A DNA stretch of 31,721 nucleotides from Crocinitomicaceae bacterium (GCA_015662935.1 DQTF01000116.1:1-31721); one strand, 5' to 3'. Positions 1 through 31,721 are shown, counted from the first letter of the stretch. Notes: generated by a model from the sequence alone, not told the origin. Translations and numbers: made by a program.

Positions 1-1512
1 ACGTCTAATACTGCTGCTGTTCAATTAGAATTCTCTCAGTTTGGAGCACTTTTTAATGACGAGCAATACGTAGAGGTTAGTACTGATGGTACACTTTGGA
101 CAAGAGTATATAATAACAACTTACAAGAGGTGTTGTCTAACTCTGGAGGAGCAGCGTACCCGAACCCTGAAACAATCACTGTAAACATTACAAATGCAAT
201 TGCTGGTAACCCAAACAATGTTTTAATTCGTTTTGGATGGACTACTCGATACCCTGCTCAAGCAACGAACCCTAATGTGTGGGTAACTTACGGATGGTTA
301 ATTGATGATGTAAAGATTTTATCTCTTCCATTAGACAATGTTGAGATTTTATCTTCTTATATCTTTGGAACAACAAATGGTGGTGCTGAATATGGAAGAA
401 CACCATTAAATCAATTAGATACTGACTGGACTATTGGTAGTCAAGTACATAACCTTGGTAGCCTTGACCAGCCAGCAACTAATATGACTGCTGATTTTGG
501 AACATTTACAGCAAATGGTTCTACTTTAGTTGAGTCAGATTCTACAAGAGCTGTTGAAACAACTCAAGTAGGGTTAGGAGCAACATTAACTATTGGAATG
601 CATACCGGTAACTATACAGTAGTTGCAGGTAACGATACCGCATCAGGGACTTCTTTCTCTGATAATACAGATGCTCGTACTTTTGAAGTAACAAATGATG
701 TGTATTCTCTTGATGGAATTGGTGTTTATCCTTCGCCTTCAATTGGTCAAGTTGGAACAAACTCTTTTGATGATGCCTCGACAACAACTATTGCCGAAAA
801 TAGTGCTGGTATTCCTTTTGGAACAATGTACCACATTAAAACTGCTACAGCAGTGAGTGATATAGAGGTTGTATTGGGGTCACGAACGACAGTAGGAGGA
901 GAAATCGTTGTAGCATTGATTGATACAGCTGTCTTCTTATCAGGGGCTGGCGGTACAGGAGCTGTTACTCCTGTATTAACTGAATCTAGCGCATATTTAA
1001 TTACAGCTACAGATACAATTGCGGGTGTTGTTAGAATACCATTACCAACAGCTTATACATTAAACCCAGGTGCTTATTATGCATTGGCTTCTTTGACTGT
1101 TTACAACCCAGCTACTGAAGAGCTTACAATTGCTGATGAGGAAACAATTGGTCAACCAGCATGGAACAGTGCGTTTTATTTGAAAGAATCTTTTGGAGGA
1201 AATCCAGTTCAAACATACACGAATGGAAATGCTTATGCAATTCGTTTAGTAACAGGAAACCTTGGTCTAAACGAAAACTCTTTAAACGGTGTTGAAGTTT
1301 ATCCTAACCCAACAACAGGTAAATTCACAGTTACCAACGAAAACAACACTGAAAATACAATCGCTATTTTCGATATGTTAGGTAAAGAAGTTTACACAAA
1401 CACAACTTCATCTTCTCTTACAGTTGATTTATCAGCTAATGGAATGGGTGTTTACTTAGTGAAAGTTTCTAACGAAAACGGATCTATCGTAAAAAGAGTT
1501 GTTATTAAATAA
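1..1512 (+). CDS. T9SS type A sorting domain-containing secreted protein, 5'-truncated by the window edge
   Basis: Frame 1 is open from base 1 (TSNTAAVQLEFSQFG...), so the ORF-track start at 130 is not the real start. The C-terminus has the T9SS CTD pattern (VEVYPNPTTG...IFDMLGKEV...GVYLVKV...KRVVIK). The body is Thr/Gly/Asn-rich and beta-type. Confidence 0.9.
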   Translation, partial: TSNTAAVQLEFSQFGALFNDEQYVEVSTDGTLWTRVYNNNLQEVLSNSGGAAYPNPETITVNITNAIAGNPNNVLIRFGWTTRYPAQATNPNVWVTYGWLIDDVKILSLPLDNVEILSSYIFGTTNGGAEYGRTPLNQLDTDWTIGSQVHNLGSLDQPATNMTADFGTFTANGSTLVESDSTRAVETTQVGLGATLTIGMHTGNYTVVAGNDTASGTSFSDNTDARTFEVTNDVYSLDGIGVYPSPSIGQVGTNSFDDASTTTIAENSAGIPFGTMYHIKTATAVSDIEVVLGSRTTVGGEIVVALIDTAVFLSGAGGTGAVTPVLTESSAYLITATDTIAGVVRIPLPTAYTLNPGAYYALASLTVYNPATEELTIADEETIGQPAWNSAFYLKESFGGNPVQTYTNGNAYAIRLVTGNLGLNENSLNGVEVYPNPTTGKFTVTNENNTENTIAIFDMLGKEVYTNTTSSSLTVDLSANGMGVYLVKVSNENGSIVKRVVIK

Positions 1513-1559
1513 TAACTGTTTGTTTTCTGATTAAATTCAGAACACATTACGTATATTTA

Positions 1560-1591
1560 AAACCGAGAAGCAATTGCTTCTCGGTTTTTTT
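1560..1591 (+). terminator. Rho-independent terminator after the T9SS gene
   Basis: Perfect palindrome aaaccgagaag-caattg-cttctcggttt continuing into a T7 run (1585-1591). Confidence 0.8.
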
Positions 1592-2014
1592 ATGGACTAT
1601 CTCGAACTAGGTTATTTAGGATTGTTTTTGGTTTGCTTTCTTTCGGCAACCATTCTTCCATTAGCATCAGAAGCTGTTGTTTTGGCTTTTCTTTATTATA
1701 ATTACGACCCTATATGGGTACTTATTATTGCAACTCTAGGAAACACTTTGGGTGGCGTTACTAATTACCTACTTGGAATGTTGGGCAAAACAAAAACGCT
1801 AAAGAAGTACATTAAAAACGAAGAAAAATGGAGTCGTACAGAGAAACGAATTGAAAAATACGGCATCTGGTTAGGGCTAATTACTTGGCTCCCTTTTATT
1901 GGTGACCCTTTAACAATCGTACTTGGTTTTTTTCGTGTAAAATTCATTCCACTATTCTTTCTAATGCTTCTTGGTAAGGGGCTTAGGTATGCTGTAATCG
2001 TTTTCTTGTGGTAA
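1592..2014 (+). CDS. YqaA/DedA-like (VTT domain) membrane protein
   Basis: Motifs FLSATILPLASE, ATLGNTLGGVTNY, WLPFIGDPLT, GKGLRY. ATG at 1592 is preferred over TTG at 1574, which lies inside the terminator. Confidence 0.85.
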   Translation: MDYLELGYLGLFLVCFLSATILPLASEAVVLAFLYYNYDPIWVLIIATLGNTLGGVTNYLLGMLGKTKTLKKYIKNEEKWSRTEKRIEKYGIWLGLITWLPFIGDPLTIVLGFFRVKFIPLFFLMLLGKGLRYAVIVFLW

Positions 2015-2066
2015 AACCTTCCGCATCTAATTCATTTTAACGATATTTGTACAAAACAATTCAATA

Positions 2067-3074
2067 ATGGCAAAATTGACTACCCTCCATGAGTTTATCA
2101 TGGACAAACAAGCAGATTTCCCTTACGCTTCTGGAGAATTATCACGTTTACTTTCTGACATTGCAATCGCTTCTAAAGTGGTGAGTAATGATGTTCGTAG
2201 AGCAGGGTTAATGAACGATATTCTCGGAAAACAAGGAAATACAAATGTACAGGGTGAAGAACAACAAAAGCTGGACGTCATCGCCGATAAAGCCTTCATA
2301 TCTGTTTTTAAAACAGGAGGAGAAGTTTGTGGAATTGCATCTGAAGAGAATGATGAATTCATGCCTTTTGAAAGTGAATTCTCACAAGCGGGAAAATATG
2401 TGGTCTTATTTGATCCGTTAGATGGCTCTTCTAACATTGACGTTAACGTTTCTATCGGTACTATCTTCTCTATTTACAGAAGAATAAGCCCGAAAGGAAC
2501 ACCTGCCACCAAAGAGGATATGCTGCAAGAGGGAGATAAGCAAATCGCTGCAGGTTATGTTCTTTATGGTTCTTCAACAATGTTGGTTTACACTACTGGT
2601 AAAGGAGTAAATGGATTTACATTAGACCCATACATTGGTGAGTTTTGCCTTTCTCATTCAAATATGAAAATGCCTGAAACAGGACGTACGTATGCAATGA
2701 ACGAAGGGAACATCAGTATTTGTGACCCGGGAATTAAAGAATATATAGAAACATACTGCCAACAAACACAACCAGGACAACCTCGTCCTTATTCAGGAAG
2801 ATACATCGGTTCGCTTGTTGCAGATTTCCACAGAAACTTAATCAAAGGAGGGATTTATATATATCCGTCTACAACTGTTGACCCAGAAGGTCGCTTGCGT
2901 TTATTATATGAGTGCAACCCTTTAGCATATATTGCTGAACAAGCTGGAGGTCTCGCAACAACAGGTCACGAAAGAGTGATGGGAATTAAACCAACAGAGC
3001 TACACGAACGTGTTCCTTTCTTTATCGGCTCTAAAACGATGGTTGAACAAGCAATGAATTGCTTGAAGAAATAA
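2067..3074 (+). CDS. fbp: Class 1 fructose-1,6-bisphosphatase
   Basis: Motifs [55 protein letters not shown]. Confidence 0.97.
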
Positions 3075-3082
3075 TTTCAACA

Positions 3083-6000
3083 ATGGATGTTAAAAGTCTG
3101 AAAGCATCTTTTTCTGAACTTAAGCAAATTGGTGCTACCGCTAATCAGTTACAAATTATTGGTTCAAAAATTAACTGGGCTGGATTAATTGGTTCGTCCA
3201 AATCAATTTGTGCTTCCTGTGTTACAGAACAGTCTCCAGGAAATCATGTTTTCATTCTCGAAGACAAAGAACAGGCGGCTTACTTTCTCAATGATTTAGA
3301 AGGAGTTAATCCAAATAACACCAATATTCTTTTCTATCCTGCTTCGTATCGAGTTGCTTATGAGTTAGAGAAAACGGATAATGCAAATATAGTTGCAAGA
3401 GCAGAGGTTTTAGACAAGGTCGCTAAGAATAAAAACACATGGATTGTTACTTATCCGAAAGCGTTAATTGAGAAAATTCCTTCCAAAAAAGTCTTAGCAA
3501 AAAGTACACTTAAAGTCGAGGTTAACAAAACGTACTCGATTGATTTTATCAATGAAACTTTGATGGATGTTGGGTTTGATAGAGTTGATTTTGTTTATGA
3601 ACCGGGGCAATTTTCTATTCGTGGGGGGATTATAGATGTTTTTTCTTATTCGAATGACCACCCTTTTAGAATAGAATTTTTCGGAGATGATGTTGAAAGT
3701 ATTCGAACATTTGATGCGAGTACACAACTGTCCATTAATACACACAAACACTTTAACATTGTTCCGAATATACAAGGAGGAATGGTTAAAGAAGGAAACG
3801 CAACTTTCTTTGATTTTGTAGGAGAAACAGCCACCATTTGGATCAATTCTGTTGAACATTCTACCGATAAAATTACCAAAGAATACAAAAAGGCAGTCAA
3901 GATTTATGATGCCCTTGAAAGAACGACCACTCCCACAATACCGTCCGAATTATTCTTGCACCCAACTGATTTAGAAAAGGCATTGGAACGAATGTCTGTA
4001 GTAGAATTTGGTGGTGATAATTATTTTAAGAATGGAAAACAATTTTCTTTTGCGTTCAAACCACAGCCAAGTTTTAATAAGAATTTTGAGCTGCTAACAG
4101 AAGACCTGAACGCACGAAAAACGAATGGGTTTACCAACCTCATCTTTTCTAACCAACCGAAACAAATTGAACGATTAGAGCAAATTTTTGCTGACATGGA
4201 GGTCAGCGTTGAGTTCAACCCTGTTCACATTGCCCTGCACGAAGGGTTTATTTCTCCTGAGAATAAATTGACCTGCTTTACCGATCACCAAATCTTTGAA
4301 CGTTACCATCGTTTTCGATTAAAAGAAGGTTTCCGACAAGCGAAGCAGGCGCTAACTTTGAAAGAATTATACAACCTACAACGCGGTGATTATGTGACAC
4401 ATATCGATCATGGAGTTGGAAAGTTCTCAGGATTAGAAACAATAGATGTCAATGGGAAACCACAAGAAGCAATTCGTCTAATTTACAAGGATAATGATGT
4501 GCTTTATGTTGGAATTCATTCTTTGCATCGCATTTCTAAATTCACAGGAAAGGACGGTTCTGTTCCTAAGATGAACAAACTAGGAACGCAAACATGGGCA
4601 ACTTTAAAGAAAAAAACGAAGAAGAAAATCAAGGAATTAGCCTTTGATTTAATCAAATTATACGCAAAAAGAAAAAGTCTACCGGGTTTTGCTTTTTCTC
4701 CAGATTCGTACCTGCAAAACGAACTGGAAGCATCCTTCATGTTTGAAGACACCCCCGATCAATTAAAATCAACGATTTCGGTAAAGGAAGACATGGAGTC
4801 TAAAACACCTATGGATAGGTTGATTTGCGGAGATGTTGGTTTCGGTAAAACGGAAATTGCCGTTCGTGCTGCTTTTAAGGCAGTAACTGATAATAAACAA
4901 GTTGCTATTTTGGTTCCAACGACCATTCTTTCTATGCAACATTTTAGAAGTTTCAAAGAACGACTAAAAGACTTCCCTTGCACCATTGATTACATCAACC
5001 GTTTTAAATCAACTAAGGAAACCACAGAAACTTTAAAGAAATTAGCTGCAGGAGAAATTGACATTCTTATTGGTACACATGCCATTGCTTCTGACCGAGT
5101 GAAATTCAAAGATTTAGGACTGATGATTATCGATGAAGAGCAGAAGTTTGGCGTATCGGTAAAAGATAAATTAAAAACGCTTCGTGCAACAGTGGACACG
5201 CTGACGCTCACTGCTACTCCTATTCCCAGGACTTTGCAATTCTCATTGATGGGAGCGAGAGACTTAAGTATTATCAATACTCCACCACCGAACAGGCAAC
5301 CTGTTTTGACAGAAATTGTTGCCTTCAACGAAGAAACTATTCGAGACGCCATTGCGTACGAAGTTAGTCGTGGTGGACAAGTATTTTTTGTGCATAATCG
5401 TTTGCAAAACATAGCAGAAGTTTCAGGAATGATTCAACGATTGTGTCCAGGTGTGCGAGTTGCTATAGGTCATGGACAAATGGACGGTAAGAAGTTAGAA
5501 AAAATAATGATGGACTTCATCAATCATGAATACGATGTGTTGTTGGCGACTACTATCATAGAATCTGGAATTGACATTGCGAATGCAAATACGATTATCA
5601 TTAACAACGCACAGAATTTTGGAATCAGTGATTTACACCAATTGCGAGGACGTGTTGGTCGTTCTAATAAGAAAGCATTCTGTTACCTTATTGCTCCTCC
5701 AGCAAGTGTCATGACACCCGAAGCAAGAAAACGTTTGGAAGCATTGGTTCAGTTCTCCGATTTAGGCTCTGGGTTCAACATTGCTATGAAAGATTTGGAT
5801 ATTAGAGGAGCAGGAAATATGCTTGGTGGAGAACAAAGTGGGTTTATTTCTGACATTGGTTTTGAAATGTACCAAAAAATTCTCAATGAAGCAATGGATG
5901 AGCTTCGAGAAAGTGAATTCAAAGAATTGTTTGCAGATAGAAATTCTGACAACCTTACGCAGTTCGTCAATGATTGCATTCTAGAAACAGATTTAGAGGT

Positions 6001-6418
6001 CAGAATTCCGGATGATTACATTAACAATGTTGCCGAACGATTAAGCATCTACCAACAAATGGATGGTTTAAAAGACGAGAAAGAATTACAAGCTTTCATT
6101 CCAGAATTAGAAGACCGTTTTGGACCTATTCCCGCTCAGGTGGAAGAACTCATTCTTTCTTTTAGATTGCGATGGTTGGCAGAGAAATTGGGCATTGAAA
6201 AATTGGTGTTAAAATCCAATAAGATGATTGGTTACTTCATTAAGAATCCACAATCGAAGTTTTATGAGTCACCCGTTTTTACGAAAGTATTGGATTACAT
6301 GCAAAAACATCCTGCAGAAATGAAATTGAGTGAGAAAAACGATAGATTACGTGTGATTTACGAAGGAGTGGTGTCAATTGAAGATGCTTTTGGAAGGTTG
6401 GAGAAGGTTTTGGAGTAG
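3083..6418 (+). CDS. mfd: Transcription-repair coupling factor
   Basis: UvrB-homology region (PGQFSIRGGIIDVF), CarD-like RID (GDYVTHIDHGVG), SF2 motifs (GDVGFGKT, DEEQKFG, TATPIPRT, QLRGRVGRS), TRG (DLDIRGAGNMLG) and TRCF C-terminus. ATG at 3083 lies 8 nt after the fbp stop. Confidence 0.97.
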   Translation: MDVKSLKASFSELKQIGATANQLQIIGSKINWAGLIGSSKSICASCVTEQSPGNHVFILEDKEQAAYFLNDLEGVNPNNTNILFYPASYRVAYELEKTDNANIVARAEVLDKVAKNKNTWIVTYPKALIEKIPSKKVLAKSTLKVEVNKTYSIDFINETLMDVGFDRVDFVYEPGQFSIRGGIIDVFSYSNDHPFRIEFFGDDVESIRTFDASTQLSINTHKHFNIVPNIQGGMVKEGNATFFDFVGETATIWINSVEHSTDKITKEYKKAVKIYDALERTTTPTIPSELFLHPTDLEKALERMSVVEFGGDNYFKNGKQFSFAFKPQPSFNKNFELLTEDLNARKTNGFTNLIFSNQPKQIERLEQIFADMEVSVEFNPVHIALHEGFISPENKLTCFTDHQIFERYHRFRLKEGFRQAKQALTLKELYNLQRGDYVTHIDHGVGKFSGLETIDVNGKPQEAIRLIYKDNDVLYVGIHSLHRISKFTGKDGSVPKMNKLGTQTWATLKKKTKKKIKELAFDLIKLYAKRKSLPGFAFSPDSYLQNELEASFMFEDTPDQLKSTISVKEDMESKTPMDRLICGDVGFGKTEIAVRAAFKAVTDNKQVAILVPTTILSMQHFRSFKERLKDFPCTIDYINRFKSTKETTETLKKLAAGEIDILIGTHAIASDRVKFKDLGLMIIDEEQKFGVSVKDKLKTLRATVDTLTLTATPIPRTLQFSLMGARDLSIINTPPPNRQPVLTEIVAFNEETIRDAIAYEVSRGGQVFFVHNRLQNIAEVSGMIQRLCPGVRVAIGHGQMDGKKLEKIMMDFINHEYDVLLATTIIESGIDIANANTIIINNAQNFGISDLHQLRGRVGRSNKKAFCYLIAPPASVMTPEARKRLEALVQFSDLGSGFNIAMKDLDIRGAGNMLGGEQSGFISDIGFEMYQKILNEAMDELRESEFKELFADRNSDNLTQFVNDCILETDLEVRIPDDYINNVAERLSIYQQMDGLKDEKELQAFIPELEDRFGPIPAQVEELILSFRLRWLAEKLGIEKLVLKSNKMIGYFIKNPQSKFYESPVFTKVLDYMQKHPAEMKLSEKNDRLRVIYEGVVSIEDAFGRLEKVLE

Positions 6419-6440
6419 AGCATTGTTATTAGTTGTTTAA

Positions 6441-6478
6441 GCCACGAATAAGTCCTTTTTTATTTGTGCATTCGTGGC
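6441..6478. repeat. REP-like inverted repeat GCCACGAAT...ATTCGTGGC
   Basis: Perfect 9-bp arms at 6441-6449 and 6470-6478 with a 20-nt loop, in the mfd/GT intergenic gap. Confidence 0.6.
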
Positions 6479-6496
6479 AAAAAAAGATTATTTGAA

Positions 6497-6504
6497 TACC
6501 TTTA
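6497..6504 (+). promoter_or_regulatory. Bacteroidota primary-sigma -7 box (TACCTTTA), 4 nt before the ATG
   Basis: Matches TAnnTTT(G/A). Spacing to the ATG is identical in three other genes. Confidence 0.55.
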
Positions 6505-6508
6505 CCCC

Positions 6509-7624
6509 ATGCCTAAAGCAATCGTTTCTGTAACCAACGACCTCTACACCGACAACCGTGTACACAAAGTCTGCACCTTCTTACACCAGCAAGGTTACGA
6601 TGTTTTATTAGTGGGTAGAAAGAGAAAAAACAGTCTTCCTTTAAGAAAGCGCGTTTACAAAATAAAGCGGATGAAATTACTCTTTGAAACGGGTGCAAAG
6701 TTCTACGCAGCTTATAACATACGGCTTTTCTTGTTGCTGTTGTTTAGAAAAGCAGATGTTCTTGTTGCCAATGATTTAGATACCTTACTCGCAAATAATT
6801 TAGCAAATAAGTTCAAACGAAGAGCCCGATTGGTTTATGATTCTCATGAATATTTTACGGAAGTCCCTGAACTAACAAGTCGACCGAAAGTGCAAAAAAT
6901 ATGGTTGAGAATAGAACGGTTGATTTTCCCAAAACTAGAAAGCATTTATACGGTTAATGATTCTATTGCAAAAATTTACTCCGACTTATACAATAAAGAA
7001 ATCAAAGTTGTGCGCAATATTTCACCATTATGGAAAGCTGAAAATTTAAAATCAAAGAAAGAGCTAGGTATTCCGGAGAATGAAAATTTAATCATCTTGC
7101 AAGGAGCAGGAATAAATGTTGACAGAGGAGCAGAAGAGGCGGTTGATGCGATGCAAAAAATTGACGGTGTTTTGATGATTGTCGGTGATGGCGATGTGGT
7201 TCCTCAATTGAAAGAACGTGTAAAAAAATTGCAACTGGAAAAGAAGGTAATCTTCTTCGGAAAAAAACCGTATGCTGTTATGATGAACTACACGTATTAT
7301 GCGTCTATTGGTTTGACACTCGATAAAGCAACGAACATGAATTACCAATTATCGCTGCCTAATAAAGTGTTTGATTACATGCACACGCAAACAGCTGTTG
7401 TCGCTACAAATATTAAAGAAGTAGCAAACGTGGTTCGAACAAATGACATTGGTGAAATCATCGAAGAATTTACGGTAGAAAATTTAGCGAACACCATCAA
7501 TAAACTATTTGCTGACAAAACTCGTTTAGAAGAATGTATTGCCAATTGTAAAAAAGCATCGAAAATTGAGAATTGGGAGAATGAAACAAGGGTTTTGAAT
7601 GAAATTTATTCTAAAGTGAAGTAA
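6509..7624 (+). CDS. Glycosyltransferase family 4 (GT-B fold)
   Basis: N-terminal VTNDLYTDNRVHK, ANDLDTL, VYDSHEYFTE and C-terminal LPNKVFDYM. ATG at 6509 is preferred over the track start at 6464. Confidence 0.9.
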   Translation: MPKAIVSVTNDLYTDNRVHKVCTFLHQQGYDVLLVGRKRKNSLPLRKRVYKIKRMKLLFETGAKFYAAYNIRLFLLLLFRKADVLVANDLDTLLANNLANKFKRRARLVYDSHEYFTEVPELTSRPKVQKIWLRIERLIFPKLESIYTVNDSIAKIYSDLYNKEIKVVRNISPLWKAENLKSKKELGIPENENLIILQGAGINVDRGAEEAVDAMQKIDGVLMIVGDGDVVPQLKERVKKLQLEKKVIFFGKKPYAVMMNYTYYASIGLTLDKATNMNYQLSLPNKVFDYMHTQTAVVATNIKEVANVVRTNDIGEIIEEFTVENLANTINKLFADKTRLEECIANCKKASKIENWENETRVLNEIYSKVK

Positions 7625-7643
7625 ATCATCTTTGTCGAAGCGA

Positions 7644-7671
7644 ACTTTTTTTCTGCTTTGGCAAAAAAAGT
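7644..7671. terminator. Imperfect hairpin (terminator-like or repeat) between the two GT genes
   Basis: acttttttt(ct)gc-tttg-gcaaaaaaagt forms a stem with a bulge. Confidence 0.35.
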
Positions 7672-7746
7672 GGAAATTTATATGCTTTTTTAATTCCAAA
7701 TACTTCTACAAAAGATTGTACTTTAGCAAATGAATAATTCATTTAA

Positions 7747-8880
7747 ATGATTTCAAAAAAACTTCATATCATCTCTTTTGACGTTCCTTTTCCTGCAGAT
7801 TATGGAGGAGCAATTGATGTGTTTTACCGCGTCGTTGCCCTGCATAAATTAGGTTATAAAATCACCCTGCATTGCTTCGAGTATGGTCGTGGAAAACAAG
7901 AGGAATTAAATAAGTATTGCGAACAAGTTTATTACTACAAGCGAAAAAAATTCAGTGCCTTTTTTGCTAAAGAACCATTCATTGTTGCCTCCAGAAAAAG
8001 CACTCAATTATTAGCCAATTTACAACTAGATGATGCTCCTATTCTTTTCGAAGGTTTACACACTTGTGCGTTCTTAAATAATAAAAACCTCAAAAAACGG
8101 TTGAAAATTGCGAGAACACATAATATTGAGCACGATTATTACGCAGAATTAGCAAAAACGAGCAAAGGGTGGAGAAAGTTATTCTTTCAAAGAGAAGCAA
8201 AAAAACTACAGAAATTTGAACCAATTCTTGCAGAATCAAATCACATTTTGGCGATTCAACAGAACGATGTTTCGCACTTCAAAAGTTACTCAACTTACAT
8301 TAAGCCTGTCGAAACAAAAAAGGTTCATTTACTAACGGCATCTATGCCGAAATTAGAAATGGAATTCAATCCAAATACAGAAGAGTTTTGTCTATTTCAT
8401 GGCAACCTTTCTGTCGTGGAAAATGAAAATGCACTGATGTGGATCATTGGCAATATCACTTTTCCAAAAGGACTATTATTTGTTGTTGCAGGAAAAAATC
8501 CTTCTTCGAATTTAAAATCTATTTGCGCGCAATTAGAAGTTGAATTAATTGCTAATCCATCAGATGAGGAAATGCAAAACCTGATTCAATCGGCTCGAAT
8601 TCATTTACTATATACGGAGCAAGCAACGGGATTAAAATTGAAATTACTCAACGCTTTATCTTCTTCGGGGCATGTTCTTCTGAACGATAAAATGATTGCT
8701 GGAACAAACTTAGAAGAGCTATGCATTCTTGCAAACTCCCCAGAAGAATATTCGGAAAAACTAAATGTCTTAATGGAACAGCCGCTCTCTGAAGATAATT
8801 ATAAACAGCGAGAAATAATTTTCCAGGAACAGTTTAACACGGAGAACAATTGTAAAAGAGTGTTTGATTTAATTAACTAA
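7747..8880 (+). CDS. GT-B fold glycosyltransferase (GT4-like)
   Basis: N-terminal LHIISFDVPFPADYGGAIDVFY, FEGLHT, RTHNIEHDYY, FHGNLSVVEN, TGLKLKLLNAL. Confidence 0.8.
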   Translation: MISKKLHIISFDVPFPADYGGAIDVFYRVVALHKLGYKITLHCFEYGRGKQEELNKYCEQVYYYKRKKFSAFFAKEPFIVASRKSTQLLANLQLDDAPILFEGLHTCAFLNNKNLKKRLKIARTHNIEHDYYAELAKTSKGWRKLFFQREAKKLQKFEPILAESNHILAIQQNDVSHFKSYSTYIKPVETKKVHLLTASMPKLEMEFNPNTEEFCLFHGNLSVVENENALMWIIGNITFPKGLLFVVAGKNPSSNLKSICAQLEVELIANPSDEEMQNLIQSARIHLLYTEQATGLKLKLLNALSSSGHVLLNDKMIAGTNLEELCILANSPEEYSEKLNVLMEQPLSEDNYKQREIIFQEQFNTENNCKRVFDLIN

Positions 8881-9622
8881 ACCTTTCACTGTCCAGTCCC
8901 GGAAACTGTGGGTTCATTTCTTTTAAGGTGTCTCTTAAAATTGTTGCAACGGCATATAATTTTGTCCAATTTTTGTCACATGGAATGATGTGCCAAGGAG
9001 CTTGATTGCATTTTGTGAATAGACTTTCATAAACGACCATAAACTCGTCCCAATGTTCTCTAGTAGCCCAATCACCATCGCTATGCTTCCAATTTTTTGA
9101 TGGAGTTTCAATTCGTTCTCTTAATTTTTGTCCCTGTTTCTCATAACTCAAGTTTAAATAGCACTTAATTACTTTCGTTCCGTTTTCTTCTAAATGTCTT
9201 TCAAACTGATTTATTTGATCATAACGTTTTTCGATGGTTACATTATCTAAAAATCCATAAACAGAGGGAACTAATATATCTTCGTAATGCGAGCGATTGA
9301 AAACGGTCACCATTCCCTTTTCAGGAGTTCTATTGTGGATTCTCCACAAATAATCATGTGCAGCTTCTTCTGGGTTGGGTTTTTTGAACGAATGAACATT
9401 CACCCATGCAGGACTGACCATCTTAAATAGGTTACGTGTTAGCCCATCTTTTCCAGAAGCATCCATCCCTTGCAGAACGAGCAAGACACTTTGTTTTCCC
9501 TCAGCGTATAATTTATTGACAAGACCGTAAATTTCTTCTAATAGAATTTCTGTCTCCTTCTTTATTTCCTTCTTATTCCAGTCGGGGTTTCCTGTTGGAT
9601 TATGATTTGCTAATGTTCCCAT
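8873..9622 (-). CDS. ppk2: Polyphosphate kinase 2 family protein (single domain)
   Basis: Walker A QGMDASGKDG, HSFKKP, HDYLWR, FNRSHYEDILVP, APWHIIPCDK. Confidence 0.93.
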   Translation of the reverse strand: MGTLANHNPTGNPDWNKKEIKKETEILLEEIYGLVNKLYAEGKQSVLLVLQGMDASGKDGLTRNLFKMVSPAWVNVHSFKKPNPEEAAHDYLWRIHNRTPEKGMVTVFNRSHYEDILVPSVYGFLDNVTIEKRYDQINQFERHLEENGTKVIKCYLNLSYEKQGQKLRERIETPSKNWKHSDGDWATREHWDEFMVVYESLFTKCNQAPWHIIPCDKNWTKLYAVATILRDTLKEMNPQFPGLDSERFS

Positions 9623-9626
9623 GTGT

Positions 9627-10691
9627 TTATTTTAATACGATGTAGACAGGCAAGTGATCCGAATAACCGCCGTAATATTTGCGTCCGCCATAGGTTGCAC
9701 TCGGTTTTTGCCCCCCATCTCTATAGGTATAAATCAATGTTCTTTCTCGAAGAATTTCAGCATCTTGATTCTCTATCCCAAGACCCGATTTTTGGTCATA
9801 AACAGCTTGAGAAATGATGATTTGATCTAAAACTGACCATTCTCTTTGGTAAACTGCTGTTCCCTCACCGTTTTCATGTTCGTCGAAAAGTAAGTTGATT
9901 AAATCACCTTCATTATCATACCCTGCTTCTTTTGCTTGCAATACTTTATTGAGGCTTTCATTGTCAGGGTAGTCATTAAAATCACCGATAATAATAATAT
10001 TGGCATCTTTGTCGTTCTCCAAAATTTTATCAACCTCTTCTCTTAAAATAGTTGCTGCTCTAACTCTTTTGTGCTCTGTTTCTTTCTGCCCTTCTCTCCT
10101 CGATGACCAATGGTTGATAAAAACATGTGTCTTTGCCCCCCCATTAAACTCTCCAAAAACATGTAAAATATCTCTAGTGTTAAACCCTCTATTATTTGGA
10201 AGTTTTACAGCAATTTTTTCTGATTCAATAACTTCAAACGCATCGGCATCATATAACAAAGCAACATCAATTCCTCTTCTGTCAGGAGAATTAAAGTGAA
10301 CATATTTGTAATTGATTTTGGTCATTCCTGGAGTTTCAATTAACGCTTCTAAAACCTTATGATTCTCTATTTCAGCAAGCCCGATTAAAACAGGTTTTTC
10401 ATCAATGAGGTTAATAGCTTCAGAAATGTTTTTCAGCTTTGTTTCATAACGCTCATCATCCCAGTTTAAATAACCAGACGGTGTAAAATCATCGTCATTC
10501 GTCCGAGGATCATTCTCCGTATCGAATAAATTTTCCACATTGTAGAAAACAACTGATCTTCCGGAGACATTGCTTGTTGAGTTACGATTTGAATTCTCTT
10601 CCATGTTTGAGTTATTGTCTTTAATTTCTTCTACCAATTCACAACCTGTAAATAACACAAGTAAGCAAAAAGGGATGATTAATCTTTTCAT
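9627..10691 (-). CDS. Endonuclease/exonuclease/phosphatase (EEP) family lipoprotein
   Basis: Lipoprotein signal MKRLIIPFCLLVLFTG|C. Motifs FYNVENLFD, GLAEIEN, RGIDVALLY, NHWSSR, GDFND and C-terminal SDHLPV. ATG at 10691 is preferred. Confidence 0.9.
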   Translation of the reverse strand: MKRLIIPFCLLVLFTGCELVEEIKDNNSNMEENSNRNSTSNVSGRSVVFYNVENLFDTENDPRTNDDDFTPSGYLNWDDERYETKLKNISEAINLIDEKPVLIGLAEIENHKVLEALIETPGMTKINYKYVHFNSPDRRGIDVALLYDADAFEVIESEKIAVKLPNNRGFNTRDILHVFGEFNGGAKTHVFINHWSSRREGQKETEHKRVRAATILREEVDKILENDKDANIIIIGDFNDYPDNESLNKVLQAKEAGYDNEGDLINLLFDEHENGEGTAVYQREWSVLDQIIISQAVYDQKSGLGIENQDAEILRERTLIYTYRDGGQKPSATYGGRKYYGGYSDHLPVYIVLK

Positions 10692-10698
10692 AAATTCT

Positions 10699-12363
10699 TT
10701 ATTTAATTCCAAGTACACCTAGTAGGGCTCTTGTAAGTTTTCCTATCAAACCTCCTCCTCTAGAACTTGTTACACCTTTCGTTACACCATCTGTAACAGA
10801 ATTCCACATCTTTTTTCTTTTACGTGCTTTGCGTTTATCTTCAGCAATTTGCTCCTTTTTTTGACGAGCTAATTCTCGAGCTACTGCTTTTTTTCTTCTT
10901 GTTTCTTCCGTTTTTTCTTTTTTAAGTCGAGCAGTTTCTTTTTCTGAAAGCAATTCATCTGCTTTTGCATTATCTGCTTCTACTTTCTCTTGATGTTCTT
11001 TTGCTCCTGCCTTTTTAATTTTTCCAGTGAGAATTTCGTACGCACTTTCTGAATCAATATTTTCGTTGTACTTTTCTATCAGTTTAGAATTTTTAACCAA
11101 TTCGGCAACCTCTTCTTTCTCTAAAACATCCATTCTAGAAAGTGGTGCTCGGCAAACAGTTGCAACAAGTGGAGTAGGGATACCTTTTTCGTTTAAGGCA
11201 GTTACTAAAGCTTCACCAATTCCTAATTGCGTAATTAAATCTTCCGTTTTGTAATATTCTGTAATCGGATAATTCTCGGCTGCTTTTTTTATTGCCTTTC
11301 TGTCTTTCTCCGTGAAAGCACGCATCGCATGTTGCACTTTTAAACCGAGTTGAGAAAGAACATCATCGGGAACATCAATCGGGTTTTGTGTGCAAAAGAA
11401 AACGCCGACTCCTTTAGAACGAATTAACTTAACAATGACTTCTAACTGATCCAATAAAGTCTTAGAAGCTTCTTTAAAAACTAGATGTGCTTCGTCAATA
11501 AAAATGCAAAGCTTGGGTTTGTCCATGTCTCCTTCTTCAGGAAAAGAAGAATAGATCTCCGCCAATAAACTCAACATAAAAGTGGAGAATAACTTTGGTT
11601 TACTTTGGATATCCATTAAACGAACAATCGAAATCACGCCGTTGCCATTCTCATCCGTTCTGAGTAAATCATTTGGTTCAAAAGAGCGTTCTCCAAAGAA
11701 ATCGCTTGCTCCTTGCTGTTCCAATTCGATTACTTTTCGCATAATCGTGTTCACGGTTGTCGATGCAACTTTTCCGTATTCTTCAGCGATTGCTTCTTTT
11801 CCATCATTGACAACATATTGCAGTACTTTCCTTAGATCTTTTAAATCTACAAGCGGTAATTGTTGCGAATCACAGAAAACAAATATCAATGAGATAACAC
11901 TGCTTTGCGTTTCGTTTAAACCCAGAATTTTAGACAAAAGGACAGGGCCAAATTCTGTAACTGTCGCTTTTAATCGAACACCATCTCCCTTTGACAAGGT
12001 CATTAGCTCAACAGGCATTGCCATTGGTTCGTAAGGCAAGTTTATTGCTTTGTGCCTTTTGTCAATGAAATCATTGCTAGTTCCTTCTGCAGCAAGACCC
12101 GATAAATCACCCTTGATATCCATTAGCAAGCAAGGAACTCCTTTCAGAGAAAGTTGCTCAGCAATAACTTGCAATGATTTGGTTTTTCCTGTTCCGGTTG
12201 CACCAGAAATTAGTCCGTGACGGTTGAGTGTTTTAAGAGGAACTTTTATATGTGTATCGGTGATTGCTTCACCGTCCAACATTGCTCCACCAATTGTAAT
12301 GAAATCACTTTTAAAAGTGTAACCCGTATTAATGTGATCTTTAAATTCTTGAACCTTTGACAT
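10699..12363 (-). CDS. DUF853/YjgR-type HerA-like P-loop ATPase
   Basis: NRHGLISGATGTGKT, DIKGDLSG, IFIDEAHLVF, IRSKGVGVFFCTQNP, QHAMRAFT. ATG at 12363 is preferred. Confidence 0.9.
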   Translation of the reverse strand: MSKVQEFKDHINTGYTFKSDFITIGGAMLDGEAITDTHIKVPLKTLNRHGLISGATGTGKTKSLQVIAEQLSLKGVPCLLMDIKGDLSGLAAEGTSNDFIDKRHKAINLPYEPMAMPVELMTLSKGDGVRLKATVTEFGPVLLSKILGLNETQSSVISLIFVFCDSQQLPLVDLKDLRKVLQYVVNDGKEAIAEEYGKVASTTVNTIMRKVIELEQQGASDFFGERSFEPNDLLRTDENGNGVISIVRLMDIQSKPKLFSTFMLSLLAEIYSSFPEEGDMDKPKLCIFIDEAHLVFKEASKTLLDQLEVIVKLIRSKGVGVFFCTQNPIDVPDDVLSQLGLKVQHAMRAFTEKDRKAIKKAAENYPITEYYKTEDLITQLGIGEALVTALNEKGIPTPLVATVCRAPLSRMDVLEKEEVAELVKNSKLIEKYNENIDSESAYEILTGKIKKAGAKEHQEKVEADNAKADELLSEKETARLKKEKTEETRRKKAVARELARQKKEQIAEDKRKARKRKKMWNSVTDGVTKGVTSSRGGGLIGKLTRALLGVLGIK

Positions 12364-12376
12364 AAGTTTATAAATA

Positions 12377-12403
12377 GACAAAGAGGGATAAACCCTCTTT
12401 GTC
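12377..12403. terminator. Perfect 11-bp hairpin between dodecin and the DUF853 gene
   Basis: gacaaagaggg-ataaa-ccctctttgtc. Only a weak U-tract (tattt) follows it on the minus strand. Confidence 0.55.
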
Positions 12404-12426
12404 AAACTATTAAATTAGGGGTTTTA

Positions 12427-12627
12427 CTATCCTAAACGGAAGGTTAATTTTAAGTTCACACGGAACTCATCAACTTTTCCATCCTTTACTGTACAAGACT
12501 GATCTTGAACATAAACAGATGTAATTCCTTTTACTGTTTTTGATGCTTTTTCAACTGCTTTTTCAGTTGCATCTTCCCAACTCTTAGTTGAGCTTGATAA
12601 TACTTCGATTACTTTTAAAACTGACAT
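12427..12627 (-). CDS. Dodecin family protein
   Basis: 66 aa with KVIEVLSSSTKSWEDA...AV..ASKTV..I...YV..Q...V..GKV.EFRVNLKLTF. Confidence 0.88.
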   Translation of the reverse strand: MSVLKVIEVLSSSTKSWEDATEKAVEKASKTVKGITSVYVQDQSCTVKDGKVDEFRVNLKLTFRLG

Positions 12628-12659
12628 AATTGTTTGTTTTTATTAGGTTAATAATGAAT

Positions 12660-13142
12660 TTATTTTCCAAAAAGTTTACTGAATAAACCAGCAATTCCTC
12701 CTGAACTTTTAGTCGCTTTTGCAGCGGTATTACTTGCAGCATCTTTCGCATCATCACCATCAAACATATCTGTGATGCTAGAGAAGATTCCCGCAATTCC
12801 GCCTTCGTCATTCTTCCCGTCAGAAGAAAGTTTACCCGTAAATTGACTTAAAATTCCAGGGATTGCTCCTTTTAAAGAACCCGCAATACTGTCTGGCAAT
12901 CCAACTTTCTTGATTAAGTTTTGAACGAAATCATCCTCTATTTCTGCAGCCATTTTTACATCATCTTCAGTGTTTTCATTATCTGAAAGAAGGCTTGACA
13001 TTTGTTTTGGGTTTTCTGTAAATTTTGATTGCATTGATGACATCGCTTGCTTAGCAACTGATTGTGCTTGTTCATCAGAGACACCAAACTTCGTTAAAAG
13101 TCCTTTTACTGTGTCATTTTCTAAAATATCTTTGATATCCAT
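12660..13142 (-). CDS. Hypothetical helical protein, possibly DUF937/YidB-like
   Basis: 160-aa ORF co-oriented with its neighbours. Acidic and helical, ending GGIAGLFSKLFGK. The family guess is from overall pattern only. Confidence 0.6.
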   Translation of the reverse strand: MDIKDILENDTVKGLLTKFGVSDEQAQSVAKQAMSSMQSKFTENPKQMSSLLSDNENTEDDVKMAAEIEDDFVQNLIKKVGLPDSIAGSLKGAIPGILSQFTGKLSSDGKNDEGGIAGIFSSITDMFDGDDAKDAASNTAAKATKSSGGIAGLFSKLFGK

Positions 13143-13201
13143 TTTGGTTGTTGTTTTTGATTAAAAAAATTATACACGAATATAGTGATTTTTTAGTAAA
13201 A

Positions 13202-14251
13202 TTAGAAGTTCCAGTCAAAAGTATCGATATCTGCAATGCAATTTGTTAGCAAATCGATGCTTCCTTGAATGTCATCTTTGTGCGCCATTTCGATTACTTG
13301 ATGCAAATGTCGTGTTGGAATAGAAACTGCCCCTGCAATGGAACCTCCCTCAGTCATTCTCTGAATACCAGCGGTATCAGTACCTCCGGCAGTTAGAATT
13401 TCTGGTTGCCATTTAATTTTGTACTTGTCAGCAGTTTGTTTCATGTACTTAACCATTCTGTAATCACAGATAGTTGCAGAGTCCAATAATTTAATTGCCG
13501 TTCCCTCTCCCAACTTTGTAATCTTTTCATGTTCTGCTGCGCCGGGCAAATCAAAAGCAATAGTAGTGTCTAAACCAAAGCCAAAATCAGGGTTGATTCT
13601 CATAGCTGAAACATTTGCTCCACGAATTCCAACTTCCTCTTGCACAGTAAATACTCCGTATAAGTCAAATGGAATTTCTTTCCCTTTTAAGTTTTTTAAT
13701 GTTTCGATGAGAATGAAAACGGCAAGACGGTTGTCTAAAGACTTCCCGTTGACACATTTCCCCATTTCAATAAACTCTCTTTCCCTTGTAATAGAATCAC
13801 CAATTGTCACTAATTTTTTGACTTCTTCAACAGGCAATCCTGTATCAATAAAATAGTCTTGCAGTTTGGCAACTTTATTTCTTTCTTCAGCCGTCATTAC
13901 GTGGATAGGTTTTGAGGCCATTACACCAATTAAATCTTCTTTTCCATGAATAATAACTCGCTGTGCAGTTAATGTTTTGGGGTCAAAACCACCCAAAGTA
14001 TGAAAGCGAATAAACCCATTGTCATCTATATGGGTGACGATGAATCCTATTTCATCCATGTGGGCACCGACCATAATTCGCTTGTCACCCACCCCTCGTT
14101 TAATTGCGTAAACATTTCCCATGTTGTCGATTTCAACTTCGTCAGCTAAATCTTTGACTTCTTCTAAAACAAGATTTCGTATTTCTTTTTCAAACCCCGG
14201 AGCGCCAGGTGTAGTGCAAATCTTTTTAAGTAAAGCTGTATTTATTGACAT
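13202..14251 (-). CDS. M42 family metallopeptidase
   Basis: GAHMDEIG, GKSLDNR, FTVQEEVGIRGA, LDTT, GGTD, SIPTRHLH. Confidence 0.93.
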   Translation of the reverse strand: MSINTALLKKICTTPGAPGFEKEIRNLVLEEVKDLADEVEIDNMGNVYAIKRGVGDKRIMVGAHMDEIGFIVTHIDDNGFIRFHTLGGFDPKTLTAQRVIIHGKEDLIGVMASKPIHVMTAEERNKVAKLQDYFIDTGLPVEEVKKLVTIGDSITREREFIEMGKCVNGKSLDNRLAVFILIETLKNLKGKEIPFDLYGVFTVQEEVGIRGANVSAMRINPDFGFGLDTTIAFDLPGAAEHEKITKLGEGTAIKLLDSATICDYRMVKYMKQTADKYKIKWQPEILTAGGTDTAGIQRMTEGGSIAGAVSIPTRHLHQVIEMAHKDDIQGSIDLLTNCIADIDTFDWNF

Positions 14252-14309
14252 AATTTTATTTTTTGTTCGATAATTAGACGGTTAAAGTTAAAAATCCTTT
14301 TGAGAAGAT

Positions 14310-14317
14310 TAACTTTA
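14310..14317 (+). promoter_or_regulatory. -7 box (TAACTTTA), 4 nt before the SCO ATG. A divergent TAACTTTA for the M42 gene lies at 14283-14290 (minus).
   Basis: Matches TAnnTTT(G/A). Confidence 0.55.
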
Positions 14318-14321
14318 CATT

Positions 14322-14984
14322 ATGAAGAATAAAATATTTCTCGCGGTGTTAATTGTTGCCGGAATTTCTCTGGTTTATTATTTACAAAATCAACCAAAGG
14401 AAGAAGTTTTACCTGTGATTAATCCAACAGATGTTCTTCCAGAGATGGTAGATGCATCTGTATTGATGGAAAGAAAAGGATACGGTCACATAATTGGAGA
14501 TTTTACTTTTATTAACCAGAATAATGATCTTATTTCGGAGAAAGAAATTGAAGATAAGGTGTTTGTTGCAGAATATTTTTTCACTACTTGCACCAGTATT
14601 TGCCCAATAATGAATGAAGAGATGCAACGTGTTTATGCAAAATATAAGTCCCAAGATGATTTTAGAATATTGAGTTTTACGGTAGACCCGGAGGTTGATT
14701 CTGTAGAGGTAATGAATGCTTATGCAGAAGAACACGGAGCGGGGTCAAAATGGCATTTTTTGACTGGAAATAAGGAGAGTTTATACAAATTGGCTAGAAA
14801 GTCATTCTTTGTTCTCAAACCTGCAGAAGTAGAAAATATTGGGGATGCAGGAAGCGACTTCATTCACACCAACAATTTTGTTTTAGTTGATAAACAACGA
14901 AGAATTAGAGGTTATTATGATGGAACAAGCCCAAGTTCTGTTGATTCTCTAATGATTGATATTGGTAAGCTTTTGAAGGAATAA
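14322..14984 (+). CDS. SCO family copper chaperone
   Basis: N-terminal membrane anchor, FFTTCTSICP (CxxxC), SFTVDPEVD, FIHTNNFVLVD..RRIRGYY. Confidence 0.93.
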   Translation: MKNKIFLAVLIVAGISLVYYLQNQPKEEVLPVINPTDVLPEMVDASVLMERKGYGHIIGDFTFINQNNDLISEKEIEDKVFVAEYFFTTCTSICPIMNEEMQRVYAKYKSQDDFRILSFTVDPEVDSVEVMNAYAEEHGAGSKWHFLTGNKESLYKLARKSFFVLKPAEVENIGDAGSDFIHTNNFVLVDKQRRIRGYYDGTSPSSVDSLMIDIGKLLKE

Positions 14985-14988
14985 ATAT

Positions 14989-15021
14989 ATAGTAGGGGTG
15001 GATGCGATCTACCTCTACTAT
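14989..15021. terminator. Hairpin between convergent SCO and xseB (bidirectional terminator or GTAG-type REP)
   Basis: atagtaggggtgga-tgcga-tctacctctactat gives a 14-bp stem with two G-U pairs, bounded by GTAG...CTAC. Confidence 0.6.
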
Positions 15022-15219
15022 TTATTCCTCTAATTCTTTTAAAATCAAATTCACATCTTCTTCCGTTGCAGATAATTTTTCTTTGCAAATTTTTATTAAC
15101 TCAGAAGCTCGTTTCACTTTGACACTAAGTTCATCTACAGTGATTTCTCCATCTTCAATGTCGACTACAATTTGCTGTAATTCATCAAATGCTTCTGTGT
15201 ATTTTATTTCTTTACTCAT
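15022..15219 (-). CDS. xseB: Exodeoxyribonuclease VII small subunit
   Basis: YTEAFDELQQIV..IE.GE..VDEL...VKRA.ELI..C..KL...E. Overlaps the xseA stop. Confidence 0.93.
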   Translation of the reverse strand: MSKEIKYTEAFDELQQIVVDIEDGEITVDELSVKVKRASELIKICKEKLSATEEDVNLILKELEE

Positions 15220-16600
15220 TATTGTTTTCCGTTTTTACGACTTCTGATTCTACACTAAAAGTTGCCGTTTTTGTTTGAATTTTATCTCCTTTTTTCACTG
15301 TGTTTTTCTCTCCAATTGTTTTACCATTTAATAAGGTAATTGAATAACCTCGATTTAAAACATTAATTGGATCCATTAATCGAATGGATTGTGCTAAAAC
15401 ATTAATTTTATGTTGTTCCGAAATAAGTTGCGTGTTTGTCTTGCTAGGAAGTGCATCTTGCAATTTCTCCAATTCGTTTTGCTCATTAGAAAGTAATTCT
15501 CTGGCACTCCTATAAACTCCTTGTTCATTTTTGCGAATCATCATCTTGTGATTCAATAAGAGAAATTTAAAATTGTTTTCTAAACCTTTTACATTCGCAT
15601 GAATAATTTGCTTGTTCTCTGCCAACATTTGCTTTGCAGCACTTCTAAATAATTTCGATTCATTGGTTAAATGCAGCTTTACTTCAGAAGTAATATTGGA
15701 AACAGAAACCTTTAGTCTTTTTACCGCATCTTTAACGGGCACCGAAAAATTGTGAAAAGCTTGAATAAGAAAGTCACCTAATTCGGTAGGTGTAATCGCA
15801 TTTCTAAACGCGACCATTTCTGCCACAGTGAGATTGGTTGAGTGTCCTATACCTGTGAGAATGGGCAACGGGAAAGAAGCTATGTTTTTGCAAAGTTCAT
15901 AGTTGTTGTAACAAGAAAGTCCAACTTCTCCACCACCACCACGAACAATGACTACCATATCGAAATGATTTTTCACTCGTTTTATTCGTTCCAACTGAGC
16001 GCTGATAGAATCAGAAGCATTGTCCCCTTGAAGCAGAGCAGGGAAGAGCATGGTAAAGAATTGATACCCCCAAGAATTGTTTTCAATGACCTGTATAAAA
16101 TCAGAAAGGCCTTTACTTGATTCGGCAGAAATTACCGCAATTCTTTTGGGGAGAATAGGGAAACCAAGTTGTTGATTTCGATTTATTAACCCTTCTTTTT
16201 GCAACCGTTTTAACGTTTCTTGCCGTTCCTTTTGCAATTCCCCTAAAGAATAATTAGGGTCAACATCTATAATATTGAGAGAAAGCCCAAAGGTTTCACT
16301 GTACGTTATTTTGACCAATAAAAGAAGGGTCATATCATCTTTTAAAGGCTCTTTTACGGTTTGAATGAATCGCTTATTGATTCGGTCGAAATTTGTTTGC
16401 CAAATCATTCCTCTGATTTCTGCAACAATTCTCCCATCTTGCTTTTCGAGTAATTCTGGGTAGCAATGTCCTTTTTTTGAAAGGTTCAACTTGTGCATTT
16501 CTGCCTTAACCCAATAGGTAGAAGAATAGCGTTGCTCAAGTGTTTTCTTAATAGAAGAAAGAACTTGCTTTAAGGTAAATACTTTAGGCGCTTCGGACAT
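15212..16600 (-). CDS. xseA: Exodeoxyribonuclease VII large subunit
   Basis: N-terminal OB fold (WVKAEM...GHCYPEL), PKRIAVIS, IVRGGG, LTGIGH, TPT and C-terminal LNRGYSI. Confidence 0.95.
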   Translation of the reverse strand: MSEAPKVFTLKQVLSSIKKTLEQRYSSTYWVKAEMHKLNLSKKGHCYPELLEKQDGRIVAEIRGMIWQTNFDRINKRFIQTVKEPLKDDMTLLLLVKITYSETFGLSLNIIDVDPNYSLGELQKERQETLKRLQKEGLINRNQQLGFPILPKRIAVISAESSKGLSDFIQVIENNSWGYQFFTMLFPALLQGDNASDSISAQLERIKRVKNHFDMVVIVRGGGGEVGLSCYNNYELCKNIASFPLPILTGIGHSTNLTVAEMVAFRNAITPTELGDFLIQAFHNFSVPVKDAVKRLKVSVSNITSEVKLHLTNESKLFRSAAKQMLAENKQIIHANVKGLENNFKFLLLNHKMMIRKNEQGVYRSARELLSNEQNELEKLQDALPSKTNTQLISEQHKINVLAQSIRLMDPINVLNRGYSITLLNGKTIGEKNTVKKGDKIQTKTATFSVESEVVKTENNNE

Positions 16601-16974
16601 TAAAACAAAACTACAATTTTTGGAAGAAAGATGACCGTTCCAATTATGAATGCAGTTATTGCACTGAATAGAACAGCTGCTGCCGAAAGGTCTTTTATTT
16701 TTCCAATCAATGGATTATTCTCTAAAGAAATTAGATCACAGATGTTTTCTATGGCAGAATTAAAAATTTCAGAAACAAAAACGAAACCTATCGAAAAAAT
16801 GAGTAAAACCCACTCTAAAACACTTATTTTTAATAAAAACCCAAAAACTATAGCAAAAAATGTCAAAAAAAGGTGAATCCAAGAATTATGTTCTTCCCTG
16901 AAGAGAATGCGAAGACCGTTGAAGGCAAAATGAAAGCTTTTGAGTTGTTTTGAGAAAGAAATTTTTTGTTTCAT
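16600..16974 (-). CDS. dgkA: Diacylglycerol/undecaprenol kinase (DgkA family)
   Basis: SFHFAFNGL...EEHN...H, EIFNSAIENICD, IKDLSAAAV. The stop overlaps the xseA ATG (TAATG). Confidence 0.88.
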   Translation of the reverse strand: MKQKISFSKQLKSFHFAFNGLRILFREEHNSWIHLFLTFFAIVFGFLLKISVLEWVLLIFSIGFVFVSEIFNSAIENICDLISLENNPLIGKIKDLSAAAVLFSAITAFIIGTVIFLPKIVVLF

Positions 16975-17021
16975 TAGTTGAATTTAGTTATATTTTTTGT
17001 GAAATACTATAGGCTTGAAGG

Positions 17022-17053
17022 TAAATTTAATCTCTCCTCCCCTAGCTCCCAAA
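17022..17053 (-). promoter_or_regulatory. Primary-sigma promoter of dgkA-xseA-xseB: TTTG-N20-TAAATTTA
   Basis: On the minus strand, TTTG at 17053-17050, a 20-nt spacer, then TAAATTTA at 17029-17022. This fits the Bacteroidota -33/-7 consensus. Confidence 0.55.
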
Positions 17054-17174
17054 AAAAGGGGAAAATCCATGCTTGCTAAAATTCACACTAGAAAAGAAAA
17101 GATACTTTGATAATTTTTAATCTATAGCTTCACACATCTACTTTTTCTCCCTTTGGAGGGGGCTTAGGAGGAAG
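17031..17174. repeat. Pair of degenerate inverted C/G-rich REP-like elements
   Basis: Copy 1 (17031-17062) is tctctcctcccctagctcccaaaaaaagggga. Copy 2 (17147-17174) reverse-complemented is cttcctcctaagccccctccaaagggag. An AT-rich spacer of about 85 nt separates them. Confidence 0.55.
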
Positions 17175-17240
17175 CTAAGAGCATCAAAGAAATATAGAAC
17201 CTTTTTTATTAAAAATAAAGCACTACAACTCGCTTTTTTT

Positions 17241-17248
17241 TAATTTTA
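17241..17248 (+). promoter_or_regulatory. -7 box (TAATTTTA), 4 nt before the pgk ATG
   Basis: Matches TAnnTTT(G/A), with the same spacing as at 6497, 14310 and 19867. Confidence 0.55.
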
Positions 17249-17252
17249 CATC

Positions 17253-18452
17253 ATGCAAAACATTCACACCTATAATTTCCAAGACAAACGCGCATTGATT
17301 CGTGTAGATTTTAACGTTCCAATTAATAAAGAAACGTTAGAAATAACAGATGACACAAGGATTTGTGCCGCTGCTCCAACCATTAAAATGATTTTAGAAA
17401 AAGGCGGTTCAGTTGTTTTGATGTCCCACATGGGAAGACCAAAAAATGGACCTGAAGATCGTTTTTCTTTAAAGAATATCATTGCGCATTTTTCTAAAGT
17501 GATAGGTGTTGATGTTAAATTTGGTGGAGATTGCATTGGCAAAGAAGCAAACGAAATGAGTGCCAATTTGCAAGCGGGAGAAGTGATGTTATTGGAAAAC
17601 CTTCGTTTTTACAAGCAAGAAACTGCTGGAAATGAAGAGTTTGCAAAGCAACTAGCAAAGCATGGTAATGTTTATGTGAATGATGCTTTCGGAACGGCTC
17701 ATCGAGCGCATGCAAGCACAACGGTTGTGGCAAAATTTTTTCCGAATGATAAACTATTTGGCCTTTTAATAGAAGGGGAGATTAAAAGCGTTGACAAGGT
17801 GTTAAATTCTACCGAAAAACCTTTGACTGCAATTGTCGGTGGAGCAAAGGTCTCTTCTAAGATTACGATTATAGAAAGGTTGCTTAGTACTGTTGACAAC
17901 CTCATTGTTGGAGGAGGAATGGCTTACACATTTGTAAAAGCACAAGGAGGAAAGGTTGGAAATTCACTCGTTGAAGATGATTTTTTAGAAGTTGCTACTA
18001 AGATTCTTCGAGAAGCACAGGAGAAGGGGGTCAATTTATACATCCCAGTAGATTCAGTAATTGCAGACACATTTAGCAACGAGGCAAATATTGAAGAAGT
18101 TTCTATTTCGGAGATTCCAGATGGTTGGATGGGACTTGACGCAGGAACGCAAACGAAGAAAGATTGTGCTGAAATTATTCGAAAATCTAAGGTCATTTTA
18201 TGGAACGGACCAATGGGTGTTTTTGAAATGGAGAATTTTCAATCGGGAACTAAAACAATTGCAGAAGCAATCGTTGAAGCAACCTCTAACGGTGCTTTTT
18301 CTTTGATTGGTGGAGGTGATTCTGTCGCAGCGATTAATAAGTTCAACTTAGCAGACAAAGTAAGTTACGTTTCGACAGGTGGAGGAGCGATGTTGGAATA
18401 TTTGGAAGGAAAAGAATTACCGGGAATTGCGGCAATAAAAAGTAGTAATTAA
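17253..18452 (+). CDS. pgk: Phosphoglycerate kinase
   Basis: [69 protein letters not shown]. Confidence 0.98.
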
Positions 18453-19315
18453 TCCTCAATCAATACGCCCATTTTGCCTATCTGATAATCGCGCATTGCC
18501 TCCATTATCTCGGCTTCTGTGTTCATCACAAATGGACCGTGTTGCACCATTTTTTCTTTAATGGGAACACCTCCAAGAATTAAATATTCTACTGTTGAGT
18601 TGGCTGTAATTTTAATTTCTTTCGCATTGTTTTCAAATAGAATGAGTGATTTTGGATCGACGATTCCATGCCCTGAGATGCAAATATCTCCGTTAATAAC
18701 GTAAATCATCAGGTTGAATTTTTCTTCAATCACCAACTTCTGGACTCCTTCTTTTTGAGCGTTACTCCATATAATCAACAACTCAGAATCACCATTCATT
18801 GCTCCTTTTACAGCATTGTATTCTCCAGTAATAACTTTGCTCCGAACAAGTTTGTCATCAGAAAAGAAGTGTGGAATATCCTTTTCGTGAGAATGCTGAT
18901 AACTCGGTTCTTTGCTTTTATTGGTTGCAGGAGAATTAATCCATAACTGGATGATTTCTGTTGCACCATTAACTGCAGCAATCGCATCCGAAGGTCTTTC
19001 GCTGTGCACAATTCCTAATCCTGCGTTCATCCATTGCACTTCTCCTTTCATTGCAACTTGATTATTACCCCTGCTGTCCCGATGGTTGATTTCTCCATTA
19101 ATAACAAAAGTCACAGGACTAAATCCTCGGTGTGGGTGAGGTCCAATTCCCTGCTGCATTGCGGGTTTTCTACTCGTGTATTTAAAGTTGCCGTGATGCA
19201 AGAGTAAAAACGGATCAAACTGAGGTACATTATTCGTTGGTAATGCTTGTTTAAGCATTATTCCTCCCATGTTAATATCAAATGACGGAATGATTTGTTC
19301 TACTTTTCGTAACAT
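18449..19315 (-). CDS. Pirin family protein
   Basis: [39 protein letters not shown]. Confidence 0.93.
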
Positions 19316-19324
19316 ACTATTTAT

Positions 19325-19855
19325 TTAAAGGGCATTTTTAAATTCGCTTATTTTTTCATTCAAAACTGCTCCAAGCTCTTCATTTTGAATTGATTGATCT
19401 GAAAAGTTGTCGTAAAATGAAGGCAAAGAAAAAGTAGCAATGACATTTGCTCCTAAATGTGGGAAACTTGCGGCTGCAGAGTTGAGAACTGTTTGTCCAC
19501 CTCTTGCTCCAGGAGAAGTTGCTAGTAATAACATTGGTCTTTCTCCCCACAATTTTGGGTTGATTCGCGACATCCAATCCATTGCATTTTTAAATGCTGC
19601 TGAATAAGACCCGTTGTGCTCTGCTAAAGAAACAACCACCCCGTCCGCAGATGCGATTACATCAATTAATCGCTGTGCATCTTTCGGAATTCCTTTTTCG
19701 TTTTCAAAATCAACACCATAAAGAGGTAAATCGTAATCGTTTAAATCGAGAACGATTGTTTCTGAATTGTCTATTTTATTTGCAGAATATACAGCCAATC
19801 TTTTGTTGATTGATTCTTTACTGTTGCTTCCTCCTAGTGCTATTGTTTTTTTCAT
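19325..19855 (-). CDS. NAD(P)H-dependent FMN reductase (flavodoxin-like)
   Basis: GGSNSKESIN, SLAEHNGSYSAAFKNAMDW, LLATSPGARGG. Confidence 0.9.
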   Translation of the reverse strand: MKKTIALGGSNSKESINKRLAVYSANKIDNSETIVLDLNDYDLPLYGVDFENEKGIPKDAQRLIDVIASADGVVVSLAEHNGSYSAAFKNAMDWMSRINPKLWGERPMLLLATSPGARGGQTVLNSAAASFPHLGANVIATFSLPSFYDNFSDQSIQNEELGAVLNEKISEFKNAL

Positions 19856-19859
19856 AGTG

Positions 19860-19867
19860 TAAATTTA
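19860..19867 (-). promoter_or_regulatory. -7 box (TAAATTTA), 4 nt before the FMN reductase ATG
   Basis: The minus strand reads TAAATTTA-cact-ATG. Confidence 0.55.
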
Positions 19868-19889
19868 AGATGTTTCTCTTTGTTAGACG

Positions 19890-19903
19890 TTAACCTAAAT
19901 TAA
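19890..19903. promoter_or_regulatory. Putative Crp/Fnr operator TTAAC-N4-ATTAA
   Basis: FNR-like 5-4-5 near-palindrome. Its centre (19896.5) is 41.5 bp upstream of the reductase ATG, and a Crp/Fnr gene is adjacent. Confidence 0.55.
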
Positions 19904-19968
19904 GATGTATAGAACCTTCTTACCCGCATGGAAAATAAAATATTGAATAACCAATGTAAAAGGGAATG

Positions 19969-20022
19969 ACTCTCGATTTCAAATTTCGTCTACAAAATGC
20001 TTCAGTCGAAAACTCGAACAGC
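19969..20022. repeat. REP-like element CTCGAT...ACTCGAAC with internal hairpin
   Basis: actctcgatttcaaa-tttcgtct-acaaaatgcttc-agtcgaaa-actcgaacagc, immediately downstream of the crp stop. Confidence 0.4.
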
Positions 20023-20026
20023 GCAT

Positions 20027-20596
20027 CTATTTAAACCTCATTCCTTTCACTTTACTCAGTGCCTCGGGTGTTATACCAAGATAAGAAGCAATCATTTTTT
20101 GTGGTACACGTTGAATAATATCAGGATAGGTTTCCATAAAATGCTCGTACCTTTCAATCGCGCTTGCAGAAATGAGCATAATTATTCGTTTTTGCATTGT
20201 AGCCATTCTTCGCAACATACCCACCGTTCTATCTTTATCATTGATAGCTGCAAGGGGTAAAAACAATTCGTTAAAATCAGCTTGACTGACCACTTCTACT
20301 TCTGAGTCTTCTAGGCAATCGATGAATAGTTCAGAAGGGTTGTCGTCTTTTGAGCCGTCTGCCATCAACCATCCTTCAGGAGCAAACATAAAGATATGTT
20401 CTTTACCTTTTTCATCGATGATGTAACTTCTGAGCATTCCCTTTTTTACGAAGTAAAGGTTCGTATTAATACCTCCTTGTTGCTGAAGAACATTTCCTTT
20501 TTTAACGGAGAGAATTTTCACACTTGCCTTTAACTCTGCCAATTTAGGAGAATGATTTATTTCTGCTTCTGCAAGAGTTTCTCGGAAAGAACGCAT
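20027..20596 (-). CDS. Crp/Fnr family transcriptional regulator
   Basis: cNMP-binding-like barrel (LYFVKKGMLRSYIIDEKGKEHIFMFAPEGW) and C-terminal HTH (VPQKMIASYLGITPEALSKV). Confidence 0.93.
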   Translation of the reverse strand: MRSFRETLAEAEINHSPKLAELKASVKILSVKKGNVLQQQGGINTNLYFVKKGMLRSYIIDEKGKEHIFMFAPEGWLMADGSKDDNPSELFIDCLEDSEVEVVSQADFNELFLPLAAINDKDRTVGMLRRMATMQKRIIMLISASAIERYEHFMETYPDIIQRVPQKMIASYLGITPEALSKVKGMRFK

Positions 20597-21061
20597 CTAT
20601 ACCAATTTTGAGATTCCCATCATAACACCAATGTGAACCGCTTCGTGGATGTTGTTGAACTCAATTGCTTCATCAACATTGTTCAATTCTACATTCAACC
20701 CGGTCATAAATTGCGTATAATCTGTTTGGCAAATTCTTTCATAATCTTTTTCTAGCAGGTCAACTAACTCTAAAGAACGAATTTTTAAGTCTTCAAACTC
20801 CTTCTTAGAAAGTGTTTCTTTTCCAGTTGCACCTTTCTTGAATAAGTGAACGATGTTTTTGTCTAAGTGGAGTTCATTTCCTGATAAACCATAGATTAAT
20901 AGTTGCTGAACGACAACAATATGACCGAAGTTCCATAGCATTGAGTTAGAAAATCCAGCAGGAACGGTAGTTAGTTGCTCGTAGGAGAATTTACCCATTA
21001 AATCTAGCACAAAAAGCCTTGTAGAACGGAGTGTGTTTATGGAGTATTGTATATTTTTCAT
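20597..21061 (-). CDS. DinB/YfiT-like family protein
   Basis: P.GF.NS..WNFGH and C-terminal FNNIHEAVHIG (His triad). Confidence 0.85.
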   Translation of the reverse strand: MKNIQYSINTLRSTRLFVLDLMGKFSYEQLTTVPAGFSNSMLWNFGHIVVVQQLLIYGLSGNELHLDKNIVHLFKKGATGKETLSKKEFEDLKIRSLELVDLLEKDYERICQTDYTQFMTGLNVELNNVDEAIEFNNIHEAVHIGVMMGISKLV

Positions 21062-21066
21062 TGCTT

Positions 21067-21990
21067 CTATAATCGTTGTTCCAAAATTTCTATTCTCTTC
21101 GTGATTGGAGGGTGTGTTGCAAACAAATTTCTAAGTTTTGCTAAAAAACCTGTTTTCACACCACTATTTTCGATAAACATTTGCTTCACATCATTGCTTT
21201 TCACGTCCACTTCTGGGTTGGTAGAAATTTTTCGCAATGCGGAGGCAAGTGCATGAGAGTTTTTGGTTAATTCAACTGCTCCGGCGTCTGCTAAATACTC
21301 TCTTTTTCTCGATAATGAAAACCGAAACAGTAATGTTAAGAAATAGCCAAGTGTTGCTATTACCACAGCGATGATTAATATTTTAGGATCCATTTTACTA
21401 TCTCTTCTTCTACCTCCAAACATAAAAGAACGCATTCCAACCTGGATGAGAAAACCAAAAATTCCGACAAAAACAATAGAAATGATGAGTAAACGAACAT
21501 CTTTGTTGCGAATATGCGTTAGTTCATGGGCAATTACTCCTTCTAGTTCATCGTCGGTTAAGCGTTCGATAATCCCAGATGTAAGTGTAACGGAAAAAGA
21601 TTTGGTGTCAATTCCAGAAGCAAAAGCATTGAGTCCAGGAGAGTTAATGACAAATAATTTCGGCATTGTCATTCCAATAGACATGCATAAATTTTCTGTC
21701 ATGTTGTAAATTTTCGTATTCTCTTTTCGAGAAAGGGATTTTGCCTTTGTAGAGCGTTTGATAATTGCTGTGTGAGAAAAATAAGCAATCAAAAACCAGA
21801 CACCTACTCCCACAATGACAAAAGGAACAGTTCCTAGGAATGCTTCATTCACAACTTCCATGTTGGGTTGGTACCCGATAAAGAAAACAAGGTAAGTTCC
21901 TCCCAAAATAATGGCAGGAAAAGAAATTAAAAGCAAAAGGGACTTGAAGTTATTTTGCCTTATTTGCTTTTGTAGTCCGATGTAACTCAT
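21067..21990 (-). CDS. htpX: M48 family Zn metalloprotease (HtpX-like)
   Basis: NAFASG, GVIAHELTH (HExxH), SRKREYLADAGA, LASALRKI, FATHPP...RI. Confidence 0.88.
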   Translation of the reverse strand: MSYIGLQKQIRQNNFKSLLLLISFPAIILGGTYLVFFIGYQPNMEVVNEAFLGTVPFVIVGVGVWFLIAYFSHTAIIKRSTKAKSLSRKENTKIYNMTENLCMSIGMTMPKLFVINSPGLNAFASGIDTKSFSVTLTSGIIERLTDDELEGVIAHELTHIRNKDVRLLIISIVFVGIFGFLIQVGMRSFMFGGRRRDSKMDPKILIIAVVIATLGYFLTLLFRFSLSRKREYLADAGAVELTKNSHALASALRKISTNPEVDVKSNDVKQMFIENSGVKTGFLAKLRNLFATHPPITKRIEILEQRL

Positions 21991-21997
21991 ATAAATA

Positions 21998-22561
21998 TTA
22001 AAATTTAATCTCTGGAGCTTCGTCTAGTTTTGCTCTTTGAATTTCTCCTAAATCAAACATCGGTTGCGGAGTCATTTTTTTTATGTTTGCTACAAAATTG
22101 GTTGGAATAGATTCAATTGCCGTATTTAATTCTTTTGTTGCTGAGTTAAAGAAACGTCTAACAGCAGCTAGTTTATTCTCAACATCAGAAATTTCGTCCT
22201 GCAATTGTAAAAAATTGGCACTTGCTTTTAGGTCTGGGTATGCCTCAACTTGAATGTTGAACCCACCCATTGCAGCAGTCAATTCATTGTTTGCATCAAT
22301 TTTATCATTAATCGTTTTTGCACCCATTGCGCGCGTTCTTGCCTCAGTAATACGAGTCAAAACACCACTTTCATGATCCATGTATCCTTTAACAGTAGAA
22401 ATCAACTGAGGGATTAAATCGTAACGCTGTTTTAATTGTACGTCAATATCAGCAAACGCATTTTCTCTGTTGTTTTTTAGGGCAACTAATTTATTGTTAG
22501 CAGAAATATACCATAGTATCACTACTGCTCCAATTCCTAATAAAATCCATAATCCTGTCAT
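21998..22561 (-). CDS. lemA: LemA family protein
   Basis: N-terminal TM segment, IDVQLKQRYDLIPQL, EAYPDLKAS.NF..LQ, ENKLAAVRRFFN. Confidence 0.95.
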   Translation of the reverse strand: MTGLWILLGIGAVVILWYISANNKLVALKNNRENAFADIDVQLKQRYDLIPQLISTVKGYMDHESGVLTRITEARTRAMGAKTINDKIDANNELTAAMGGFNIQVEAYPDLKASANFLQLQDEISDVENKLAAVRRFFNSATKELNTAIESIPTNFVANIKKMTPQPMFDLGEIQRAKLDEAPEIKF

Positions 22562-22609
22562 AATAATTGTGTTAAATTTTTACCTAAAGATATAAAATTT
22601 GTTGGGAAT

Positions 22610-22636
22610 TGTAACTTTTCTGTAACTTGTTAGTCT
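22610..22636 (+). promoter_or_regulatory. Putative ECF-sigma promoter TGTAAC-N16-AGTCT
   Basis: Lies 20 nt upstream of the ECF sigma ATG. TGTAACTT occurs twice, 11 bp apart (22610 and 22621). Confidence 0.5.
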
Positions 22637-22656
22637 TACACTTGAAAGAAAAGCGA

Positions 22657-23139
22657 ATGACTCAAAAAGAGTACAATAAAGCAGTGGATGAATTTTCGGA
22701 TAATATATTCCGATTTGCATTGAAGCATCTTAGAAACGAGATGTCCGCTAAAGATATTGTGCAAGAGACATTTACAAAAGTTTGGATAAAGCATGAAGAG
22801 GTTAGTTACGAGAAAGTAAAATCTTATTTATTTACAACGGCTTACCATGCTATTGTTGATTGGGCAAAGAAAGAAAAACGCTCTGGTGATATTGAACAAA
22901 CCGAAGAAAGAGGAGCAACCCAAAGCATGAATTTTGAAGTGCAAGAGGTTTTGACAGAAGCATTAGAGAAATTACCAGAAATTCAAAAATCTGTTGTGCT
23001 TTTGAGAGATTATGAAGGTTATAATTACGCAGAAATAGCAAAAATCACCCAATTGAGTGAGTCTCAAGTGAAGGTGTATATTTTTAGAGCGAGAAAAACG
23101 TTAAAAGAGTATATAAAGAGATTGGATTTGGTGGTGTGA
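22657..23139 (+). CDS. ECF RNA polymerase sigma-70 factor
   Basis: Region 2 (AKDIVQETFTKVW...KSYLFTTAYH) and region 4 (LEKLPEIQKSVVLLRDYEGYNYAEIA...VKVYIFRARKTL). ATG at 22657 is preferred. Confidence 0.93.
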   Translation: MTQKEYNKAVDEFSDNIFRFALKHLRNEMSAKDIVQETFTKVWIKHEEVSYEKVKSYLFTTAYHAIVDWAKKEKRSGDIEQTEERGATQSMNFEVQEVLTEALEKLPEIQKSVVLLRDYEGYNYAEIAKITQLSESQVKVYIFRARKTLKEYIKRLDLVV

Positions 23140-23164
23140 AGTTGAAATAAACGATTAGAATAAA

Positions 23165-24229
23165 ATGGAAAAAATAAGTGTTTTTAATTATGAAGCGTTC
23201 TACCTCGATTTCCTTGAAGGGAATTTGAATGAGGTGGATACCGTTTTGTTTTTAGAATTCTTATCGGCAAACCCAGATCTAAAAATGGAGGAAGACGATT
23301 TACCAATATTCTCGGAAGAAAGCATCGCACTAGATTTAAAAACCAAAGAAAACTTAAAGCACCACACAGAAGATGAGCTTGTCGTTTTGGCAAACATAGA
23401 ACATTTTTTAATTGCCCAAGTAGAAGGAATTATTTCTCCTGAAAAGTCGAAAGAGGTTGACTCTTTTGTTGCTGCTAATTCCGTTTTCTCAAAAGAAAAA
23501 GCATTGTATAACAGTGCTTATTTTATAGCGGATGAACGCATTGTTTTTGAAAACAAGCAATCTTTGAAACGAAAGAAAGCGATAGTTCTTTGGCCGTATT
23601 ACGCAGCCGCAGCAAGTTTACTTTTGGCGATGCTAGTGTGGTACTCTAATTCTAACGGAAAGCTGGAACAACAAAATCTTTTCGCAGATGATACGATAGA
23701 AAAAAACATTCAAAACACTGATAGTGATACCCTTGTAAAAGAAGATGTTGTTTTAGAAAATAACAATGACTCTAAAAAAATGAATGGAGCTACAGAGAAT
23801 TATTCTCCAAAAAACAACCCAATCTTCAACGAGGAGAACAACATTTCTCATTTGCCAATCGCGAGGAATAACTCGGTAGAGAATGATAATCAAACAGTGA
23901 TTGCAGACAATTCACCATCTCCAAAGAAAATGAAAGAAATTGTCAAGAAAAAGAAGTCAATCATCCCTTCTATTGAAAACATTGAGTTGACTCTGGTTTC
24001 TAGCAATGAACAATTAATGGCCAATTCCGAAGTCGCAAAAGAAGAGAATAATGATTATGCTTCGATTTATTTTTCAGATGTGGCAAATCCGATAGAACCA
24101 ATGACCAGCTTTGTCGCTAAAAAAACGAAGACAGAAGTTGATTTTAGACGTCAGAAGAAAACAGAAACAAAGCCAAGTAAAATTTATTTGAAAATCGGGA
24201 AGTTTGAATTCTCCAGAAAGAAGCACTAA
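23165..24229 (+). CDS. Probable anti-sigma factor (single TM)
   Basis: Directly follows the ECF gene. Has an N-terminal NYEAFYLDFLEGNL domain, one TM segment (WPYYAAAASLLLAMLVWY) and a low-complexity extracytoplasmic region. Confidence 0.7.
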   Translation: MEKISVFNYEAFYLDFLEGNLNEVDTVLFLEFLSANPDLKMEEDDLPIFSEESIALDLKTKENLKHHTEDELVVLANIEHFLIAQVEGIISPEKSKEVDSFVAANSVFSKEKALYNSAYFIADERIVFENKQSLKRKKAIVLWPYYAAAASLLLAMLVWYSNSNGKLEQQNLFADDTIEKNIQNTDSDTLVKEDVVLENNNDSKKMNGATENYSPKNNPIFNEENNISHLPIARNNSVENDNQTVIADNSPSPKKMKEIVKKKKSIIPSIENIELTLVSSNEQLMANSEVAKEENNDYASIYFSDVANPIEPMTSFVAKKTKTEVDFRRQKKTETKPSKIYLKIGKFEFSRKKH

Positions 24230-24958
24230 TTATTCAATTACAATTATGGCTTCAACGCGTCTATTTTTCTTTTTGTTCTCTTCATTTATTTCAGGATACC
24301 TTGGTTGTAAGTTAGAGTGGCCAAATGATTTAATTTTGGTGGCGTCAACTCCACGGCGAATAAGGTGCTTTTGAATTCTTTTTGCTCTGTCAAGAGATAA
24401 TTGTTGGCCTGAACCACAACAGACATGACCGTGCAATTGAATCTGAATATAATTAGTTGTGTCTATCAAATCAAACAGTTCTTCTACAATTGGTCTAGAT
24501 TCAGGAAGAAGAATATCTTGATTATTGATAAAGGTCAGATTAAGAACCAAAGTGTCTAGTGTTTTTATTACTTCTGTAATAGGGGGAACGATTCGTTTTT
24601 CAAATACGAGAATCACACATCTGTTTTGTGCAAGGCTCCGAAAAGAAGACACTTCACCAATAATCATTGTTTTTATGGCGGATAATTTATTGATTATCTT
24701 TGATTTAACATGATCTATTCTTCTACTTGCTAATGCTTGGTTGTAAGATTCTGTTCCTGATGTATCTGTGCACCCGATAAGAGTAACTGTTTGTTCAGAA
24801 GAAATAGCATCAATTTTTTGATAGGCTTCCCCATTGCTTTTTATGAGTTCAGAATTCGAATCGTCAACGTTGAAATAAATAAAAATGGAATCGAGTTTTG
24901 TTTGCGAAAAAGAGATGAAAGAAAGAGCAATAATAAAAAAGGAGAGAAGAGTTTTCAT
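24230..24958 (-). CDS. OmpA-like domain protein (two tandem OmpA_C-like domains, no beta-barrel)
   Basis: Signal peptide, then domain 1 GCTD.SG..SYN..LA.RR...NRCV and domain 2 GHVCC...LS..RA....NRRVE. Confidence 0.85.
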   Translation of the reverse strand: MKTLLSFFIIALSFISFSQTKLDSIFIYFNVDDSNSELIKSNGEAYQKIDAISSEQTVTLIGCTDTSGTESYNQALASRRIDHVKSKIINKLSAIKTMIIGEVSSFRSLAQNRCVILVFEKRIVPPITEVIKTLDTLVLNLTFINNQDILLPESRPIVEELFDLIDTTNYIQIQLHGHVCCGSGQQLSLDRAKRIQKHLIRRGVDATKIKSFGHSNLQPRYPEINEENKKKNRRVEAIIVIE

Positions 24959-24965
24959 ATCGTTT

Positions 24966-24991
24966 TAACGAATAAAAAAATAAATGTTACA
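24966..24991 (-). promoter_or_regulatory. Putative ECF-sigma promoter TGTAAC-N15-CGTTA upstream of the ompA-like gene
   Basis: Read on the minus strand in the 37-nt gap before ATG 24958. Confidence 0.45.
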
Positions 24992-24995
24992 CAAT

Positions 24996-25988
24996 TCAGA
25001 ATGTATAATATTTTCTAACGATTTCTTCTCCCAACTTATTCTGCACTGTATATTTTGTGTTCCCTTTACCTCCAGAAGAAGGATGATAAGGATACCATCT
25101 CCACAAAAAACCACCTGCAACAAAGTCTTTTTTCCAAACAGATTTGAATAATGCTTCCAATGAATTCACTTGTGAGTTTTCATCAAAAATTTCATCTGAA
25201 AAATGCACCCAAGGTTTAAACGCTGACCTTTGAATGCTTCGGTAACCAAATTCAGTTAGTAGAATTTTCTTATTCATTAGTTGACTTGTTTTTTCCATTT
25301 TGGCAAGAATGGGTTCCCAACCGTTTTCTAATTCTTTCAAGGTTGGTTTTTGTTTTTTAGAAATCGGAAAATACGCATCGACACCTATATAATCAAGCTC
25401 TTTCCAATGAGGAAATTTCTCGTAATCGTCCCAATTGGCAGCGTATGTTAATTTACCAGTGTAAATTTTTCGAATATCTTTAATCAGTTTCTTCCAAAAC
25501 TTAGGACGCTCTTTCACAAAACGACCTAATTCTGTTCCGACGCAAAAAAGGGCAATATTTTCTTCTTGAGCAATTTTTATGAAAGCAAAAATGTAAGTTC
25601 TATAACTTTGCTCAAAACTTTTCCAATCTCGTTTTTTTCTATAATTAATGTGACCAACATAACGTCCATTAGATTCTCTCACTTGTGGTTTTAGCATCAC
25701 AGAAAAGTTGTTTTCATGCGCTAATTGAACCATTTGACGAACTCCTTTCAAGCGTTCTCCATAATATTCCCAAGGTTGATCGTAAACTAAACGAGCAGAA
25801 TTGGAAGAATCAATGTCGCAAAAAGGCACAATCGAAATCCATTCTGCATCAAGCTGTTGTATCGGTTTTAATTGGTCAAAAACTAACTTTTCTTTGACAG
25901 AAACAATGTTGACTCCTTCTATTCTCTCTTGTGAAAATATAGTTTTTGTCAGGAATAAAATCAGAAAAAAAACAAAAGATTTAGTCAT
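24996..25988 (-). CDS. Glycoside hydrolase family 113-like TIM barrel (secreted)
   Basis: Signal peptide, VMLKPQV, FCVGTEL, LTYAANWD, LDYIGVDAYFP, TEFGYRS, GGFLW.W. Both putative catalytic Glu are present. Confidence 0.8.
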   Translation of the reverse strand: MTKSFVFFLILFLTKTIFSQERIEGVNIVSVKEKLVFDQLKPIQQLDAEWISIVPFCDIDSSNSARLVYDQPWEYYGERLKGVRQMVQLAHENNFSVMLKPQVRESNGRYVGHINYRKKRDWKSFEQSYRTYIFAFIKIAQEENIALFCVGTELGRFVKERPKFWKKLIKDIRKIYTGKLTYAANWDDYEKFPHWKELDYIGVDAYFPISKKQKPTLKELENGWEPILAKMEKTSQLMNKKILLTEFGYRSIQRSAFKPWVHFSDEIFDENSQVNSLEALFKSVWKKDFVAGGFLWRWYPYHPSSGGKGNTKYTVQNKLGEEIVRKYYTF

Positions 25989-26103
25989 GGATTAATTTGG
26001 AGAATGAAGTTAAGTAAAATATTAGACATCTTCAATTTTTTTAATATTCAAATATTTTCCACATTTTAATTATATTTACTCTTCTCAAAACTGAACCTCG
26101 AGA

Positions 26104-28023
26104 TTGAAAGAAACTAAATTTATAGAGCAAAACAAAAAAAAGTGGAATCGCTTTGAAGAACTCTACGAATCTAAATCGAACAATCCGGATGAGTTAAGCG
26201 ACCTTTACATGGACATAACAGATGATTTAAGTTATGCCCAAACATTCTACCGAAGAAGAACCGTCCGCGTCTATTTGAATAAATTAGCGCAAACTGTTTA
26301 TACAGGTGTTCACAAGCAAAAAGGAGAATCAATCCGAAGGTTTTTAGACGTTTGGAAAATTTCTTTGCCACTAGAAATATACCGTTCTCGCAAAAGTTTG
26401 CTTTTTGCTCTAGTTGCTTTTTGTGTGTATGCACTAATTGGAGTTGTTACAACAATGATAGATCCTAATTTCCCAAGAGTTGTAATGGGTGATGGTTATG
26501 TAAACATGACGATTGAGAATATCCAAAATGGGAATCCTCTAAAAGTGTATGAAGATACTGATCAGATGGCGATGTTTGTCAATATTACCACTAACAACAT
26601 GAAAGTTGCGTTCTTGACTTTTTTTGTAGGTTTTTTCTTCACTATTGGCACACACATGATGTTGTTTTACAACGGAGTAATGCTGGGAGCCTTCCAATAT
26701 TTCTTCAAAGCAAAAGGTTTACTAATCACGAGCTTTTTAGGAATTTGGATTCACGGTGCGTTTGAAATATCAGCAATAGTGCTTGCAGGAGGTGCAGGAA
26801 TAACAGCGGGAAATGGTCTGCTTTTCCCCGGAAGTTATACGCGCTTGCAATCCTTACAATTATCTACTAAACGAGGGTTAAAAATAATGATGAGTTTGGT
26901 TCCGTTTATCATTGCGGCAGGTTTTTTAGAAAGTTATGTTACGCATAATTATCAAAACTTGCCTGAATGGTCAAAATGGACGTTGATTTTATTCTCTTTC
27001 GCATTTATTCTCTTCTTCTATGTGTTTTATCCCATTTATGTAGCAAGAAAATACCCGGAGCTGATTGACCGAGAAGAGGTGGGAAATTTTCAGGAAAGAA
27101 AAGGATTCAACTTTCATAAAATCAGAGGTTCAGGAGAAGTTTTGGCTGATTCATTTAGAATGTACAGAACGATTTTTCAAAAACTTTCGCGTGTTTTTAT
27201 CACCATTGTCATTCCTATTATTGCCGTATTGGTAGTGTTGCAAAACAGCAATCATTACGATTTACAAAAAACGCAATATTGGTACGATTGGGCATCTCAG
27301 TTAGAATTTATGATTGGTTATTGCTTCATTAATGGACAAGACTACCTCATCTTTACCATCTGGACTTTTGTGTTTGCATTGATTTTCTCAACGGTGTTTT
27401 GGGCGATGCAATCTACCGATGAAGAATTCTCTTGGAAGCAATTCTTCAACTACCTAAAGAAAAGGTTTTTTGGCATTTGGCTAGCAAATTTATTCTTTGC
27501 GCTAAGTTGCTTACTCTTACCGTGGTATTTTTTGCTCTTTGCCATTTTTCTACTTCCTTTTTTCTTTCTTAATGCGGCAGCAATGGGAATCAGCAATGGG
27601 AAATTTAAAGAAAGATTCAGAAAAGGATTTCGATATAGTAAGCAACATTACGGAAAATCTTTGGTGTTATTGCTCATACTCATTTGCTTAACGGCGATTA
27701 TTCTGCAACCAATTGCCTTGGTTTTTAGCATCCATAATTCTTGGACAAATGAACCAGAAATGCGAGACCTATTAGATATGTTGGCAGATTTTGTCAAAAG
27801 AATTGCAATGATTTACACAGATGATTATATGGTTTGGGCGAATTTTTTCCGACAGTTTGTGTACATCATTTTTATACTTGGACTCTTGCCTTTATTGATT
27901 ATCACAATGGGATTTGGCTATTTTTCTGAAAGAGAAAAAACAGAAGTAATGGGCTTAAGAAATCAGTTCGAAAAATTTGGAAAACGGAGCAATACACAAG
28001 AATCAAAGGTAGATTTTGAGTAA
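26104..28023 (+). CDS. Stage II sporulation protein M (DUF95) domain fused to a second polytopic membrane domain
   Basis: TTG start (MKETKFIEQNKKKW). Motifs TDDLSYAQTFY, I.TNN.KVAFL.F..G, NG.MLGAF, IWIHG.FE, AAGFLESYVT. About 320 further residues with several hydrophobic segments follow. Confidence 0.85.
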   Translation: MKETKFIEQNKKKWNRFEELYESKSNNPDELSDLYMDITDDLSYAQTFYRRRTVRVYLNKLAQTVYTGVHKQKGESIRRFLDVWKISLPLEIYRSRKSLLFALVAFCVYALIGVVTTMIDPNFPRVVMGDGYVNMTIENIQNGNPLKVYEDTDQMAMFVNITTNNMKVAFLTFFVGFFFTIGTHMMLFYNGVMLGAFQYFFKAKGLLITSFLGIWIHGAFEISAIVLAGGAGITAGNGLLFPGSYTRLQSLQLSTKRGLKIMMSLVPFIIAAGFLESYVTHNYQNLPEWSKWTLILFSFAFILFFYVFYPIYVARKYPELIDREEVGNFQERKGFNFHKIRGSGEVLADSFRMYRTIFQKLSRVFITIVIPIIAVLVVLQNSNHYDLQKTQYWYDWASQLEFMIGYCFINGQDYLIFTIWTFVFALIFSTVFWAMQSTDEEFSWKQFFNYLKKRFFGIWLANLFFALSCLLLPWYFLLFAIFLLPFFFLNAAAMGISNGKFKERFRKGFRYSKQHYGKSLVLLLILICLTAIILQPIALVFSIHNSWTNEPEMRDLLDMLADFVKRIAMIYTDDYMVWANFFRQFVYIIFILGLLPLLIITMGFGYFSEREKTEVMGLRNQFEKFGKRSNTQESKVDFE

Positions 28024-28903
28024 ATACCTCTTACATATCGCTTTTATCATCTGTTCTTTCAGTCTGTTAGGACAAAACAAGCCTTTAACAGAAAAAGAAA
28101 AACTGTGGCAGTCTGAAAAGGACTATTTAAAATATCAAAAGAATAGCAAATATGATGGTCCTGAAGATTGGTATGGTGGCTATCCTGCAAACATGGAGAA
28201 TGAAGACTATGTCTCAACAAATTCTGGTGGCGGAAATTCTTCCAAAAACCTCAACTACAATCCACAGCAAATACAAGACGATAGAGATGAAAAAAATGGA
28301 ACCTCTGGAAGTGGCGGTAATTTACAGTTTGATCCAACTGTTGAACGTCCCGACCCATTAGAAATACCAGAAATTGATATTAACCCATTGGATATTGATG
28401 CGCCAGACATTGACTTAAATCTCCCAGATTGGGACTTATCCATCTCTCAGAGCTTTTGGAAAATGTTATTGTTCATCCTCATTTTCGCGGCTGTTTTCAT
28501 CGTTGCTTATTTGATAATCAAGAATAGAAAACCTGGAGAAAAGAAAATTATTGTGGATGTTGAGGATGAATGGAACCCTGAAGTGATTAGCAAAACAGAA
28601 TTAGAATTACGTTTAGAGCAAGCTATTCACGCAGAGAATTACAGAGAATGCATTCGTATTTATTTCACGTTTATACTCAAGGAACTCATTCGCAAAAACT
28701 GGATTCTCTGGAAAAAAGACAAAACCAATCACCACTACGTTATGGAAATGGGGAAGCGAGCCAATGCATTGCAATTTAATGAATGTGTAAGAGTTTACGA
28801 CCTTGTTTGGTACGGTGATTACCAGATTGACAAAGATATTTATGAATTATTGAAACCGACTTTAGAAAGCTACTATAAATCCCTAGACCCAGTTCATGAA
28901 TAA
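28016..28903 (+). CDS. DUF4129-like domain protein (signal peptide, linker, TM, cytoplasmic helical domain)
   Basis: TTG start overlapping the upstream stop. C-terminal AI..ENYRECIRIYF...L....I.W...KTN..Y....F......YDLVWYGDY pattern. Confidence 0.8.
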   Translation: MSKYLLHIAFIICSFSLLGQNKPLTEKEKLWQSEKDYLKYQKNSKYDGPEDWYGGYPANMENEDYVSTNSGGGNSSKNLNYNPQQIQDDRDEKNGTSGSGGNLQFDPTVERPDPLEIPEIDINPLDIDAPDIDLNLPDWDLSISQSFWKMLLFILIFAAVFIVAYLIIKNRKPGEKKIIVDVEDEWNPEVISKTELELRLEQAIHAENYRECIRIYFTFILKELIRKNWILWKKDKTNHHYVMEMGKRANALQFNECVRVYDLVWYGDYQIDKDIYELLKPTLESYYKSLDPVHE

Positions 28904-30605
28904 TCAAACCAAAATAGGATTAGTGGGTGGTATCGTTTTATTAATGGTACTCATGGTTTGGATGTTTTCTTCAGGAGGAGATGCGGATATCGTAAATAAG
29001 AATGGAAGAAAACCTTACATTTCTTCTAACTGGACAAAGAGGTTTGAATTGTATGATAAAAAACCTTTAGGATTGTTTTTATTTACTTCTTTGGCAAAAG
29101 CACACATTGACTCTTCCAGTAAGGTGATGATTGCAAAGAATTGGGGCATTCTTGATTCTCTAATTAACAGTTCTCCCAAAAAGAAAAGCTTTTTATTTGT
29201 CGGGAACAATTTTGGGTTGCTCAATAACGAATTAGAGTTGGTTTTAAATGAGGTCGAAGAAGGAGCCGAATTATTCATTGCGTATAACAATTTAACGGAT
29301 AACGTCCAGGATGAATTATTTGTAAGATCGAGTAATTCTTTTGAATACAATGCTCATGTGAAGATAAAAACCATCAGAAGAAGCTTTCAGATGATTAATC
29401 TGTATCAGAATGACACCGTCGCAACTGACTGGAACACTTTTGGAACAAGTAAAACTTACGGAGCAAAGAAATCACTTTCTAAAATTTTAGGACAAGATAA
29501 TTTCATTCGCATCAATCATGGAAAAGGGAAAATCCATCTTCTTTCGACACCAACGGTATTCTATAATTATCAAGTAAAGAGAATGCTTGGTTATAAATAT
29601 GCTGAATATGCGCTGAACCAAATTCCGAAAAATCAAGACATCATTTTGCTCGAATTGGGAAGGTTGTCCGATGATTTTGGCACTAACAACGATAATTATT
29701 TAGACGATATTGCAGAAGAATTTGGGAAACGTGATGACAGTTACTTAACCTTATTGTTCCAAAACCCAACCTTGTTGAAGGCAATGCTTTTAGCGATTAT
29801 TGGCATTCTCTTATTCGTTATTTTTAGATCCAAAAGAAAACGACCTGTTGTGCCTTATGTCAAAAAGAAAAAAGACATGACACTGGCATTTGCGGAGACG
29901 ATTACCTCTATTTATTATTCAAAAAGGAATCCACATGGACTTTTGCAGGTGCAAAAGAAGAACTTCTACGCAATGGTTCAAAAACATTTTTATTTGGACC
30001 TTAATCGAAAAGACCAAGAAAATGTCCGCAATTCTTTAGCAGAAAAAAGTAATTATAATAGAAAAGATATTGAACAACTAGTTGATTTGTATGATGCAAA
30101 GGAAGAAAATGTGAACGACCAATACGTTGCGAATGTTTTGAGCCAACAGCAAGCGTTTTACAAATCGGTGGGTATTATTTCTGACAAAACCAAAGATAGA
30201 ATTAAAGAACGAGAAACTGTTTACAGAAGATCCATGCTGATTCCGTCTATATTCATTTTAAGTGGTGTGTTTCTATTCTTCTTCGGACTTTATTATTTGG
30301 TTGCGTCTATTGGAATCGGAATAATTTTCTGGCCGGTTGGAGTTATTTTGGTTATTTTAGGAATAATCCGATTGTCTCAACCATTCTTAATTGTAAATGG
30401 GAAAAGTTGGCGATATTATTCTCTCTATGGAAAAAAGAAAGAGTACAATTCAAAAGAGATTACCAATATTGAACTATTAACAGACGGTGCAAAAGTTAAC
30501 TTCGGCACACAAGAAAGACTAATTATTAATTATAAAGAATTAAGCCGCTTCGATCAAAAGCAATTGAAGCAGTTTATTTCTAAACTTCATACACAAGAAT
30601 TATGA
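28896..30605 (+). CDS. DUF4350-like protein with an extra C-terminal TM hairpin and small soluble domain
   Basis: N-terminal TM, W...F...DK.P.G...F, GKGKIHLLSTP..F.NY, TM ILLFVIFRSKRKRP.VP, AF.ETI..IYY. Confidence 0.75.
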   Translation: MNNQTKIGLVGGIVLLMVLMVWMFSSGGDADIVNKNGRKPYISSNWTKRFELYDKKPLGLFLFTSLAKAHIDSSSKVMIAKNWGILDSLINSSPKKKSFLFVGNNFGLLNNELELVLNEVEEGAELFIAYNNLTDNVQDELFVRSSNSFEYNAHVKIKTIRRSFQMINLYQNDTVATDWNTFGTSKTYGAKKSLSKILGQDNFIRINHGKGKIHLLSTPTVFYNYQVKRMLGYKYAEYALNQIPKNQDIILLELGRLSDDFGTNNDNYLDDIAEEFGKRDDSYLTLLFQNPTLLKAMLLAIIGILLFVIFRSKRKRPVVPYVKKKKDMTLAFAETITSIYYSKRNPHGLLQVQKKNFYAMVQKHFYLDLNRKDQENVRNSLAEKSNYNRKDIEQLVDLYDAKEENVNDQYVANVLSQQQAFYKSVGIISDKTKDRIKERETVYRRSMLIPSIFILSGVFLFFFGLYYLVASIGIGIIFWPVGVILVILGIIRLSQPFLIVNGKSWRYYSLYGKKKEYNSKEITNIELLTDGAKVNFGTQERLIINYKELSRFDQKQLKQFISKLHTQEL

Positions 30606-31720
30606 GTACATCCAATGAAGAAAACTACATGCCTAAAGAAGGCAATGAAGGCGCAAATTCTCCAGAAGAGAATGTAAACGCAACAAATGAAACACCCAAT
30701 TCTGAAGAAAATCAAGCAAGTGTTGAGCCAAGTTCTGGAACACCAAATTATGGTTTTGAACGTCAGAATACAGAATTAATTTGGGTTTCTCAAAAGGTAA
30801 GTGAGGTCAGAACAGAACTCGGAAAATACATTATTGGTCAAACAGAAATGGTTGATTTACTAATGACAGGGATATTCTCCAACGGTCATATTTTGTTAGA
30901 AGGAGTTCCTGGAGTAGCAAAAACACTGTCTGCAAAAGTGCTTTCAAGATCACTGAATGTAGAGTTTAGCAGAATTCAGTTTACGCCAGATATGATGCCT
31001 TCCGACGTTATAGGAACATCTGTTTTTAATTCAAAGGAAGCAACGTTCTCTTTTAGAAAAGGGCCTATTTTTTCTAATATAGTTTTGATTGATGAAATTA
31101 ATCGAGCACCAGCAAAAACACAAGCTGCATTGTTTGAGGTAATGGAAGAACGTCAAATTACTTACGACGGAACGCGTTATCCAATGACTTTTCCTTTTAT
31201 TGTAATTGCTACGCAAAACCCAATAGAGCAAGAGGGAACTTATAACTTGCCTGAAGCACAATTGGATAGGTTTTTATTTAAAATCAAGTTGGATTATCCA
31301 GAATTGCATGAAGAAGAAGAGATATTGCAACGTTATAAAAATGAGATTAAATCACCTACCTTAGAAGATGTTAAAGCGGTTTTCTCCGCAGATGAAATAG
31401 CAAAAATTCAAACGGCTGTCGGGAAGGTAATTGTTGAAGATAATTTGGTGAAGTACATTGCGGCAATAACGCATAAGACTAGAAATCACGGTAAAATATA
31501 TTTGGGAGGTTCTCCAAGAGCATCTTTGTCAATTATTAAATCTTCAAAAGCAATGGCAGCAATCAGAGGTCGTGATTTTGTCACTCCTGAAGACATTCAG
31601 TTTGTTGCGGTACACGTGTTGAATCACCGTTTAATTATGACACCAGAAGCAGAAATGGAAGGTGTTTCAGCAGAAGACGTAGTGGCAGAGATTTTAAAAA
31701 CAATAGAAGTCCCAAGATAG
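30602..31720 (+). CDS. MoxR family AAA+ ATPase
   Basis: LLEGVPGVAKT, RIQFTPDMMPSD, LIDEINRAPAKTQ, ATQNPIEQEGTY.LPEAQLDRF, GSPRAS. ATGA overlap with the upstream gene. Confidence 0.96.
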   Translation: MSTSNEENYMPKEGNEGANSPEENVNATNETPNSEENQASVEPSSGTPNYGFERQNTELIWVSQKVSEVRTELGKYIIGQTEMVDLLMTGIFSNGHILLEGVPGVAKTLSAKVLSRSLNVEFSRIQFTPDMMPSDVIGTSVFNSKEATFSFRKGPIFSNIVLIDEINRAPAKTQAALFEVMEERQITYDGTRYPMTFPFIVIATQNPIEQEGTYNLPEAQLDRFLFKIKLDYPELHEEEEILQRYKNEIKSPTLEDVKAVFSADEIAKIQTAVGKVIVEDNLVKYIAAITHKTRNHGKIYLGGSPRASLSIIKSSKAMAAIRGRDFVTPEDIQFVAVHVLNHRLIMTPEAEMEGVSAEDVVAEILKTIEVPR

Positions 31721-31721
31721 G

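Follow-up and report, generated by a model that had tools for sequence, protein, structure and literature searches.

The four genes at positions 26104-31720 of the window (the whole 31,721-nucleotide stretch analysed, which is one complete MAG contig of a Fluviicola-like organism from a hydrothermal vent, with a genome 72.8% complete) form one conserved cluster, tightly coupled in translation, and their products very probably act together as a single system. It would be an inner-membrane system of six proteins covering seven families: RDD, a SpoIIM::UPF0259-like fusion, DUF4129, a GIFT-fold DUF4350 protein, a MoxR AAA+ ATPase, and a DUF58/vWA adaptor on a TM hairpin; four of these are encoded in the window. 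A common function is argued for by components that are co-inherited, adjacent, translationally coupled, and occasionally fused. That MoxR and DUF58 remodel or assemble the membrane core is more tentative, at somewhat under even odds, and the overall explanation, a blend of the two, was given a probability of about 0.55. The cluster is not new, and what the window carries is a lineage-specific variant of a module already known.

The ORF listing places all four genes on the + strand: gene 1 for the SpoIIM-domain fusion protein (26104-28023; 639 aa, TTG start), gene 2 for the DUF4129 protein (28016-28903; 295 aa, TTG start), gene 3 for the DUF4350 protein (28896-30605; 569 aa, ATG start), and gene 4 for the MoxR ATPase (30602-31720; 372 aa, ATG start). 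Read in the sequence, the successive junctions overlap by 8 nt (TTGAGTAA), 8 nt (ATGAATAA), and 4 nt (ATGA), just as the first-pass annotation had described in proposing a four-gene operon. For the TTG starts of genes 1 and 2, support comes from orthologues, whose alignments begin at residue 1. No terminator-like site inside the four-gene run rose above chance level, and a generic sigma-70 promoter scan upstream of gene 1 likewise stayed at chance level; the 115-nt divergent intergenic region there contains a candidate Bacteroidota -7-like promoter box, TATATTTA (26071..26078, + strand), suggested by inspection.

The DUF58 gene starts 1 nt past the MoxR stop, outside the window, on contig C241 (L005:44-1375), the first 43 nt of which overlap the window end except for one G indel. 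Looking for a DUF58/vWA gene beyond position 31721 had been suggested as a check, and one lies directly downstream of MoxR not only here but in 6/6 relatives. The C241 protein scored 74.9 bits against DUF58, together with a weak VWA_2 match. Its topology, like those of the DUF4129 and DUF4350 proteins, was predicted from hydropathy and the positive-inside rule; with a TM hairpin at the N-terminus and its body in the cytoplasm, it would lie beside MoxR. The MIDAS motif DxSxS reads DKSRS in this genus (residues 245-249) and is degenerate (DxGRV) in most orthologues of the phylum, which makes classical metal-dependent substrate capture doubtful. An RDD gene had also been expected with the cluster. 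RDD is the usual divergent neighbour of the cluster in other lineages, and the cluster-type gene is kept in this genome but unlinked, on contig C158.

The relatives first examined, from at least three families, all share the same gene order (6/6). When loci were anchored on DUF4350 across the phylum, SpoIIM and DUF4129 adjoined in 19/20; SpoIIM, DUF4129, and MoxR were all present in 17/20, with a recognisable DUF58 beside MoxR in 16 of those 17. Among 52 named loci for which DUF58 served as an independent anchor, the full set occurs in 37, whereas DUF58 is unlinked in 11 (Saprospiraceae, Lewinellaceae), and adjacency is therefore not obligatory. Genomes with unlinked genes (G064, G100, G068, G106, G042, and G069) still retain all of them. 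Across 120 Bacteroidota genomes at least 90% complete, the SpoIIM, DUF4350, and 443-aa DUF58 types all occur in the same 41 and in none of the remaining 79; the conserved co-occurrence claimed earlier is thus complete within the sample (41/41 against 0/79), although it overstates the statistical weight because the genomes are related rather than independent. Gene fusions were also observed. SpoIIM is joined to a second membrane domain (TM2, see below) throughout the order to which the window belongs, a SpoIIM-TM2-DUF4129 fusion is present in L134, and a DUF4129-DUF4350 fusion in L028. Together they chain the four membrane components, though the last two are known from one metagenomic contig each and could be frame errors. 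They agree with the predicted topology, which would place every joined terminus in the cytoplasm.

The product of gene 1 had been described as a very hydrophobic SpoIIM-domain protein. The SpoIIM identity was upheld, but hhalign indicates a two-part fusion with a UPF0259/DUF7847-like domain rather than a single long SpoIIM. The N-terminal half (26104..27105, + strand; from Pfam, AF2, and Foldseek) comprises a cytoplasmic helical bundle (aa 1-98), which carries Pfam DUF8413 in orthologues, and then a six-helix SpoIIM domain; the AF2 model of this half has a pLDDT of 89. Pfam SpoIIM (PF01944) matched aa 102-280 with 125.8 bits against a cut-off of 26.9 (E 2e-36), covering 162/163 profile positions. 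With predicted structures on both sides, Foldseek against AFDB Swiss-Prot aligned residues 92-285 to B. subtilis SpoIIM (P37873; probability 1.00, TM by hit 0.67), and the SpoIIM part also matched MJ0706 and MJ0793 (TM by hit 0.67-0.72). Mean column identity in the phylum-wide alignment of this half is 60%. Its invariant polar residues are R247 and, within the TM helices of the AF2 model, where most of them thus fall, N164, N165, N190, H217, E221, E276, and T280. The C-terminal half (27106..28023, + strand; from hhalign and structure matches) is a second polytopic domain of ~6 TM helices (TM2, aa 335-639), to which Pfam gave no direct match at E<=0.1 and in which hhalign showed no relation to SpoIIM. 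Fused C-halves were aligned by hhalign with stand-alone proteins (probability 99.6%, E 1.4e-23, 263 columns); the stand-alone UPF0259/DUF7847-like homologue, which carries PF06790/PF25231, is encoded by the next gene in other orders. Foldseek matched TM2 to HI_0825 (probability 0.99; Swiss-Prot predicted structures).

The invariant Asn, His, Glu, and Thr inside the SpoIIM membrane helices leave room for the reading, an improbable one in our judgement, that the SpoIIM core may act within the membrane as an enzyme or transporter, its state set by a membrane-tethered MoxR-DUF58 motor. If that is true, it would be a class of AAA+-controlled envelope machine not described before and common to many bacterial phyla, including mycobacteria. 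The same residues would also suit a core that works as a transporter, channel, or secretion device in its own right, with MoxR and DUF58 energising or gating transport instead of serving as an assembly chaperone, and the best structure matches of TM2 point the same way: choline-transporter-like CTL1/Pns1 and CysZ, at Z 10.3-12.3 over ~200-230 residues, values nonetheless within the chance range for helical bundles. Against this, Foldseek gave no transporter of solved structure related to the protein as a whole, the poor conservation of TM2 (13-17% identity) would be unusual for a substrate-specific transporter, and no conserved cargo gene adjoins the cluster in the loci examined. No MoxR ATPase is known to energise transport, and we consider such a device unlikely, at perhaps one chance in five.

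Genes 2 and 3 were both thought to encode proteins with large extracytoplasmic parts; this was correct for the DUF4350 protein, which has a folded periplasmic domain, but not for the DUF4129 protein, whose domain is predicted to be cytoplasmic. The latter would consist of a signal peptide or anchor (aa 1-19), a low-complexity periplasmic stretch (20-149), a TM helix (150-168), and the cytoplasmic DUF4129 domain (169-295), to which conservation is confined in the orthologue alignment, the periplasmic stretch being variable. The gene 2 product itself scored 18.3 bits against Pfam DUF4129 (PF13559), below the cut-off of 24.8; 41/52 orthologues matched at E<=0.01 (best E 9.4e-13) and the fusion protein P0178 reached 32.9 bits, and judged by these profile scores, the label holds for the orthologous group. 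Likewise, the gene 3 product scored 18.5 bits against Pfam DUF4350 (PF14258; cut-off 30.4), and its phmmer relatives P0177, P0181, and P0178 exceeded the cut-off with 50.1, 40.3, and 35 bits, so that by the same kind of evidence the DUF4350 label holds at the orthologue level. Relatives of this protein fall into 2497 representative clusters at E<=0.001.

The predicted DUF4350 layout is a TM helix (7-25), a periplasmic GIFT/GATase1-like domain (~60-255), a second TM helix (292-310), and a cytoplasmic helical domain (328-440); aa 441-569 are a lineage-specific extension of two more TM helices and a ~75-aa tail, and this long form (550-571 aa) was found only in Crocinitomicaceae-like loci. The AF2 model (pLDDT 84.9) was matched by Foldseek to the GH42 beta-galactosidase trimerisation domain, STM1381, the IFT52 GIFT (N-terminal) domain, and ThuA (E 1e-4 to 3e-3), and the model thus has a flavodoxin-like/GATase1-like GIFT (GldG-IFT52) fold between its predicted TM anchors. 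Catalysis is unlikely, as the conserved columns contain no Cys or His. The TM-GIFT-TM layout, shared with GldG-type ABC-transporter auxiliaries, the fold matches, and weak ABC_transp_aux and IFT52_GIFT matches on the paralogue would also fit a transport device. The periplasmic side of the proposed system is predicted to hold only this GIFT-like domain and a low-complexity stretch, and the parts exposed to the periplasm evolve fast.

Gene 4 encodes an MRP-type MoxR AAA+ ATPase, as its product matches Pfam AAA_3 (210.1 bits) and AAA_lid_2 (84.2 bits), retains Walker A (GVPGVAKT, 101-108), Walker B (IVLIDE, 160-165), and sensor-1 (TQN, 204-206), and has 2R44_A as the closest solved structure (E 3.6e-89); its N-terminus is a low-complexity extension of ~60 aa. 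Weak similarity to bpMoxR (44.9 bits) and to DolB/IetA (E 1.6e-12, 1e-07), together with the rapid evolution of the periplasm-exposed parts, could suggest a role in phage defence or conflict, as a system of the MoxR-vWA ternary type. The bpMoxR score is, however, far below the 210 bits for AAA_3, PADLOC gave weak matches for the ATPase and none for the other four proteins, and the cluster is present in one copy per genome in an order stable across classes, with no effector domain, no mobile-element context, and neither the beta-propeller/effector partner nor the defence-model match of the ternary systems. Such a system is very improbable, and a chance neighbourhood of unrelated genes is ruled out by the fusions together with the co-occurrence of 41/41 versus 0/79.

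In keeping with the earlier view that the cluster lacks an assigned function, our literature search found no paper assigning one to the set and no experiment testing what the set, or any one of its members, does. Its recurrence across phyla was also confirmed, by related neighbourhoods (PMC5898192) and by the annotation of six families as mycobacterial Rv3689-Rv3695 (PMC8191103). The latter locus, likened by annotation, comprises DUF4350 (Rv3691), MoxR (Rv3692, moxR2), DUF58 (Rv3693), SpoIIM (Rv3694c), RDD (Rv3695), and further membrane proteins, but in another phylum and another gene orientation, with SpoIIM unfused to a second membrane protein and RDD adjacent rather than unlinked; in M. chelonae, the same families are co-regulated, their expression changing together (PMC8191103). 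Makarova, Galperin, and Koonin (2015) described DUF4350, MoxR, and vWA operons, and SpoIIM beside vWA and a COG0714 ATPase; on purely computational grounds, the archaeal arCOG01314 (DUF4350)-MoxR-vWA operons were predicted to specify a novel secretion system or membrane remodelling complex, a proposal that also favours the transport reading (PMC5898192). These operons have in common with the cluster a DUF4350 protein whose extracytoplasmic domain is GldG/flavodoxin-like, COG0714 MoxR, and a vWA protein, but include S-layer and Ig-like proteins and are without SpoIIM, DUF4129, and RDD; moreover, their vWA protein is treated as secreted (PMC5898192), whereas its body here is predicted to be cytoplasmic behind a TM hairpin. 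MoxR-vWA pairs generally are treated as a chaperone/adaptor module (PMC5898192, PMC3495828). The Bat (Bacteroides aerotolerance) operon (MoxR-DUF58-BatA-BatB-BatC-BatD-BatE), on which there is work in B. fragilis, R. anatipestifer, and F. tularensis (PMC11834572), similarly combines an MRP-type MoxR, followed by DUF58, with membrane-anchored partners, but here it is a separate paralogous locus, known from the second MoxR-DUF58 pair in the genome, on contig C59 (MoxR 50% identical, DUF58 of 288 aa), and its vWA-TM (BatA/BatB) and TPR (BatC) partners are absent from this cluster.

The DUF4129 domain forms the C-terminus of TgpA/YebA-type proteins; P. aeruginosa tgpA (PA2873) is essential, and the B. 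subtilis counterpart operon is yeaC-yeaD-yebA. A MoxR and DUF58 pair with a membrane protein ending in DUF4129 is common to those operons and this cluster, and PF13559 also matched in control genomes, B. subtilis among them. For the MoxR-vWA(DUF58)-YebA/TgpA transglutaminase-like operons, Zhang and Aravind (2012) modelled membrane-proximal protein degradation or quality control (PMC3495828), and an M19 dipeptidase gene that several Cytophagales loci carry as an insertion between RDD and SpoIIM might favour a similar role here. That insertion is lineage-specific, though, and no conserved component has a peptidase domain or a transglutaminase core (Pfam, E<=0.1, all proteins); DUF4129 is borne by a small bitopic protein, and SpoIIM, UPF0259-like, DUF4350, and RDD are added. 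Such a role is judged quite unlikely, a little less so than the recruitment of cell-wall hydrolases by a SpoIIM-style scaffold for vegetative peptidoglycan or envelope remodelling. The latter draws on true SpoIIM family membership and fold (125.8 bits; TM by hit 0.67 between predicted structures), which are shared with the B. subtilis SpoIID-SpoIIM-SpoIIP complex, on the conserved periplasmic loop between the first two SpoIIM helices (TM1-TM2; G129, Y132, V133, N134, T136, P145, V148, and Y149), and on the co-purification of M. tuberculosis SpoIIM and RDD homologues with divisome-associated Rv0954 (PMC8093794). However, there is no sporulation here, no SpoIID, SpoIIP, or amidase gene was detected in or beside the cluster at any locus examined, and this genome, at 72.8% completeness, yielded no SpoIIP. 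One SpoIID-domain gene lies unlinked on contig C63, but its presence says little because SpoIID domains also match in non-sporulating control genomes. The protein itself also differs from B. subtilis SpoIIM in its added N-terminal cytoplasmic bundle and fused second membrane domain, and its partners are MoxR and DUF58, not autolysins.

Under the explanation that we prefer, the polytopic and bitopic proteins would form a stoichiometric membrane core. On the cytoplasmic side it would display the N-terminal bundle of SpoIIM, the DUF4129 domain, and the DUF4350 helical domain, and on the periplasmic side a single folded domain, the GIFT-like one. Membrane-tethered DUF58 would bring the MoxR hexamer to this core, which ATP hydrolysis would assemble or remodel, switching its state, and cytoplasmic energy would thereby control an activity of the membrane or periplasm. 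The physical assembly, the action of MoxR and DUF58 on the core, and any envelope substrate are what we infer from these components, as was the earlier link between an unfoldase and periplasmic or envelope substrates. That interpretation is partly supported, the topology differing from its description because prediction puts both the DUF4129 domain and the body of DUF58 in the cytoplasm.

The four overlapping reading frames that the first-pass annotation had placed at the end of the window were confirmed by the ORF listing and by reading the junctions in the sequence, and the genes genuinely belong, as a translationally coupled unit, to a widespread MoxR-DUF58 membrane module. All lie on the plus strand: gene 1 (26104-28023) encodes a 639 aa fusion of SpoIIM to a second membrane protein, here called TM2; gene 2 (28016-28903), a 295 aa DUF4129 protein; gene 3 (28896-30605), a 569 aa DUF4350 protein; and gene 4 (30602-31720), a 372 aa MoxR AAA+ ATPase. 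The first two start with TTG and the last two with ATG, and the junctions overlap by 8, 8, and 4 nt (TTGAGTAA, ATGAATAA, and ATGA, respectively). Orthologues of each of the four proteins align from residue 1, and the two TTG starts are thus credible. No terminator-like sites above chance level were found inside the operon. Gene 1 shares its 115-nt upstream region with a divergent GH113 gene; a TATATTTA box within it, 25 nt ahead of the gene 1 start, is a promoter candidate on sequence grounds. The GH113 gene, which encodes a glycoside hydrolase, and an OmpA-family gene (both at 24230-25988, minus strand) lie in the spot that RDD occupies in other lineages. Six sequencing runs are listed as containing the stretch; they are DNA contigs from hydrothermal vents or have no recorded kind, and no RNA run is listed.

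Protein 1 matches Pfam SpoIIM over residues 102-280 (125.8 bits), and protein 4 matches AAA_3 (210 bits) and AAA_lid_2 (84 bits). The window's own proteins 2 and 3 score under the Pfam cut-off (18.3 bits for DUF4129 and 18.5 bits for DUF4350), but 41 of 52 protein 2 orthologues match DUF4129 (best E 9.4e-13), and proteins related to protein 3 exceed the threshold for DUF4350 at 50.1, 40.3, and 35 bits; judged from these matches, both labels hold for the orthologous groups. NCBIfam has no name for any of the three membrane proteins.

The source MAG, which among named genomes is closest to Fluviicola and Crocinitomicaceae MAGs, is 72.8% complete in 268 contigs, and the window, DNA of which is found in hydrothermal-vent metagenomes, is all of one of them. 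A DUF58/vWA gene, sought past position 31721, is present directly after MoxR on a second contig, C241, the first 43 nt of which repeat the window's last bases save for one G indel: a 443 aa DUF58 gene (74.9 bits, with a weak VWA_2 match) opens 1 nt past the MoxR stop and is 77% identical to the gene after MoxR in a same-genus relative. The contig break coincides with the one-G length difference in the overlapping ends (31677-31721 versus L005:1-43, the start of C241), which is probably an assembly problem that split the operon. Logan contigs from two runs, X1 and X2, reach ~5 kb beyond the window end, and these runs may represent the sample of origin. On C241, a 436 aa PAP2-superfamily gene (L005:1378-2688) starts 2 nt past the DUF58 stop; because no counterpart follows DUF58 in relatives' loci, it seems to have been added to the operon tail in this genome alone. 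An RDD gene, also sought near the operon, is retained in the genome but unlinked from it: the sole one found is on contig C158, truncated at the contig end, and its visible part aligns throughout, at 48-49% identity, with the RDD genes that related genera have in the cluster.

Other loci of the genome carry related families. A second, canonical DUF4350 gene (75.5 bits) at the end of contig C16 (L129:2746-7054) is preceded by a 650 aa Ig-like (Big_3_5) protein and a 578 aa TPR protein, and this locus may be a different DUF4350 system. Contig C202 holds a further 321 aa DUF58 frame. Contig C59 (L002, L003, and L006) encodes another MoxR (50% identity), with a 288 aa DUF58 and a further DUF58/vWA-like frame after it; this locus, separate from the window cluster, is probably the aerotolerance operon of Bat type. 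A study of R. anatipestifer MoxR concerns the Bat operon rather than the SpoIIM-DUF4350 cluster and was set aside.

The conserved neighbourhood anticipated in the first-pass annotation was found both among close relatives and across the phylum. The order SpoIIM - DUF4129 - DUF4350 - MoxR - DUF58 is kept in 6/6 relatives examined, four being congeners and two belonging to other families within the order. A profile search of 120 genomes drawn across the phylum, each at least 90% complete, detected the DUF4350 type in 41; the SpoIIM and DUF58 profiles hit the same 41 genomes, with one copy each, and neither type was found in the other 79. This 41/79 co-occurrence, which covers 28 of 75 genera, is not a formal statistic because the genomes are related to one another. 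Loci were fetched from 20 of the 41: SpoIIM and DUF4129 adjoin DUF4350 in 19, MoxR is also present in 17, and a recognisable DUF58 comes next in 16 of those 17. The canonical layout is RDD (divergent) / SpoIIM - TM2 - DUF4129 - DUF4350 - MoxR - DUF58. Independently anchoring on DUF58 gave 52 named loci with enough flank, of which 37 hold the full set, 11 none of it, two MoxR only, and two DUF4350 plus MoxR; full clusters include Mucilaginibacter, Spirosoma fluviale, Rufibacter roseolus, and Dysgonamonadaceae, and DUF58 lacks cluster neighbours in Saprospira and Lewinellaceae. All 80 named loci are from Bacteroidota, and spread to other phyla rests on published work (PMC8191103, PMC5898192). 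Six genomes (G064, G100, G068, G106, G042, and G069) retain all components despite unlinking; the system persists where RDD is unlinked, as here, and where DUF58 is, as in other lineages. In several Cytophagales-like loci (L077:3933-5186, L114:3760-5001, and L034:5563-6810), an M19 membrane dipeptidase gene lies between the divergent RDD and SpoIIM, and a T9SS-sorted protein of ~1140 aa follows DUF58.

We put at roughly 90% the probability that the cluster proteins are one co-functioning inner-membrane system, for which we infer a physical complex. Chance adjacency is contradicted by the co-occurrence across the 120 genomes, and PADLOC gave no match for the four non-ATPase proteins; that the genes are neighbours by chance, or serve in defence, is thus barely credible.

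Gene fusions bear on the physical complex. Protein 1 is twice the usual SpoIIM length; in other orders, a ~320 aa SpoIIM gene is followed by a ~300 aa membrane-protein gene annotated UPF0259/DUF7847. This split form was detected via gene neighbourhoods; searching with the C-terminal half for short proteins that stand alone gave close fragments only. The profile of the fused C-terminal halves matches that of the stand-alone protein (probability 99.6%, E 1.4e-23, 263 columns), and neither profile has any resemblance to SpoIIM. An 880 aa SpoIIM-TM2-DUF4129 protein (L134) and a 641 aa DUF4129-DUF4350 protein (L028) were each seen on one metagenomic contig and could be frame errors; both lie in otherwise normal clusters. 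Together, the three fusions chain all four membrane components, and natural fusions of this kind speak for a physical complex with 1:1 stoichiometry.

AF2 models protein 1 with confidence (pLDDT 89.1, pTM 0.79) as an all-helical protein: residues 1-94 form a cytoplasmic bundle, followed by the six helices of SpoIIM, a linker, and roughly six more helices. In structure searches, residues 72-286 match predicted models of SpoIIM from B. subtilis and of two archaeal homologues, and residues 333-612 match that of HI_0825; Foldseek found no relative of protein 1 in the PDB. VIA-align relates the second half to CTL1, Pns1, and CysZ at Z 10-12, a modelled likeness that we treat only as a lead, and its matches to residues 1-75 were dismissed as generic helical bundles. 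Among the membrane components, mean column identity is highest for the SpoIIM part (60%); conservation then falls through DUF58 (54%), DUF4350 (26%), and DUF4129 (18%) to TM2, the lowest. The SpoIIM part has a conserved periplasmic loop and invariant polar residues (N164, N165, N190, H217, E221, R247, E276, and T280) that lie mostly inside modelled membrane helices. These intramembrane residues and the transporter-like fold leads would suit a transporter or secretion device, but TM2 is poorly conserved and no cargo gene is, and we consider this role unlikely. Recruitment of cell-wall hydrolases in the manner of SpoIIDMP is highly improbable, as no hydrolase is linked to the cluster and SpoIIP was not found in the 72.8%-complete genome.

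Of the two large extracytoplasmic parts proposed earlier, only the one on the DUF4350 protein contains a folded domain. In protein 2, a signal peptide leads into a periplasmic stretch that is variable and of low complexity, then a single TM helix and a Lys/Arg-rich segment; the conserved DUF4129 domain comes after these and is therefore predicted to be cytoplasmic. Protein 3 consists of a TM helix, a folded periplasmic domain, a second TM helix, a cytoplasmic helical domain, and an extension. The fold of its periplasmic domain is GATase1-like/GIFT, as in GH42 trimerisation domains, IFT52, STM1381, and ThuA, and no Cys or His is among the conserved columns; the fold agrees with an HHpred result published earlier (Makarova et al. 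2015, PMC5898192). The extension (aa 441-569, 30220-30605), two TM helices and a ~75 aa tail with a weak DUF6560 match, is confined to the long forms (550-571 aa) seen in Crocinitomicaceae-like genomes; proteins of other orders end at ~390-445 aa. At position 30458, the third codon position of residue 521, the X1 and X2 Logan contigs have T versus G in the window, either a strain variant or an assembly difference. MoxR begins with a low-complexity, Asn/Glu/Ser/Pro-rich extension (aa 1-60, 30602-30790), whose length differs between relatives of the same genus (379-407 aa proteins); MoxR proteins of other orders (320-345 aa) lack it. DUF58 carries a TM hairpin at its N-terminus, and its Ig-like and vWA-like body is consequently predicted to be cytoplasmic, beside MoxR; the DxSxS motif of DUF58 is intact in this genus and degenerate in most orthologues, and sequence searches found no solved structural relative. 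When modelled as a complex, the DUF4129 domain (aa 169-295) and the cytoplasmic part of DUF58 (aa 58-443) scored 0.19 (mark, 0.32), a value that we count neither for nor against contact.

Drawing on family knowledge and this topology, we tentatively propose, at somewhat less than even odds, that the RDD, SpoIIM::TM2, DUF4129, and DUF4350 proteins would form a stoichiometric membrane core, that TM-tethered DUF58 would dock the MoxR hexamer onto its cytoplasmic domains, and that ATP hydrolysis would assemble the core or switch its state, thereby controlling a membrane or periplasmic activity. The earlier reading as an ATP-driven envelope complex is supported in its conserved, coupled module, and its link to envelope substrates is still conjecture. 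Degradation of proteins at the membrane has been proposed for MoxR-vWA-transglutaminase operons (Zhang and Aravind 2012, PMC3495828), but no peptidase is conserved in the present cluster, and membrane-proximal proteolysis is improbable.

The module is already visible in the comparative-genomics literature: archaeal DUF4350-MoxR-vWA operons were predicted to encode a secretion or membrane-remodelling complex, and bacterial SpoIIM homologues adjoin a vWA protein and a COG0714 ATPase (Makarova, Galperin and Koonin 2015, PMC5898192). The mycobacterial genes Rv3689-Rv3695 are annotated with the module's families and group together in an M. chelonae transcriptome (PMC8191103), and SpoIIM and RDD homologues co-purified with Rv0954 (PMC8093794). 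For the SigF-regulated MSMEG_6606-6612 MoxR/DUF58 genes, no tie to the window cluster was established, and they were set aside. The literature search found no experiment on the cluster and no experimentally assigned function. The Fluviicola-like copy is a lineage variant in which SpoIIM and TM2 are fused, the DUF4350 protein is extended, and RDD is unlinked.

The window adds three points, namely the fusions, a topology map indicating which domains MoxR could reach, and the survival of the system when RDD or DUF58 is unlinked. To our knowledge, few AAA+ modules whose clients are still mostly unknown are as widespread as MoxR-vWA pairs. The cluster supplies such a pair with fixed, co-inherited membrane partners, the SpoIIM, DUF4350, and DUF58 types never being apart at the genome level among the 120 sampled genomes. 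Because this fixed set reaches mycobacteria and other phyla, according to the literature, one function would annotate thousands of "hypothetical" genes, and it would explain the role of SpoIIM-family proteins outside sporulation.
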